Assembly: GCA_002083645.1 (NCBI GenBank)
Contig: MSXQ01000013.1
Span: 10,769-74,768, forward strand
From: Proteobacteria bacterium ST_bin13
GTDB taxonomy: Bacteria > Pseudomonadota > Alphaproteobacteria > Sphingomonadales > Sphingomonadaceae
Reading direction: 5' to 3'
DNA: 64,000 nt
A model generated the notes under the pieces. It had not been told where the DNA came from and did no database searches. It saw nothing but the letters and a program-made list of their open reading frames with translations. Made by a program: the position numbers and the translations under genes. This document shows, one piece after another, positions 1-64,000 of this stretch (positions are counted from its first letter, which is position 1; each line of letters opens with the position of its first letter).

Positions 1-1129
1 TACCGCGAATTCGACGAGCCCCAAGCTCGCCCGCCAGATCGTGCAGAAGCTGATCGACATCTTCGTCGAGGAAAATCTCGCCGGCAATCGCGATGAGACG
101 AGCCAGACACTCCAGTTCCTCGATGGCCAGCTTGCCCAGCGCCAGAAGCAATTGCAGGACAGCGAGGCCAAGCGCGCCGATTTCCAGAACCGCTATCTGG
201 GCTCACTGCCGGGCACTGGCACGCTGAACGATCGGATCGGCAACGCCCGCAGCCAGATGGCGCAGGTCGATAGCGATCTTGCCGCCGCGCAAAGCGGGTT
301 GGCCGCGCTGACGGGTCAGATGGCAGGCGTCCCGGCGAGCATCGCTGGCGTCGGCGGCGGGATCGCTGGCCCGGCGCGCGCGCGGGTCAACGCCATCCAG
401 GGCCAGCTTGCCGAGGCGCGTGGTCGTGGCTTCACTGAATCGCACCCTGATGTCGTCGCGCTCAAAAGTCAGCTCGCTCAGGCGCAAGGGGCAGCGCGCG
501 CTGAACCCTTGGGCACAGCAGCGGCAAGCGCCAACAATCCGGCCTATCTCTCGCTTCAGTCGCTCCGCGCCGACAAACAGGCACAGGTCGCCGCGCTCAC
601 CGCGCGCAAAGGCCAGCTCCAAAATGATCTCGATCAGCTTCAGGCCAAGCTGAACGGTGATCCCGCTGTTGCCGCCGAACAGGCGCAGCTCGAGCGCGAC
701 TATCAAGTGCTCAAGGATCAATATGACAAGCTGCTTGGCGACCGCGAGGACATCAAGCTGCGTGGCCAGGTCCAGAACCAGACGGACGCGATCAAATTCA
801 GCGTGATCGACCCGCCCACTGCACCACGTGCACCAACCGCCCCCAATCGGCCGCTGTTGCTGACGGGTGTGTTGATGGCCGGGATCTTCGCCGGCATTGG
901 TGCGGCGTTCGCCTTTGGCCATTTGCGGGCCACCTTCGCGACGGCAAGTCGACTTGAGCGCGCAACGGGCATGCCCGTCATCGGGTCGATCGGCGAGATG
1001 GTGACTGATGCCCAGCGGGCAATGCGGGCCAAGCGACTGACCTATTTTGCCGGCGGGGCCGGGGGGCTGGGCGTTGCCTATATCGCGCTGATCGGCGTTG
1101 AATTCTTGCAGCGGGGGCTGGCAGCATGA
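1..1129 (+). CDS. Polysaccharide chain-length determinant (Wzz/GumC/EpsF-like, PEP-CTERM locus type), 5' end cut by window edge
   Basis: Frame is open from the window edge (frame of position 2). Long Q/A/L-rich coiled-coil region is followed by a C-terminal TM segment LLLTGVLMAGIFAGIGAAFAF. Stop overlaps the next start (ATGA at 1126-1129). Sits at the head of the XrtA locus. Confidence 0.75.
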   Translation, partial: TANSTSPKLARQIVQKLIDIFVEENLAGNRDETSQTLQFLDGQLAQRQKQLQDSEAKRADFQNRYLGSLPGTGTLNDRIGNARSQMAQVDSDLAAAQSGLAALTGQMAGVPASIAGVGGGIAGPARARVNAIQGQLAEARGRGFTESHPDVVALKSQLAQAQGAARAEPLGTAAASANNPAYLSLQSLRADKQAQVAALTARKGQLQNDLDQLQAKLNGDPAVAAEQAQLERDYQVLKDQYDKLLGDREDIKLRGQVQNQTDAIKFSVIDPPTAPRAPTAPNRPLLLTGVLMAGIFAGIGAAFAFGHLRATFATASRLERATGMPVIGSIGEMVTDAQRAMRAKRLTYFAGGAGGLGVAYIALIGVEFLQRGLAA

Positions 1130-2091
1130 GTGAGATGCGCCCAATTCGGACCGGTGGCTCGCTGCTCGAACGGGCAGCGGCGATCTATGATTTTCAGGCC
1201 GACCTGCGCGGCGGGGCACCGATTCCGGCGCCTATTCCGGCATCCGATCCCAACCCCACGCCGTTGCCATTGAATGTGGAGGTTGAGGCGCTCGCGCGCG
1301 CGCGCGCACCTTCCCCAGCCGCCCATAGTGTGCGGCGTAGTTTTGAGCAGCGCGGCCGGGCTGCGCTGATCGATCGCGGGCTATTGGCCGAGCAAGGCCT
1401 GATTGTCCCCGGTGCGGCCATTGGGGCGCTGGCTGAGGAGTTTCGCCTTGTGAAGCGTCAATTGCTGCTGACGGCACGCGCGGTGAAGTCAGCAGAAGGC
1501 GATCGTTCGCGGACAATCCTGGTCTGCTCGGCTAATCCCAATGAGGGCAAAACCTATTGTTCGCTCAACCTTGCGCTGTCGATGGCAGCGGAGCGCGACA
1601 CGGAAATTCTGCTGGTTGATGCAGATTTTGCCAAACCTGATGTGATGGAGCGGCTTGGCCTAGCCGAAGGGCCAGGATTGCTTGATGCGCTGGCCAATCC
1701 CGCGATCAATGTCGAGGATTGCGTGATTCAGACCAACATCCCGCAGCTCAGCCTGTTGCCGGCGGGCACCAAGAGCAATCAGGATACCGAATTACTGGCC
1801 AGCGACCGGACCCCGGCGTTGTTGCAGCAGTTGCTCGATGCCGATCCACGCCGGATCGTTATCTTCGATTCACCACCAGCATTGGCAGCGTCGCCCGCGG
1901 CAACGCTTGCGCTGCATGTCGGCCAGATCATGCTCGTCGTGCGCGCAGACAAGACCAGCGAGGGCGATCTGCGCGAAGCGGTCGGGCTGCTCGACGGCTG
2001 TGCCCATATCCAGCTGGTGCTCAATTCAGTTGCCTACGCGCCAGGGGGGCGTCGGTTCGGCAGCTATTATGGCTTGGAGGAGCCCCAATGA
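1126..2091 (+). CDS. EpsG-like chain-length determinant tyrosine autokinase (MinD/ParA-fold BY-kinase)
   Basis: P-loop region SANPNEGKTYCSLNLALSMA, plus LLVDADF and IVIFDSPP motifs and a C-terminal Tyr pair (GSYYG). ATGA overlaps with both neighbours. Confidence 0.8.
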   Translation: MSEMRPIRTGGSLLERAAAIYDFQADLRGGAPIPAPIPASDPNPTPLPLNVEVEALARARAPSPAAHSVRRSFEQRGRAALIDRGLLAEQGLIVPGAAIGALAEEFRLVKRQLLLTARAVKSAEGDRSRTILVCSANPNEGKTYCSLNLALSMAAERDTEILLVDADFAKPDVMERLGLAEGPGLLDALANPAINVEDCVIQTNIPQLSLLPAGTKSNQDTELLASDRTPALLQQLLDADPRRIVIFDSPPALAASPAATLALHVGQIMLVVRADKTSEGDLREAVGLLDGCAHIQLVLNSVAYAPGGRRFGSYYGLEEPQ

Positions 2092-3689
2092 CGCGGATCG
2101 CGATCATCATCACGGCGCTTGGCGGTGTCGGCATGGCGGCGACGCCCGCCGATGCCCGCAAGCGGACCATCACGCCCTATATCGAAATCGGTCAGGTCGT
2201 GACCGCCGATCTCAATACCAGCGACGTGTTGACCTATACGTCGGTTGCGGCCGGGGTGGATGCCTCAGTTTCGTCACGCAGGGTGGAAGCACAGGTCAGC
2301 TACCGGTATGAACGGCGGATTGGCTATCAGGCACGACTGAACGATGTTGACGTGCATAGCGGCCTGGCACGGGCCGCCGTCCATGTCTTGCCGGGTTTCA
2401 GCGTCGAAGGCGGGGCAATCGCCACGCGCGCCCGATCGGACATTCGCGGCGCCAATCCGGGCACTTTGGTCGGCAATGTCGATAATATCAGCCAGGTTTA
2501 TTCGGTTTATGGCGGTCCAACTGTTGGCACGCATGTCGGCGATCTAGGCATTAGCGCGAGCTATCGGCTTGGATACACCAAGGCAGAAGCAACCGGCGGC
2601 GCCAGCATTACGCCAGGCCAGCCGCGGATTGATGCCTTTGACAGTTCACGCAGCCAGGTCGCGCAGGCCAGCCTGAACCTAAAATCGGGCACGGTGTTGC
2701 CCGTTGGGATCACGGTCAGCGGCGGATGGGAACGCGACGATGCCGTTCAGCTCGACCAAAAGTATGAGGGCAAATATGCCCGGGCTGATGTGCTGGTGCC
2801 GGTTGGCGGTGCGCTCGCGATTGTGGCCGGCGGGGGCTATGAAAATATCCAGGTCAGCCAGCGTGACGCGGTAGTCGATGCAACTGGCCAGCCAGTTGTT
2901 GACTCGCGCGGGCGTTTTCAGACCGATCCGGCCAGCCCGGCGCGGATCGCCTATAGCTTTGATGGCATTTATTATGATGCCGGCGTTGTCTGGCGGCCCA
3001 GCAAGCGCACCCAGCTCGATGTGCGGGTAGGGCGGCGATACGGATCGACCAGCGTCACCGGATCGTTCAGCTATGCTCCGACGCAAAGCATGGCGATCCG
3101 CGTGGGCGTTTATGATGGCATCCAGACCTTTGGCCGCCAGCTGCAAAATGGCCTTGCCAATATCGGCACCAGTTTCAATGCCACCCGCGGTGGTTTTGGC
3201 GGCGACTTTAACGGCTGTGTTTTCGGCGCGCAGGGCGGCGCAGCCGGGAATTGCCTGAACGGTGCGCTGCAATCGATCAATTCGTCGGCCTACCGCGCAC
3301 GCGGTGTCGATGCGATCGTCTCGGTTAGCCGTGGTCCGCTAACCTTCGGGGTGGGCGCAGGTTACGCCAATCGCGAATTTGTCGCGCCCAATGGCGGCAC
3401 TGGCTTCTCGGTCAATGGCATCAGTGACGAAAGCTATTACGCCCAGGCCTTTATCGCCCGCGCGCTTGACAGCAATACGAGCATCGATGCCACTGCCTTT
3501 GCCAATTACTACAAGAGCGGCATTGCCGGCACCGACGGCAGCTATGGGGCAGGCGCAACGGGCACGCTGACCCGTCGGTTCGGCAAGCTCTCGGCGCAAG
3601 GGGCAGTTGGCGTTTACAGCTTCAGCCAGCCGGGGCAGGACACAGCGGTTTCTGTGCAGGCATTGCTGGGGGCACGTTATTCGTTCTGA
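2088..3689 (+). CDS. Outer-membrane beta-barrel protein of the PEP-CTERM/XrtA locus (EpsL-like)
   Basis: ATG at 2088 gives signal peptide MTRIAIIITALGGVGMAATPADA. Sequence is G/S/Y-rich and strand-like, with C-terminal ...GARYSF. The track start at 1719 would overlap the kinase gene by 370 nt and is rejected. Confidence 0.65.
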   Translation: MTRIAIIITALGGVGMAATPADARKRTITPYIEIGQVVTADLNTSDVLTYTSVAAGVDASVSSRRVEAQVSYRYERRIGYQARLNDVDVHSGLARAAVHVLPGFSVEGGAIATRARSDIRGANPGTLVGNVDNISQVYSVYGGPTVGTHVGDLGISASYRLGYTKAEATGGASITPGQPRIDAFDSSRSQVAQASLNLKSGTVLPVGITVSGGWERDDAVQLDQKYEGKYARADVLVPVGGALAIVAGGGYENIQVSQRDAVVDATGQPVVDSRGRFQTDPASPARIAYSFDGIYYDAGVVWRPSKRTQLDVRVGRRYGSTSVTGSFSYAPTQSMAIRVGVYDGIQTFGRQLQNGLANIGTSFNATRGGFGGDFNGCVFGAQGGAAGNCLNGALQSINSSAYRARGVDAIVSVSRGPLTFGVGAGYANREFVAPNGGTGFSVNGISDESYYAQAFIARALDSNTSIDATAFANYYKSGIAGTDGSYGAGATGTLTRRFGKLSAQGAVGVYSFSQPGQDTAVSVQALLGARYSF

Positions 3690-3727
3690 TACTGTTGGGG
3701 CCTGGGGTCCGACTGGGATGACGCCGA

Positions 3728-4885
3728 ATGTATGATGATCACTATGGATTGAGCGGCAGGCCGTTTCAGCTCACGCCCGATCCACGATTCTGGTTCGAAT
3801 CGGCCACGCACAAGAAGGCGATGGCCTATCTTGGCTATGGCCTCAGCCAGGGCGAAGGCTTCATTGTTGTGACCGGCGACATTGGCGCCGGGAAAACCAC
3901 CCTGGTCGGTCATTTGATGGCCACGCTCGATCGCGAACGGCTGCATGCGATCAAGATCGTATCGACCCAGATCGAAGCCGATGATCTATTGCGGATGGTG
4001 GCCACCGGGCTCGATATCGACCCTATTGGCCTCGTAAAGGCGCAGTTGCTGGCGCAGATCGAACGCGGCCTCCACGCGGTTGCGCGGAGCGGTCGGCGGA
4101 CGCTGCTGATCGTCGATGAAGCACAAGCGCTGCCGGTGTCGGCGCTTGAAGAATTACGTATGCTGTCCAATTTTCAGGCCGGTGGCCATGCGCTTCTGCA
4201 GATCTTCCTGCTCGGCCAGCCCGAATTCCGTCGCCAGCTGCACGGGGCGGCTGGCCTTGAACAGCTTCGCCAGCGGGTGATTGCGATGCATCATCTCGAT
4301 CCGATGGGGCCGCAGGAGATCGAACCCTATATGCGCCACCGGCTTGCCGTGGTCGGCTGGCAGGGACGGCCGCATTTCACGCCAGAGGCGATTGCCGCGC
4401 TCTATCATGGATCGGCAGGCGTCCCGCGGCGGCTAAACCAGCTCGCCGGGCGCGTGATGCTGTTTGGCGCCATCGAACAGATCGACACGATTGATGCGCG
4501 CGCGGTGGACGCCGTGATCGCTGATATCGCTGGGGACATGCTCGCCCCGGCAATTGAGGCTGATGTGCCCGAAACCCTCGCTCAGCGCGCCGATAGGCCA
4601 GCACCAGCAATGGCGGCGCGGGAACCCGGCTCGGCCCGCCAACCCGAACCATTGCCGATCCGCCAGGGCGATAGCTGGCGCGAGCCTGGTCCCGTTGCGG
4701 CATCGGAAGCCTCCCCGCACGATAGCGCCGAACAGGCTAGGCTGCTCGGTCGCGTCGCGGCACTTGAAATGCGCCTCGAAGATCAGGAACGGGCGCTGCG
4801 CCGGATCCTTACCTTGCTCATTGACTGGGTCGAAAGCGACAATCATCGCCCCGATCTGTCTGCCTTTCGGGGGCCGGCCGCATGA
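3728..4885 (+). CDS. XrtA/PEP-CTERM system-associated AAA ATPase (ExeA-like)
   Basis: N-terminus MYDDHYGLSGRPFQLTPDPRF, Walker A GDIGAGKTT, Walker B LLIVDEAQ. Position matches canonical XrtA loci. Confidence 0.8.
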   Translation: MYDDHYGLSGRPFQLTPDPRFWFESATHKKAMAYLGYGLSQGEGFIVVTGDIGAGKTTLVGHLMATLDRERLHAIKIVSTQIEADDLLRMVATGLDIDPIGLVKAQLLAQIERGLHAVARSGRRTLLIVDEAQALPVSALEELRMLSNFQAGGHALLQIFLLGQPEFRRQLHGAAGLEQLRQRVIAMHHLDPMGPQEIEPYMRHRLAVVGWQGRPHFTPEAIAALYHGSAGVPRRLNQLAGRVMLFGAIEQIDTIDARAVDAVIADIAGDMLAPAIEADVPETLAQRADRPAPAMAAREPGSARQPEPLPIRQGDSWREPGPVAASEASPHDSAEQARLLGRVAALEMRLEDQERALRRILTLLIDWVESDNHRPDLSAFRGPAA

Positions 4886-5757
4886 ACGCGATGAGCCCGA
4901 TCGTCGCAGCGCGCGTCTGCAATGCGCTGTCGGTCGATGTTGAGGACTGGTTTCAGGTCGGCGCTTTTGAAACGGTGATCGACAAACGGGATTGGGATCA
5001 GCTCACGCCGCGCGTTGAGCAGAATACTGATGCCGTGCTTGCGCTGCTTGCCGAAAGCGGCGTGAAGGCGACTTTTTTCACGCTTGGCTGGGTCGCCAAG
5101 CGTAACCCGGCACTGATCCGCCGGATTGTTGCGGCGGGGCATGAGATCGCCAGCCATGGCTGGGATCATCAACGCGTGTTCACGCTGAGTGCCGAACAAT
5201 TTCGTCAAGATTTGCACGACGCGCGCATGGCGATCGAAGATGCCGCTGGAGTCGCTGTCACGGGATATCGCGCGCCAAGTTTCTCAATCGATCAGCGCAC
5301 GCCCTGGGCCCATACCGAATTGGCAGCAGCGGGCTATCGTTATTCGTCGAGTGTCGCACCGATCGCGCATGATCATTATGGCTGGCCAGAGGCACCGCGA
5401 TTTGCATTCAAGCCACTCGCCGATGCGGACTTGATCGAACTGCCGATCACCATCGCCCGGTTTGCCGGCCGGGACATGGCAACAGGCGGCGGCTTTTTCC
5501 GGCTGTTCCCTGGCGCGATCACGGATTGGGCGATTGACCGGGTGAATGCGGAGGCAGGGCGCCCGGCGGTGTTTTACTTCCATCCCTGGGAAATCGATCC
5601 CGGCCAGCCACGCGTCGCGAATGCGCCGCTCAAATCAAAGCTGCGGCATTATAGTCGGCTTGGCGCGATGGCGGAAAAGCTGCGCCGTTTGATTGATCGG
5701 CATGATTGGGACCGGGTTGATGCCGTCGTCGCTGCTGAACGGGGTCAGGTCGCGTGA
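4882..5757 (+). CDS. Polysaccharide deacetylase, PEP-CTERM locus subfamily
   Basis: SVDVEDWFQV and HGWDH motifs of NodB-type deacetylases. ATGA overlap with the upstream gene. Confidence 0.8.
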   Translation: MNAMSPIVAARVCNALSVDVEDWFQVGAFETVIDKRDWDQLTPRVEQNTDAVLALLAESGVKATFFTLGWVAKRNPALIRRIVAAGHEIASHGWDHQRVFTLSAEQFRQDLHDARMAIEDAAGVAVTGYRAPSFSIDQRTPWAHTELAAAGYRYSSSVAPIAHDHYGWPEAPRFAFKPLADADLIELPITIARFAGRDMATGGGFFRLFPGAITDWAIDRVNAEAGRPAVFYFHPWEIDPGQPRVANAPLKSKLRHYSRLGAMAEKLRRLIDRHDWDRVDAVVAAERGQVA

Positions 5758-6827
5758 CGATGCCGTTGCTCTCTATGCCATTGGCGCTGCGGGCGGCCGA
5801 TCTGGCCGATGCGGGTGATCGCGCGCGGATCGATGGCTTTGTCCGCGCGCACCCGGCGGCGACGCCATTTCACTTGCCGGCATGGAATATTGCGGTGGCG
5901 CGGGGCTGCGGCCAGCGTGCGCATTGTCTGGTTGCGGAGCGCGGCAATGGCGAGATTGCAGGGGTTCTGCCGCTGACTGAAATCGGATCGCCACTGTTCG
6001 GTCGCGCATTGGTTTCGACGGGCTTTGGTGTCGGCGGCGGTATCCTGGCAGTGCATGACGATGCGGTGTCACTGCTTGCTGAAGCGGGCTGGGCGCTCGC
6101 CGAGCGGCTGCGCTGCCCGACAATGGAGCTTCGCGGTGGGCCGTTGCCCAGCGCACCTTGGCAGATCGACGAGACTACCTATCTGGGCTTTGCGCGTGAT
6201 CTCGCCAGTGATGATGAGGGCGATCTTGCTGCCGTGCCGCGCAAGCAACGCGCTGAAATCCGCAAGGGCCTGGCGCAAAATCTTGAAATCGAAACGGGTT
6301 GTCACGATAAAGTCGTGAAAGATCATTATTCGGTATATTCCCAATCAGTGCGGAACCTGGGGACCCCCGTTTTCCCGGCCCGCCTGTTTCGCGAAGTTTT
6401 ACGCGAATTTGATGATTCCGCTGATATCCTGGTCGTTCGGCAAGGGGGTATGGCGGTGGCCAGTGTGTTGAGTGTGTATATGAACGGCGTTGTGTATCCC
6501 TATTGGGGCGGTGGCACCCCCGCCGCGCGTGATTTGCGGGCGAACGACGTGATGTATTATGCGCTGATGCGCCATGCCCGCGCGCGCGGCTGCACGCGCT
6601 TTGATTTCGGTCGATCAAAGGCAGGCACCGGCCCGGCGGCGTTCAAGAAAAATTGGGGCTTTACCGGCCAGCCGCTCCATTATGCCAAACGCGCACCGGC
6701 GGGTGAGGTCCCTCGGGAAATCAATCCGCTTAGCCCGCGATACCGGATGCAGGTGGCAGCGTGGCGCAAATTGCCGCTCTGGGCCGCCAATCGCCTTGGT
6801 CCGATCATTTCAAAGGGCCTTGGGTGA
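5754..6827 (+). CDS. FemAB-like (GNAT-fold) protein, PEP-CTERM system-associated
   Basis: About 355 aa. Position between the deacetylase and the glycosyltransferase matches known XrtA loci. GTGA overlap upstream; alternative ATG at 5760. Confidence 0.6.
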   Translation: MTMPLLSMPLALRAADLADAGDRARIDGFVRAHPAATPFHLPAWNIAVARGCGQRAHCLVAERGNGEIAGVLPLTEIGSPLFGRALVSTGFGVGGGILAVHDDAVSLLAEAGWALAERLRCPTMELRGGPLPSAPWQIDETTYLGFARDLASDDEGDLAAVPRKQRAEIRKGLAQNLEIETGCHDKVVKDHYSVYSQSVRNLGTPVFPARLFREVLREFDDSADILVVRQGGMAVASVLSVYMNGVVYPYWGGGTPAARDLRANDVMYYALMRHARARGCTRFDFGRSKAGTGPAAFKKNWGFTGQPLHYAKRAPAGEVPREINPLSPRYRMQVAAWRKLPLWAANRLGPIISKGLG

Positions 6828-8041
6828 TGGGCGATATTCTGTTCCTGACTCACCGGATCCCCTATCCGCCCGATCGCGGCGACAAGATCCGTGGCTTCAA
6901 TATCCTGAAATATCTCTCGGCTCGCCGTCGGGTGCATGTCATCGCTTTTGCCGACGAAACGCGCGATCTGCGGCGCAAGAATGAGCTTGCCGCCTATACG
7001 GGCAACCGTTCGATCATCTGGCGATCAAAGCCGCGCTGGCTGGCAGCAGTGCAGGCGCTCGCCTTTCGCCGACCGGTTTCGCTCACAGCCTTCGAAAACG
7101 GGCCACTACAGGAAGCCGTCGACAACATTTTGGCGCGTCATTCGATTGATTTGATCTACGTTTTTTCGAGCCAAATGGCGCAATATCTGCCGGCCAAGCC
7201 GCGGCAAAAGGTGATCATGGATTTTGTCGACATGGATTCGGCCAAATTCGATGCCTATGCCAAGACGTCTTCTGGCCTGACAGCTTGGATGATGCAGCGT
7301 GAGGCCCAATTGCTGTTCGCGCATGAAAAGGCGGTGGCCGCCCGTGTCGATGCCAGCCTGTTCGTTAGCGAAGCCGAAGCCGAGCTGTTCCGCGAACGCA
7401 CTGGCGCAAAGCGGGTTTATGCGGTCGAAAACGGCATCGATACCGATTATTTCAACCCCGCCGCGAGCTTTAAGCGGATCGAGACGACTGGCGCGCTGAT
7501 CGTGTTCACCGGGCAAATGGATTACCGCCCCAATATTGAAGCGGTAACCTGGTTCGTCGAGGCCATCATGCCGCATATCCGGGTGGTCCACCCCCAGGCT
7601 AGGTTCGCCATTGTCGGTCGCAACCCGACCGATGCAGTCAAAGCGCTGGCACGGCAGCCGGGGGTGATTGTAACGGGGGAAGTCGCCGATGTGCGCGGCT
7701 GGATCGCCGCGTCTGCCGTTGTTGTCGCCCCACTCAAGCTTGCCCGCGGCGTTCAGAACAAAGTGCTTGAGGCGATGGCGATGGCCCGGCCAGTGGTCGC
7801 TTCGACGGCGGCGGCCGAAGGAATCGACCATGGCGACACGATCCATGTCGGCGCCACGGTTGGCGAGATTGCCGAGGCGGTGACCCGGCTAATGTCCGAT
7901 CCCGCTAAGGCAAATGCGCTTGGCCTGACGGCGCGCGAGCAAGTGATTGCGCGTTATGGCTGGGACGCGCGGCTGGCCGTGCTCGATTCGATCCTTGGCC
8001 TGCCCAAAAAGGCGCCGCCGATGCGCCGGTCAGCGGCGTGA
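6827..8041 (+). CDS. GT4-family sugar transferase, PEP-CTERM/EpsH1 system-associated
   Basis: N-terminus MGDILFLTHRIPYPPDRGDKIRGFN and C-terminal NKVLEAMAMARPVV (E-x7-E region). ATG at 6827 overlaps the upstream TGA; the track start at 6761 is rejected. Confidence 0.8.
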   Translation: MGDILFLTHRIPYPPDRGDKIRGFNILKYLSARRRVHVIAFADETRDLRRKNELAAYTGNRSIIWRSKPRWLAAVQALAFRRPVSLTAFENGPLQEAVDNILARHSIDLIYVFSSQMAQYLPAKPRQKVIMDFVDMDSAKFDAYAKTSSGLTAWMMQREAQLLFAHEKAVAARVDASLFVSEAEAELFRERTGAKRVYAVENGIDTDYFNPAASFKRIETTGALIVFTGQMDYRPNIEAVTWFVEAIMPHIRVVHPQARFAIVGRNPTDAVKALARQPGVIVTGEVADVRGWIAASAVVVAPLKLARGVQNKVLEAMAMARPVVASTAAAEGIDHGDTIHVGATVGEIAEAVTRLMSDPAKANALGLTAREQVIARYGWDARLAVLDSILGLPKKAPPMRRSAA

Positions 8042-9579
8042 CGATCGCCTTTCCGGCCGCTGATTTTCAGACGGGCGGCGGGGAGGGGACGGCAGCCACC
8101 TGGCGCCGCCAGGGCGCTTTGCTGGGCGGTGTTGCGCTCATCCTGCTGATCCTATTCGGCCATGACAGCGCCGATCTGGCGCGTTTGTGGTGGACCAGCA
8201 CCACCTTTGGCCATTGCCTTTTCATTGGCCCCGTGATCGGCTGGCTGGTCTGGCAGCGCCGCCATGATCTCGCTCAGCTGACGCCCATAGGATGGTGGCC
8301 GGGCCTGGCGATCATCATGGTTGGCGGGGCTGGCTGGCTGGTCGGCGATGCTGCAAGCGTCGCGCTGGCGCGGCATATCGGTCTGGTCATGATGCTGCAG
8401 GGCGCGGTGGTAAGCCTGCTCGGCCCGCAGGTCGCGCGCGGGCTGTTGTTTCCGCTCGCTTATGCTTTTTTTCTGGTGCCCTTTGGGGAGTCGCTCGAAA
8501 CGCCATTGCAGAGCGTAACGGTGGCGATGGTCATGCCGATGTTGCATGCAGTTGGCGTGCCCGCGAGCGTTGATGGCGTGCTGATCACGATCCCCAATGG
8601 CTATTTCGAGGTCGCAGAGGCCTGTTCGGGCGCGAAATTCGTGATTGCCATGATCGCCTATGGCACGCTGGTGGCCAATGTCGCCTTTGTCAGCTGGCCG
8701 CGCCGGATTGCCTTCATGGTGATGGCGCTGGTCGTGCCGGTGATCGCCAATGGTTTCCGTGCCTTCGGGACGATCTACGCCGCGCACCTCACCTCGGTGG
8801 AGGCAGCGACGGGGTTTGATCACATCATTTATGGGTGGGTTTTTTTCGGGCTGGTGATGGCGGCGGTGATTGCGATCGGTTGGAAATGGTTCGACCGCGA
8901 TCCGGATGCGCCTTGGTTTGACGTCGCTGCGCTTCGCCCCACGCCGCACTGGCGGATCGATGGATTGATCACTGCCGCAATGGCGCTGACGATCGCGTCC
9001 GGCTTTGCTGGCTGGGCCGGAACGCTATCAGCCCAGGCGACGCGATTGCCTGACAGGATCATGTTACCGACCATCGCTGGCTGGAGCCCGGCGGGCCCCA
9101 ATCTTAGAGCGCCCTGGTCGCCCTATTATCCGGGTGCTGATCATTTTCTGGCTGGCCGTTTCGCCGATCAAGGCGGGCAAACGGCTGACTTCACAATCGC
9201 CCTGTTCGGCAGCCAGCATGAGGGCAAGGAGCTGATCTCCTTCGGCACTGGCGCATTGCGTGAGGATGATCGCTGGGTGCGGATCGAGGATTTGCCGGAC
9301 ATTGCGGGTGGTTCAGCGATGCGGATCACCGCGCCGGGCCATGTCGAGCGGATTGTCGTCACCTGGTATCGGATCGGCGGGAAGCTGACAGCGAGCCCCC
9401 GTGTCGTGAAACTGGAGACGCTGAAGGCCAAGCTGCTGGGTGGATCGCCCGTGGGCGTGGCGCTGCATGTATCGGTACAGGTTGAGCCGGGTGTGGACGC
9501 CCGGGCGACGATTGCGCGCTTCATCCAGGCCGCAGGGCCGCTTGACCGGCTGGCCGACCGGGTGGCAAGCGGCCAATAG
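8038..9579 (+). CDS. xrtA: Exosortase A (XrtA) with an apparently fused C-terminal EpsI-like domain
   Basis: Polytopic N-terminal half carries the exosortase catalytic-type motifs EACSGAKF, ANGFRAF and DHIIYGWVFF. A soluble C-terminal half of about 200 aa follows, 513 aa in total. GTGA overlap upstream. Confidence 0.85.
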   Translation: MTIAFPAADFQTGGGEGTAATWRRQGALLGGVALILLILFGHDSADLARLWWTSTTFGHCLFIGPVIGWLVWQRRHDLAQLTPIGWWPGLAIIMVGGAGWLVGDAASVALARHIGLVMMLQGAVVSLLGPQVARGLLFPLAYAFFLVPFGESLETPLQSVTVAMVMPMLHAVGVPASVDGVLITIPNGYFEVAEACSGAKFVIAMIAYGTLVANVAFVSWPRRIAFMVMALVVPVIANGFRAFGTIYAAHLTSVEAATGFDHIIYGWVFFGLVMAAVIAIGWKWFDRDPDAPWFDVAALRPTPHWRIDGLITAAMALTIASGFAGWAGTLSAQATRLPDRIMLPTIAGWSPAGPNLRAPWSPYYPGADHFLAGRFADQGGQTADFTIALFGSQHEGKELISFGTGALREDDRWVRIEDLPDIAGGSAMRITAPGHVERIVVTWYRIGGKLTASPRVVKLETLKAKLLGGSPVGVALHVSVQVEPGVDARATIARFIQAAGPLDRLADRVASGQ

Positions 9580-9627
9580 ATCGACGCAGGTTTCCGCGAT
9601 CGATCGCAACGGGGCAGACAGTATAGC

Positions 9628-11520
9628 ATGTGTGGCATTGCCGGTATTTTCTATCCTGCCACGCCCAAGCCCGTTGATCCCGCGCGGATTACCGCGATGG
9701 CCAATGCCCAGGCCCATCGCGGCCCGGATGGATCGGGCGTGTGGACTGCGCCGGGCGTTGGGCTGGGCCACCGGCGGCTGTCGATCATCGATCTGGGCGG
9801 CGGCGCGCAGCCTATGGCGAGCGCCGATGGCGCGTTGACGGTTACCTACAACGGCGAAATCTATAATTTCCAGGCAGTGCGCGCCGAGCTGGAGGCGAAG
9901 GGCGCCCGCTTCCGCACCAACAGCGATACCGAAGTGCTGCTGCATGGCTGGGCGGCTTGGGGCCCGGCCATGCTCGACCGGCTGAACGGCATGTTCGCCT
10001 TTGCCCTTCACGACGCGCGGACGCAGAGCCTGTTCCTCGCGCGCGATCGTTTGGGGGTGAAGCCGCTCCATTATGTCATGCTTTCAGACGGCGGATTGGC
10101 ATTTGCCTCGGAATTAAAAGGCTTGCTCGCGCACCCGCTCGTGCGGCGCACGCCCGATATCCGCGCCGTCGAGGATTATCTGGCATTCGGCTATGTCCCC
10201 GATGACACGTGCCTGGTGGCTGGCGTGCAGAAACTGGCGGCCGGCCACAGTGTGTTGATTGAACGCGGTAAACCGATGCCCGCGCCGGTGCAATGGTGGG
10301 ACATTGATTTCAGCCGTCGTGCAACCGGTTCCGTCGCGTCATTGAGCGAGGAGCTGACCGCACTGATGCGGGCGGGCGTAGAATCGCGGATGCTAGCCGA
10401 TGTGCCGCTGGGGGCGTTTCTTTCGGGGGGTGTCGATAGCTCGGCGGTGGTTGCGCTGATGGCGGCGGCGTCTAAGCGCGCCGTGAAGACCTGTACCATT
10501 GGTTTCGACGCGGCTGATCATGACGAACGCGGCTATGCCAATCAGATCGCCACCCTGTTTGCGACCGACCACCGGGAGAAAATTGTCGCTGCCGATGATT
10601 TCGCCCTGATCGACACTTTGGTCGCGGCGTTTGACGAGCCCTTTGCTGATGCATCGGCACTGGCGACCTATCGGGTGTGCGAATTGGCACGTGAAACGGT
10701 GACGGTCGCGCTGTCGGGAGACGGCGCGGATGAGGCGCTCGCCGGCTATCGTCGCTATAAATTCCAGGCCGCTGAGGAACAGGTCCGAGCGCTCATCCCA
10801 GCACAATATCGTGCCGCGGTGTTTGGGAAACTCGGTGCGCTCTATCCCAAAGCGGATTGGGCGCCACGGATGTTCCGGGCCAAAACGACGTTGCTCGGAC
10901 TCGCTGATGACGGGGCGACCGCTTATGCACGGTCAGTGGGCGTCACCACCCCGGCCTTGCGGGCACGATTGTTCAGTGATGCGGCGCGGCGGGCGCTGGG
11001 CGGGCATGTCGCTGAGGCGCGTTATGTCGAGACGATGCGCGCGGCCCCGGCGCGCGAGGCGCTGGACCGGGCGCAATATGCCGATTTCAAGCATTGGCTG
11101 CCGGGCGATATCCTGACCAAGGTCGACCGGACCAGCATGGCCGTTAGCCTGGAGGCACGCGAGCCGCTGCTCGATTACAAATTGATCGAATTCGCCGCGA
11201 CTTTGCCCGTATCAATGCGGATCAAGTCGGGGGAGGGCAAATGGATCATGAAAAAGGCGATGGAGCGCTATTTGCCGCGCGACATTCTCTATCGCCAGAA
11301 AATGGGTTTTGTAACGCCGATCAGCAGCTGGTTTCGCGGGCCGCTCGCGGGCGAAGCTGCTGCGCTGGCGACGTCGCGCGTGCTTGGCGCGACGGGTTGG
11401 TTCGACATGCCGACAATCGACCGCCTCGCCAGCGACCACCGCGCCGGGCGTGCGGAACACGGCCGGACACTGTGGCAGCTGGTGATGCTCGAACGATCGA
11501 TGGCGCGGCTGTTCGGTTAA
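9628..11520 (+). CDS. Asparagine synthase-type amidotransferase (XrtA/PEP-CTERM system amidotransferase)
   Basis: MCGIAGIF Ntn-Cys start and SGGVDSS PP-loop, 630 aa. Last gene of the XrtA locus. Confidence 0.9.
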   Translation: MCGIAGIFYPATPKPVDPARITAMANAQAHRGPDGSGVWTAPGVGLGHRRLSIIDLGGGAQPMASADGALTVTYNGEIYNFQAVRAELEAKGARFRTNSDTEVLLHGWAAWGPAMLDRLNGMFAFALHDARTQSLFLARDRLGVKPLHYVMLSDGGLAFASELKGLLAHPLVRRTPDIRAVEDYLAFGYVPDDTCLVAGVQKLAAGHSVLIERGKPMPAPVQWWDIDFSRRATGSVASLSEELTALMRAGVESRMLADVPLGAFLSGGVDSSAVVALMAAASKRAVKTCTIGFDAADHDERGYANQIATLFATDHREKIVAADDFALIDTLVAAFDEPFADASALATYRVCELARETVTVALSGDGADEALAGYRRYKFQAAEEQVRALIPAQYRAAVFGKLGALYPKADWAPRMFRAKTTLLGLADDGATAYARSVGVTTPALRARLFSDAARRALGGHVAEARYVETMRAAPAREALDRAQYADFKHWLPGDILTKVDRTSMAVSLEAREPLLDYKLIEFAATLPVSMRIKSGEGKWIMKKAMERYLPRDILYRQKMGFVTPISSWFRGPLAGEAAALATSRVLGATGWFDMPTIDRLASDHRAGRAEHGRTLWQLVMLERSMARLFG

Positions 11521-11957
11521 AGGTGATGTGCACCCAGCATCGCCATTGCCGCATGCAGCGTCAGCGCGATCAGGCAAAGCGATGACAGCGAGAACAGCGT
11601 GAAGCGCACGATGACGCGGTTAACGAGCACCTGCACCAGGCTGTGGAGGACGCGGAGCGCGACATAGGCCCAGGCGATGGTGAGGTTCACGCCGTCGCCG
11701 GTGCCGATCAGTGCGTGCGTGATGGCGATGGCATAGAAGATCGTGGGCTGTTCGTGCAGATGGTTGTAATTGTCGGCCGGCCATTGCTGCTTGGGCGGGA
11801 TGATCGCCTTCAGGTCTGATCCTGCGCCGCCGACCAGATTGAAGGTATCGATCTTGGCCTTGCGCATCGCGGGCAAGCGGGTGGCATACATCCACACCCA
11901 CATGACAAGGCTCCACGCTGCCAACGCGACGACGGTCGCGAGAATTGGACTGTTCAT
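11517..11957 (-). CDS. MAPEG-family membrane protein
   Basis: About 146 aa with 3-4 hydrophobic helices. GGAG ribosome-binding site (SD) lies before the ATG at 11957. Stop codon overlaps the convergent asparagine synthase stop (TTAA at 11517-11520). Confidence 0.6.
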   Translation of the reverse strand: MNSPILATVVALAAWSLVMWVWMYATRLPAMRKAKIDTFNLVGGAGSDLKAIIPPKQQWPADNYNHLHEQPTIFYAIAITHALIGTGDGVNLTIAWAYVALRVLHSLVQVLVNRVIVRFTLFSLSSLCLIALTLHAAMAMLGAHHL

Positions 11958-12026
11958 AACGAAAACTCCCCCCGGAATTGGTTTCCGAGGGGAGCGGTGA
12001 CTCACTATGTTTCGAAATGCAACCGA

Positions 12027-13103
12027 TCAGTCGAAGATGGCGCCCCAGCGGCGCTTGGCGCGGTCCTTCCACAGGCCGCGGTGATAGGCGTCCGATGCCA
12101 GCAGCGGCATGACCGAACCGGCTTCTGCGAACACCATCTGTTCGATACCGGTATTGACCTTGCCCCAGCTGGCGGCTTCCTGCAACGTCGACGACGAGCA
12201 GGCGCCATCGCGCACATCCGCCACGGTGATCTGCACTGCGTACTTATGCACCTCGACATCGTCATGGCCAAGGATCTCGGCGCAGACGACGGTATCCTGG
12301 ATGAAGTTCTTCGGCACGCCGCCGCCGATCATCAGCAGGCCGGTGGTGCCCGCCTTGATCTTGATTTCGGTCAGCTCGCGGAAATCGGCGATGGCATCGA
12401 GCACCATATAGGGCTTGCCGGCCTTTACCGAATCGACCTGATGCTTGACGAGGCCGAAGCCCGCCGAGCTGTCGACGAACGCCGGGCAGAAGATCGGCAC
12501 GTCATGCTCGTACGCCAGCTTGACGAGGCTGTTGTCCTTCTTGCCATGCTCGACGAGATATTTGCCCATTTCGCGGATGAAGGCGCGGCTCGAATAGGGG
12601 CGAGGTTCCAGCGTCTCGGCAATCTCGAAGATCGTGTGATCGACGTGCTGGAGTTCTTCCTCATCGATATAGGTATCGTAGATCCGGTCGATCAGCAGCG
12701 AGCGCAACGTGTCATCATCGGGCACTTCCAATGCCTGATAATGTTTGTGGCCAAGCCCTTCGAAGAAATCCATGTCGACGATGGTCGCCCCCGTCGCGAC
12801 GACGCAATCGACCATGTTGTTGCGGATCAGCTCGGCATAGAGATCCATGCAGCCACCCGCCGAGGTGGACCCAGCGATGACCAAGCAGATCGTGCAATCG
12901 GGATCGGCGAGCATCTGGTTATAGATGCCGGTCGCGCGCGAGAGATCGCGGCTGGTGAAGCTCATCTTGCCCATCGCTTCGACGATCGGGCGCGCGTCGA
13001 AGCTAGTGATGTCGATATGCTCGACCTGCGTGGAGAGCAGCTCAGCTTTGCGCTGATCGTTGGTGCGGCTGGGGGTGAGCGTGTCGGTCATAAGATGCTC
13101 CAT
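12027..13103 (-). CDS. Deoxyhypusine synthase-like protein (probable homospermidine synthase)
   Basis: DHS-family blocks VIAGSTSAGG, CPAFVDSS and MIGGGVPKNF. Start MEHLM at 13103; the track start at 13313 runs through a REP palindrome and is rejected. Confidence 0.8.
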   Translation of the reverse strand: MEHLMTDTLTPSRTNDQRKAELLSTQVEHIDITSFDARPIVEAMGKMSFTSRDLSRATGIYNQMLADPDCTICLVIAGSTSAGGCMDLYAELIRNNMVDCVVATGATIVDMDFFEGLGHKHYQALEVPDDDTLRSLLIDRIYDTYIDEEELQHVDHTIFEIAETLEPRPYSSRAFIREMGKYLVEHGKKDNSLVKLAYEHDVPIFCPAFVDSSAGFGLVKHQVDSVKAGKPYMVLDAIADFRELTEIKIKAGTTGLLMIGGGVPKNFIQDTVVCAEILGHDDVEVHKYAVQITVADVRDGACSSSTLQEAASWGKVNTGIEQMVFAEAGSVMPLLASDAYHRGLWKDRAKRRWGAIFD

Positions 13104-13105
13104 AT

Positions 13106-13212
13106 CCCCCTCCCGCTTGCGGGAGGGGTTAGGGGTGGGAATGGTCTGGGTGCGGACATGGACGCGTGAACGGCGCAAGCCCACCCCCAACCCCTCCCGC
13201 AAGCGGGAGGGG
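13106..13212. repeat. REP-like nested inverted repeat in the odc / DHS-like intergenic spacer
   Basis: Arms CCCCCTCCCGCTTGCGGGAGGGGTTAGGGGTGGG (13106-13139) and CCCACCCCCAACCCCTCCCGCAAGCGGGAGGGG (13180-13212) are near-perfect reverse complements. Each arm also holds its own palindrome CCTCCCGC-NN-GCGGGAGG. Confidence 0.85.
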
Positions 13213-13239
13213 AGAGGGAAGTGCAATGCTACGCGCGTG

Positions 13240-14460
13240 TTACAGTGTGACGACGTTCGACGGAACCGCGTCTGCCTCGTCATCGAGATAGAGCGATACC
13301 ATTGGCTCATCATCGACGATCACCGTTTCGTCCGAGCCGAAGCCGTTGAACGCGGTGCGCATCGCCGATCCATAGGCGCCGAGCATGCCGATCTCGATAT
13401 AATCGCCTGCCTGCACATCGGCGGGGAGCATGAAGGGGCCCGCCATATGGTCCATATCGTCACAGGTCGGCCCATAGAAGCTGAACGCCATGTCGCGGGC
13501 GTTCGAATCGGGCTCACGCAGCAACGTGACCGGGAAGCGCCAGCCGATATGCGCTGCATCGAACAACGCGCCATAGGCACCGTCGTTGATATACAGTTCG
13601 TCGCCGCGACGCCGTTCGACGCGGACGATGATCGAGCTATATTCGGCGCAGAGCGCACGGCCCGGCTCGGCCCAAAGCTCGGCCGAATAGGAAATCGGCA
13701 GGCTTTCGAACGCGCGGTGGATCGTCGCGAAGTAACGCTCGAGCGGGGGCGGCTCCATACCTGGATAGGACGAGGGAAACCCGCCACCGACATCGACGAC
13801 ATCGACGGTGACGCCAGCATCGACAATCGCCGCGCGGACGCGCTCCATCGCCTGGGCATAGGCCTCGGGCGTCATCGCCTGCGAACCGACATGGAAGCAG
13901 ATGCCGAGCGCATCGGCCGCCTGGCGCGCCGCGAACAGCAGTTCCTTGGTCTCACCCGGGGCCGCGCCGAACTTCGACGCGAGGCTCAGCTTGCTATGCT
14001 CCGACGAGACGCGCAGCCGGACGCACAGCGTCAGGTCAGTCGCATCATTGGTCGCGCGCATCACCTTTGACAGTTCTTCCAGGCTGTCGAGGGAGAAGAC
14101 ACGCACGCCGTGCGTGAAATAGGCTTCTGCAATCGCTTCCTCGGCCTTGACCGGGTGCATGAAGCAGAGCGTGGCCTGCGGCAGCGTCCGCGCAACGAGC
14201 CGCACCTCGGCAATCGAGGCGACGTCGTAATGCGTGATGCCGTTGTCCCACAGGATCTGCAGCAGATCGGCTGAGGGATTGGCCTTTACCGCATACATGG
14301 ACCGCCCCGGAAACTTCTCTGCGAAGAATCGGGCTGCCCGTGCCGCGGCATGGGGACGAACGAGCGTAACCGGCTGAACCGGACGCGTCGAAAGTGCGAT
14401 TCCAATGGCGGAACCGACCTGGGGGCTAGCTAGCTCCCGCGTGCTATGATGCTTGTGCAA
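13240..14460 (-). CDS. Ornithine decarboxylase (type III PLP, eukaryote-like ODC/DapDC fold)
   Basis: YAVKANP (PLP Lys), GGGFP and YGPTCDDMD motifs. The start is uncertain: TTG at 14460 lies 9 nt after GGAGG, while the track ATG at 14616 would overlap the divergent gene. Confidence 0.8.
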   Translation of the reverse strand: MHKHHSTRELASPQVGSAIGIALSTRPVQPVTLVRPHAAARAARFFAEKFPGRSMYAVKANPSADLLQILWDNGITHYDVASIAEVRLVARTLPQATLCFMHPVKAEEAIAEAYFTHGVRVFSLDSLEELSKVMRATNDATDLTLCVRLRVSSEHSKLSLASKFGAAPGETKELLFAARQAADALGICFHVGSQAMTPEAYAQAMERVRAAIVDAGVTVDVVDVGGGFPSSYPGMEPPPLERYFATIHRAFESLPISYSAELWAEPGRALCAEYSSIIVRVERRRGDELYINDGAYGALFDAAHIGWRFPVTLLREPDSNARDMAFSFYGPTCDDMDHMAGPFMLPADVQAGDYIEIGMLGAYGSAMRTAFNGFGSDETVIVDDEPMVSLYLDDEADAVPSNVVTL

Positions 14461-14485
14461 CTCAAGGGACCTCCAAATGTCGTGA

Positions 14486-14533
14486 GACAAAACGAAAAAA
14501 GCTGCCTTGCGGTTGGAAGTCCCATGGGGCAGC
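14486..14533 (-). promoter_or_regulatory. Terminator-like stem-loop plus U-tract in the ODC 5' leader (possible attenuator)
   Basis: Minus strand reads GCUGCC-21 nt-GGCAGC followed by UUUUUUCGUUUUG. It sits about 25 nt upstream of the GGAGG SD of the ODC gene. Confidence 0.35.
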
Positions 14534-14598
14534 GGAAGGGCCGAATAGGGTCGGTTGATCTGGATGTAAATAGTTATTTGAAGGTCGAGGAAAGTTTC

Positions 14599-15561
14599 AT
14601 GACAATTTTGCGACAACCGACCCGCGCGGGGGTCCGCGACGCGGCGGCAAAGCTCGCCGCCATCCTGCCGCCGAGCCCTTTATTCATAGGCGAAATCAAG
14701 GGATTTAGCGTCGCTTTCAAGGCGGAAAACCTGCAACCGGTTGGCGCGTTCAAATTGCGCGGTGCCTGGCACCGGCTGACCGCGATTGATGCCGAATCGC
14801 GGAGCAAAGGCGTGGTCGCGTTTTCGTCAGGCAATCATGCGCAGGGAATCGCATGGGCCGCGAAACGGCTCGGCATGCCCGCGCTGATCGTGATGCCGAG
14901 CGATGCGCCCGCCGTGAAGCGCGAAGCGACGCTGGCGCTGGGCGCGGAGATCGTCAGCTATGACCGGGCGAGCGAGAGTCGCGAGAAGATCGCCGCCGGG
15001 CTGGCGGGCGCGCGCGGGGCGGTGCTGGTGCCGAGCTTCGATGATCCCTGGGTGATCGAGGGGCAGGGCAGCGCCGGGCTGGAAGCCGCCAAGCAGATGG
15101 AAAAGCAGGGGATGGGCGCACCGACTCGCGTGATCGTGCCGTGCGGCGGTGGTGGGCTGGCGGCGGGGATTGCGCTCGCGCTGCCCGACGCGGCGGTGAC
15201 CGTGGTCGAGCCCGAGGGGTGGGACGATATGCGGCGGTCACTGGAGGCCGGGTGGATCGAGCCGGTGGGGGACAATCCGCCGCCGACCGCGTGCGATTCG
15301 CTGCAGACCAAGCAGGTATCGCCGCTGACTTTTGATGTGCTCTCACGGCGCGGGGTGACGGGGGTGGCGGTGAGCGAGGCGGAAGTCGCGGCGGCGCAAC
15401 GCTGGGCGGCGGAGAAGCTGCGGCTGGTGGTGGAGCCGGGCGGCGCGGTGGCGCTGGCGGCGTTGCTCGCGGGCAAGGTGGAGATGAGCGAGGGGATGCT
15501 GGTGATCTTGTCGGGCGGGAATGTCGATCCGGCGGCTTATGCGCGGGTGTTGGCGGGATGA
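14599..15561 (+). CDS. Threonine/serine dehydratase (PLP, tryptophan-synthase-beta fold)
   Basis: FKLRGA (PLP Lys), SSGNHAQG and PCGGGGL motifs. ATG at 14599. Confidence 0.85.
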   Translation: MTILRQPTRAGVRDAAAKLAAILPPSPLFIGEIKGFSVAFKAENLQPVGAFKLRGAWHRLTAIDAESRSKGVVAFSSGNHAQGIAWAAKRLGMPALIVMPSDAPAVKREATLALGAEIVSYDRASESREKIAAGLAGARGAVLVPSFDDPWVIEGQGSAGLEAAKQMEKQGMGAPTRVIVPCGGGGLAAGIALALPDAAVTVVEPEGWDDMRRSLEAGWIEPVGDNPPPTACDSLQTKQVSPLTFDVLSRRGVTGVAVSEAEVAAAQRWAAEKLRLVVEPGGAVALAALLAGKVEMSEGMLVILSGGNVDPAAYARVLAG

Positions 15562-15737
15562 CGCCGTTGTTTGGGTCGATCGCGGCAGCGGCGCCGGCGA
15601 TTGCGATGCTGGGGGTGTTTGCTTGTCTGATTGGCGGCGGGTGGATGATTGCGAAGGGGGGCGACCGGAAGAAGGGGGTGCTGTTGCTGGTGATGGCGGC
15701 GGTGTTGTTGGGGAATGTGGTGATTTGGGTGGGGTGA
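15558..15737 (+). CDS. 59-aa two-helix membrane mini-protein (below the ORF-track length cutoff)
   Basis: ATGA overlap with the dehydratase stop. Product is MTPLFGSIAAAAPAIAMLGVFACLIGGGWMIAKGGDRKKGVLLLVMAAVLLGNVVIWVG, two hydrophobic helices joined by a basic loop. Confidence 0.5.
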   Translation: MTPLFGSIAAAAPAIAMLGVFACLIGGGWMIAKGGDRKKGVLLLVMAAVLLGNVVIWVG

Positions 15738-15780
15738 GGTGCTTGGCGGGCATCGCGCTGCACATGGCCCCAACTAAACC

Positions 15781-15874
15781 CGTCACCCCGGACTTGATCC
15801 GGGGTCCCGCTGCCTTAGTCCACGCGATGCCCGAGGTTGGAAAAGCAGGACCCCGGGTCAAACTCGGGGTGACG
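15781..15874. repeat. REP/MITE-like inverted repeat
   Basis: CGTCACCCCGGACTTGATCCGGGGTCC (15781-15807) pairs with GGACCCCGGGTCAAACTCGGGGTGACG (15848-15874). Each arm also has an internal CCCCGG..CCGGGG palindrome. Confidence 0.8.
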
Positions 15875-15923
15875 GAGGAGAGAGAGGGCAGGAATTGCCC
15901 ACTTTTGGGGGGTTTTTCGCCAA

Positions 15924-16355
15924 GTGCACTACACGCCCGTGTCGGACGAGAAACCATCTGAGCGGCTTGTAAAGCAACGGGTGCGAAACCGCATTATGGA
16001 AGCAATTTGGGGGTTATCGAGGGGCGACGAACAGGTACGCCAATCAGGGTCAGTCGAATGGTTCGGGTCGTTCTTTGACTGGTTCCCTTATGAAGGGGAG
16101 CCGGATTATTATCCGGCCATGACAACAGAGGAGGTAATCGCCGTTCGAGATGTCTTAGAGCTCATGCAAAAAGCTATTTCAGATACCGCCATCTCGAATA
16201 TGCCATCCTTCAGCGAGATTACGAGCACAGGTTGGCCTGTGCGCATAGCACCAGTAGCGAAACAGGCACTCGACGTGATGCTGCGCCGGGGTCGGTTTTC
16301 TGAAGCAGCAGAAGAGGAGGAACCGACAACTCCGATTCCATGGCCCCCAAAGTAG
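15924..16355 (+). CDS. Hypothetical protein in an AT-richer patch (orphan, possibly acquired)
   Basis: 143-aa ORF (GTG 15924; alternative ATG 15996). Acidic C-terminus EAAEEEEPTTPIPWPPK. I recognise no family. Confidence 0.5.
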   Translation: MHYTPVSDEKPSERLVKQRVRNRIMEAIWGLSRGDEQVRQSGSVEWFGSFFDWFPYEGEPDYYPAMTTEEVIAVRDVLELMQKAISDTAISNMPSFSEITSTGWPVRIAPVAKQALDVMLRRGRFSEAAEEEEPTTPIPWPPK

Positions 16356-16440
16356 GGTTCGCCAACCAAATGCAGCCCATCACATCCCCGCCATGGGCAA
16401 AGCCCATGTCGTCGGTCGGGGCATCGGCCCCACCGGCCGG

Positions 16441-16491
16441 TCGCGCTGCCTTGAGCGCAATTTAGCTTCGCTAAATCTGCGCGCAGCGCGA
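16441..16491. terminator. 51-nt imperfect palindrome between convergent genes (probable bidirectional terminator)
   Basis: TCGCGCTGC-cttga-GCGCA-a-TTTAGC-ttc-GCTAAA-tc-TGCGC-GCAGCGCGA. Confidence 0.5.
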
Positions 16492-16493
16492 CC

Positions 16494-17150
16494 TCACTTA
16501 ATCGGTGAATTCGGGTCCAGCCGCATGTCGAGATAATTGTCCACGCTCTCCATCAGTTCGGGCATTTCATGCTCGAAGAAATGGTTGGCGCGCGGCAGCA
16601 CGTCGTGGTGGATGGTGATGTGCTTTTGCGTGCGCAGCTTGTCGACCAACTTCTGCACCGCGAGCGGGGTCACCACTTCATCGCCGTCGCCCTGGATGAT
16701 GATGCCCGAGGAGGGGCAGGGGGCGAGGAAGGTGAAATCATACATGTTGGCGGGCGGCGCGACCGAGATGAAGCCGCGGATTTCGGGGCGGCGCATCAGC
16801 AGCTGCATGCCGATCCACGCGCCAAAGCTGACGCCGGCGATCCAGGTGGTCGATGCTTCGGGGTGGATACTCTGCACCCAATCGAGCGCGCTGGCGGCGT
16901 CAGACAGCTCGCCGACGCCATTGTCGAAGGTGCCCTGGCTCTTGCCGACGCCGCGAAAATTGAAGCGCAGCGTGGCGAAGCCGCGGCGCTGGAAGGTCTT
17001 GTAGAGCTCCTGCACGATCCGGTTGTTCATCGTGCCGCCCGAGGAGGGGTGCGGGTGCAGGATCATCGCGACGGGCGCGCGCGGGCGCGGCGGCGGCGAG
17101 AAACGGCCTTCGAGACGGCCATCGGGGCCGGGAAAAATGACTTCTGGCAT
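16494..17150 (-). CDS. Alpha/beta hydrolase
   Basis: GVSFGA nucleophile elbow, 218 aa from MPEVIFPGPDG. Confidence 0.75.
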   Translation of the reverse strand: MPEVIFPGPDGRLEGRFSPPPRPRAPVAMILHPHPSSGGTMNNRIVQELYKTFQRRGFATLRFNFRGVGKSQGTFDNGVGELSDAASALDWVQSIHPEASTTWIAGVSFGAWIGMQLLMRRPEIRGFISVAPPANMYDFTFLAPCPSSGIIIQGDGDEVVTPLAVQKLVDKLRTQKHITIHHDVLPRANHFFEHEMPELMESVDNYLDMRLDPNSPIK

Positions 17151-17256
17151 GGGACCTGCTGACGTGAATGCGGGACGCGCGCGGGGCACGGGATGCGGGC
17201 CTATATAGGAAAGGGCGCGCTTGGCGCAATCATTCTGGACGGCTAGGGCCTTAGCG

Positions 17257-18345
17257 GTGAAAAAGCGCATCTATCTGGATCATGCCGCAACCACGCCGAT
17301 GCGCCCCGAAGCCATCGCGGCGGTGGCCGAAGGAATGGCGCGATGGGCCAACCCGTCGAGCCCGCATGCTGAAGGGCGGGCGGCGCGAGCGGCGCTGGAG
17401 GGCGCGCGGGCGCGGATCAAGGCGGCACTTGGTTGGACCGGCGAGCTGATCTTCACGAGCGGCGCGAGCGAGGCGCTGTGGATTGCGCTCAACCGGGCCA
17501 AGGTCGAGCGGCGGATCGTGAGCGCGGTGGAGCATGACGCCGTGTTTCGGGCAGCGCCGGGGGCGGATATCTTGCCAGTGCTGGGTTGCGATGCAGATGC
17601 TGCGGGCGAACCCGATAGCGACTATCTGGCCGCTTTTCTCGCTAAGCCCGGCAAGGCTTTGGTCGCCATACAGGCAATCAATTCAGAGACCGGCACTGGC
17701 CTGATCCCTTATGGCAGGCCGCCAGCGATTGATCTGGTTCGCTCTAATGGCGGTATTTTCCTCAGTGATTGCTCGCAATTAGCCGGCAAGGGAACTTTGC
17801 CCAACGCCGATATGATTGTGGTGTCCGCGCACAAGCTTGGCGGTCCGCCGGGTGTCGGGGCGCTGCTGGTCCGCGATCTGGCGATGCTTGAGCCAGTCGG
17901 CGGGCATGAGTTTGGCTATCGTCAAGGCACGGAGAATTTGCCTGGTATCCTCGGTTTTGCGGCGGCGCTTGAGGCGGGATCGGTTGAAGATTGGCCGACC
18001 AGCGTCGAGCAGCGCCTTGATTTCAAGAATGCGATTTGGCGGGCGGGCGAGATCGTCTGTCCGGGTGTGCAGTGCTCGCACATCTATGCCATCGCCATGC
18101 CCCACCTATCCGCCGCCGCGCAGTTGATCCGCTTCGATGCGATGGGCTTTGCGGTGTCGGCGGGCAGCGCCTGTTCGTCGGGGACGCTGAAACGCAGCCG
18201 GGCCTTGGCGGCTTTTGGGGTGGATGAGGATACGGCCAGCCGCACAATCCGGGTGAGCTTTGGGTGGAATACGACGCCGGAGGAGATCGACGCCTTTCGC
18301 GAGGCGTGGCTTGAAGTCGCGCATGACGCGGCGAAGCGGGCATGA
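17257..18345 (+). CDS. Cysteine desulfurase family protein (class V aminotransferase, NifS-like) 1
   Basis: YLDHAATTP, SAHKLGGPPG (PLP Lys) and SAGSACSSG (catalytic Cys). GTG start at 17257. Confidence 0.85.
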   Translation: MKKRIYLDHAATTPMRPEAIAAVAEGMARWANPSSPHAEGRAARAALEGARARIKAALGWTGELIFTSGASEALWIALNRAKVERRIVSAVEHDAVFRAAPGADILPVLGCDADAAGEPDSDYLAAFLAKPGKALVAIQAINSETGTGLIPYGRPPAIDLVRSNGGIFLSDCSQLAGKGTLPNADMIVVSAHKLGGPPGVGALLVRDLAMLEPVGGHEFGYRQGTENLPGILGFAAALEAGSVEDWPTSVEQRLDFKNAIWRAGEIVCPGVQCSHIYAIAMPHLSAAAQLIRFDAMGFAVSAGSACSSGTLKRSRALAAFGVDEDTASRTIRVSFGWNTTPEEIDAFREAWLEVAHDAAKRA

Positions 18346-19433
18346 TCTATCTCGATTATCAGGCGACGACGCCGCTTGCGCCTGAAGCGCTTGAGGCGAT
18401 GTTGCCGTGGCTCCGTGATCAGCATTCCAATCCGCACTCGTCGCACGCACCGGGTCGCGCGGCCAAGGCGGCGGTGGAGGTGGCGCGCGATCGGGTGGCG
18501 GCGCTGCTGCCCGCCGGGGGATCGCTGGCCTTCACCAGCGGCGCGACCGAGGCGCTTAATTGGGCGATCAAGGGGACTGTCGGCTCGATCGTGACGATTG
18601 CGACCGAACATGCAGCGGTGCTCGATACGGTTGAGGCACTGCGGCGGCAGGGGCGGACGGTCACCGTCCTCCCGGTCGGCAGCGACGGGCTGGTCGATCT
18701 GGCGGCGGCAGAGCAAGCGATTGGGCCGGGGACCGGGCTGGTCGCGGTGATGCTCGTCAATAACGAGATTGGTGTGATCCAGCCGATCGCCGAGCTGGCG
18801 GCGCTGGCACATCAGGTCGGTGCGCTGATGCTGTGCGATGCGGTGCAGGGCTATGGCCGGGTGCCGATCCCGGACGGGTGCGATATGGTCGCGGTGTCAG
18901 CGCACAAAATCCACGGCCCCAAGGGCATCGGCGCGCTGTGGGTGCGCGACGGCGTCACGCTCGCACAGCTGATGCATGGCGGCGGGCAGGAAGCGCTCGG
19001 CCGATCGGGCACCCTGTCGCCCGCGCTCTGTGCCGGTTTTGGGGTCGCCGCCCAGCTGATGGCCGAGCGGGCCGATAGCGATCGCGCGCATGTCGAGCGG
19101 CTGTTTGGCATGGCGCGGCAGCAGTTCGGGCCAGGTTGGACGATCAACGGATCGACCACGCATCGCTACTTCGGCAATCTCAATCTCCAGCGCGAGGGGC
19201 TCGACGTCGCGCGGCTGATGTCCGATCTGCGCGATATCGCCTTTTCTGCCGGATCGGCCTGTGCCAGTGGATCGGGGCGGTCGAGCCATGTCTTGCGCGC
19301 AATTGGCCTGAACGAGGCGCAGGCGCGTTCCAGCATCAGGATCGGATTTGGCCGCTATACGACCGAGGAGGAATTGGTGACCGCGATCGACCGCATCATG
19401 GCAGCCGCCGCCACCCAGCAGGTGACCCCGTGA
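18342..19433 (+). CDS. Cysteine desulfurase (NifS/IscS-like) 2
   Basis: YLDYQATTP, SAHKIHGPKG and SAGSACASGS. ATGA overlap upstream. Confidence 0.85.
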   Translation: MIYLDYQATTPLAPEALEAMLPWLRDQHSNPHSSHAPGRAAKAAVEVARDRVAALLPAGGSLAFTSGATEALNWAIKGTVGSIVTIATEHAAVLDTVEALRRQGRTVTVLPVGSDGLVDLAAAEQAIGPGTGLVAVMLVNNEIGVIQPIAELAALAHQVGALMLCDAVQGYGRVPIPDGCDMVAVSAHKIHGPKGIGALWVRDGVTLAQLMHGGGQEALGRSGTLSPALCAGFGVAAQLMAERADSDRAHVERLFGMARQQFGPGWTINGSTTHRYFGNLNLQREGLDVARLMSDLRDIAFSAGSACASGSGRSSHVLRAIGLNEAQARSSIRIGFGRYTTEEELVTAIDRIMAAAATQQVTP

Positions 19434-19762
19434 TCCGCGTCCGCTTCATTGCCACCGATGGCAGCGTGCGCGAGGTGGAGGCCAATCCCGGCGACCGGCT
19501 GCTCGATGTCGCGCAGGCCGATGGCCAGCCGCTGGAGGGCACGTGCGAGGGGCAGATGGCGTGCTCGACCTGCCATGTCATCGTCGATGCCGATGATTTC
19601 GCGAAATTGAAGCCGGCGCGCGAGGAGGAAGAGGATATGCTCGACCTTGCCATGGGCGCGACGCGGAATAGTCGGCTCGCCTGCCAGATCTGGCTTGACG
19701 GCGCCTGGGAGAGCCTGACGGTGAAAATGCCGCGCGAGACACGGAACATGCAGGGCCGCTGA
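19430..19762 (+). CDS. [2Fe-2S] ferredoxin, adrenodoxin type
   Basis: CEGQMACSTCHV ... RLACQ cysteine pattern. GTGA overlap with the upstream gene. Confidence 0.85.
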   Translation: MIRVRFIATDGSVREVEANPGDRLLDVAQADGQPLEGTCEGQMACSTCHVIVDADDFAKLKPAREEEEDMLDLAMGATRNSRLACQIWLDGAWESLTVKMPRETRNMQGR

Positions 19763-19807
19763 TCATTCCGCCTTCAGTGCCTTTCGCACGCGAAGGAGTT
19801 CTTGCTC

Positions 19808-20080
19808 ATGAAAATCACCGCGCTTATTTCGGCGGGGCTTGTCGGGCTCGCGGCCATGCTCGGTCCACAGATCGCCAGCGCCCAGCAGATTCAGCCGCGC
19901 GAAGAGGTTCGCCGACAGCAGATGGGGAATACGGAACGGCGCGTCGTCGTCACCCAGCGATCACATACCGTTCGTCGCGGCAATGGCTGGAGCCATTATC
20001 GCAATCGGCGGGTCTGCCGCGTCACCTATCGCAACCACCATCGCATCCGCCGCTGCCGGACGATTCGCGTCCGTTACTAG
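19808..20080 (+). CDS. Small secreted, extremely Arg-rich protein (hypothetical)
   Basis: AAGGAG SD lies 9 nt before the ATG. Signal peptide MKITALISAGLVGLAAMLGPQIASA. Mature part of about 65 aa is very basic and has two Cys (CRVTYRNHHRIRRC). Confidence 0.6.
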   Translation: MKITALISAGLVGLAAMLGPQIASAQQIQPREEVRRQQMGNTERRVVVTQRSHTVRRGNGWSHYRNRRVCRVTYRNHHRIRRCRTIRVRY

Positions 20081-20112
20081 GCCTTGATCCGCCCGCCTTA
20101 CTCCCCCATATG

Positions 20113-20215
20113 CGCCGCGGGAGTCGGGCGGGCGTAGCCGTCGCCAACCTGGTCAGGGCCGGAAGGCAGCAGCCACAACGATTTCGCTGCGGGTCGTCCC
20201 GGCTCCCACCGCGCA
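20113..20215 (+). ncRNA. ffs: Signal recognition particle RNA (4.5S, small bacterial SRP RNA)
   Basis: Conserved domain IV motif CUGGUCAGGGCCGGAAGGCAGCAGCCA with a GGAA tetraloop. 5' GGGAGUCGGG pairs with 3' CCCGGCUCCC. The position upstream of dnaX is typical. Ends are approximate. Confidence 0.8.
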
Positions 20216-20225
20216 GACAGCGAGA

Positions 20226-20338
20226 GAGCGGCAATGCCGCTCCACGCTGTCAAGCGCGGCCGGCGGGGCAAGGCCCCGTCCGACGAGTTCCAGGTGCAGG
20301 ATGCCCCGCATCCTGCAGATCATGCTGGGGGCATGATC
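20226..20338 (+). repeat. Run of four short perfect stem-loops between ffs and dnaX
   Basis: GAGCGGC-aat-GCCGCTC (20226-42), GGCGGGGC-aag-GCCCCGTC (20262-80), GCAGGATGC-ccc-GCATCCTGC (20296-316), GATCATGC-tgggg-GCATGATC (20318-38). Confidence 0.7.
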
Positions 20339-20427
20339 GACCAGGAACTGGCTTTACCGGGTCGCTGCCCCAACACAAAACTAACCGCCACACCCCTTCG
20401 ACATCCGCGCCGCCTGCCCCTAGATAG

Positions 20428-22107
<1,680 letters not shown>

Positions 22108-22117
22108 GGAACGGGCG

Positions 22118-22441
22118 ATGAAGGGTATCGAAGACATGCTGGCCATGGCGCAAAATGTGCAGGCCGAGCTGGCAAAGGCGCAGGCCAATCTCGACAATAT
22201 CGAGGTAGAAGGCGTGGCGGGCGGCGGGCTCGTCAAGGTCAAGGCATCGGCCAAGGGGCGGATCATCGGCGTGTCGATCGACGATTCTTTGTTCCAGCCC
22301 GGCGAGAAACAGATGCTGGAGGATTTGATCGCGGCGGCGCTCAACGATGCGCGGGCGAAGGCGGATTCGGCATCAAACGCCGAAATGTCGAAGATGACGA
22401 GTGGATTGCCATTGCCGCCGGGATTCAAGCTGCCGTTCTAA
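22118..22441 (+). CDS. ybaB: Nucleoid-associated protein YbaB/EbfC
   Basis: 107 aa immediately after dnaX, with a typical GGGLVKVKASAKGRIIGVSID core. Confidence 0.9.
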   Translation: MKGIEDMLAMAQNVQAELAKAQANLDNIEVEGVAGGGLVKVKASAKGRIIGVSIDDSLFQPGEKQMLEDLIAAALNDARAKADSASNAEMSKMTSGLPLPPGFKLPF

Positions 22442-22519
22442 GGGGCGCTCTCGGTTCAACCTTCGATACAGATGTTTCTGGATTTAGGGCGTGGTGACGT
22501 TAGGTCGCTTCAACCGCAT

Positions 22520-22604
22520 CCCCGTTCGGCCCCGGATCAGTTCCGGGGGAAGTCGAAGCCCACACGCTCCGCATGCCCTTCGACTTCGCTCAGGGCGAAC
22601 GGGG
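22520..22604. repeat. Nested palindromic REP-like element between convergent ybaB and mtgA
   Basis: Outer pair CCCCGTTCG/CGAACGGGG encloses CCCCGGA-tcagt-TCCGGGG and GAAGTCGAAG ... CTTCGACTTC. Confidence 0.75.
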
Positions 22605-22642
22605 TTTGGGTTGGTCCAATCCAAAGTCATCAAACTCTAAAT

Positions 22643-23353
22643 TTAACGCAGGCAGCTATCCAGCCCGCCATTGCGCACCACGCCGACGCGCCGCGTTATT
22701 GAATTACCGTGGCGCCGGGTGAACCCAGTCGGCGCAATCGCCGCGCGCTTTTTGGGGAGTGGCAGAACCGCCGCAATCCGGCCGGCCTCGGACGGTGACA
22801 GGCGTGACGCATCATGCCCGAAATAGCGCTTCGATGCGGCATTGACGCCATAGGTGCCAATGCCGGTTTCGGCGATGTTCAGATACACCTCCATGATCCG
22901 CCGCTTGCCCCAGATATTCTCGATCAGCACCGTGAAATAGGCTTCAAACGCCTTGCGGACATAGCCGCCGCCCTGAAACAGAAAGGCGTTTTTGGCGGTC
23001 TGCTGGCTGATCGTCGAGCCGCCGCGCAGGCGCTTCCCGCGCGCATTTTTAGCGATCGCCTGCTCAATTGCGCTGAAATCAAAGCCGTGATGTTCGCAAA
23101 AGCGCCCATCCTCACCGGCAATGGCAGCGCGGGCCATATCGGGATCGATGGTCGATAACGGCATCCAGCTTTTCGAGATGCGGTGGCCGCCCAGCGCGTC
23201 GCCGATCATCGTGAAGGTAATCGGTGGGGCGATAAAGCGGTAGATCACCACCCACAGGATGGAGACCAGAAGGAAGCCCAGCACAATTCTGGCAGAGATG
23301 GAAAAAACCCGGCGGATCATCGATCCACCGGGTCGCATGCGGGCGGGCTGCAA
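22643..23353 (-). CDS. mtgA: Monofunctional biosynthetic peptidoglycan transglycosylase
   Basis: GEDGRFCEHHGFD and GGSTISQQTAKN (GT51 motifs), N-terminal TM anchor. Start is ambiguous (Met codons at 23353, 23338, 23320). Confidence 0.9.
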   Translation of the reverse strand: MQPARMRPGGSMIRRVFSISARIVLGFLLVSILWVVIYRFIAPPITFTMIGDALGGHRISKSWMPLSTIDPDMARAAIAGEDGRFCEHHGFDFSAIEQAIAKNARGKRLRGGSTISQQTAKNAFLFQGGGYVRKAFEAYFTVLIENIWGKRRIMEVYLNIAETGIGTYGVNAASKRYFGHDASRLSPSEAGRIAAVLPLPKKRAAIAPTGFTRRHGNSITRRVGVVRNGGLDSCLR

Positions 23354-23384
23354 TCAAGCCCGAAGAGCGTGGTCGCGTACCGGA

Positions 23385-24290
23385 TCAGTACGCTGCCAGC
23401 ATCCGTTTTTCACCCGCCAGCCGCATCATTGCCTTTTGCAGCTTTTCAAAGGCGCGGACCTCGATCTGGCGGACGCGTTCGCGGCTGACGCCATAGACCT
23501 GGCTCAGTTCTTCCAGCGTCTTAGGATCATCGGTCAGCCGGCGCTCGGTCAGGATATGTTTTTCGCGCTCGTTAAGATCGTCCATGGCAGAAACGAGCAT
23601 GGTATGCCGGACATCGGCTTCCTGTGCCTCGGCGACCACCGCATCCTGCAGCGGGGCATCGTCAGCGAGCCAATCCTGCCACTGGCCCTCGCCATCCTCG
23701 CGCATCGGTACGTTGAGCGAGGTATCCCCGCCCATCGCCATGCGGCGGTTCATGCTCGTCACCTCTTCTTCGGTGACGCCCAGGTCCTTGGCGATCTTGG
23801 CGAGATCTTCGGGCTTCAGATCGCCATCCTCGAACGCGTCGAGTTTGGCCTTCATCCGGCGCAGATTGAAGAACAGCTTCTTCTGCGCCGCCGTGGTGCC
23901 CATCTTGACCAGCGACCAGCTGCGCAAAATGAATTCCTGGATCGATGCGCGGATCCACCACATTGCATAGGTGGCAAGCCGGAAGCCGCGATCAGCCTCA
24001 AACTTCTTCACGCCCTGCATCAGGCCGATATTGCCCTCGGAAATCAACTCGCTGACCGGCAGGCCATAGCCGCGATAGCCCATCGCGATCTTCGCCACGA
24101 GGCGCAGATGCGACGTGACGAGCTGCGCCGCCGCATCGGTATCGCCATGCTCCTCAAAGCGCTTGGCGAGCATATATTCCTGCTCGGGCGCCAGGATGGG
24201 GAATTTCTTGATCTCCGCGAGATAGCGATTGAGACTCGCCTCGCCGCCGAGGGCGGGAATCGTCGCTGGGACGTTGCTGCCGCTTGCCAT
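23385..24290 (-). CDS. rpoH: RNA polymerase sigma-32 (heat-shock sigma factor)
   Basis: RpoH box [14 protein letters not shown] plus sigma-70 regions 2-4. ATG at 24290 lies 9 nt after GGGAG; the track start at 24296 is TTG. Confidence 0.9.
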
Positions 24291-24342
24291 GATCAAATCT
24301 CCCTTATCCGTGCGCTCAAAGTACCGTGGACCGAAAAGCGCA

Positions 24343-25299
24343 TCAACCTAGACCAATGAGTGTACCCAAGAGTGCCTGCATGTCGGCAGGTATTTCGCTT
24401 TCAAACGCCAAAGCGTTACTTTTAACCGGATGAATGAATCCCAAACGAGCGGCGTGCAGTGCCTGTCGCTTAAAGGCGAGCTCGTCCAACAACGCGCGGT
24501 GCGCCGCTTTTGTTCGGCCATAGACAGGATCACCGAGCAGGGCGTGGCCGATCGATGCCATGTGCACACGCACCTGATGGGTACGGCCCGTTTCCAGCCG
24601 ACATTCAACCAGCGCCGCTTCGCGCAAGGGGCGGATCATCCGATAATGGGTGATCGCATGCTTGCCACCACTGACGATCGCGATTTTCTTGCGGTTCGAA
24701 GCCGATCGGGCGAGCGGCGCATCGACGGTGCCTTCGGACGGATTGGGGCGGCCAGCGACAATCGCCAGATACCGCCGATCAATCGAATGCGCGGCGAACT
24801 GCGCGGCAAGCCCAAGATGGGCTGCATCGGATTTGGCGGCGACCATCAGGCCGGAGGTATCCTTGTCGATCCGGTGGACGATGCCCGGCCGCGCGACGCC
24901 GCCAATGCCGGACAATTGCCCGGCGCAATGGTGCAGCAGCGCGTTGACCAGGGTGCCATCAAGATTGCCCGCTGCCGGATGGACCACCAGCCCGGCCTGT
25001 TTGTCGATGACGATGAGATGCTCGTCTTCATAAACGATATTGAGCGCGATATCCTGCGCGGCGTTGTCGAGCGGGACAGGGGCGGGCAGGGTCACATTGA
25101 ACAGCTGACCACCAACCGCCTTGCGCGATGGATCGCGGGCTTGCAGTCCCGCTTCGTCAGCAACATTGCCAGCGGTGATCAGTGCCTTTAATCGCTCGCG
25201 GGAAAGCATCGGCGCGGCGTCGGCAAGCGCGCGGTCGAGGCGAAGCCCATCGGCGATGCCTGCAATCCGCACTTGAATGATTTCTGCCCCCCGGTCCAT
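24343..25299 (-). CDS. rluD: RluA-family 23S rRNA pseudouridine synthase (RluD-like)
   Basis: S4 domain (RLDRALADA...) and catalytic HRIDKDTSG motif. Start MDRGAEII at 25299; the long track extension to 25605 is rejected. Confidence 0.85.
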   Translation of the reverse strand: MDRGAEIIQVRIAGIADGLRLDRALADAAPMLSRERLKALITAGNVADEAGLQARDPSRKAVGGQLFNVTLPAPVPLDNAAQDIALNIVYEDEHLIVIDKQAGLVVHPAAGNLDGTLVNALLHHCAGQLSGIGGVARPGIVHRIDKDTSGLMVAAKSDAAHLGLAAQFAAHSIDRRYLAIVAGRPNPSEGTVDAPLARSASNRKKIAIVSGGKHAITHYRMIRPLREAALVECRLETGRTHQVRVHMASIGHALLGDPVYGRTKAAHRALLDELAFKRQALHAARLGFIHPVKSNALAFESEIPADMQALLGTLIGLG

Positions 25300-25310
25300 G
25301 TCTGCCGGAT

Positions 25311-25748
25311 ATGGAAAGCGGCGTTGGAATTTCAAGAAGCGTGCTGGATCGATTGCTGACAGAGGCAGCGCAATCGCCGTCCGTGGAGATTTGCGGGCTG
25401 CTGTTTGGCGATGACACGGCGATATCAGCAGCGATAGCTTGCCGAAATGTGGCGGCAGATCCGTCGATTGCGTTTGAGATCGATCCGGCGGCGCTGTTTG
25501 CCGCCCACAAGGCGATGCGCGCAGGTGGGCCAAAGGTGATCGGCCATTATCATTCGCATCCAACCGGCCTTGCCGCGCCCTCAGCGATCGACGCAGCGGC
25601 GGCAATTGGTGGCGAATTGTGGCTCATCATTGCTGGCGGGGAAGCGACGCTGTGGCGGGCCAAGCGCGATGGGGCAGCGCTGGAACGCTTTGATCGCGTG
25701 CCCGTTAGCCTTACTGCGCCTTGCGCCGCTGCCATCGCTTCGCCATGA
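25311..25748 (+). CDS. Mov34/MPN/JAB-domain metalloprotein
   Basis: EICGLLFG and JAMM motif HYHSHPTGLAAPSAID. Confidence 0.8.
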   Translation: MESGVGISRSVLDRLLTEAAQSPSVEICGLLFGDDTAISAAIACRNVAADPSIAFEIDPAALFAAHKAMRAGGPKVIGHYHSHPTGLAAPSAIDAAAAIGGELWLIIAGGEATLWRAKRDGAALERFDRVPVSLTAPCAAAIASP

Positions 25749-25804
25749 GAGGCGGCATCGCCACGTTTACCAACAAATTCTCGCCGTCTGGAGCCCCATT
25801 TTCA

Positions 25805-26449
25805 ATGACGATCAGCCCGGTCGATTTCGCCAGCCTGTTATGCTCGCGCTTGTGCCATGATCTGCTGAGCCCGGTTGGCGCGCTCAACAATGGGCTGGAG
25901 CTGCTTGCCGACGAGCATGACCCGGAAATGCGCAATCGCTGTCTTGAACTGCTCAGTGAGAGCGCCCGCGCATCAGCCAACAAGCTGAAATTCTTCCGGC
26001 TCGCTTTCGGGGCAGCAGGTGGCTTTGGCGAAACGGTCGACTCGCGGGAAGCGCGGGCCGCGATTGAAGGGCTGTTTGGTGACAACCACCGCGTTTCGCT
26101 TGGCTGGATGGTCGAGGATGCAGTGCTGCCCAAGCCAGCGATCAAGGTATTGCTCAATCTGGCGTTGATCGCCGGCGATGCGCTGATTCGCGGCGGCCAG
26201 CTGGATATTGGCGCTGAAGTCGTCGACGGGATGGTCGAAATCGTCGTCCGTGGCGATGGTCCCCGCATCGTGCTAGACAGCGAATTGCGCACTGCCTTGC
26301 TTGGGGCGAACCCCGATACGGTCATCACGCCGCGGGCAGCAGCGGCCTATCTCGTCCAGGCGCTGGTGGCTGAAGGCGGCGGAGAAGTGAAGATTTCTGA
26401 TCCCGATGCGCCCGTATTGCTGTTTGGTGCAGCTTTTCGCGCGCGGTAA
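25805..26449 (+). CDS. chpT: Histidine phosphotransferase ChpT
   Basis: LCSRLCHDLLSPVGALNNGLELL (phospho-His helix), about 214 aa, ATG at 25805. Confidence 0.8.
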   Translation: MTISPVDFASLLCSRLCHDLLSPVGALNNGLELLADEHDPEMRNRCLELLSESARASANKLKFFRLAFGAAGGFGETVDSREARAAIEGLFGDNHRVSLGWMVEDAVLPKPAIKVLLNLALIAGDALIRGGQLDIGAEVVDGMVEIVVRGDGPRIVLDSELRTALLGANPDTVITPRAAAAYLVQALVAEGGGEVKISDPDAPVLLFGAAFRAR

Positions 26450-26510
26450 ACTGCAAATTAACTGCTCATCGTCATGAGTTACCCCGCCGGTAGAGGCATA
26501 TCGGGGGCCC

Positions 26511-28850
26511 ATGGACGATCTTCTGCAAGAATTCATCGCTGAAACCCGTGAGACGCTGGAAGCGCTCGCGGGGGAAATCGTGATGTGGGAGGCCGATCCG
26601 TCGGATCGCGCGCGCCTGGATGCGATTTTCCGGTTCGTTCATACCGTGAAGGGCAGCTGCGGCTTCCTCGATCTGCCCCGCCTCAGCCGATTGAGCCATG
26701 CTGCCGAAGATGTGCTGTCGGCGGTGCGCTCGGGGGAGCGGACGCCAGACACCGCGTTGGTCAATGCCGTGCTCGCGATTGTTGATCGCATCGGCGAAAT
26801 CATCGAGGCGATCGATGTCGGCGCATCGCTTGATGATTCGGGCGAAGACTTGCTGATTGCCGCGCTCGACAAGGGCGCAGAGGTCGCGGCAGCCCAAATG
26901 CCAACCACGATCATTCAGCGCGCGCCCACGCGCAGCGTAAGGTTGAGCGTCGATTTGCTCGACATGATGATGAGCGGCATGTCGGACATGGTGTTGGCGC
27001 GCAATGAATTGGCGCGGCGCTTGCGCGATGAAGCCGTCGATCCGGCGATTGAGGCCGCCCTCGACCGTTTGTCCCATACCGTTTCGGAAATGCGCGATAC
27101 GGTCACGCGCACCCGCATGCAAAAGATCGACGCCCTGTTCTCGGCGCTGCCGCGGATGGTCCGCGATACAGCGGCGGAACTCGGCAAAAGCGTCGTGCTG
27201 CAGATTGACGGGTCCGATGTTGAGCTTGATCGCGAGATGATCGAGATGATGCGTGATCCTTTGGTCCATATCATCCGCAACGCGATCGACCACGGCCTGG
27301 AAACAGCCGCCGAACGCGTCGCTGCGGGCAAACGACAAAATGGTCGGCTTTCAGTCGCCGCTCGGCAATCGGGCAACCAGATTATCGTTGAAGTCGTCGA
27401 TGACGGGCGCGGCATCGATGTCGAGCGCCTGATTGTCAAAATGGCGGCCACTGGCGACCGCAGCGAAGCCGAACTGCGCGCGCTGCCCGAGCGCGCCAAG
27501 CTCGATCTCGTTTTTGCGCCTGGCCTGTCGAGCAAGAACGAAGTGACAGCCATTTCCGGTCGCGGGGTCGGCATGGACGTGGTCCGCGCCAATATTGAGC
27601 AGATTGGCGGCCGCGTTGAATTGATTAACCGGCCGGGCAAGGGCCTGTGCATCGCCATCCATGTCCCGCTGACCCTGTCGATCATCTCGACAATCGTGGT
27701 CGGCGCTGCTGGCCAGCGCTTTGCGGTTTCCCGCCAGTCCATCGAAGAAATTGTAACGGTGCGCGGTGATGCGGTGCGGGTCGATATGCTCGGCGATACG
27801 CCAGTCGCGACCGTGCGCGATCGCCGTTTGCCCTTGGTGCCTTTATGCCAGATATTGCGCCTGCGCGATGAACCTGTGGCGATCCGGATGCTGGCCATTG
27901 TCAGCGTGGCTGGGGGCAGCTTTGCCTTAGCGGTCGATGAAGTGCTCGATACCGAAGAGCTTGTGATCAAGCCGGCGCCGCCGATTGTAATGGCCACCGG
28001 GCTTTATGCGGGCCAGACATTGCCCGATAGCGGACGGCCGATGTTGTTGCTCGATTGCGCGGGGCTTGCTGCCGAAGCCGGGCTGCAGTTCAGCCGCGAT
28101 GTCATTGTCGGCGATGATGACGATGGCATTGACGACCAGGCCGCACAAGCGATGTCGGTGCTGTTGTTCCTTGATCTTGACGGTGCGCGCCGCGCCGTAC
28201 CGCTGGATATTGTCGAACGCGTCGAACTGGCATCAAGCGACGCGGTCCGCCGCTCCGCCGGTCAGCTCCGCCTGTCCATTGACGATGCCATTGTGCCGCT
28301 CGCCGGGGTGGCCAATGCGGATCATCTCATCGCCGCCCGAACCGAGATTTCGGTGCTGCGATTGGCGGATGGTCGCACCGAAATCGGCTATGCGATTGCC
28401 GATGCGCTCGACATCGTTTCGCTCACAGAACCAATGGTCCCTGCTCGGATCGCAGGGCCGATCGCTGGCGTCGTGGCGATAGATGGTGAGCAAGTCGAGG
28501 TGCTCGACATCTATTGGTTGTTCGCTGCCCATGCCGATCCCGGTTCGAAGACCGCTGGTCAGGCGCTGTGCCTGCTCGCTGGCGATGAAGCCCAATGGAT
28601 GGAGCAATTCTTGCGGCCAGTGCTCGAAAATGCCGGGTATAAGGTCGTGACGAAGATCAAGCCAGGCGAGGCTGTGGCCATTGCCCTGGCGATGGATAGC
28701 GATGATTCGGTTGCGGTTGGCAATGCGCCAATCGTGCGGCTGCGCGCTGATCCCCAGCCGCCAAGCACCGCCGACGACAGCGTTTATCGCTATGATCGGG
28801 ACGGGCTATTGGCGGCATTGGCAAAGCGCCACGCTGGCGGAAGGGGCTGA
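26511..28850 (+). CDS. cheA: Chemotaxis-type histidine kinase CheA
   Basis: Hpt domain FVHTVKGSCGFL, dimerisation and HATPase region (HIIRNAIDHG, DDGRGID, GRGVGMD), then CheW-like sequence and an unusually long C-terminus (779 aa). Confidence 0.9.
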   Translation: MDDLLQEFIAETRETLEALAGEIVMWEADPSDRARLDAIFRFVHTVKGSCGFLDLPRLSRLSHAAEDVLSAVRSGERTPDTALVNAVLAIVDRIGEIIEAIDVGASLDDSGEDLLIAALDKGAEVAAAQMPTTIIQRAPTRSVRLSVDLLDMMMSGMSDMVLARNELARRLRDEAVDPAIEAALDRLSHTVSEMRDTVTRTRMQKIDALFSALPRMVRDTAAELGKSVVLQIDGSDVELDREMIEMMRDPLVHIIRNAIDHGLETAAERVAAGKRQNGRLSVAARQSGNQIIVEVVDDGRGIDVERLIVKMAATGDRSEAELRALPERAKLDLVFAPGLSSKNEVTAISGRGVGMDVVRANIEQIGGRVELINRPGKGLCIAIHVPLTLSIISTIVVGAAGQRFAVSRQSIEEIVTVRGDAVRVDMLGDTPVATVRDRRLPLVPLCQILRLRDEPVAIRMLAIVSVAGGSFALAVDEVLDTEELVIKPAPPIVMATGLYAGQTLPDSGRPMLLLDCAGLAAEAGLQFSRDVIVGDDDDGIDDQAAQAMSVLLFLDLDGARRAVPLDIVERVELASSDAVRRSAGQLRLSIDDAIVPLAGVANADHLIAARTEISVLRLADGRTEIGYAIADALDIVSLTEPMVPARIAGPIAGVVAIDGEQVEVLDIYWLFAAHADPGSKTAGQALCLLAGDEAQWMEQFLRPVLENAGYKVVTKIKPGEAVAIALAMDSDDSVAVGNAPIVRLRADPQPPSTADDSVYRYDRDGLLAALAKRHAGGRG

Positions 28851-28852
28851 AG

Positions 28853-29281
28853 ATGGCGGATTTGTTCCTTATTGCCCGCATCGCCGGCCGAACCGTTGCG
28901 ATTGCATCCGATCAGGTCGAATCGGTCGTCGATATCGGTGAAATCACCCCGATCCCCCGCGCTGCCGCAGAAGTGCGTGGACTGGCAGCGCTGCGCAGCC
29001 GGGTGGTGATGGTGATCGATACCTGCGCCGCTCTTGGCCTTCCACCCGCCGAAATCAGCCCCACCCGCGCGGTCATCACGCTGGTCGAAGGGCATCATTA
29101 TGCTGTCCTGGTTGACGCCCTGGAAGACGTTGCCCCCTTCAGTGTCGCGCCGCTGGCCAGTGGCATCGTCGTGGATGGGGGATGGGCAAAGGCCGGCTGC
29201 GGGATCGTCAATCGCGATGGGGATCCGTTGCTGGTCGTCAACCTTCGTGCGCTCATTCCCGGAATCGCGATCGCGGCTTGA
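28853..29281 (+). CDS. cheW: Chemotaxis coupling protein CheW
   Basis: 142 aa CheW-like domain, starting 2 nt after the cheA stop. Confidence 0.85.
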   Translation: MADLFLIARIAGRTVAIASDQVESVVDIGEITPIPRAAAEVRGLAALRSRVVMVIDTCAALGLPPAEISPTRAVITLVEGHHYAVLVDALEDVAPFSVAPLASGIVVDGGWAKAGCGIVNRDGDPLLVVNLRALIPGIAIAA

Positions 29282-29353
29282 TCGGATCGCTTAACGCTAA
29301 GCTTACGTTTTTAGTGCACTAATCACCCAAAGGCATTCAACGGGGTAAGAATA

Positions 29354-29719
29354 ATGAAGACCTGCCTAGTGGTCGATGATTCAAAGGTGATCCGCAAGGT
29401 CGCCCGCCACATCCTCGAAACATTGAATTTCGAAGTTTCAGAGGCTGGCGATGGCCGTGAGGCGCTGGAAAGTTGCCTGAAATCGGCCCCCGATGTCATC
29501 TTGCTCGATTGGAACATGCCGGTGATGAGCGGCATGGATTTCTTGCGCGCACTCCGTGAAAGCGCGGTCTCGCACCGACCCAAGGTTGTGTTCTGCACCA
29601 CTGAAAATGGCATGGCCTATATCCGCGCGGCGATCGAAGCCGGCGCAGACGAATATGTCATGAAGCCATTTGATCGGGAAACGCTGGAAAGCAAATTGCA
29701 AATCGTCGGCGTGGCTTGA
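29354..29719 (+). CDS. cheY: CheY-like single-domain response regulator
   Basis: LVVDDS, LLDWNMPVMSG and K-P motif (MKPF). Confidence 0.9.
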   Translation: MKTCLVVDDSKVIRKVARHILETLNFEVSEAGDGREALESCLKSAPDVILLDWNMPVMSGMDFLRALRESAVSHRPKVVFCTTENGMAYIRAAIEAGADEYVMKPFDRETLESKLQIVGVA

Positions 29720-29733
29720 ACTGAGTTAGCCCG

Positions 29734-30804
29734 GTGAAGAACACCCCCTTAGCCTTATCGACGTCGTCTCCCGGCGCGACACCGACCCGCATTCTGATCG
29801 TTGACGATTCAGTGGTCGCGCGGGCGGTGATTGGGCGGATGATCGATTCCACCGGTCATTTCATGGTCGCTGGCGCGGTTGCCGATGCGCAGGCCGCCCT
29901 GGCGTTCTTGCGGCAACATCGGGTCGATATCATTCTGCTCGATATCGAAATGCCCGGTGTCGATGGGCTGACGGCATTGCCCGACATCATCGCCGCTGGG
30001 CAAAACGCGCATGTACTGATTGTCTCTTCCTCCTGTGCTGAGGGTGCTGCCGCTTCCATTCAGGCGTTGACGCTGGGTGCCGCAGATACGCTGGTCAAAC
30101 CCGGTATCGGCAATCTGGTCGGCAAGTTCGGCGACATCCTTGAGGAAAAGCTGCACCGCCTGGTTCAAGGGCGCGCACGCGTCGCCAATCTACAGGCACT
30201 GCCGCCACCGGTCGCCCTGGGCGATGACTTTGATATTGTCGCGATCGGTGCCTCCACCGGCGGCATCCATGCCCTAAGCCTGATGCTGCGGGCTATTCCT
30301 GCATCATGCCAGTTGCCGATCCTGATTACGCAACATCTGCCGCCCTCATTCATGCCCTATTTCGCCGCGCAGCTTGCTGTTTTGGGGAGCCGCCCCTGCG
30401 TCGTTGCAACTGATCATATGCGGATCCAGCCGGGACGAATCATTATCGCCCCCGGCGAGGCCCATTTGCGCTGCGTCAGTTTTGGCGACGGCGTTGCCTT
30501 GCGGCTAACGACCGAGCGCGCGGTCAGTGGGTGCATGCCATCCGTTGACCCGATGCTCGAAAGCATTGCCAAAATCTATGGCGCGCGCGCGCTTGCGATT
30601 GTGCTGAGTGGGATGGGCCGCGATGGTTCCGAAGGCGCGCGAGCGGTGAGTGCAGCCGGGGGCAGCGTCATCGTCCAGGATCAGGCAAGTTCGGTCGTGT
30701 GGGGTATGCCTGGCATGATTGCCAATGCAGGATTAGCCGATGCGATCATGACGCCCCAGGCGATCGGACGGCTGATCACCGAACAACGTCGGCCGGCACG
30801 GTGA
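29734..30804 (+). CDS. cheB: Protein-glutamate methylesterase/deamidase CheB
   Basis: Receiver domain (ILIVDDS, LLDIEMPGVDG) plus esterase domain (IGASTGG, GMGRDG). Confidence 0.9.
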   Translation: MKNTPLALSTSSPGATPTRILIVDDSVVARAVIGRMIDSTGHFMVAGAVADAQAALAFLRQHRVDIILLDIEMPGVDGLTALPDIIAAGQNAHVLIVSSSCAEGAAASIQALTLGAADTLVKPGIGNLVGKFGDILEEKLHRLVQGRARVANLQALPPPVALGDDFDIVAIGASTGGIHALSLMLRAIPASCQLPILITQHLPPSFMPYFAAQLAVLGSRPCVVATDHMRIQPGRIIIAPGEAHLRCVSFGDGVALRLTTERAVSGCMPSVDPMLESIAKIYGARALAIVLSGMGRDGSEGARAVSAAGGSVIVQDQASSVVWGMPGMIANAGLADAIMTPQAIGRLITEQRRPAR

Positions 30805-31661
30805 TGATCAACCGCCAGCCAACGGCCCAAACTGGCGCGATGGCGGTCGTTGCCAGCCTGCTTGAAGCCCGGACAGGCCAACAGATCGCGGCCAATCGTA
30901 CCTGGCGGATTGAAACCGCGCTGAAACCTGTTCTGCGCGTGCGCGGGCATGATTGCCTTGACCAGCTGGTGGCCGAATTGTTCGACGATCAGACTGGGGT
31001 GATTGCCGATCAAATCGTCGATGCCCTGCTCAATCAGGAAAGCTCGTTCTTTCGGGACTCCGGCGTGCTCGACATGGTTGTGACCGCGGTTGATCAACGG
31101 CAACAGGAGTGTGATCGTCGCCCGCGCATTTGGTCTGCCGCCTGTTCGACCGGGCAGGAGCCCTTGTCGCTGGCGATGCTGTTCGCCGATCGGTTCGAAA
31201 CCACAGGCAAAGCAGAGCCAGAAATATTGGCGACAGATGTTTCCGACGCCGCGATCACGCGTGCCCGTGCCGCCCGCTATTCCCAGTTCGAAATTCAGCG
31301 CGGCTTGCCGGTCCGCCAGATGATCAAATGGTTTGAGGCATCGGGGTCGGACTGGATTGCGCAGTCCAGTCTGGTCCGCAAAATCAATTTTCGGCGCCAC
31401 AATCTGGTCGGCGATCCCGCACCGGTCGGCTATTTTGATATCGTCTTGTGCCGCAATGTAATGCTGTATCTCTCCCCGGTTCTGCGCAAGCGCGTGTTTG
31501 ATCTGCTCGCTCAAGTGGTGCGCCCAGGCGGCCTCTTGGTGCTTGGTGCAGGCGAAACGGTGATCGGCCAGACAGAGGCCTTTTCCCCGAGCCCGCACTT
31601 CCGCGGCCTGTACGAGCGCGGCGCCCAATCCATGCACGAGCTCGGTTTGGTGGCCGCCTGA
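30804..31661 (+). CDS. cheR: Chemotaxis protein methyltransferase CheR
   Basis: SAACSTGQEPLSLAML SAM-binding motif. ATG overlaps the cheB TGA (GTGATGA). Confidence 0.85.
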   Translation: MINRQPTAQTGAMAVVASLLEARTGQQIAANRTWRIETALKPVLRVRGHDCLDQLVAELFDDQTGVIADQIVDALLNQESSFFRDSGVLDMVVTAVDQRQQECDRRPRIWSAACSTGQEPLSLAMLFADRFETTGKAEPEILATDVSDAAITRARAARYSQFEIQRGLPVRQMIKWFEASGSDWIAQSSLVRKINFRRHNLVGDPAPVGYFDIVLCRNVMLYLSPVLRKRVFDLLAQVVRPGGLLVLGAGETVIGQTEAFSPSPHFRGLYERGAQSMHELGLVAA

Positions 31662-31701
31662 TCAGACGAGCGTTTACTTTGCGCAGGCACCGCGCCAAGC
31701 G

Positions 31702-32604
31702 GTGTTGATGGAACCGGTGACGCCCCTCAGAAAACAGGCGTTTGGCCCGCGTGATTTGTTCGTCGTCATCGCGATGAATATCTTGTGGGGCCTGAACCTG
31801 ATCGTCGTGAAGGTCTCGGTCGACGCCATATCACCACTCACCGCCGCCTTTCTCCGCCAAGCGATTGTGCTGCTGGTCTGTGCGTCGGCGCTGCGGATTG
31901 TGCCGGGCAAGATGCGCGAGTTGACCGCGCTTGGGGTGCTTTCGGGCGGTGCTTTCTACATCGCCACAAATCTCTCGCTGTCAGTGGCGACGAATGTTGG
32001 TGCGCTGGCAATTGCGGGACAGCTTGGCGTGCCCTTTTCGCTGTTGCTGACGATTTTGGTCTTTCACGAACGCATCCACGCGCCGCGCATCATCGGCATC
32101 TCGCTTTCGCTCCTGGGGGTAATGGTGCTGGTGTTCGATCCTGCTGCAACGGGCGAAGGATTGGGCCTTGCGCTGACCGCGCTCGCGGCCCTGATTTGGG
32201 CGATTTGTTCGCTTATCCAACGGTTGTTGATCGGCGTTCGGGTGCTGACGATCTATGCGTGGATCGGCTTGTGGGGCACGGTGATATTGGGCGCAGTCGC
32301 CTGGTGGCGGGAGCCGACAGCGATGGCGGCGTTGCCCGACCTGCCATTGCACACCGTGGTGCTGGTTTCGTTTTCGGCAATTGGGTCAACGGTGTTGGGG
32401 CAGGGGTCAATGGCTTGGCTGCTCCAGCGGCACTCTATTGGCGTGGTGACACCGCTGACGCTTGCGGCCCCGGTGATTTCAGTCTTTACCGCTTCTTGGT
32501 ATTTCAACACGCCGGTAACGGCGATCATGCTTGTCGGAGGCGCAATGGCCATGCTGGGCGTAGCGATCGTAACGGTGCGCACAGCGCAAGCGGCATCGTC
32601 ATGA
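31702..32604 (+). CDS. DMT-superfamily (EamA-like) transporter
   Basis: About 10 hydrophobic helices in two similar halves. Confidence 0.8.
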   Translation: MLMEPVTPLRKQAFGPRDLFVVIAMNILWGLNLIVVKVSVDAISPLTAAFLRQAIVLLVCASALRIVPGKMRELTALGVLSGGAFYIATNLSLSVATNVGALAIAGQLGVPFSLLLTILVFHERIHAPRIIGISLSLLGVMVLVFDPAATGEGLGLALTALAALIWAICSLIQRLLIGVRVLTIYAWIGLWGTVILGAVAWWREPTAMAALPDLPLHTVVLVSFSAIGSTVLGQGSMAWLLQRHSIGVVTPLTLAAPVISVFTASWYFNTPVTAIMLVGGAMAMLGVAIVTVRTAQAASS

Positions 32605-33299
32605 ACATTATCGACGCTGCTTCGCCGAATTTCGATGAGCGCGCCCGGCCAATATCGATGATCGTGCTGCATTATACCGGGATGCAGGATGCCGATTCCG
32701 CCATCGCCCGGCTTCGAGATCCGGATGCCGCAAACCGGGTTTCGGCCCATTATGTTGTTGCAGAGGACGGCACCGTCTTGCGGCTGGTGCCAGAGGATAA
32801 GCGCGCCTGGCACGCCGGTTTGGCGAGCTGGCGTGATATCCCGTCTGACATCAACAGCGCGTCGGTTGGCATCGAGATCGTCAATCCCGGCCATGAATTT
32901 GGCTATCGCCCCTTTCCCGACGAACAGATTGCGTCGGTTGTCCAGCTGGTGATGCAGATCAAGGATCGCTATCAGATCACGCGCGGCAATATCGTTGGCC
33001 ATTCCGATATCGCGCCACAGCGTAAGCGCGACCCCGGCGAACTTTTCCCCTGGAGCAAGCTCGCTCGACTCCGCCTAGCCCTGCCGCGGCCGACCAAGAA
33101 TCTGATGGACCCTAACTGGACTCAGGCAGGCTTCCTGCTCGCGCTTGAGCGCTTCGGCTATGACGTGACTGATCCGATGGCCGCGATCATGGCCTTTCAA
33201 CGTCGGTTTCGCCCTGAGATGATCGACGGTGAAGTCGATGCCGAATGCCGCATGATCCTGCTCGCACTGCTGTTGCCAAAGCCGCAAGGGGACGACTAA
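32601..33299 (+). CDS. N-acetylmuramoyl-L-alanine amidase (AmpD-like amidase_2) with a C-terminal peptidoglycan-binding domain
   Basis: SPNFDER, VLHYTG, SAHYVV, AWHAG and GHSDIAP motifs. ATGA overlap upstream. The 504-aa track ORF starting at 31785 is rejected. Confidence 0.85.
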   Translation: MNIIDAASPNFDERARPISMIVLHYTGMQDADSAIARLRDPDAANRVSAHYVVAEDGTVLRLVPEDKRAWHAGLASWRDIPSDINSASVGIEIVNPGHEFGYRPFPDEQIASVVQLVMQIKDRYQITRGNIVGHSDIAPQRKRDPGELFPWSKLARLRLALPRPTKNLMDPNWTQAGFLLALERFGYDVTDPMAAIMAFQRRFRPEMIDGEVDAECRMILLALLLPKPQGDD

Positions 33300-33310
33300 G
33301 GCTGATCGTG

Positions 33311-33696
<386 letters not shown>

Positions 33697-33738
33697 TTTT
33701 CTGCAACGGTTGTGTCGGCTCCGCCGGTGCTTCGCTCG

Positions 33739-34398
33739 TCAGCCTGTCGCATCCTCTGTTGCATGCAAGACCTTGTCGGGCCGGCCAATTTCATCAAGCG
33801 GTGTCGATGCGTCTATTTCCAGCAGCGGTTTGATGTGCCCGTCGCGAATGTCATAGACCCAGCCGTGCAGGAACACCTCTTGCTTGCGTGCCCAGGCGGC
33901 CTGGATCAGCTTGGTTCGGGCAAGCTTGATCAGTTGATCGAGAACATTCACCTCGACCAGACGATTAACCCGGGTTTCGTCATCGGGCTGGCTCGTCACT
34001 TCATGCTCATGCGCGTGAAGCACGGCGCGCGCGTTGCTCAGCCAGGCATCTACCGCGCCACTGGTGCCCCCCGCCAGCGTGGCCTGAAGCCCGCCGCAGC
34101 CATAATGGCCACAGACCATGATATGGCGCACCTGCAGAACATCGGTGGCATATTGCAGCACCGACATCAGGTTGAGATCGTCTTCATTCACCAGATTGGC
34201 AACGTTGCGGTGGATGAACATGCCACCCGGCGGCGTCATCGTCATTTGTTCTGGGCTGACGCGGCTATCCGAACAGCCAATCCACAGGAAATCAGGCTTT
34301 TGTCCGGCGATTTGACGTTTGAAGAACTCCGGGTTCTCGTCGGTCAATTCCTTGGCCCATGCCTTGTTGGCGAGCAGCAGCTGCTTGTAATGTCTCAT
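33739..34398 (-). CDS. Beta-class carbonic anhydrase
   Basis: IGCSDSR and VCGHYGCGG zinc-ligand motifs. Start overlaps the SulP stop (ATGA). Confidence 0.9.
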   Translation of the reverse strand: MRHYKQLLLANKAWAKELTDENPEFFKRQIAGQKPDFLWIGCSDSRVSPEQMTMTPPGGMFIHRNVANLVNEDDLNLMSVLQYATDVLQVRHIMVCGHYGCGGLQATLAGGTSGAVDAWLSNARAVLHAHEHEVTSQPDDETRVNRLVEVNVLDQLIKLARTKLIQAAWARKQEVFLHGWVYDIRDGHIKPLLEIDASTPLDEIGRPDKVLHATEDATG

Positions 34399-35975
34399 GC
34401 GAAACGGACCCCATAGGATGGCGCGTTGATCTTTGGCGCGGTCCGTTCAGCGACATCGCCGCGGACATGCACATCGATCTTCCGGAATGCAGCGCTTTTG
34501 ATGAAGGCGTTGATCACGTCGATATTGTCGAGATCGACATAACTGGTCGATGAAAGATCGATGACGAGAATGGCATTGTCAGGGACTTTGTTAAGTGCCT
34601 GCTGCAATTCATATTTGTGCATGAAATAGAGGTTGCGCCGCGCGCGTAGCAAGCAATCTTCGCCATCCACGGCAAAGGTGATCGCAGGCCGGAAGTTGCG
34701 CGCGATGACGAAAGCAAAGCCCACGGTCAGGCCAACCAGAATGCCAATCAGCAGATCGGTGAACAAAATGGCGCCAATCGTCACGATGAAAGGAATAAAC
34801 TGCGTTAGACCCTGCCGGTAGCGTTCGATGAACAGCGCGGGATTGGTCAGCTTATAGCCGGTCGCGATCAGAACTGCCGCCAACGCGGACAACGGAATCA
34901 GGTTCAGGATCGCCGGGATCAGCGCAACCGACAGCAAAAGCCACCCGCCGTGCATTACTGCCGACGCCTTGCTTTCAGCGCCAGCCATGACGTTGGCCGA
35001 AGATCGCACGATCACCGATGTAACCGGCAAACCGCCAATCAGCCCCGAAACGATATTGCCGCTGCCCTGGGCGAGCAATTCCCAATTTTTGTTGGTGGTG
35101 CGGCGGCGCGGATCGAGTTCATCAACGGCCTTCACGCTGAGCAGCGATTCGAGGCTGGCGACGATCGCCAGCGTCAATGCCGTGGTCCACAAAATGCCCG
35201 TGCCGATCGCCGAGAAATCCGGGAAGGTGAACAGGCTGACAAAACCATTAAAGCCGTCGGCAATAGGAACTTGCACTAGATGCTTGGGTCCCAGCGCCCA
35301 TTCAGGCCGATACATTGCAAAAAGGGCATTGCCGACCACCCCCATCACGACAACGACCAAAGGGCCGGGCAGCAACTTCAACGGACCTTTTTTTGGTTTG
35401 ATCTTGTCCCAAAGGAACAAGAACGCCGTGCAACTGATCCCAATGATCGCTGCACCTGGGGTTAGGCTTTCGGTCAGGCCAGCCCAAAAGGTTGTTAGCG
35501 TATTGCCACCTTCGGCATTGAGGAAATTCTCGCTGCCCTCAAAATCCTTCTCATAGCCAACGGCATAGGGGACTTGCTTTAGGATCAGGATCAGCCCGAT
35601 CGCGGCGAGCATGCCGGTAATCACCGATGATGGCACAAATTCGCTGAGCAAGCCGGCACGCGAAACAGAAAAAACGATCTGAATGATGCCCGCAATGACA
35701 ACTGCAGCAAGAAAGACCTGGTAGCTCGGTAGGCTCTGGATCGCATCCAGCACAATGACGGTCAGACCAGCGGCGGGCCCGCTAACCGACAATGGCGAGC
35801 GCGACACCAACCCAACGACGATGCCGCCAACGATACCCGCGATAAGCCCTGAAAAAAGCGGTGCGCCGGAAGCGAGCGCGATGCCAAGGCATAGCGGCAA
35901 TGCGACGAGCGCGACCACGATCGAGGCCGGTAAATCGGCCAGCCAATTGCTCAAGAGCGATTGAGGTTTGTTCAT
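34395..35975 (-). CDS. SulP-family anion (bicarbonate/sulfate) transporter with STAS domain
   Basis: 526 aa, polytopic, with a C-terminal STAS-like domain. Translationally coupled to the carbonic anhydrase. Confidence 0.85.
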   Translation of the reverse strand: MNKPQSLLSNWLADLPASIVVALVALPLCLGIALASGAPLFSGLIAGIVGGIVVGLVSRSPLSVSGPAAGLTVIVLDAIQSLPSYQVFLAAVVIAGIIQIVFSVSRAGLLSEFVPSSVITGMLAAIGLILILKQVPYAVGYEKDFEGSENFLNAEGGNTLTTFWAGLTESLTPGAAIIGISCTAFLFLWDKIKPKKGPLKLLPGPLVVVVMGVVGNALFAMYRPEWALGPKHLVQVPIADGFNGFVSLFTFPDFSAIGTGILWTTALTLAIVASLESLLSVKAVDELDPRRRTTNKNWELLAQGSGNIVSGLIGGLPVTSVIVRSSANVMAGAESKASAVMHGGWLLLSVALIPAILNLIPLSALAAVLIATGYKLTNPALFIERYRQGLTQFIPFIVTIGAILFTDLLIGILVGLTVGFAFVIARNFRPAITFAVDGEDCLLRARRNLYFMHKYELQQALNKVPDNAILVIDLSSTSYVDLDNIDVINAFIKSAAFRKIDVHVRGDVAERTAPKINAPSYGVRFA

Positions 35976-36176
35976 TGGACTCCCACGTCATCAAGGATCG
36001 GTGATCATTGCCTAAGACCAGCCATTTCTATGTAGGCGCTTGAGCATCGGCGGAACCCCTGAAAATGTGTTGAATCATTGCTGGATTGCCACCAATTTTA
36101 TCCCGACAGCGGTGCTGCGACCGGAAGGTACGGACACTGATGGCAATTCCCGTGATTGTTGCGTAAGGGCAAAACC

Positions 36177-36713
36177 ATGGCACGCAGCACTCGATCCGTT
36201 GACTGGGGTTTCCCGCGCTGGCGCGGCTATGGCAGTGGCCGTGAGGCGACGCAGGTGCGGCTATGCGATCGTCACGGCTGTGCTGAGCCCGGCAATTGCC
36301 CGGCGCCAAAATCGCCCAACAGCCCGGAACGCTGGTATTTCTGCCAGGTCCATGCCGGCGAATATAATCGTGGCTGGAATTATTTCGAAGGATTGACCGC
36401 TGAGGAAGCGGCGGCCCGCGAGGCCGAGGAAAATCGCGACACCTCTGGCTACACCGAATCGCGCCATAATAGCTGGGCAGGGCCGGGCGATGGGTCGCGG
36501 TCGCGGGACGAAATGAGCGCGCTCGACTTGTTTGAGCTTGAACCCGATGCTGATTTCGAAGCCGTGCGAGTCGCCTGGCGCAAGATGGCCAAGGCCAATC
36601 ACCCTGATGTTCGCCCTGGCGACAAGGACGCCGCCACCCGCTTCCAGGCGATCCAGGCGGCTTATGACGTGCTGCGTGTGGCTGAAGAGAATCGGCAATG
36701 GCGGCCTGAGTGA
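36177..36713 (+). CDS. J-domain protein with Cys/His-rich N-terminal region
   Basis: C-terminal J domain (FEAVRVAWRKMAKANHPDVRPGD ... FQAIQAAYDVL). N-terminal part carries CDRHGC...C...FCQVH. Confidence 0.75.
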   Translation: MARSTRSVDWGFPRWRGYGSGREATQVRLCDRHGCAEPGNCPAPKSPNSPERWYFCQVHAGEYNRGWNYFEGLTAEEAAAREAEENRDTSGYTESRHNSWAGPGDGSRSRDEMSALDLFELEPDADFEAVRVAWRKMAKANHPDVRPGDKDAATRFQAIQAAYDVLRVAEENRQWRPE

Positions 36714-37012
36714 AGGCCCTGATCAAGGCTGATTGGGAAAATGCCGTCCTGATTTGCGCGAAATGTTCAAAGCGGCTGGGCGGTGGCTTTGGCCGCAATG
36801 GCAAGAAATCACTGGCAAAGGCGCTGCGCAAACAGCTGGGAATCAAACGCTTCCGCAAGGCGCCGGTCGGCATTGTCGAGGTGAAATGCCTGGGGGTTTG
36901 TCCGCGCGGGGCAGTGACGGTCGTTGATGCAAGTCAGCCGGGTGAATGGCGGCTCGTGCGACCAGGGGCCGATCTCGACGCATTGGCGCGCGAGATCGGC
37001 CTTCGTGCCTAG
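36710..37012 (+). CDS. Small Cys-x2-Cys / Cys-x3-Cys protein (possible thioredoxin-like [2Fe-2S] ferredoxin)
   Basis: 100 aa with CAKCSK ... CLGVCPRG. GTGA overlap with the J-domain gene. Confidence 0.45.
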   Translation: MKALIKADWENAVLICAKCSKRLGGGFGRNGKKSLAKALRKQLGIKRFRKAPVGIVEVKCLGVCPRGAVTVVDASQPGEWRLVRPGADLDALAREIGLRA

Positions 37013-38370
37013 GCTCGCCCTAACCGCTCGGCCATCCCAGGTGCCAGGGTACGAATGCCCTGATCGGCCAGCCAGAACAGCAGCAGCGATAAGCCGAGCA
37101 GGGGCAAGAGGATCGCCAACACAGCCAACAATATGGTGATGGTTCGCGCTTGCGGTTCACGTAGCGAGGGCGGGGCGCCTAGCGTGCCACTCGGCCGCTT
37201 TCGCCACCACATTTTCGTGCCGCTGACCGCAAGAAGGATGAGCATGACAGCGGTGAGCACGCCGATTGCCTGGTTGATCCAGCCAAATAACTGCCCTTCG
37301 TGCCAGGCAATGCCGTAATTGATGATGCGATCAATCACATGCTTGTCGGCAAAACCGCGGCGATCAATCACCGCGCCGCTATTGGCGTCATAGCGCACCG
37401 TACGGATAACGGACCGGTTTTGCGCCTCGCTGGTCAGCTTCCAGTAACGCCCATTGCCCGGGCCGAAACGCGCCTTGGCGCCGGGCGGGGAGAGTAGCGC
37501 GGGGAACGGCATGCTCTCAAGACTGGCGCGCCGGACGATGTCTGACAGGCCGACGCGCCCCGCAGCCGATCCCTCTTCCGGCGTCATCGCCGCCATTGAC
37601 TGATGATCATGCCCGGCGTGGAGATCCCCCGCGTGGAGATCAATGCCACCGCGCCAGTCCTGCGGCGTGTTGACCCAGCCCATCTGGCTGCGGATGAAGC
37701 GAAAACCGGTCGCCCAGCCATCACCCCAGGGCAAGCCGCTGGCCAGCATCACCAACGCCAGTCCGGAAACCCAAAAGCCCGTCACGGCGTGAAGGTCGCG
37801 CCAGCGCACGCGACCGCCTTGATCGAGGCGTGGCCACAGCACACCCGCCAAACCACGACCGCGCGGCCACCAGAGATAAAGGCCGCTGAGAATGAGGAAA
37901 ATCGCCCAGCTGGCGGCCGCTTCGACAATCAGGCTGCCCGGCGTCCCCAACAACAGCGAGCCATGCAGCCGGGCGACCCAGGCAGTCACTCGATCGTCGG
38001 GATTGGAGAGGGCAATCACTCGACCGTCTGGCGCGACCGCGACATCACGCATGCCGGAGTCGCCCGGCAAAGCGAGGTGGAGGACGGCGGCATCTCCGGA
38101 TGTTTCGGGGAGGCGATAGCTGTTGAACCGACCGCCGGGCACCGCCTTTAGTGCCGCGGCGAGCTGCACATCGGGTGATACGCGGTCGGCTGCGGATAGG
38201 CCATGCCAGGCGCTTTCTTCCCAGCGATCAATTTGGGGTTTGAACAGATAGATGCTGCCGGTGATCGACAGAAAGAAAATAAAGGGAAGAACAAGCAGTC
38301 CGGCATAGAAATGCCAACGCCAGACGGTGCGAAACAGCGCCGCACTGGGCGCTGGGGAAAATTTGGTCAT
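37009..38370 (-). CDS. PepSY-associated TM protein (PiuB-like)
   Basis: N-terminus FRTVWRWHFYAGLLVLPFIFFLSITGSIYLF. Several TM helices separated by periplasmic segments. Confidence 0.75.
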   Translation of the reverse strand: MTKFSPAPSAALFRTVWRWHFYAGLLVLPFIFFLSITGSIYLFKPQIDRWEESAWHGLSAADRVSPDVQLAAALKAVPGGRFNSYRLPETSGDAAVLHLALPGDSGMRDVAVAPDGRVIALSNPDDRVTAWVARLHGSLLLGTPGSLIVEAAASWAIFLILSGLYLWWPRGRGLAGVLWPRLDQGGRVRWRDLHAVTGFWVSGLALVMLASGLPWGDGWATGFRFIRSQMGWVNTPQDWRGGIDLHAGDLHAGHDHQSMAAMTPEEGSAAGRVGLSDIVRRASLESMPFPALLSPPGAKARFGPGNGRYWKLTSEAQNRSVIRTVRYDANSGAVIDRRGFADKHVIDRIINYGIAWHEGQLFGWINQAIGVLTAVMLILLAVSGTKMWWRKRPSGTLGAPPSLREPQARTITILLAVLAILLPLLGLSLLLFWLADQGIRTLAPGMAERLGRA

Positions 38371-38431
38371 GACAGGTCCTGATCACGGGCACCCGGCACC
38401 ACAAAGGGGCCGGGCTGGAGAGGTCGATTGA

Positions 38432-38830
38432 TCAGGCGCGGGCAGGTGGGCCGCGAAGGGGTGGTCTAAGAAATGCCCGCGATTGAGGGAAGGCCAGGGG
38501 GAGAAAAAACAGCGCGACCAGTGCCGCGTGGCGGAGCGCAGCAACCAATGAAGGCGGATCAATCGATCCCGTCGCCAGCAAACCCAGGCCCGCAAAAGCG
38601 CAGGGCTGCATTTCGCGATCGCTGCTGTCATGCTGGGTTGGCGCGCGACTATCGCCTGCCAGACTGACGGTTTTTACGCCCATCCCGGTACAGATCGTCA
38701 CCGCAAAGCCATGGCCCTGCGCGCTCGGCATATACCCCGCCGGCACCACAAATTTGATCGCCAATGCAATCACGGCCAGCAACAGGGCCAGTCGGGCGTG
38801 GTTGCGAATCAGATGACGGGCTGCCTGCAC
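38432..38830 (-). CDS. DUF2946-like small membrane/periplasmic protein
   Basis: 132 aa with an N-terminal TM helix and conserved-looking Cys (ICTGMG, PCAFAG). Typical partner of PepSY proteins. GTG start, uncertain. Confidence 0.45.
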   Translation of the reverse strand: MQAARHLIRNHARLALLLAVIALAIKFVVPAGYMPSAQGHGFAVTICTGMGVKTVSLAGDSRAPTQHDSSDREMQPCAFAGLGLLATGSIDPPSLVAALRHAALVALFFLPLAFPQSRAFLRPPLRGPPARA

Positions 38831-38889
38831 GCCGGGTCGCTACTGCACAATAAGGGCAAAGTCAGCCAATTGCGCTGATCAAGCGCTCT

Positions 38890-39294
38890 TCATGTGTAGC
38901 GCGCCGCGGTTTCGCGGATCAGCGCAATCATGTTGGGGATGCCCTGCGTCCGGTTTGAACTGAGCTGATTCTTGAGATCGAACGGGGCAAGGCACGCTTC
39001 GATATCGGTCGCAGCGATGGCAGCGGGCAGTTGATCCTGGACCGTCAGCAGCACCAGCGCGATGATGCCTTTAGTGATGGCGGCATTGCTGTCAGCCAGA
39101 AAATGCAGCGCGCCATCCTCGCGTCGGGTGGGATAGACCCAGACCGAGGCCGAACACCCGCGGACCAAGGTTGTATCGGCCTTCAGCGCATCGGGCATTG
39201 GTTCCAAGGCGCGGCCGAGATCGATCAACAGGCGGTAACGATCATCGGCATCAAGGAAATCATATTCGTCGTGAATGTCGGACAGGCTGGTCAT
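38890..39294 (-). CDS. sufE: SufE-like cysteine desulfuration protein
   Basis: VRGCSASVWV active-site Cys loop, 134 aa from MTSLSDIH. Confidence 0.85.
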   Translation of the reverse strand: MTSLSDIHDEYDFLDADDRYRLLIDLGRALEPMPDALKADTTLVRGCSASVWVYPTRREDGALHFLADSNAAITKGIIALVLLTVQDQLPAAIAATDIEACLAPFDLKNQLSSNRTQGIPNMIALIRETAARYT

Positions 39295-39319
39295 GCTTGT
39301 CCCGCTAGCGGGATGGACC

Positions 39320-39565
39320 TTAGAGGTCCACCCCGGCAGCAATGGCTTCCAACTTGCGGATTCGTTCCTTCAAATCGGCAATCTCGATCCGGGCGCTGGC
39401 GCTGGCGCCTTGCATTGCCGGCATTGGTTCGGGATGGGTGCGGACCAGTTCTTGCTGCTTGAGCGAGAGCCAGCCGCGCCAGCCAGCCAAGCCGGCAAAG
39501 GTTACCATGGCCAGCCCGGCCAGGCTCGCAATGGCCAGCGTCACGGATAATGTGGGGTCGATCAT
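39320..39565 (-). CDS. Psp-tail mini-protein 1 (81 aa: one TM helix plus a PspB-like zipper)
   Basis: GGAGGA SD lies 7 nt before the ATG. TM LSVTLAIASLAGLAMVTFAGLAGW, C-terminal IADLKERIRKLEAIAAGVDL. Confidence 0.65.
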   Translation of the reverse strand: MIDPTLSVTLAIASLAGLAMVTFAGLAGWRGWLSLKQQELVRTHPEPMPAMQGASASARIEIADLKERIRKLEAIAAGVDL

Positions 39566-39576
39566 CACAGATCCTC

Positions 39577-39819
39577 CTAGCGAATGTCGCGCAGCTTCTC
39601 GATCTCCAGATCGAGGCGGATGGCGTTGGTGTCGTCAGTCGCGAGCCGTTCGAGCACCGCGATCCGGTCTTTGAGAGCCTGAACATCATCGCGCAGGCGG
39701 CGCGCATCGGGGTCCCTGGCAAGCGATGGGCTGGCGCCCTGCGCTTCGTAGCGGGCACGCAACACGCGGGCACCGGCCACGATAAGGACCATCAAAACAA
39801 CGGCTGACCAAAAACTCAT
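39577..39819 (-). CDS. Psp-tail mini-protein 2 (80 aa: one TM helix plus a PspC-tail-like motif)
   Basis: GGAG lies 8 nt before the ATG at 39819 (alternative GTG at 39828). TM FWSAVVLMVLIVAGARVL, tail LKDRIAVLERLATDDTNAIRLDLEIEKLRDIR. Confidence 0.7.
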   Translation of the reverse strand: MSFWSAVVLMVLIVAGARVLRARYEAQGASPSLARDPDARRLRDDVQALKDRIAVLERLATDDTNAIRLDLEIEKLRDIR

Positions 39820-39848
39820 CGAATTCACTCCAAGCTATATTTTCTTTT

Positions 39849-40118
39849 TTAATTCAACGGCTTCGAATCACGCAGCTTTTCGATCTCGTCCGCGATATCG
39901 ATGCCTCGATCGGTGGTGATCCGTTCCAGAACGCGCACCCGCTGTTCGAGTCGCTCGGTTTGCGCGGCATATTGTGCCGCTTTCTCCGCGATCATGCTGG
40001 CTTCAGTTTCGATCTGCTTTTCACGAAGGCGCAGCCAGGGTTGGACGATCTGCTTGGCGACAATTGCAACGATTGGGATCAGCAGGGCGAAGAGGTAAAC
40101 AAGAATGCCGTAGTTCAT
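39849..40118 (-). CDS. Psp-tail mini-protein 3 (89 aa)
   Basis: GAGGA SD. TM GILVYLFALLIPIVAIVAKQIV, tail LEQRVRVLERITTDRGIDIADEIEKLRDSKPLN. The track ORF 39849..40331 has an unsupported N-terminal extension. Confidence 0.7.
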   Translation of the reverse strand: MNYGILVYLFALLIPIVAIVAKQIVQPWLRLREKQIETEASMIAEKAAQYAAQTERLEQRVRVLERITTDRGIDIADEIEKLRDSKPLN

Positions 40119-40128
40119 GATGCGATCC

Positions 40129-40449
40129 TCAATTCGGCTTGATGCGCAATGCTTCAATCTCTGCGTGGAGACTGTGTGAACCGTCGGTGACGATCCGCTC
40201 CACATTGGCGAGCCGATCCTTGATTGATCCAAGTTCCGCGCGCAGCTGGGCGTTTTCCTGGCTAAGGAGCTTGATCCGCTCGACCGATTCCTGATCGCTC
40301 TTGGGGTAAAGTGCCTGCCCCCAATGACCATCGAGCGGGTAACCGTTCTTGATCCGCAGCCACGTGGTGAACATCCAGCCGACCGTGCCGATCATCGTGA
40401 CGGTAACGATCAGTGGCGCGACGCGCATAAGCGTTTCGATCGAGTCCAT
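40129..40449 (-). CDS. Psp-tail mini-protein 4 (106 aa)
   Basis: GGGGAGG SD. TM VAPLIVTVTMIGTVGWMFTTWL followed by RIKNGYPLD, tail IKDRLANVERIVTDGSHSLHAEIEALRIKPN. Confidence 0.7.
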   Translation of the reverse strand: MDSIETLMRVAPLIVTVTMIGTVGWMFTTWLRIKNGYPLDGHWGQALYPKSDQESVERIKLLSQENAQLRAELGSIKDRLANVERIVTDGSHSLHAEIEALRIKPN

Positions 40450-40463
40450 GTTTCAGCCTCCCC

Positions 40464-40757
40464 TTAGCGTAGCGCGTCAATGTCGCGGGCAACCCGCTCG
40501 GCGGGATCGGTGGCGATCCGCTCGAGCACGGCGATCCGCTCTTCCAGTCGGCCGATCTGCCCGGTCAGACGCTGGTTCTCGTTTGAGAGCAGGTTGATGG
40601 CGCGCTCAGCTTCGGGATCATCCAGGTCGCGGATCACTTTGCCGCCGAATTCACTATCCAGGGGATAGCCGTGTTTTGCCCGGATCCAGGTCGTGATGAC
40701 CCAGCCCACCGTCGACATCAGCACGATGACGACGATGAATGTTTGACCATTACTCAT
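40464..40757 (-). CDS. Psp-tail mini-protein 5 (97 aa)
   Basis: GGGAGGGAG SD. TM FIVVIVLMSTVGWVITTWI followed by RAKHGYPLD, tail LEERIAVLERIATDPAERVARDIDALR. Confidence 0.7.
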   Translation of the reverse strand: MSNGQTFIVVIVLMSTVGWVITTWIRAKHGYPLDSEFGGKVIRDLDDPEAERAINLLSNENQRLTGQIGRLEERIAVLERIATDPAERVARDIDALR

Positions 40758-40790
40758 TGAAATAAACTCCCTCCCTTACCCCGAACCGGA

Positions 40791-41171
40791 TCAGCGCAGG
40801 CTGTCGATTTCGTCGGCAAGTCGCGTATTGCGGCTGGTATAGGCGGTCTCGATGTCGGCCAGCCGGCGGTCGATGTCGCGGAATTTTGAACGAACGTCGC
40901 GGGTGGTGCGTGCCGGGTTGGAGCGGACGCCCTGCCAGAATTTCTGATCCTCAACCGTCTCGTACAAGCCATTTGGCTTCGCACTCGCCATCCAGGCGAT
41001 CATCCAATAAGCGATCAGCGTCCAGGGGAAGCCCCCGGCCAACGTCAAGATCACTGTGCCGACACGGACCCAGATGACTTCGACGCCGGTATAGTCGGCA
41101 ATCCCGGCACAAACGCCCAGCCATTTGCTGTTCTGCTTGTCGAGATAGAATTTGGTGCGGCTGGCGCTCAT
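40791..41171 (-). CDS. pspC: Envelope stress response membrane protein PspC
   Basis: PspC domain KWLGVCAGIADYTGVEVIWVRVGTVILTL, one TM helix, tail FRDIDRRLADIETAYTSRNTRLADEIDSLR. Starts 1 nt after the pspB stop. Confidence 0.85.
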   Translation of the reverse strand: MSASRTKFYLDKQNSKWLGVCAGIADYTGVEVIWVRVGTVILTLAGGFPWTLIAYWMIAWMASAKPNGLYETVEDQKFWQGVRSNPARTTRDVRSKFRDIDRRLADIETAYTSRNTRLADEIDSLR

Positions 41172-41172
41172 C

Positions 41173-41445
41173 TCAATTCCTCCTGGTGATGTCGTAATCG
41201 AGGGCTTCGGGCGTGCTGTTGCTGCCCAGTTTCCACTCGGGGTGATCGGCGGCGATGATGCGTTCGATCGTGTTGAGCCGGTCTTCGAGACGACGGGCCG
41301 TGTAATGCAGCTCGTCGAGCAGCTTTTCGTCCTCACCCGTCAGCGACGAGGTTTTCTTCCACTGCGTGATATAATGAAGCACCAGCCAGGGCAGCCCGAT
41401 GAACAGGATGCTGAGGACGATGGCGATCGTCATGAATTCTTCCAT
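41173..41445 (-). CDS. pspB: Phage shock protein B
   Basis: TM IAIVLSILFIGLPWLVLHYI then LEDRLNTIERIIAADHPEW, resembling E. coli PspB as I recall it. Alternative start at 41433. Confidence 0.8.
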   Translation of the reverse strand: MEEFMTIAIVLSILFIGLPWLVLHYITQWKKTSSLTGEDEKLLDELHYTARRLEDRLNTIERIIAADHPEWKLGSNSTPEALDYDITRRN

Positions 41446-41446
41446 C

Positions 41447-42115
41447 TCAGTTTGCCTTGCCGATACGGGCCTTCAGCGCGGCAAGATCGGCATCGACCTT
41501 CTCGCTTGACCGCAGCTCGGCAATTTCTTCCTCAAGCGTTTTGGGCGGTGCGCCCAGGCTGAGCGCATCGGCGCGGCCTTCGGCGAAATCGACACGACGC
41601 TCCATGACCTCGAAGCGCGAAAACGCGTCCTGCACCTTGGGGCCGGCATAAGCCTCGCGCATCTTCACCCGGTTATGCGCGGATTCGAGCCGCGTCGTGA
41701 TCGAGTTCTGGCGGGTGCGGGCCTCGCGCAGCTTGTTCTGCAGCTTGGTGATGTCTTCTTCGGCACTGCGCAACGTATCGTCGAGCACGCCGATTTCGGC
41801 ACCGAGCTGATCAGCCATGTCGACCGCCTTCTGGCGTTCCACCAGGGCTGCCTTGGCCAGGTCTTCGCGATCCTTCGACAGCGCCAGTTCGGCCTTTTCG
41901 GTCCAGCTGTCCTGCAGCTTTTCCAGCTTGGCGATGTGCCGACGCATTTCCTTTTGATCCGCAATCGTGCGCGCAGCGGACGCGCGAACCTCGACCAGCG
42001 TTTCCTCCATTTCGAGGATGATCATGCGGATCATCTTGGCCGGGTCTTCAGCCTTGTCGAGCAAGTCGGTGACGTTGGCGGCAATGATGTCTCGGGTTCG
42101 CGAAAAAATGCCCAT
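41447..42115 (-). CDS. pspA: Phage shock protein A (PspA/IM30 family)
   Basis: MGIFSRTRDIIAANVTDLLDKAEDPAKMIRMIILEMEE, 222 aa coiled coil. AGGAG SD. Confidence 0.92.
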   Translation of the reverse strand: MGIFSRTRDIIAANVTDLLDKAEDPAKMIRMIILEMEETLVEVRASAARTIADQKEMRRHIAKLEKLQDSWTEKAELALSKDREDLAKAALVERQKAVDMADQLGAEIGVLDDTLRSAEEDITKLQNKLREARTRQNSITTRLESAHNRVKMREAYAGPKVQDAFSRFEVMERRVDFAEGRADALSLGAPPKTLEEEIAELRSSEKVDADLAALKARIGKAN

Positions 42116-42158
42116 CGGGGAACTCCTGACTAAATACGGGAAGATCGAAAGAGAGAGC

Positions 42159-42193
42159 GGCCGGGGTGCTTCAGGGGGAGCGGCACCCCGGCC
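42159..42193 (-). promoter_or_regulatory. Perfect 11-bp GC-rich stem-loop between leader ORF and pspA (attenuator or processing/stability element?)
   Basis: GGCCGGGGUGC-13 nt-GCACCCCGGCC followed by C/U-rich GCUCUCUCUUUCGAUCUUCC on the minus strand. Confidence 0.5.
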
Positions 42194-42212
42194 AGTGGCG
42201 TCGCCTGCGGGG

Positions 42213-42371
42213 TTAGGCGACGGGGACTTCGTTGATCAGGTGCGCTGTCTGGGCGGACTGAAGCGCGGCTGGCGCAATGGCGCCCATCACGCAGGTGGCG
42301 CTGAACAGCATCGCAAAGGCGATGGCGGTGATCGTGCGAACGGGGCTGGTTGCGTTGTAACCGGTATTCAT
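42213..42371 (-). CDS. 52-aa leader mini-protein of the psp operon (hydrophobic, not in ORF track)
   Basis: AGGAAG lies 7 nt before the ATG. Product is MNTGYNATSPVRTITAIAFAMLFSATCVMGAIAPAALQSAQTAHLINEVPVA. 42 of 52 codons end in G/C by my hand count. It lies downstream of the sigma-54 promoter. Confidence 0.45.
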   Translation of the reverse strand: MNTGYNATSPVRTITAIAFAMLFSATCVMGAIAPAALQSAQTAHLINEVPVA

Positions 42372-42431
42372 GGCGTTTCTTCCTGAGCCTTAAGTGTTTC
42401 GTGCTGCCCAATCGGCAGATACCAACAGCTC

Positions 42432-42448
42432 TGCAGGAACCGTGCCAA
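42432..42448 (-). promoter_or_regulatory. Sigma-54 (-24/-12) promoter of the psp operon
   Basis: Minus strand reads TTGGCACGGTTCCTGCA, against the consensus TGGCACG-N4-TTGCW (one mismatch). It sits in the divergent pspF-pspA spacer. Confidence 0.75.
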
Positions 42449-42547
42449 TTTTGAAAATGGCTGATTTGCGCCATTTATGAACCCAAGCTGTCAGATCTTG
42501 CCAATTTCACCTTGCCAAAGTTTGGGATTTTACGCCAAGTAATCGGT

Positions 42548-43594
42548 ATGGATCGCACAACCCAGGTCATCGGTCAGTCAGGCGTCTTCCTGGACGTGCT
42601 GGAGCGCGCCAGCCGGGCCGCCGCCCTTGATCGCCCCGTGTTGGTGATCGGCGAGCGCGGAACCGGCAAGGAACTGGTTGCCGAGCGCCTCCACCGCCTG
42701 AGTCCACGCTGGGACCAGCCGCTCGTCATCATGAACTGCGCTGCATTGCCTGAAACGCTGATCGAGGCGGAACTGTTCGGGCATGAGGCCGGCGCGTTTA
42801 CCGGCGCGACCAAGGCACGCGCTGGACGCTTCGAAGAAGCGCATGGCGGCACGTTATTTCTTGATGAGCTCGGCACATTGTCGATGGCGGCGCAGGACCG
42901 GTTGCTCCGCGCGGTGGAATATGGCGAGGTCACCCGCATCGGTTCATCGCGCCCGATCAGGGTGGACGTCAGGATTATCGGCGCGACCAATGAGCATTTG
43001 CCCGACAAGGTCGATCGACATCACTTCCGGGCCGATTTGCTCGATCGGCTGTCCTTCGAAGTGGTGACCCTGCCGCCGCTGCGCGCCCGCGCGGGGGATG
43101 TGATGGTGCTGGCGGAGCATTTCGGGCGACGTATGGCATCAGAATTGGGCTGGGCGGATTGGCCGGGCTTCACGCCAGCGGCGATGGAGACGCTGGTCAG
43201 CTATAGCTGGCCGGGCAATGTACGCGAATTGCGCAACGTTGTCGGCCGGGCGGTCTATCGTTGGGAACGCGATGGGCCGATTGATGAAATCCAGTTTGAT
43301 CCCTTTGCCTCGCCCTATGCGCCCGCCGCTGGCCCGCCGGGTGGAGCGCGTGCTAAATCTGATCCGGTCCCGATCAACATGTCGGCTGATACGCATCCCG
43401 ACGAGCCATTGGCGGTGTGTGACGAAGAGGGGCCGTCCGATTTCAAATCGCAGGTTTCGCGGTTTGAACGCGATTTGCTGTCCCGCGCGCTTGCCGAGCA
43501 TCGCTTCAATCAACGCGCAACCGCAGAGGCATTGGGGCTGAGTTATGACCAGCTTCGCCACGCCTTGCGGCGGCACGATCTGCTGCCCGCGTAA
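42548..43594 (+). CDS. pspF: Sigma-54-dependent activator PspF (AAA+ plus HTH, no receiver domain)
   Basis: GERGTGKE Walker A, GAFTGA loop (HEAGAFTGA), C-terminal HTH NQRATAEALGLSYDQLRHAL. Divergent from pspA. Confidence 0.88.
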   Translation: MDRTTQVIGQSGVFLDVLERASRAAALDRPVLVIGERGTGKELVAERLHRLSPRWDQPLVIMNCAALPETLIEAELFGHEAGAFTGATKARAGRFEEAHGGTLFLDELGTLSMAAQDRLLRAVEYGEVTRIGSSRPIRVDVRIIGATNEHLPDKVDRHHFRADLLDRLSFEVVTLPPLRARAGDVMVLAEHFGRRMASELGWADWPGFTPAAMETLVSYSWPGNVRELRNVVGRAVYRWERDGPIDEIQFDPFASPYAPAAGPPGGARAKSDPVPINMSADTHPDEPLAVCDEEGPSDFKSQVSRFERDLLSRALAEHRFNQRATAEALGLSYDQLRHALRRHDLLPA

Positions 43595-43706
43595 AATCCC
43601 AAGACGAATCGGTTGCGCAATGATCGCGGCGGACCCAATTGGGGCGTAACGGCGTTCCCAACGGTGAGCACGACGCGTGCATCACCACCCAACAGGAGAC
43701 TATCCA

Positions 43707-44327
43707 ATGGCTTTCGAATTGCCCGCACTGCCCTATGCCAAGGGCGCACTTGCCCCCGTGATGTCGGCCGAGACGTTCGATTTCCATCATGGCAAGCACC
43801 ACAAGGCGTATGTCGACAAGACCAACGGCATGCTGCTGCAGCACGGCCTGGAAAATGCGAAGCTTACCGACGTGATCAAGCACGCCAAGGACAAGGGCGA
43901 CAAGGGCCTGTTCAACAATTCGGCGCAGATCTGGAACCACACATTTTTCTGGCATTCGCTGACGCCAAATTATGCCGCGCCGACGGGCAAGCTGGCCGAG
44001 ATGATCGCCAGCGAGTTTGGCACGACCGAAGAACTGGTGAAGCAACTGGTCGCAGAATCGACCAACCACTTCGCGAGCGGCTGGGGCTGGCTGGTGCTCG
44101 ATGGCGGCAAGCTGAAGGTGACGTCGCTGCACGATGCCGACACGCCAGTCGTCTATGATGGCATGAAGCCCCTGCTGACGATCGACGTGTGGGAACACGC
44201 TTATTACATCGATTATCGCAATGCCCGGCCGGGGTATCTGGAAGCGGTGACGGGCAAGATTCTCAACTGGGAATTTGCCGCGCAGAACCTGGACGGTGCG
44301 GGCATTTCGCGCGCTGACCAGGGTTGA
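43707..44327 (+). CDS. sodB: Superoxide dismutase (Fe type)
   Basis: AFELPALPYA, FHHGKHH, AQIWNHTFFW and DVWEHAYY motifs. AGGAGA SD. Confidence 0.92.
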   Translation: MAFELPALPYAKGALAPVMSAETFDFHHGKHHKAYVDKTNGMLLQHGLENAKLTDVIKHAKDKGDKGLFNNSAQIWNHTFFWHSLTPNYAAPTGKLAEMIASEFGTTEELVKQLVAESTNHFASGWGWLVLDGGKLKVTSLHDADTPVVYDGMKPLLTIDVWEHAYYIDYRNARPGYLEAVTGKILNWEFAAQNLDGAGISRADQG

Positions 44328-44333
44328 TTGCAT

Positions 44334-44361
44334 AGCGCCTCGCCCATCCGGGCGGGGCGCT
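44334..44361. terminator. 12-bp GC-rich hairpin between convergent sodB and yciB
   Basis: AGCGCCTCGCCC-atcc-GGGCGGGGCGCT (one G-U pair). It overlaps the yciB stop codon. Confidence 0.5.
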
Positions 44362-44980
44362 AGCCTTCGGGCGGGATCGGCGGCGCGTTGCCGTCCATCT
44401 GCATGCCATGCTTCATCAGCATCGGCAGATTGGCGATTGCGAATAACATCGTCATCGGGATCACGCCCCATAATTTATAGGCGACCCAGAAATCCCAGCT
44501 GGTGTTGCGCCAGACGGCTTCATTCAGCACCGCCTGCACGATAAAAAATGCCGCCCAGTTGATCGTCAGCTGGCGCCAGCCCTTTGGGCTGAGCCCGGGA
44601 TAAGCGGATTCGAGCACGAATTGCAGCAGGGGGCGACCAGTGACGAGCCCGAAAATCAGCACACTCGCGAACATCAGATAAATGATCGTCGGCTTGATTT
44701 TGATGAAGGTCTCATCGTGAAAATAGATGGTCAGGCCACCAAAGACCATCACCAACAGGCCCGACATCCACAGCATTGGTGAGATGTGGCCGGTCTTCCA
44801 GCGGGAGATGATCATCGCGATCACCGTTGCCGTCATGAAGGCGATCGTTGCGGTAATTACCCGGCCGATCTGCGGCCCGCCGACTAAGCCGTTGACGGCG
44901 AAAAACACGATCAGCGGCCCGAAATCGATCGCCATGCGTAAGCCCGGCGGCGCTGCCTTGGGGGAGGATTGATCAGCCAT
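44360..44980 (-). CDS. yciB: Intracellular septation protein A (YciB/IspZ)
   Basis: 206 aa polytopic (DFGPLIVFFAVN ...). Start overlaps the end of ftsY by 8 nt. Confidence 0.85.
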   Translation of the reverse strand: MADQSSPKAAPPGLRMAIDFGPLIVFFAVNGLVGGPQIGRVITATIAFMTATVIAMIISRWKTGHISPMLWMSGLLVMVFGGLTIYFHDETFIKIKPTIIYLMFASVLIFGLVTGRPLLQFVLESAYPGLSPKGWRQLTINWAAFFIVQAVLNEAVWRNTSWDFWVAYKLWGVIPMTMLFAIANLPMLMKHGMQMDGNAPPIPPEG

Positions 44981-45905
44981 TTCTGGGTCTTTCCACGCCT
45001 GCGATGATCCGCGCAACTTCGTTCGCATCAAAGGGTCGCAAATCGCCAACCCCTTCACCGACGCCAATGGCATGGATGGGCAGCCCGAACTGCTCCGCTG
45101 CGGCCACCAGAACACCGCCGCGCGCCGTGCCATCAAGCTTGGTCATGACCAGTCCGGTCACTCCGGCGACTTCTTTGAACACTTCGATTTGCGATAAGGC
45201 GTTCTGGCCGGTGGTGGCATCCAGCACCAGCACCACGTCATGCGGCGATGCCGGATCGATCTTGCCCAGCATCCGCTTGATCTTGGCGAGCTCATCCATC
45301 AATTCGCGCTTGTTCTGCAGGCGTCCGGCCGTGTCCACGATCAACGCGTCGATCCCCGTCGCGGTCGCCTTCTTGACGGCATCAAAGACGATTCCAGCGG
45401 CGTCGCCCCCCTCGGGTCCGCGCACGATCGGCACGCCAATCCGGTCGGCCCAGGTCGCCAGCTGGCCGATCGCCGCGGCGCGGAACGTGTCGCCCGCGGC
45501 GAGCATCACGCCATAATCCTGTTCGGTAAACAGATGCGCCAATTTGGCGATCGTCGTCGTCTTGCCCGATCCATTGACGCCAATCACCAGAATGACATGG
45601 GGGCGCGGAAAAGCGCTGATTTCAAGCGGGCGGGCGACCTTGGCCAGCACCTTTTCAATCTCTTCGGCAACGATCACCCGGATGCCGAGCTCTTCCATAT
45701 TGCGCTCAAAGGCACCTTCGGCGAGCCTTGCCCTGATCCGCGCTGCTGTCGTCGGGCCAAGATCTGAAGCGATCAGCGCCTCCTCAATCTGGTCCAGCGT
45801 ATCCGTGTCGAGTCTGGCCGATCCAAGGCCCGCAAGGTTACCAATCAGGCGATCTGAGGTGCGCTTGAAGCCGCCAAGCAGCTTTTCATGCCAGGCGGTG
45901 GTCAT
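44973..45905 (-). CDS. ftsY: Signal recognition particle receptor FtsY (short form, NG domain)
   Basis: GVNGSGKTTTIAKLA, DTAGRL and TKLDGTARGG. Confidence 0.95.
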   Translation of the reverse strand: MTTAWHEKLLGGFKRTSDRLIGNLAGLGSARLDTDTLDQIEEALIASDLGPTTAARIRARLAEGAFERNMEELGIRVIVAEEIEKVLAKVARPLEISAFPRPHVILVIGVNGSGKTTTIAKLAHLFTEQDYGVMLAAGDTFRAAAIGQLATWADRIGVPIVRGPEGGDAAGIVFDAVKKATATGIDALIVDTAGRLQNKRELMDELAKIKRMLGKIDPASPHDVVLVLDATTGQNALSQIEVFKEVAGVTGLVMTKLDGTARGGVLVAAAEQFGLPIHAIGVGEGVGDLRPFDANEVARIIAGVERPRNG

Positions 45906-47182
45906 GCCGGTACCCCGATCAACCGCGTGCCATCGACGCCAGTGATGGTCATCGCCACAATTTCTCCTACCATCGTCGGGTGCGCCGGGTCACCGGGAAC
46001 ACGGATCTCGGCAAAATTCGGTGCGTGGCCGCGATCACCGGGGCGCTCAACAAGAATTGGCTGGACCGAGCCGACTTGGCCAGCCAGCCACGCCGTCCGG
46101 CGCGCGGACGCGGCGTCTCGCAGCACTGCCGCGCGCGCTTTGCGGATCGCGGGCGATACCTGCGGCATGCGTGCGGCCGGGGTGCCCTCACGGGGCGAAT
46201 AAGGAAAGATATGCGCGTGGACGATATCGCAATCATCGATCAGCGCCGCGCTGTTGGCGAACATGGCGTCATCCTCGGTAGGAAATCCTGCAATCAGGTC
46301 AGCACCGATTGCAATGCTTGGCCGGGCGCGCTTCAAGCGCTCGACGATCCGCACTGAATCAGCGCGACTATGCCGCCGCTTCATGCGTTTCAGGATCATG
46401 TCGTCGCCAGCCTGCAAGGACAAATGAAGGTGCGGCATGATCCGTGGCTCACCCGTCACAAGCTCAAACAGCCGATCATCAATTTCAATCGAATCGAGCG
46501 ATGAAAGCCGCAATCTTTGCAGCGTCGGCACGTGCCGCAAGATTCGCTCAATCAGCATCGCCAGCGTCGGACTGCCGGGCAGATCGGGGCCATAGCTGGT
46601 CAAGTCGACCCCGGTAAGGACGATTTCCTGATAGCCGCCGGCGACGAGTGACGCGACACGATCGACCACGGCGCCGGCCGGCACCGAACGGCTATTTCCA
46701 CGGCCATGCGGGATAATGCAAAAGCTGCAGCGATGATCACAGCCATTTTGCACCTCAACAAAGGCGCGGGCATGCGCATCAAAGCTGGCGGCTAGGTGCG
46801 GGCTGGTCGTGCGCACCGCCATGATGTCGCTGACCATCACAGGTGCGGTGCCGCTCCAAGCGGCCGGATCAAGCTTTTCGGCATTGCCGATCACGCGGGA
46901 GACTTCGGGCATAGCAGCGAAGCCCGCCGGATCGATCTGCACCGCGCACCCTGTCACGACAATGGCGGCTTCGGGACGGTCCCGGTGGGCGCGGCGGATC
47001 GCTGCGCGAGTCTCGCGCACTGCGCGCTGGGTCACGGCGCAACTGTTGATAACGACCATATCGCGCCCGGCATTGATGGTGCGGATTGTCTCGCTCTCGG
47101 CCAGGTTCAGCCGGCAACCAAGCGTGATGATTTCCGGATCAACGCTGCGGGCAGCAACAGGGGCAGGGGCGATGGCGGGCAT
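45902..47182 (-). CDS. mtaB: tRNA methylthiotransferase MtaB (radical SAM MiaB-like)
   Basis: TLGCRLN MTTase N-domain, radical SAM CDHRCSFC, C-terminal TRAM-like region. Stop overlaps the ftsY start. Confidence 0.85.
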   Translation of the reverse strand: MPAIAPAPVAARSVDPEIITLGCRLNLAESETIRTINAGRDMVVINSCAVTQRAVRETRAAIRRAHRDRPEAAIVVTGCAVQIDPAGFAAMPEVSRVIGNAEKLDPAAWSGTAPVMVSDIMAVRTTSPHLAASFDAHARAFVEVQNGCDHRCSFCIIPHGRGNSRSVPAGAVVDRVASLVAGGYQEIVLTGVDLTSYGPDLPGSPTLAMLIERILRHVPTLQRLRLSSLDSIEIDDRLFELVTGEPRIMPHLHLSLQAGDDMILKRMKRRHSRADSVRIVERLKRARPSIAIGADLIAGFPTEDDAMFANSAALIDDCDIVHAHIFPYSPREGTPAARMPQVSPAIRKARAAVLRDAASARRTAWLAGQVGSVQPILVERPGDRGHAPNFAEIRVPGDPAHPTMVGEIVAMTITGVDGTRLIGVPA

Positions 47183-47232
47183 TGCCGCCGATCTAGGGGC
47201 CGCCCCCGGTGAAGTCCACTGCACCGCGGCGA

Positions 47233-48888
47233 TTAGCCCGCCTTGCGCGCTTCATCGTCGGAGACATCCAGATCAGGCGCCTTTGCAGGCGCGTTCCGCA
47301 GCAGCCGCTTTTCGGCGAGGAGGCGACGCGCATTTCCAGCCGTTAGCGGGCGCCCGTAAAGATAGCCCTGGCCCTTGCTGCATCCCATTGCGCGAAGCCG
47401 TTCCTCGATCGCGGCATCCTCGATTCCTTCTGCGGTGATCGGCAGGTTCAGGCTCTCGCCAAGCCGCACGATCGCATTGACGATCGCGGCGCTTTCAGCG
47501 TTCACATTAATCGATCCGACAAAGCTGCGATCGATCTTGATCCGGTCAAAAGGTAGGGCGCGCAGATGGGCGAGCGAACTATACCCCGTGCCGAAATCGT
47601 CCAGCGCGATGCGGATGCCCTGATTTTTGATACTGCCGACGATCGACTGCGCGAGCGCGAGATTGTCGAACAGCGCAACCTCGGTAATCTCCAGTTCCAG
47701 GCGGCTCGCTGGAAAGCCCGTCTCGGTGAGCACCTTGACGATTTTCTGCGCCAGCCAAGGGTCTTTGAGTTGCAGCGGAGAGATATTGACCGACAGGCTG
47801 AGGCTCTGTTCCCAATCTTTCGCGATCAAGCAGGCTTGGCGCATTACCGACAGCGACAAATCGCTGATCATCCCGATATCCTCGGCGATCGAGATGAATT
47901 TTTCAGGCGGGATCAGCCCGCGTGTGGGATGTTCCCATCGTGCCAGCACCTCAAAGCCAAACAATCGACCGGTGCTCAGGTCGATTTGCTGTTCGAAATA
48001 GGGGACGATTTCCTGCCGCGGGATCGCCGTGCGGAGCCCAACTTCAAGTTCGTTGCGCGCCTTGAGTTCACGCTCCATTGATTGGTCGAACCAGGCGAAG
48101 CGGTTGCGACCGGCATTTTTGGCCGCATACATGGCGATATCGGCGCTGCGCATCAGCGCATCGATGCTCGCACATCCATGATCAGTCCGGGCAATGCCGA
48201 TCGAGGCGCTAATCTGCAACTGCAGGCGATCGGACACAAAGGGCTGGGCGACCCGCGAAACTAGCCGTTCGGCGATCCGCTCGACTGTATCGGGATGCGC
48301 GGGATCAAACAGGAAAGCGCAGGCGAATTCATCGCCGCCCAGCCGACCCATCAACGCCACCGACGGCATCGCCCGGCCAATTTCTTCCGAAACCAGCCGC
48401 AACAGCCCATCGCCGGTGGCGTGGCCATGCATATCGTTGATTGTCTTGAAGTGATCGAGATCGAGCATCAGCATCGCCAATGCCTTTTGCCGACGCTCGG
48501 CCTGAACCAGCAACGCTGCGCCCTCTTCAGCCAGCGAGCGCCGATTGAGGAAGCCCGTCAACGGATCACGCGCTGCGAGCAATTGCGCGCGTTCTTCGGC
48601 GGCAGTCCTCACCTCAACCTCGCGGCGCAACTCATTATGACGCCGCCACCCGATCAGAATCAGGGCAACATTCAGCAACAGCGCAATCACCAATGTCCGG
48701 TCGGTTGGGTCACCGGCGGCGAAGTAATATTTGACCGCGCTCGACAGCGCAGAACTGCCCGTGCCGACAAACAACAAGATCGCCGCCACGGTGATCGCGC
48801 CGCTCGTCATGTCACGGCGAGCGGATTTTGGCTTATGGGCGTTATCGGCCATTTCCAGCGTCATTAGGGCATGCCCCCGTCGGTTCAT
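47233..48888 (-). CDS. Membrane-anchored GGDEF-EAL protein
   Basis: Two N-terminal TM helices, GGDEF (RLGGDEFACAF), EAL (FEVLARWEHP, DDFGTGYSS). Start could be 48888 or 48864. Confidence 0.88.
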   Translation of the reverse strand: MNRRGHALMTLEMADNAHKPKSARRDMTSGAITVAAILLFVGTGSSALSSAVKYYFAAGDPTDRTLVIALLLNVALILIGWRRHNELRREVEVRTAAEERAQLLAARDPLTGFLNRRSLAEEGAALLVQAERRQKALAMLMLDLDHFKTINDMHGHATGDGLLRLVSEEIGRAMPSVALMGRLGGDEFACAFLFDPAHPDTVERIAERLVSRVAQPFVSDRLQLQISASIGIARTDHGCASIDALMRSADIAMYAAKNAGRNRFAWFDQSMERELKARNELEVGLRTAIPRQEIVPYFEQQIDLSTGRLFGFEVLARWEHPTRGLIPPEKFISIAEDIGMISDLSLSVMRQACLIAKDWEQSLSLSVNISPLQLKDPWLAQKIVKVLTETGFPASRLELEITEVALFDNLALAQSIVGSIKNQGIRIALDDFGTGYSSLAHLRALPFDRIKIDRSFVGSINVNAESAAIVNAIVRLGESLNLPITAEGIEDAAIEERLRAMGCSKGQGYLYGRPLTAGNARRLLAEKRLLRNAPAKAPDLDVSDDEARKAG

Positions 48889-49016
48889 GGCCGGGAATGT
48901 ACCCGATGGTCGTGTAGATGATCTTAAACCGCATGGTTGCGAAACTATGACGGTTGAGCTAGAGGCGGGTTCGATCGCATCCTTCCAGGACGCAAATAGA
49001 GCATGCCCAAGGGCTA

Positions 49017-49058
49017 AGCTGGCCGACGAGGTTTCGTCCGCCAGCTTCTTTTGCGTTT
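49017..49058 (+). terminator. Strong intrinsic-terminator-like hairpin 35 nt upstream of ffh with no upstream plus-strand gene
   Basis: AGCTGGCCGACGA-ggtt-TCGTCCGCCAGCT (13-bp stem, one mismatch) followed by TCTTTTGCGTTT. Confidence 0.55.
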
Positions 49059-49092
49059 CCGGCGGGGGGTTGATCAGTAACGGAGTCTAACG

Positions 49093-50613
49093 ATGTTCGA
49101 CAGTCTCAGCGAACGGCTTGGCGGTGTGTTCGATCGGCTACGGGGGCGCGGTGCGCTGACCGAGGCGGACGTGCGCGCGGCGATGCGCGAAGTGCGCGTG
49201 GCGCTGCTTGAGGCTGACGTCGCGCTGCCGGTGGCGCGCGATTTCGTTGACAAGGTAACTGAGCAGGCCGTCGGCCAGAATGTGCTGCGATCGGTCACGC
49301 CGGGGCAAATGGTCGTCAAGATCGTCAACGATGCGCTGACCGAGATGCTGGGCGCCGACGAGAGCGAACTCGCGCTCGACGTGACCCCGCCGGCGATCAT
49401 CATGATGGTCGGTCTGCAGGGATCGGGCAAGACGACGACGACCGCCAAGATCGCCAAGCGACTGACCAAGCGCGACGGCAAGAAGGTGCTGATGGCGTCG
49501 CTCGACGTCAATCGCCCCGCTGCGCAGGAGCAGCTGGCGACACTCGGCACGCAGGCCGAAGTGGCGACGCTGCCGATCGTCGTCGGCCAGCGCCCTGTCG
49601 AGATTGCCCGGCGCGCGCTGCAGGCGGCGAAGCTGCAGGGCTATGACGTGCTGATGCTCGATACGGCGGGCCGGTTGCACGTCGACCAGGCGCTGATGGA
49701 CGAGATGAAGGCGATCGCCGACATCGCGACCCCCAATGAAATCCTGCTCGTGGTCGATGCCCTGACCGGCCAGGACGCGGTCAACGTCGCGCAGAACTTC
49801 AGCGAACAGGTGCCGCTGACCGGCGTGGTGCTGACCCGGATGGATGGCGATGCGCGCGGCGGTGCGGCGCTGTCGATGCGCGCCGTTACGGGCAAGCCGA
49901 TCAAGTTTGCCGGTACCGGCGAAAAGATGGACGCGATCGAGGCGTTCCATCCCGGCCGGGTTGCCGGGCGCATCCTGGGAATGGGCGATGTCGTCAGCCT
50001 CGTCGAGCGCGCGGCGGAATCGATCCAGGTCGAAGATGCCGAGCGCATGGCCGCGAAGATGGCCAAAGGGCTGTTCGATATGGACGATCTGCGCGCGCAA
50101 CTGGCGCAGATGCGGCGGATGGGGGGGCTCGGTGCGCTGGCGGGGATGATCCCCGGCATGAAGAAGGCGCAAGCCGCGGTGGCTTCGGGTGCCGCTGATG
50201 AGCGACTGCTGCTGCGGATGGACGCGATGATCACGTCGATGACGCAGAAGGAGCGCTCCAAACCCGAAATCCTCTCCGCCAAGCGCAAGATCCGCATCGC
50301 CAAGGGTAGTGGCACGACCGTGCAGGACGTGAACAAGCTGCTGAAGATGCACCAGGAAATGTCCACCGCCATGAAGAAGATCAAGAAGATGGGCGGCATG
50401 AAGGGCATGATGGCGATGCTCGGCAAAGGCGGCATGGGCGGCGGCCTGGGCGGCCTCGGCAATGCCATTGGTGGCCCCGAGCTTGGCGACATGATGGGCA
50501 AGGCGGGCGGTGGCCTGCCCGGCCTGGGCGGGGGCAATCCCCTGAATGGGCCCATGGGCGGCATGCCGAAACTGCCGCCGGGTTTCGAAAATTTCATCAA
50601 CAAGAAGAAATAA
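49093..50613 (+). CDS. ffh: Signal recognition particle protein Ffh
   Basis: GLQGSGKTTTTAKIA, DTAGRL, TRMDGDARGG, and a Met/Gly-rich M-domain tail. Confidence 0.95.
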   Translation: MFDSLSERLGGVFDRLRGRGALTEADVRAAMREVRVALLEADVALPVARDFVDKVTEQAVGQNVLRSVTPGQMVVKIVNDALTEMLGADESELALDVTPPAIIMMVGLQGSGKTTTTAKIAKRLTKRDGKKVLMASLDVNRPAAQEQLATLGTQAEVATLPIVVGQRPVEIARRALQAAKLQGYDVLMLDTAGRLHVDQALMDEMKAIADIATPNEILLVVDALTGQDAVNVAQNFSEQVPLTGVVLTRMDGDARGGAALSMRAVTGKPIKFAGTGEKMDAIEAFHPGRVAGRILGMGDVVSLVERAAESIQVEDAERMAAKMAKGLFDMDDLRAQLAQMRRMGGLGALAGMIPGMKKAQAAVASGAADERLLLRMDAMITSMTQKERSKPEILSAKRKIRIAKGSGTTVQDVNKLLKMHQEMSTAMKKIKKMGGMKGMMAMLGKGGMGGGLGGLGNAIGGPELGDMMGKAGGGLPGLGGGNPLNGPMGGMPKLPPGFENFINKKK

Positions 50614-50661
50614 CGGCTTCGGCCACAAATTATCTGATTAGAAAGAAGAGAGAACTAGATT

Positions 50662-51150
50662 ATGGCACTGAGCATTCGTTTGTCGCGTGGCGGCTCCAAG
50701 AAGCGTCCTTATTACCGTGTTGTCGTTGCTGACGCGCGGTCCCCGCGCGATGGCCGCTTCATTGAGAAGATCGGCACCTATAACCCGCTGCTCGCCAAGG
50801 ACAGCCCAGAGCGCATCAAGCTTGATACCGACCGTGCCAAGCATTGGCTGAGCGTCGGCGCGCAGCCGACCGATCGCGTCGCGCGTTTCCTTGACGTGCT
50901 GGGTGTCAAGGAGCGTCCGGCCCGCAGCAACCCCAACAAGGGCAAGCCCGGCGAAAAGGCCACCGAACGCGCTGAAGAACGTGCCGAGAAGCTGAAGGCG
51001 GCCGAGGAAGCCGCTGCCGAGGCAGCAGCCGCTCCCGCGCCTGAGCCTGAGCCCGAGGTTGTCGTCGAAGAGCCAGTCGCTGAAGAAGCGGTCGCCGAGG
51101 AAGCGGCGCCTGCAGCCGCTGAAACCGAAGAAAAGCCTGCTGAGGCATAA
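50662..51150 (+). CDS. rpsP: 30S ribosomal protein S16 with Ala/Glu-rich C-terminal extension
   Basis: [42 protein letters not shown]. Confidence 0.95.
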
Positions 51151-51626
51151 TGCCCACGGATCGCCCCGTTACCCTGGCCGTCGTGATCGGCGCGCATGGG
51201 GTGGCGGGGGAGGTGCGGCTGAAGGTCTTCGCTGACGACCTGAAGCCGTACAAGAACTTCAACCAAGGCGCTTTCACGCTGAGATCCGCGCGCGTCGGCA
51301 GCAACGGCACGATCGCGCGTTTTGCCGAAATCGTTGATCGCAATGCGGCAGAGGCGATGCGCGGCACCGAACTCACCGTTCCCCGTTCGACGCTGCCGCC
51401 CTTGGCGGAGGGCGAATATTATCATGCCGATATCCTGGGGCTGCCGGTGATGACCGATACGGGCGACGCCGTGGGGATCGTCGTGGCGATCGACAATTTC
51501 GGTGCTGGCGACGTGCTGGAAATTGAACGCCCGGACAAGAAGCGTTTCATGGTGCCGATGCGGGTGGAGGCGGTACCCGAATGGGATGACGCCCGGCTGA
51601 TCATCACGGCAAGCTATATCAGCTAA
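51150..51626 (+). CDS. rimM: 16S rRNA processing protein RimM
   Basis: TAATG overlap with rpsP. GAHGVAGEVRLKVF and PRC-barrel C-terminus. Confidence 0.88.
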   Translation: MPTDRPVTLAVVIGAHGVAGEVRLKVFADDLKPYKNFNQGAFTLRSARVGSNGTIARFAEIVDRNAAEAMRGTELTVPRSTLPPLAEGEYYHADILGLPVMTDTGDAVGIVVAIDNFGAGDVLEIERPDKKRFMVPMRVEAVPEWDDARLIITASYIS

Positions 51627-51670
51627 CGCCCCCTTGCGCTTCAACTCCCACTATGTTAGTAGGAGTTTAG

Positions 51671-52246
51671 ATGCATGAGTTGTCCGTTCCTTCGGCGCCT
51701 CCCTTGGATCACCCGCTTTGGTCCAAAATCTCCTGTTATTCGATCGGCCCTGCAGACGCGGCCTTTGGCTTTACTCACCGGCTTGCGCGTGAGAATGGCT
51801 GGACGGTTGCTTATGCCAACCGCGTCATTGAGGAATATCGTCGGTTCTGCTTTTTAGCAGTGACAGCGGGGCAGGAGGTTACCCCCTCCGATGCTGTCGA
51901 TCAGGCATGGCACCTGCACCTTACCTATACCCGTGATTATTGGGCGCGTTTTTGCCCCGATGTCCTGGGCTGCGCGCTCCATCATGGCCCAACTGCGGGC
52001 GGTGATGCCGAGCGCCATCGCTTTTTCGATCAGTACGCTGCCACGCTGAAGGCCTATGAAGCGGTCTTCGGCTTGCCCCCGGCCGATATCTGGCCCGGTG
52101 CGCAGCGGCGGCTGGTTGAGGACCCGAAAGCGTGGCGGGTCACCCCACGCGACTATCTAATCATTTCCAGGACGTCGCTGCGCCGGTGGTCGCTGTTCGC
52201 ACTTGCCGGATTGACCGCTGCGATCCTGTTTTGGTGGAGGAGCTGA
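51671..52246 (+). CDS. Hypothetical membrane-anchored protein (DUF1399 / glycine-rich-domain-protein-like motif)
   Basis: AGGAG SD. Contains the motif DQAWHLHLTYTRDYWARFC and a C-terminal TM WSLFALAGLTAAILFWW. The family assignment is from memory only. Confidence 0.55.
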   Translation: MHELSVPSAPPLDHPLWSKISCYSIGPADAAFGFTHRLARENGWTVAYANRVIEEYRRFCFLAVTAGQEVTPSDAVDQAWHLHLTYTRDYWARFCPDVLGCALHHGPTAGGDAERHRFFDQYAATLKAYEAVFGLPPADIWPGAQRRLVEDPKAWRVTPRDYLIISRTSLRRWSLFALAGLTAAILFWWRS

Positions 52247-52250
52247 AGTC

Positions 52251-53099
52251 ATGGAATTTGTGACCGGATTGGGCGTATTCGATCTTCCCGGTGGGGCATT
52301 TCTGGCGCTCTATGGCGCCCTGTTCGTAGTGGCGATCACCGCCAGCTTAGTCCTCGCTCGCGTAATGCGACCTGAGGGCCGTGCAATCCCCGAAAGTGAC
52401 CCTGATGCGCTCGCCTATCTGACCGGGGGCAGGGCGCGCATGGCGGAAAGCCTGGTTGCAAGCCTGTTAGAGGCAAAGGCGCTGATGATGGAGGGCAGCA
52501 ACAGATTGAGGATCGTCGCGCAACCCGGCGATGCACGCCCGGCGGGACGGGCGATATTGGCGCTACCTTCGCCCGCCTCTTGGGCGGCGGTAGCGCGCGC
52601 GGCGCGGTCACCGGCCGCGGCAATCGAGCAGAAGCTGATCCGATCCGGCCTGATGATCGACAAGGCGGACATGATGCCGCTGCGCTTTTGGCAGGCGGCG
52701 CCCTTTCTGCTGCTGATCGGCTTTGGCGCGATCAAGTGGCAAATTGGCCTAGCGCGCGACAAGCCGGTCGGGTTTCTGGCCGCCTTGCTGGTCGTGACGC
52801 TGGTCTTGGCGCTGATCCGGCTGCTGGCGGTTGATCGCCGAACCAAGGGCGGCCTGGCGGCGCTGTCCACGGCAAAGGAGCGCTTCGAGCGCCTGCGCCG
52901 GGCACCCGCTGCGGGTGAGGCGGCGCTTGCGGTGGCGCTGTTCGGTACAACGGTGCTGGCAGGATCAGCGCTGTCCGACTTTCACCGGATGCGCGCGGCG
53001 AGCGGCGGAGACGCCGGGGTTGCGAGTGACAGCGGGTCGAGCGACGGCAGCAGCGGTGGGGGCTGTGGCGGTGGTGGCTGCGGCGGGTGCGGTAGCTGA
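52251..53099 (+). CDS. TIGR04222-like membrane protein with C-terminal Gly/Cys tail
   Basis: N-terminal TM helix, a central pair of TM helices, and tail ASDSGSSDGSSGGGCGGGGCGGCGS. GGAGGAG SD lies inside the end of the upstream gene. Confidence 0.6.
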   Translation: MEFVTGLGVFDLPGGAFLALYGALFVVAITASLVLARVMRPEGRAIPESDPDALAYLTGGRARMAESLVASLLEAKALMMEGSNRLRIVAQPGDARPAGRAILALPSPASWAAVARAARSPAAAIEQKLIRSGLMIDKADMMPLRFWQAAPFLLLIGFGAIKWQIGLARDKPVGFLAALLVVTLVLALIRLLAVDRRTKGGLAALSTAKERFERLRRAPAAGEAALAVALFGTTVLAGSALSDFHRMRAASGGDAGVASDSGSSDGSSGGGCGGGGCGGCGS

Positions 53100-54383
53100 T
53101 CAGGCTGCGCGCTGCGGCCCGGCAGCGACAAGCTTGGCTGGGGTGGGCAGGACCAGACGGTTCCGGCCCGCGCCCTTTGCCGTGTAGAGATTGATATCGG
53201 CAATCTTCATGGCAACGCCAAAGCTGGACTCGCCGACCAGGACAAGGCCCACACTCGCTGTGACCGGTCGGATCAGTTCGGGCACCCGATCGGCCGCATA
53301 TCGCGTGATGCGTCGCCGCAGGCGTTCGGCTTGGTCCTGCACCTCTTGAGCGTTGCCATAGAGCAGCAGCACGAATTCTTCGCCGCCAATCCGCCCAACC
53401 TCTGCGTTGCCCGACGCAAGCGCCGCGCCAGCCGCCTGGATCACCCGGTCGCCTACATCATGGCCATGATGGTCGTTGACTGCCTTGAAGAAATCGAGAT
53501 CGACAATGGCGATGGCATAAGGCCGTCGGTCGGCAAATGTCCGCTCAATGGCGCGTCGATTGTTGAGGCCGGTAAGTGGGTCTTTATGGGCGATGACATG
53601 CAGGGCACTCGCTGTGGCGCGCGCCTCGTCATGTTGGCGCTTCAGCCGCAAAAAGCGATCCGCAATGCCCAGCGCGGTCAACATCACCTCTAACCCCAGC
53701 GCACAGAACAACGCGAACAGGAAGATTGGAAAGGGTGTGCCAAGCACGATATCGTGAAACAAGCTGATCCCATAGACCGCCATCACGGCGGTCCATGCCG
53801 CAGCCTGAAAACGCGCGGTCCGGCTGCCGCGGCGCCAGGCCTGGGCTAGGGTGTACGCCATCAATGCCAGAGTCCCGACGAGCAAGATGTTACGAAACGC
53901 CATATATACCGGCCATCCGAGCAGCATTGCAGGCGTCGTCAGCATGATGAGCGGGCCGGTCCAGCCCAGCATGCGGTAGACTCGATCTGACACCATGCCA
54001 GGTTCGATATAGGTCCGGATAAAGGGCCCAGTGACGGCAATCGACAGGTCGAACAAGATGCACAGATAGATCTGCCGCGCGACACTCTCCGTGCCCAGCG
54101 CTGGCCCCATGTCGAGCGGCGACAACCCGACGGTCAGCGCGAATTAGATCAGCGCACGCAGGCTCTGCCAAACCAGAAACCGCTCGCGCAGCACAGAATA
54201 AAATGCCGCGTTGTAGACGACTGAAAAGACCAGCAACCCCAAGAAGATACCCGTTAAGGCACCATCCCAGCTCATCTGCGTGTGAGCGGCAAAGCTCGAT
54301 TGTGCATGGGCGGGCGCGGCGCTCCACGCAGCAGCGAGGATGACTAATCCTGCGGTGATCCGCGACAAGGTACGCCCGAGCAT
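53100..54383 (-). pseudogene. 7TM-sensor GGDEF diguanylate cyclase interrupted by one in-frame TAA
   Basis: Track ORFs 54144..54485 and 53100..54125 are in the same frame. They read ...SLRALI-TAA-FALTVGLSPLDMG..., with the stop at 54144-54146. The downstream part contains GGEEF (RIGGEEFVLLL). Confidence 0.6.
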
Positions 54384-54440
54384 GAGCAAGGTGTTAGGGC
54401 GGCCTAGTAAGAATGACGTTAACGACGTTGCGGCTGTCGA

Positions 54441-54483
54441 TTGACGCAACGACGGGTGAGCGGTATATACATTCTGTATATAC
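54441..54483 (+). promoter_or_regulatory. vapBC promoter with two palindromic operator-like 8-mers
   Basis: TTGACG-17 nt-TATATA. GTATATAC occurs twice (54463-54470, 54476-54483), overlapping and following the -10 element. Confidence 0.6.
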
Positions 54484-54494
54484 ATAGGTGCGCC

Positions 54495-54773
54495 GTGGAC
54501 AACGAATATCAGGGCAAGACATTCAAGTCAGGCAATTCGGTTGCGTTGCGCCTGCCAAAGGGCATGGGCATTCCCGAAGGGATCGAGGTCCGCATGGTCA
54601 AGGAATCGGCGATGACATTCAGGGTCGAGCCAGTCGAAGCACCCCGGCGCAAAATCGATATCAGTGGATTTGCCGGGAAGTTGCCCGGCCTCAAAGCCGC
54701 GCCGCGCGAGGATTTCGAAGAACGGCCTAGCACCATAGCGCGGCGGGCGAGAGAGGCGCGTGGCGAGGAATGA
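54495..54773 (+). CDS. vapB: VapB-type antitoxin (SpoVT/AbrB-like domain)
   Basis: KTFKSGNSVALRLPKGMGI. GTG start at 54495 (uncertain). Stop overlaps the vapC start. Confidence 0.7.
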   Translation: MDNEYQGKTFKSGNSVALRLPKGMGIPEGIEVRMVKESAMTFRVEPVEAPRRKIDISGFAGKLPGLKAAPREDFEERPSTIARRAREARGEE

Positions 54774-55150
54774 TCCACTATCTGATCGACGCAAATTGCG
54801 CGATTTATGCGATGGTCGGGCGGCATACGGTGCTCAATGAGCGCTTGTCGGGATGTGAGGCGGGAACAATGGCGATATCTGCTATCAGCTTTGCGGAAGT
54901 GGCGCTGGGAACGCATCTTGGAAAACCACCACCAAGCGACGTGCTCGACGCCTTCATTGCTGCTATCCCGCTGTTACCGTTCGACGAGGCGGCCGCCCGC
55001 ATTTTCGGACGCTTACGGTTTAGTCGCTCCCGGCTGCATGACCGGTTATTGGCGGCGCATGCGCTGAGCCTGGGGGCAACGATCGTGACGAATAATGAGG
55101 CCGATTTTGGCGATGTGCCAGGCCTGCGCGTTGAGAACTGGACGCGATGA
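54770..55150 (+). CDS. vapC: VapC-type PIN-domain toxin
   Basis: [13 protein letters not shown] (first acidic residue), FDEAAA, TNNEADF. 126 aa. Confidence 0.8.
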
Positions 55151-55890
55151 CTGGGCCATACACTTTCGCCGCCACCATCCTGACCCTCTATCCCGACATG
55201 TTCCCCGGGCCACTCGGCCAGTCGATCGCCGGGCGCGCGCTCGCCGAGGCGAAGTGGTCATGCAATGCCGTCAACATCCGCGACTTTGCGACCGATAAGC
55301 ACCGGACCGTCGATGACACCCCGGCAGGCGGTGGGGCAGGGATGGTGCTGCGTGCCGATGTCGTGGCTGCGGCGCTCGACAGCGTGGCCGATGATCGCCC
55401 GATCCTGGCGATGACGCCGCGCGGGGCACCGCTGACACAGGCTCGCGTCCGTTCGCTCGCCGCCGGGCCCGGTGCTATCGTTCTTTGCGGCCGGTTCGAG
55501 GGTTTTGACGAGCGCATCTTCGACGCGCGCCCCATCGAACAGCTCTCGATCGGCGACTATGTGCTGTCGGGCGGGGAGATGGGGGCGCTGGTGCTGCTGG
55601 ACGCTTGCATTCGGCTGCTGCCCGGCGTAATGGGCGCGGCTTCTAGCGGCGTGGACGAGAGCTTCGAAACGGGGTTGCTCGAATATCCGCACTATACCCG
55701 ACCACCGATGTGGGAAGGGCGCACGATCCCCGAAGTGCTGCGATCGGGGGATCATGCGAGGATTTCGGCATGGCGAAAGCTGATGGCCGAAACCGATACA
55801 CGGCTAAGGAGGCCTGATCTTTGGGAGCGTCACGACGGCGCTCGGGTCAATCCTCCCTCTGGCGCGCACGAACAGACGAAGGAAGAATGA
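55147..55890 (+). CDS. trmD: tRNA (guanine37-N1)-methyltransferase
   Basis: [51 protein letters not shown] overlaps the vapC TGA (ATGA at 55147-55150). Confidence 0.95.
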
Positions 55891-55891
55891 G

Positions 55892-56284
55892 ATGAATCTC
55901 ATCCAGACGATTGAAGCCGAGAACATCGCCAAGTTTCTCGAAACCAAGACCATTCCCGATTTCCGCCCCGGCGACACGCTGAAGGTCGGCGTGAAGGTCG
56001 TCGAAGGCGAGCGCACCCGCGTCCAGAATTACGAGGGCGTGTGCATCGCGCGGTCGAACAAGGGCATGGGCAGCAACTTCACCGTGCGCAAGATTTCGTT
56101 CGGCGAAGGCGTGGAGCGCGTTTTCCCGCTGTATTCGCCCAACATTGATTCGATCGAAGTCGTCCGCAAGGGCGTCGTTCGGCGCGCCAAGCTCTATTAT
56201 CTGCGCGGCCTGCGCGGCAAGCGTGCGCGCATCGCGGAACGTCGCGATCCACGCGCAGCCAAGGGCAGCACCGCCGCCGAATAA
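55892..56284 (+). CDS. rplS: 50S ribosomal protein L19
   Basis: [33 protein letters not shown]. Confidence 0.95.
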
Positions 56285-56316
56285 GCCGTCTGGCAGCAGC
56301 CGGTTGTCCGTCATCG

Positions 56317-56356
56317 AAACGCCGTGCCCGGCTTTATCGGGCGCGGCGTTTTTCGT
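56317..56356 (+). terminator. Rho-independent terminator after rplS
   Basis: AACGCCGTGCCCG-gctttat-CGGGCGCGGCGTT followed by TTTTCGTTTT. Confidence 0.8.
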
Positions 56357-56424
56357 TTTGGTGGGCGCTTGCTTGTCCCGCTGTATTAGTAATATAATGC
56401 ACTGGTCAATTGGGGGCTGCAGGG

Positions 56425-57783
56425 ATGACGGACGCAACAATCGCCAGGACGACCGAGCCCGACGGTGCGCCGCGCCTTGCGATCATGGACATTCTGCGCG
56501 GGGTTGCGATCCTCGGCATTCTCTTCATGAACATCAACGATATGGGGCAATCACTCAACGCCTCGTTCGACGATATCCGTCATCTCGGATGGGCACCCGC
56601 TGATCAGCTAGCGTGGTGGATCCGCGAGATTCTGGCCAACGGCACGGCGCGCTGCCTGCTGGAAATGCTGTTCGGCGTTGGCATGGTTATCCTGACCGAT
56701 CGGTTCGCGACAGCGGCGAGTGGCTGGGCCGTGCTGCGTCGTTATTATGTGCGCAATATCGTGCTGTTCCTGTTCGGCGTGGTGCACATGTATATTCTGC
56801 TGTGGCCTGGCGATATCTTGCACAGCTATGGTCTGGCGGCGCTGGTCGCCGTGCTGTTCCGTCGGCTGCGCCCGCGCTGGCTGCTGACCATCGGCCTCAG
56901 CATGGCACTGATTCAGCTGACCATGGGGGGCTATTTCGGCTATTATCAGGGGCTGCAAAAGCGTGCGCAAACCGTCGCGATTGAAGCAAAGCAATCGGCT
57001 GGCCAGAAGCTGACTGCGGACGAAACCAGAAAGCTAAAGGCGCACATCAAGGCAAAGGCCGAAAGCGCCAAGCGCGAAGCCGAGTTCAAAAGCAAGGTCG
57101 CCGCCGAAGACAAGGGCCGTTCCGGCACAGGCCTTAGCTGGATTTGGGCCCAAATTCTGGTGTCCTGGGATCGATTCCCCAGCTTCTTTGAAATCTTGTC
57201 GATCTGGGAAGCGGCCGGGACGATGCTGATTGGCGCTGCGCTCTACAAGATGGGCATTATCCAGGGGTTACGATCGCGGCGCTATTATCTTGGCATGCTG
57301 ATGATCGGCTATGGGATCGGCGGCACGTTGCGGGCCATCGGGGCCTGGGAACAGACGCAGTTCAATGATGCCCCGCATACTTTCTGGGCGACCATGGAAG
57401 TGGCGCGGTTATTGATGACAATCGGGCACATCGGCCTCGTCCATGTGATGGTATCGTCGCCGCTTGGGCAGCGCCTGTTGCGACCCTTTGCAGCGGCAGG
57501 ACGAACGGCCCTGTCAGTCTATGTTGCGCAGACGCTGATCACCTTATGGGTCATCTTCCCGCCCTGGGGTCTCGCCCTCTACGGCAAATTGAGCTGGGCG
57601 CCGCTAATGCTGCTCGCCCTGGCGATCAATGCAGCGCTGCTGATTTGGGCGAACCTCTATGTCCGCTATGTTGATATCGCGCCGGTCGAATGGCTATGGC
57701 GATCGATAATCGCTGGCCATCGGCTCCCTTGGCGTGAGCCGCAAACCCATCGGCCAGTGACGGCGTTACCGATTCCTGCCTGA
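56425..57783 (+). CDS. DUF418/YeiB-like polytopic membrane protein, copy A
   Basis: RLAIMDILRGVAILGILFMNIN N-terminus, many TM helices, and a charged insert (KLKAHIKAKAESAKREAEFK). Confidence 0.75.
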   Translation: MTDATIARTTEPDGAPRLAIMDILRGVAILGILFMNINDMGQSLNASFDDIRHLGWAPADQLAWWIREILANGTARCLLEMLFGVGMVILTDRFATAASGWAVLRRYYVRNIVLFLFGVVHMYILLWPGDILHSYGLAALVAVLFRRLRPRWLLTIGLSMALIQLTMGGYFGYYQGLQKRAQTVAIEAKQSAGQKLTADETRKLKAHIKAKAESAKREAEFKSKVAAEDKGRSGTGLSWIWAQILVSWDRFPSFFEILSIWEAAGTMLIGAALYKMGIIQGLRSRRYYLGMLMIGYGIGGTLRAIGAWEQTQFNDAPHTFWATMEVARLLMTIGHIGLVHVMVSSPLGQRLLRPFAAAGRTALSVYVAQTLITLWVIFPPWGLALYGKLSWAPLMLLALAINAALLIWANLYVRYVDIAPVEWLWRSIIAGHRLPWREPQTHRPVTALPIPA

Positions 57784-57921
57784 CCAGAGCGGCCCGCACT
57801 CCGCCCTTTACCTTCCGGCACGCCGTCGCGATACAGGCGGCGTCGCCCGCGCCCGGCGGGCTATGAGAACGGAATTGGGAGATGATCGTTGCGGCAATCG
57901 GCGGGTCGGCGAACAAGAGTG

Positions 57922-60150
57922 ATGATGAAGCTATTTGCAGGCGGCATGCTGCTCGCCACCATGGGGGGTATCGCGATGGCTTCTGACACGCCGGCAAGCC
58001 CGCCAGCGCTGACCCTAAAGCGCGTCTTCGCCAGCCCCGATCTGGCGGGCCCGCAACCGCGCGCGCTGCGACTGTCGCCCGATGGCAGCCTCCTCACGTC
58101 GCTGCGTGCACGCACCGAGGAAAAGGAGCGTTTCGATCTCTGGGCGCTTGATGCCAAAACCGGCCAGGAGCGGATGCTCGTCGATTCCAAGCAAATTGGA
58201 TCGGGCGCCGAGCTGTCCGAAGCAGAAAAGATGCAGCGCGAGCGCGCCCGGATCGGCGGTTCGCGCGGGATTGTCAGCTACGATTGGTCGCCAGACAGCA
58301 AATCGATCCTGGTGCCGCTGGATGGCGACCTGTTCATCGCGACACTTGACGGCAAGGTCACTCGGCTGACCGATACCAAGCAAGGCGAGCTCAATCCGGT
58401 GATCAGCCCAGCGGGCGGCTTTGTCAGCTTTGTGCGCGATCAGAATCTCTACGTTCAGCCGCTGGCCGGCGGCCCGGCAAAAGCGCTGACAAGCAGCGGC
58501 CAGGGCACGGTGCATTGGGGCGAAGCAGAGTTCGTCGCCCAGGAGGAAATGGACCGCCGCACCGGATATTGGTGGTCACCCGGCGACCGGTTGATCGCGG
58601 TGCAAAAATTTGACGATGCGCCCGTTGGCATCGTCACGCGTACGGCGATTGGCGCGGAAGGGACCAAGGTTTTCGATCAGCGTTATCCAGCCGCCGGCAC
58701 ACCCAATGCGCTGGTCGAACTTTATGTGATGAAGCCTGATGGATCGGCACAAGTGAAGATCGATCTTGGTCAGAACCCCGATATCTATCTGGCCCGCGTC
58801 GACTGGACGCCCGATGGCAAAACCCTGCTCGTTCAGCGCGAAAATCGCGACCAGACCGTGCTCGATATGCTCAGCGTCGACCCGACGACCGGCAAGTCGA
58901 CCGTGATGTTCACCGAAAAATCGGGCAAGCGCAGCTGGATCAACTTGAGCGACAGCTACCATATCCTGCGCGATGGCAGCCTGATCTGGCGATCCGAACG
59001 CAGCGGCTTTGGCCATCTCTATCACTATCGCGCGGGCAAATGGACTTCCCTTACCCTGGGCGATTGGGTGGTGACCAATTTGGTCGGCGTCGATGAAAAA
59101 AAGCGGCGGCTATTCTTCACGGGCAACAAGGACGATGCGCTTGAACAGCATCTTTACACGCTCGACCTTGCCAATCCCAAAGCGATTACGCGGCTGACTG
59201 AGGGCGGCTGGTGGAATAACGCGGCGATGGATGCCGCTGCCACGCGCCTGATCATCAGCCGTTCCAATCCCAATCAGCCGGCGCAAATCTATCTCGCCGA
59301 CAGCAGCGGCAAACGGACGGCGTGGATCAACGAAAATGCGGTGAAGGAGGGGCACCCTTATTATCCCTATCTCGCCAGCCATCGCCCGCGCCAGTTCGGC
59401 ACGATCAAGGCCGATGACGGCACGACGCTCTATTGGGAGATGATCACGCCGGTGATTGAGCCGGGCAAGAAATACCCGGTTTTCTTCCAACATTATGGCG
59501 GCCCCGGCACCGGCCAGCAGGTGACGCGGGGCTGGAACGGCACACTCGCGCAATATCTGGTCGATCGGGGCTATGTTTATTTCCAGATCGACAATCGCGG
59601 ATCATATAATCGCGGCAAGGCGTTCGAAGACCATATCTATCACGCGATGGGCACGGTTGAAGTTGCCGATCAACTGGCGGGTGCCAAGTTCATCAAGGCC
59701 CAGCCCTTTGTGGATGCAGACCGGATCGCAACCTATGGCTGGTCCTATGGCGGTTATATGACGATCAAGATGCTGGAGGCGAACCCCGGCGTCTATGCCG
59801 CCGGCATTTCCGGCGCACCGGTAACCAAGTGGGAATTGTACGACACCCACTATACCGAACGGTATTTGGGCGATCCGCGTACCGATCCGCAAAGCTATGC
59901 CAGTTCTAATGCGCTTGCCGATGCGGCCAAGATCAGTGATCCCCTATTGCTGATCCACGGGATGTCGGATGACAATGTGGTGTTCGACAACTCGACCGCC
60001 TTCGCCGCCGCCATGCAACGCAGCGCGCGGCCGTTCGAAATGATGTTCTATCCGGGCCAGACGCATCGGGTGGGCGGCCCGGGCATCAGCGAGCATTTGT
60101 GGACGACGATCCTGGATTTCCTTGATCGGCGCCTGCCGGCAAAGAAATGA
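57922..60150 (+). CDS. S9-family dipeptidyl-peptidase IV-like serine peptidase (secreted)
   Basis: Signal peptide MMKLFAGGMLLATMGGIAMA, beta-propeller N-domain, catalytic GWSYGGYMT, and DDNV ... H triad region. Confidence 0.88.
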   Translation: MMKLFAGGMLLATMGGIAMASDTPASPPALTLKRVFASPDLAGPQPRALRLSPDGSLLTSLRARTEEKERFDLWALDAKTGQERMLVDSKQIGSGAELSEAEKMQRERARIGGSRGIVSYDWSPDSKSILVPLDGDLFIATLDGKVTRLTDTKQGELNPVISPAGGFVSFVRDQNLYVQPLAGGPAKALTSSGQGTVHWGEAEFVAQEEMDRRTGYWWSPGDRLIAVQKFDDAPVGIVTRTAIGAEGTKVFDQRYPAAGTPNALVELYVMKPDGSAQVKIDLGQNPDIYLARVDWTPDGKTLLVQRENRDQTVLDMLSVDPTTGKSTVMFTEKSGKRSWINLSDSYHILRDGSLIWRSERSGFGHLYHYRAGKWTSLTLGDWVVTNLVGVDEKKRRLFFTGNKDDALEQHLYTLDLANPKAITRLTEGGWWNNAAMDAAATRLIISRSNPNQPAQIYLADSSGKRTAWINENAVKEGHPYYPYLASHRPRQFGTIKADDGTTLYWEMITPVIEPGKKYPVFFQHYGGPGTGQQVTRGWNGTLAQYLVDRGYVYFQIDNRGSYNRGKAFEDHIYHAMGTVEVADQLAGAKFIKAQPFVDADRIATYGWSYGGYMTIKMLEANPGVYAAGISGAPVTKWELYDTHYTERYLGDPRTDPQSYASSNALADAAKISDPLLLIHGMSDDNVVFDNSTAFAAAMQRSARPFEMMFYPGQTHRVGGPGISEHLWTTILDFLDRRLPAKK

Positions 60151-60227
60151 CTGATTGGCAGAGGCGGGCTTGGTTGACCGCCCCTGCGTCAGTGATTAGC
60201 GCTTCTTGATCCGGGGGATGTTTGACC

Positions 60228-61586
60228 ATGACGACACCAGCTTTGGCACCGGTGACCGGCAGGGCGCGGATCGACGTGCTGGATATTCTGCGCGGCATTG
60301 CCATTCTCGGCATTTTTTTCATGAACATCCCATATATGGGACAGAACAGTATCCTGGTGCAGGAAAATATTCGCGCCATTGGCTGGACATTGGCCGATCG
60401 CTGGACCTGGGCGGTCATCGAGGTGCTTGCCGAAGGGACGCAGCGCGGCTTGCTCGAAATGCTCTTTGGTGCCGGGATGATGGTGCTGACGACCAAGGCG
60501 ATGCTTCCTGATGGGCCGGTCGCTATAGCGGATCTTTATTATCGCCGGAACTTGTGGCTGCTGGCTTTTGGGCTGTTCGACGTCTTCTGTTTGTTATGGG
60601 TCGGAGACATTCTCCACATCTATGCACTTGCCGCCTTGTTTCTTTTTCCGTTTCGAAAGCTGGCGGCACATTGGCTGGTGGTGATCGGTATGAGCTTTGC
60701 CCTGGCAACGGTGGCGATGGGAGCCGGGGAGTATCTTGATCGGACGGCAATGATCGCCAAGGTCGAAAGGGCGCATGCGCGCCAGCATGCTGGCCAGCCG
60801 CTATCTATCCCGGATCGCGAAACGCTCAAGGCATGGCAGACAAAGCTTGAGTCCATCCGGGGCAATGACGTGCAAAAAAAGGCCGCACAGGAGGAAGACG
60901 TGGCACGTCGTGCCGGCGCGAGCTTTATCGCCTATGCCTCGCTAATGTGGTCGGAATGGTTTGGATTGCAGGGCAAGGGCTTCACAGTCGCCTTTGTCAT
61001 TGAGGCCTTTTGCGCGATGTTGATCGGCGTGGCGCTGTGGAAGTGGCAGATAATGCAGGGGGGGCGCAGCACCGCTTTCTATCTCGGCATGATGCTGCTC
61101 AGCTATGGTATCGGCACCACGATCCGGGTGATCGGGGTAACCGAGATTTTCGCCTTTGCGCCGATACCAAAGACGATCTGGATGACCGAAGAGTTTGGTC
61201 GGCTGGCGATGACGCTGGGGCATATCGCGCTGGTGAACCTGGCGGTGAAAACGGCGATCGGGACTGCGATGCTGGCACCGTTCAAGGCAGCGGGGCGGAT
61301 GGCCTTCTCCCTCTACTTCATGCAGCAGTTCCTGGCGCTTTATATCCTGTTCGCTCCCTTCGGCCTGGGCCTGTACGGCAGGTACGGTTGGGCGGAGCTG
61401 TCCGCCATTGCCGCCGCGGTAGTGATCGGCCAGCTCATTTTCGCAAACATTTATATGCGGGTGTTCGTGGCCGGACCACTTGAATGGCTGTGGCGCAGCC
61501 TTGCCTATGTTCGCTGGCAGCCCCTGCTGCGCCGCCGGGGGGATTTGCCTGTGACGATACAAGAACATGCGCCCATAGTCGCCTGA
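60228..61586 (+). CDS. DUF418/YeiB-like polytopic membrane protein, copy B
   Basis: RIDVLDILRGIAILGIFFMNIP, collinear with copy A throughout. ATG at 60228 lies 8 nt after GGGGGA. Confidence 0.75.
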   Translation: MTTPALAPVTGRARIDVLDILRGIAILGIFFMNIPYMGQNSILVQENIRAIGWTLADRWTWAVIEVLAEGTQRGLLEMLFGAGMMVLTTKAMLPDGPVAIADLYYRRNLWLLAFGLFDVFCLLWVGDILHIYALAALFLFPFRKLAAHWLVVIGMSFALATVAMGAGEYLDRTAMIAKVERAHARQHAGQPLSIPDRETLKAWQTKLESIRGNDVQKKAAQEEDVARRAGASFIAYASLMWSEWFGLQGKGFTVAFVIEAFCAMLIGVALWKWQIMQGGRSTAFYLGMMLLSYGIGTTIRVIGVTEIFAFAPIPKTIWMTEEFGRLAMTLGHIALVNLAVKTAIGTAMLAPFKAAGRMAFSLYFMQQFLALYILFAPFGLGLYGRYGWAELSAIAAAVVIGQLIFANIYMRVFVAGPLEWLWRSLAYVRWQPLLRRRGDLPVTIQEHAPIVA

Positions 61587-61647
61587 CTGGCTGGACAAAC
61601 ACAGCGGGAAGCGTATGCGACCGCGTGAAGTCCATTTGGAGCATAGT

Positions 61648-62676
61648 ATGGGATATCGGATCGTCGTTGTCGGCGCGACAGGCAATGTCGGGCGTGAAAT
61701 GCTCAACATCTTGGCCGAACGCGAATTCCCCTTGGCAGATGTTGCCGCGGTCGCCTCCTCACGCAGCCAGGGCATTGAGATCGATTTCGGCGATAGCGGC
61801 CGGATGCTCAAGGTTCAGAATCTCGAGCATTTTGATCCCACCGGCTGGGATATGGCCTTGTTCGCCATCGGCTCCGAAGGCTCGCGGCTGCACGCGCCTC
61901 GCTTTGCCGCGGCCGGGTGCACCGTCATCGACAATGCATCGCTTTACCGGATGGATCCCGATGTGCCGCTGATCGTGCCAGAGGTGAATCCGCAGGATAT
62001 TGACGGGTACCGGCGCAAGAACATCATCGCCAACCCCAATTGCTCGACCGCGCAGATGGTCGTCGCCCTGAAGCCGCTGCATGATTATGCGACGATCAAG
62101 CGCGTCGTCGTCTCGACCTATCAATCGGTGTCGGGCGCCGGCAAAATGGGGATGGACGAGCTGTTCGAGCAGAGCCGCAACATCTTTGTCGGCGACAGTG
62201 CTGAGGCGCACAAGTTCACCAAGCAGATCGCCTTCAACGTGATCCCGCATATCGGCGACTTCCACGATGATGGATCAACGTCCGAGGAGTGGAAAATGGT
62301 GGTCGAGACCAAGAAGATTCTCGACCCCAAGATCAAGGTCACGGCGACCTGCGTGCGCGTGCCGGTGTTTGTCGGCCATAGCGAAGCGATCACGATCGAG
62401 TTTGAGCGCGAGATTTCGGCCAAGAAGGCGCAGAGTCTGCTGCGCGAAGCCCCCGGCGTGATGCTGGTCGATAAGCGCGAGGATGGCGGGTATGTGACCC
62501 CGATCGAATGCGTCGGCGACTATGCGACCTTTGTCAGCCGCGTGCGCGAGGATCCAACCGTCGACAATGGGCTGGTGCTGTGGTGCGTGAGCGATAACCT
62601 CCGTAAAGGCGCGGCGCTAAATGCGGTGCAGATCGCGGAATTGCTGGGGCGGCGGCATTTGAAGAAGGCGGCTTGA
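61648..62676 (+). CDS. asd: Aspartate-semialdehyde dehydrogenase
   Basis: VVGATGNVGREML, NPNCSTAQMV (active Cys), SVSGAG. Confidence 0.95.
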   Translation: MGYRIVVVGATGNVGREMLNILAEREFPLADVAAVASSRSQGIEIDFGDSGRMLKVQNLEHFDPTGWDMALFAIGSEGSRLHAPRFAAAGCTVIDNASLYRMDPDVPLIVPEVNPQDIDGYRRKNIIANPNCSTAQMVVALKPLHDYATIKRVVVSTYQSVSGAGKMGMDELFEQSRNIFVGDSAEAHKFTKQIAFNVIPHIGDFHDDGSTSEEWKMVVETKKILDPKIKVTATCVRVPVFVGHSEAITIEFEREISAKKAQSLLREAPGVMLVDKREDGGYVTPIECVGDYATFVSRVREDPTVDNGLVLWCVSDNLRKGAALNAVQIAELLGRRHLKKAA

Positions 62677-62681
62677 GCCGC

Positions 62682-62700
62682 TGATAGCATTTTGCTATCA
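62682..62700 (+). promoter_or_regulatory. Perfect 7-bp palindrome just upstream of the RHH antitoxin gene (operator or asd terminator stem)
   Basis: TGATAGC-atttt-GCTATCA, ending 8 nt before the ATG at 62709. Confidence 0.4.
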
Positions 62701-62708
62701 CTGCCGCG

Positions 62709-62954
62709 ATGAAGCAGGTTCTTGTCCGCAATTTGGCTGACGAAACGGTTGCCGCTTACAAGCAGGCGGCGCGCGACAATGGCCGATCGCTTGAGGCGGA
62801 GCTTCGCGATGTGATCGAACGCGGTCGGCCCAAGCAGCGATTGTCGCCCGAACAGCTTCGGTCGCTGGTATCGCATCTGCATGCACTGACGCCGGATAGC
62901 GCTGCATTGATCGATAGCACGGCGCTGATCCGCGAGGACCGCGACGCACGATAA
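62709..62954 (+). CDS. Ribbon-helix-helix antitoxin (FitA/VapB-like)
   Basis: MKQVLVRNLADETVAAYKQAARDNGRSLEAELRDVI. TAATG overlap with the toxin gene. Confidence 0.75.
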   Translation: MKQVLVRNLADETVAAYKQAARDNGRSLEAELRDVIERGRPKQRLSPEQLRSLVSHLHALTPDSAALIDSTALIREDRDAR

Positions 62955-63361
62955 TGCTCATCGTCGATGCAAGCGTCGTGATGAAATTGCTGACGCGTGA
63001 AGGGGGATCGACGATCGCGATCGATCGAGTCAGTCGAGCGCAGGAACGGACTGCGCCAGATTGGATACAAGCAGAAATCGCAAGCGCACTAGCCAAAAAG
63101 GTGCGCTACGCAGGGCTGCCAGTTGAATCTGCCAAAGAGGCATTTGCGGCGCTGCCATTGATCATGCCCGACCTTGCGCCCACTGCGCCGCTGTTAGGGT
63201 CGGCGATTGAGCTTTCGGTCGAGCTATCGCACGCGCTGTACGATTGTTTGTATTTGGCGCTTGCGCTGCAAACCGGGGGCAAAATGCTCACCGCTGACCA
63301 CAAGTTCGTGACAGTTGTCAGCTTGTCGCAGTATCATGGTCGAGTGGAGCTACTGGAATGA
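62954..63361 (+). CDS. vapC: PIN-domain toxin (VapC family)
   Basis: MLIVDASVVMKLL, YDCLYLALA, LTADHKF. Confidence 0.8.
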   Translation: MLIVDASVVMKLLTREGGSTIAIDRVSRAQERTAPDWIQAEIASALAKKVRYAGLPVESAKEAFAALPLIMPDLAPTAPLLGSAIELSVELSHALYDCLYLALALQTGGKMLTADHKFVTVVSLSQYHGRVELLE

Positions 63362-63801
63362 TGACGGAGCATATTGGAGGCGGCTGCCGCTGCGGCGCGT
63401 GCCGTTACACGTTGGCGGTTGATACGATGCCCCCGGTCTATGCCTGTCATTGCCAGCATTGCCAGACCTGGTCGGGCAGCGCCTTTACCGAACAGGCGAT
63501 GATCCGCAGCGACGCCATCACCGCCACGGGGCCTATCGTGGAATATGCCGCAGAAAGGCCGAGCGGAGGTGTTTCGACCCAGCATGTCTGCAGCGTCTGT
63601 CATACGCGGCTGTGGAATACCAACACGGTGTGGCCAATGATGGCGGTAGTACGCGCGGGGACGCTTGACGCTGCCGAGACGCTCAGCCCGCTGATGCACA
63701 TCTGGACCAAGCGCAAACAGCCTTGGCTGACCATTGATCCCGCCGTGCCAAGCTTCCCAGAAAATGCGCCCCCCGCCGCGTTCATGAAGTTGATGGCATG
63801 A
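63358..63801 (+). CDS. GFA-family (CENP-V/glutathione-dependent formaldehyde-activating-like) zinc protein
   Basis: GGCRCGACRY ... CHCQHCQ ... CSVCHTRLW cysteine pattern. ATGA overlap with the PIN toxin gene. Confidence 0.8.
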   Translation: MMTEHIGGGCRCGACRYTLAVDTMPPVYACHCQHCQTWSGSAFTEQAMIRSDAITATGPIVEYAAERPSGGVSTQHVCSVCHTRLWNTNTVWPMMAVVRAGTLDAAETLSPLMHIWTKRKQPWLTIDPAVPSFPENAPPAAFMKLMA

Positions 63802-64000
63802 CAGACCCGACCATCCACCATTATGCCGGTTTTGACGGTGCCGATCTTGTCTGGCGGGAGATCGGGGAGGGGCGGCCGGTGCTGCTGCTGCATGGGCTGT
63901 TCTCCGACGCCAACACCAACTGGATCAAATACGGCCATGCCGCCGCGATTGTCGCGCGCGGCTTTCGCGCGATCATGCCAGACCTGCGCGCGCATGGCGA
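63798..64000 (+). CDS. Alpha/beta hydrolase, 3' end cut by window edge
   Basis: ATGA overlap upstream. MTDPTIHHYAGFDGADLVWREIGEGRPVLLLHGLFSD..., open to the window end. Confidence 0.65.
   Translation, partial: MTDPTIHHYAGFDGADLVWREIGEGRPVLLLHGLFSDANTNWIKYGHAAAIVARGFRAIMPDLRAHG

Follow-up and report, generated by a model that had tools for sequence, protein, structure and literature searches.

Five small minus-strand open reading frames, S1–S5 (97, 106, 89, 80 and 81 aa), are located directly 3' of pspA-pspB-pspC in the window, the 64,000-nucleotide stretch of DNA analysed here. That these genes represent an order-wide tandem expansion of PspB-type proteins in the Sphingomonadales is well supported. 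Probably co-transcribed with X-pspABC under the control of PspF and sigma-54, the expansion would, on a reading considered reasonably likely, provide extra modules for the docking of PspA. The step mediated by PspB and PspC, leading from membrane damage to the release of PspF and the recruitment of PspA, is the least understood one of the phage-shock response; PspA itself is a bacterial ESCRT-III. To our knowledge, the array was listed in a survey of 2024 and is otherwise unstudied. Public records name the S proteins 'hypothetical protein', and this holds for every one of the 3473 clusters of S1 homologues, all lacking a Pfam domain.

The coordinates, common strand, small gaps and ribosome-binding sites of the five genes, as given in the original prediction, were confirmed in the sequence (Table 1). 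From pspC through S1, S2, S3 and S4 to S5 the gaps are 33, 14, 10, 29 and 11 nt, and a GGAG, GAGGA or AGGAGG motif is located 7–9 nt 5' of every start codon of S1–S5. The predicted shared tail motif is present, as is the block TTW[IL]R[AI]K[HN]GYPLD in S1 and S2; an alignment of 27 diverse members of S1 contains 37 invariant columns.

Table 1. Features of the psp locus and the S1–S5 array in the window
Feature	Position	Strand	Description
pspF	42512..43594	+	divergent sigma-54 enhancer-binding activator; Pfam Sigma54_activat 1.4e-60, AAA_lid_14, HTH_8
sigma-54 promoter-like element TGGCACGGTTCCTGCA	42432..42447	-	upstream of X and pspA
leader ORF X	42213..42371	-	52 aa, hydrophobic core
pspA	41447..42115	-	PF04012 3.9e-40; TIGR02977 279.6 bits, above the cutoff of 242.95
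pspB (canonical)	41173..41445	-	PF06667 88.6 bits; TIGR02976 83.5 bits, above the cutoff of 51.7
pspC	40791..41171	-	126 aa; PF04024 53.8 bits; TIGR02978 121.9 bits, above the cutoff of 104
S1	40757..40464	-	97 aa; membrane helix, juxtamembrane TTWIRAKHGYP, zipper helix with the end ...LERIATDPAERVARDIDALR
S2	40449..40129	-	106 aa; S1 paralogue
S3	40118..39849	-	89 aa; paralogue most like PspB
S4	39819..39577	-	80 aa from ATG, 83 aa from upstream GTG; core paralogue
S5	39565..39320	-	81 aa from ATG, 82 aa from GTG; divergent last member, invariant tail ARIEIADLKERIRKLEAIAAGVDL
stem-loop over S5 stop codon	39303..39341	-	-30.2 kcal/mol, z=-2.9, 0/200 shuffles as stable

The gene order X-pspA-pspB-pspC-S1-(S2)-(S3)-S4-S5, with divergent pspF, was found in all 80 Sphingomonadales genomes examined, which were drawn from the species, at least 595 in number, in which S1 has a homologue. 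Such recurrence of one gene order in 80 of 80 genomes, seen in the survey of synteny suggested with the original prediction, is far beyond chance, and S1–S5 are therefore real genes. From three to seven S genes are present per locus, and S2, S3, S4 and S5 were found in 52, 55, 68 and 71 of the 72 complete loci, respectively. Conservation of the S genes equals that of PspB, with a median identity to the window-like copy of 45–65% for the S genes and 54% for PspB. Search of a plasmid collection gave one match only, on an 880-kb Sphingomonas replicon.

Membership of the S genes in the psp operon, also predicted earlier, agrees with the order in the 80 loci and with the candidate signals at both ends of the gene cluster. 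The gene pspF is divergent from pspA in 70 related loci, and 45 of 69 loci carry the motif TGGCA[CT]-N5-[TC]TGC[AT] at a distance of about 300 nt upstream of pspA; these 45 account for most of the 53 plus-strand matches to the motif in 988 kb of loci. The first gene of the operon is probably X, for which tblastn gave matches in the corresponding place of at least 17 loci and which is annotated as a gene of 46–48 aa in S. koreensis and S. parapaucimobilis; it has no match to a Pfam family, and it corresponds to 'X' in Table S3 of Ravi et al. and, by position, to ZMO1062 of Z. mobilis. A 42-aa ORF, encoding a membrane helix without a tail, co-occurs in 21 of 72 loci, and X is likewise tail-less. 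The stem-loop at the S5 stop codon is the probable 3' end of the transcript: the median folding energy across loci is -28.1 around this codon versus -10 to -20 at internal gene junctions, and among the array junctions a hairpin was found after S5 only. Together, the conserved sigma-54 promoter and the strong hairpin over the S5 stop argue for one transcript, putatively controlled by PspF and ending at S5. Scans for sigma-70 promoter and intrinsic-terminator consensus sequences gave nothing above shuffles, and Rfam and tRNA scans detected no RNA genes in the region.

The gene sufE was considered as a further member of the operon and rejected, since the gap preceding it is variable, it has no ribosome-binding site of its own, and the S5 hairpin lies between. 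Across loci, a ribosome-binding site is located 5' of 80–99% of the S genes versus 12% for sufE. In S. koreensis (locus L081), a reverse-strand gene is inserted between the array and sufE; in another locus (L083), sufE is absent and the flanking genes differ, and the array is still found with pspFABC. In Z. mobilis, sufE was assigned to its own transcription unit (PMC10746277).

Comparison of profiles showed that S1–S4 are mutually paralogous (hhalign 97–99.8%, with 99.8% for S1–S2 and 98–99% for S4 versus S1–S3). The product of pspC is represented by the PspC domain and a C-terminal tail related to S1–S4, which match this local tail at 82–95% in hhalign (scores of 30–40 versus 12–19 for reversed-sequence controls) and match PspB at 45–86% (24–36 overall, and 24–31 in the comparison that included the PspC tail, versus 13–15 for reversed controls), the scores being higher against the PspC tail than against PspB. 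The profile searches proposed as a check had a divided outcome: the curated Pfam and NCBIfam cutoffs for PspB and PspC were reached by no S protein, either of the window or among the orthologues, whereas sub-threshold matches to both families recurred for S2–S4 and were absent for S1 and S5. The best Pfam PspB score among S proteins of the window is 15.9 bits (cutoff 25.6), and sub-cutoff TIGR02976 scores of S proteins are about 11–22 bits against 51.7; S3 of the window reaches 22.5 bits (E=1e-4) over positions 3–67 of the 75 of this PspB model, and S4 reaches 15.2 bits. Orthologues of S3 match PspB in 37 and PspC in 27 of 57 cases at E≤0.01; those of S4 match the PspB model in 28 and the PspC model in 18 of 60 cases; and 42 of 45 orthologues of S2 match the C-terminal half of the TIGR02978 PspC model (positions 52–121), below the cutoff. 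The alignments of S3 and S4 to the PspB model span almost all of it, and of 18,950 models no family except PspB and PspC recurs for S2, S3 and S4. S1 on its own matched no PspB or PspC model. The PspC domain PF04024, predicted to be absent, had no match in any of S1–S5.

An HMM of the S1–S4 tail scores 19.2 bits on residues 33–63 of E. coli PspB, equalled by none of 3000 shuffles, and the individual HMMs of S1–S4 each beat 2000 of 2000 shuffles of PspB of the window; the same tail HMM scores 1.9 bits on E. coli PspC, matched by 20 of 3000 shuffles, and -1.1 bits on PspD. Within each S protein, conservation is highest in the PspB/PspC-like cytoplasmic helix rather than in the membrane segment. 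Homology of the S1–S4 helix to the cytoplasmic domain of PspB, with the addition of the extra terminal helix of the local PspC tail, is a well-supported prediction from these comparisons. The proposed relationship of the tail to PspB and PspC was thus borne out for S1–S4 by hhalign, by sub-threshold matches to TIGR02976 and TIGR02978 and by HMM-versus-shuffle tests, and did not extend to S5.

Orthologues of S5, represented by at least 7998 clusters, all 'hypothetical', gave no match to a PspB or PspC model in any of 60 cases, and comparison of S5 with PspB and PspC by hhalign and HMM-versus-shuffle detected no similarity. This divergent member is linked to the others weakly, through S4 alone (hhalign 88–90%), and the terminal [DE]-I-[DE]-x-L-R helix is absent from S5 as well as from PspB. 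With S5 set apart in this way, the earlier description of seven membrane proteins with the same tail was overstated, although S1–S4 are related to the PspB and PspC tails.

The predicted single-pass membrane topology with a helical tail agrees with the distribution of charge in S1–S5: the flank C-terminal to the membrane helix is richer in lysine and arginine than the N-terminal one in 78–98% of S1–S5 members and in 92% of PspB. With the positive-inside rule applied to this pattern, it is well supported that S1–S5 are bitopic inner-membrane proteins, predicted to have a short periplasmic N-terminus, an N-out/C-in anchor and a cytoplasmic heptad-repeat helix. The single-chain AlphaFold2 model of S1 consists of a helix at residues 3–29, a low-confidence linker and a helix at residues 48–96, with a pLDDT of 86–92 at residues 51–80. 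The term 'tail-only', applied to these proteins before, is misleading, as S1–S5 have the complete architecture of PspB, namely a membrane anchor and a cytoplasmic helix. The label 'SIG' in the table of Ravi et al., read as a cleaved signal peptide with a periplasmic tail, was rejected for the S proteins, because their positive charge comes after the hydrophobic segment and is missing from the N-terminal region.

The S proteins would most likely act as extra membrane-anchored modules that zip with PspB and PspC and dock PspA. Membrane stress would release PspF, and the S proteins would be made along with PspA; their membrane helices and zippers could form homo- and hetero-oligomers with one another, with PspB and with the PspC tail, while the PspC-tail-like ends of S1–S4 would supply added membrane-anchored binding sites for PspA. 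PspA would thereby be held at the membrane, away from PspF, with a capacity that scales with induction. The ends of S1–S4 are proposed as PspA sites by analogy with Yersinia and E. coli, in which the cytoplasmic domain at the C-terminus of PspC binds PspA in the 'on' state (PMC5596341). The leucine zipper of PspC is needed for interaction with PspA and for induction (PMC3068692), and in Z. mobilis, a sphingomonad, ethanol induces pspABC (PMC3495753).

The S proteins could instead be PspB-like silencers or buffers, the cytoplasmic helices of which bind the PspC tail, like PspB in uninduced cells, or each other, with negative feedback resetting the response. Such a role would be in line with the match of S3 and S4 to the full length of the PspB model and with the far better fit of the S1–S4 tail HMM to E. 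coli PspB than to E. coli PspC, and on the Yersinia precedent, binding of the PspC tail by PspB-like domains, with silencing of the response in place of PspA docking, would be just as conceivable; it is nevertheless considered unlikely, since S1–S4 share with the local PspC tail the terminal [DE]-I-[DE]-x-L-R helix, which PspB lacks, and have the higher hhalign scores to this tail. Decidedly improbable is a role as co-induced, PspA-independent effectors, comparable in function to E. coli PspD or PspG, with the bilayer or other membrane complexes as their own targets. The genes do belong to the effector section of the operon, together with tail-less tiny membrane-helix ORFs (X and the 42-aa ORF), and the strongly conserved juxtamembrane TTWIRAKHGYP of S1 and S2 hints at a role at the membrane interface, but similarity to PspD was not detected, and conservation peaks in the cytoplasmic helix.

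The likeness to PspB and PspC could also be that of a convergent coiled coil, the S genes then being unrelated neighbours of psp, for example, a unit linked to sufE. Every model match is below its curated cutoff, and the S1 profile matched generic coiled coils only among PDB sequences (E>0.1). In a search of 1.84 billion representatives with the tail profile, canonical PspB and PspC were absent from the best 150 matches, which consist of S-like proteins, variants extended at the N-terminus, what look like gene-call fusions, and eukaryote-like coiled-coil repeat proteins; since unrelated repeat proteins of this type are also caught, the signal is partly that of a generic helix-cap-helix or coiled coil. 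This explanation is nonetheless very improbable, because the real comparisons clearly outscore the reversed-sequence and shuffle controls, no family other than PspB and PspC recurs for S2–S4, the array stays behind pspABC where sufE is absent or separated, and sufE lies beyond the hairpin and, in Z. mobilis, in a separate transcription unit. The docking of PspA by additional PspB-type modules remains the preferred reading. A further proposal, which is doubtful, is that the two-protein PspB/PspC sensor has been turned, in the Sphingomonadales, into a combinatorial set of 5–9 zipper-bearing bitopic proteins forming mixed membrane platforms, in which combinations of paralogues would sense different insults or set the number of docking sites for PspA; if true, Psp signalling would here have a modular layer that the enterobacterial paradigm lacks.

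A whole order keeps 3–7 extra PspB-type proteins under purifying selection beside single-copy PspA, PspB and PspC, which offers a natural experiment on the importance of individual parts of PspB and of the PspC tail (zipper, terminal helix, juxtamembrane block). Tractable sphingomonads with a stress-induced psp system include Zymomonas mobilis, Sphingomonas koreensis and Novosphingobium. The practical gain is one of annotation, as thousands of 'hypothetical' proteins in the databases could be named PspB-like.

Similar to PspB, the S proteins are small (74–106 aa), with a single N-terminal membrane helix, a tail predicted inside and a position in the psp operon, and have a cytoplasmic heptad helix with R-x-[ED]-[ED]-R-[IL]-x-x-[LV]-E-x-I; control of this operon by PspF and sigma-54, as for PspB, is suggested by synteny in 80 of 80 loci and by the conserved sigma-54 motif. 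Unlike PspB, which ends with A-A-D-[HN]-P-[DE]-W, S1–S4 end with T-D-x(5-8)-[DE]-I-[DE]-x-L-R, and a long linker, plus a juxtamembrane motif of their own, is found in S1 and S2. Over its last 30–37 residues, with the terminal ...EIDSLR included, the local PspC aligns with the tails of S1–S4, whereas the similarity of these tails to that of E. coli PspC is marginal; in contrast to PspC, S1–S5 lack PF04024 and the conserved N-terminal amphipathic/membrane-helix unit, including the block K-W-L-G-V-C-A-G-I-A. The PspF regulon of E. coli includes two further small proteins of unclear function, PspD and PspG; the S proteins resemble them as small proteins that would be co-regulated with pspABC, and differ from PspD in sequence.

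The original prediction was unaware of any earlier description of an array like this in a Psp system, but one exists: Ravi et al. (mSystems, 2024) list 'PspB duplicates in the operon', with Erythrobacter litoralis AOL22920.1 as an example (PMC11237479). Their Erythrobacter row, from the same bacterial order as the window, contains <-PspF, X, PspA, PspB, PspC with a PspB-like tail and five small PspB-domain genes, an order identical to that of the window. The variant is described by divergent PspB-domain genes 3' of pspC and a divergent pspF, and both were found here, four of the five genes being independently PspB-like. Four of the five are labelled 'SIG+PspB' by these authors, whereas the charge pattern in the window indicates an uncleaved N-out/C-in anchor. 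The description in that survey comprises one sentence and one table row, without family definition, distribution or function (PMC11237479). New relative to it are the lack of demonstrable PspB character in S5, the orthologue groups S1–S5, their copy range of 3–7, their presence in at least 595 species, and the promoter and terminator features of the locus.

Five small ORFs, designated S1–S5, were found in tandem 3′ of pspA-pspB-pspC in the window, in the gene order taken from the ORF listing and the raw sequence. The gaps from pspC–S1 onward are 33, 14, 10, 29 and 11 nt, and a GGAG-type ribosome-binding site is located 7–9 nt 5′ of the ATG of every S gene; the original prediction therefore described the five tandem ORFs accurately. 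A gene for Fe/Mn superoxide dismutase is present on the far side of pspF. The surroundings of the psp genes (36156–37012 and 43677–44327, both on the + strand) are conserved: superoxide dismutase adjoins pspF, and further out than sufE come the gene for a J-domain protein and an ORF of 100 aa, the orthologue of which RefSeq lists as a (2Fe-2S) ferredoxin-domain protein. These three neighbours are shared with S. koreensis, S. parapaucimobilis and Z. mobilis. Elsewhere, the window contains class A RNase P RNA (33311–33697, +, 312 bits) and small SRP RNA (20118–20211, +, 55.9 bits).

Features of the psp region in the window, with the genes of the minus strand in order of transcription, followed by pspF
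Feature	Position	Strand	Remarks
Sigma-54-type element	42447-42432	-	TGGCACGGTTCCTGCA; first element
X	42371..42213	-	52 aa, hydrophobic ORF
pspA	42115..41447	-	above curated Pfam and NCBIfam cutoffs
pspB	41445..41173	-	above curated Pfam and NCBIfam cutoffs
pspC	41171..40791	-	above curated Pfam and NCBIfam cutoffs
S1	40757..40464	-	97 aa
S2	40449..40129	-	106 aa
S3	40118..39849	-	89 aa
S4	39819..39577	-	80 aa
S5	39565..39320	-	81 aa
Juxtamembrane block of S1 and S2	40641-40703 and 40333-40392	-	residues about 19-39
Stem-loop over S5 stop codon	39303-39341	-	-30.2 kcal/mol, z=-2.9
sufE	39294..38890	-	3′ of S5
pspF	42512..43594	+	divergent from psp array

In 45 of 69 loci, the motif TGGCA[CT]-N5-[TC]TGC[AT] occurs about 300 nt 5′ of pspA. 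The 988 kb of locus sequence hold only 53 matches on the + strand, and these copies account for 45 of them. Within the array, median gaps across loci are 11–43 nt and a ribosome-binding site precedes 80–99% of the S genes. Stable folding at the S5 stop is conserved: over the loci, a stretch of 70 nt there has a median folding energy of −28.1 kcal/mol, versus −10 to −20 kcal/mol at every internal junction; since the stem-loop lacks a U-tract, it may be either a Rho-independent-like terminator or a 3′-end stabiliser. We infer that X-pspA-pspB-pspC-S1..S5 is co-transcribed as one unit, the last gene of which is S5. The gene sufE, with a ribosome-binding site in 12% of loci and a variable gap to the array, was rejected as a member: a reverse-strand esterase gene separates it from S5 in S. 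koreensis, another Sphingomonadaceae genome has the array 3′ of pspABC with neither sufE nor sod close by, and sufE of Z. mobilis has been assigned a transcription unit of its own (PMC10746277).

Homologues of S1 form 3473 clusters at 90% identity, all named ‘hypothetical protein’ and all lacking a Pfam domain; the named clusters belong without exception to Sphingomonadales. When every species was represented by one genome, homologues of S1 were detected in at least 595 genomes, the best 80 of which all belong to this order (Sphingomonas, Sphingobium, Sphingorhabdus, Sphingosinicella, Allosphingosinicella and Stakelama). The order pspF<- pspA-pspB-pspC-S1-(S2)-(S3)-S4-S5 is kept in 80/80 loci; the window shares 99% identity with LNFI01000008.1, from a metagenome-assembled genome of Sphingomonadales. 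In 72 loci of sufficient length, there are 3 to 7 small genes 3′ of pspC: S1, which served to select the loci, is in all 72, and S2, S3, S4 and S5 are in 52, 55, 68 and 71, respectively. Median identities to the window-like copy are 63, 64, 52, 45 and 65% for S1–S5, and 54% and 72% for PspB and PspC; the S genes are thus selected as strongly as the canonical sensors. In S. koreensis, all small genes are predicted by public gene callers (96, 105, 90, 42, 88 and 81 aa), and those of S. parapaucimobilis are labelled ‘hypothetical protein’ in RefSeq. The S genes are certainly real genes, and the array is a conserved feature of variable copy number across the order Sphingomonadales. An additional mini-ORF of about 42 aa (MLIGFFAVLGVIGAIGVTLSEMRDRPVRRAERLAR...), absent from the window, lies between S3 and S4 in 21/72 loci (5536–5664, +, in the S. 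koreensis locus L081, where it is a gene call; about 7940–8080 in locus L017) and encodes a membrane helix plus a basic segment, but no zipper tail.

Each of the S1–S5 products has a single hydrophobic helix near the N-terminus, with positive charge C-terminal of it in 78–98% of the members of the S families (92% in PspB). From this charge, the helix is predicted to be an N-out/C-in anchor, which would place the tail in the cytoplasm; a cleaved signal peptide was rejected on the same grounds. In 27 diverse S1 members, 37 columns are invariant, the entire tail RLEER..V.ERI.TDPA.R..R.I..LR included. The AlphaFold2 model of S1 (27-sequence alignment, mean pLDDT 78.5) comprises a helix at 3–29, a low-confidence linker at 30–47 and one long helix at 48–96, with pLDDT 86–92 at residues 51–80. 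Hydrophobic residues read from the sequence (I54, L57, L64, I68, L71, I75, L78, I81/A82) follow a 3-4 heptad spacing, which makes a coiled-coil or zipper a reasonable reading of the tail; the invariant Asn61 occupies a predicted core position, and V89, I93 and L96 come C-terminal of the T-D-P cap. The juxtamembrane block GW..TTW[IL]R[AI]K[HN]GYP[LIV][ED].[EH][FW].G of S1 and S2 is nearly invariant across the order, and its conservation, on par with that of the tail, hints at a specific interface where the inner leaflet ends. S1-like proteins of 130–212 aa (L083:6001-6582, +; P0131, P0146, P0165, P0213, P0242), likewise within a psp operon, carry a long low-complexity N-terminal extension, presumably periplasmic, ahead of the membrane helix.

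Relationships to PspB and PspC were analyzed by profile–profile comparison of alignments from 80 loci, with reversed sequences as controls. S1–S4 matched each other at 97–99.8%, the PspC tail at 82–95% (scores 30–40 vs 12–19 for controls) and PspB at 45–86% (24–36 vs 13–15), while PspB and the PspC tail were not significantly related directly. S5 was linked to S4 (88–90%), weakly to S1, and to no other family. In family-wide scans with 18,950 NCBIfam models (E<=0.01), PspB TIGR02976 and PspC TIGR02978 were matched by 0/27 members of S1 and 0/60 of S5; 42/45 members of S2 matched the C-terminal half of PspC, PspB not being among the matches listed for S2. Both are the leading recurrent families for S3 (PspB 37/57, PspC 27/57) and S4 (28/60 and 18/60); S2 also recurrently matched the unrelated model Npun_F5560 (29/45), and no S1–S5 family match reached the curated cutoff. 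As an out-of-clade test, the S1–S4 tail HMM scored 19.2 bits on residues 33–63 of E. coli PspB (shuffles as high, 0/3000) and only 1.9 bits on E. coli PspC (20/3000). The window PspB outscored all 2000 of its shuffles with each S1–S4 HMM, and the window PspC all of its shuffles with the S1–S3 tail HMMs; the S5 HMM was non-significant in every such test. A tail shared with PspB and PspC, originally predicted for all five proteins, is supported for S1–S4, but not for S5. Among 1.84 billion representatives, the tail profile had 2055 matches (E<=1e-3), including eukaryote-like repeat proteins with the motif LE+xxGDSADKH; the signal is therefore generic in part. Five such proteins of 608–1776 aa (P0124, P0128, P0172, P0234, P0239) contain 6–14 repeats of the unit ...ERxxYLEKxxGDSADKHxxEL... 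(E~1e-12 to 1e-19), probably convergent helix-cap-helix repeats. Mere convergence is a less likely explanation of the likeness of the S proteins to PspB and PspC. Overall, S1–S4 are divergent paralogues of the PspB architecture that have the terminal helix in common with the tail of the local PspC, and S5 is a probable but unproven further member.

The PspB and PspC proteins of enterobacteria assemble into a complex in the inner membrane. Both the interaction with PspA and induction depend there on the leucine zipper of PspC, and PspB associates with itself and binds PspC via membrane regions (PMC3068692). By analogy, S1–S5 would insert in the membrane with cytoplasmic tails and oligomerise with one another, with PspB and with PspC, and the PspC-tail-like ends of S1–S4 would raise the capacity of the membrane to bind PspA as induction rises. 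In the main rival reading the sign is opposite, and the S proteins would silence the PspC tail in a PspB-like manner; effector roles independent of PspA are less likely.

The original prediction knew of no described Psp system with such a paralogue array, but the kind is not new: a ‘PspB duplicates’ variant, exemplified by AOL22920.1, has been published (Ravi et al., PMC11237479). The literature search found no functional study of the S-gene array, which is in print as a kind, yet uncharacterised and un-annotated. In Z. mobilis, pspA, pspB and pspC (ZMO1063-1065) are upregulated under ethanol and furfural stress, and ZMO1062 is a hypothetical gene at the X position (PMC3495753). Located between pspA and the sigma-54 promoter, X keeps both its place and its sequence pattern across loci (46–52 aa, hydrophobic, ...T..A(I)A.T.V.S.T...GA.(A/G)PA) and matches no Pfam family. 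The X of the window has its positional counterpart in ZMO1062 and corresponds to ‘X’ in Table S3 of Ravi et al. (PMC11237479), and the architecture of AOL22920.1 is that of the window, X included.
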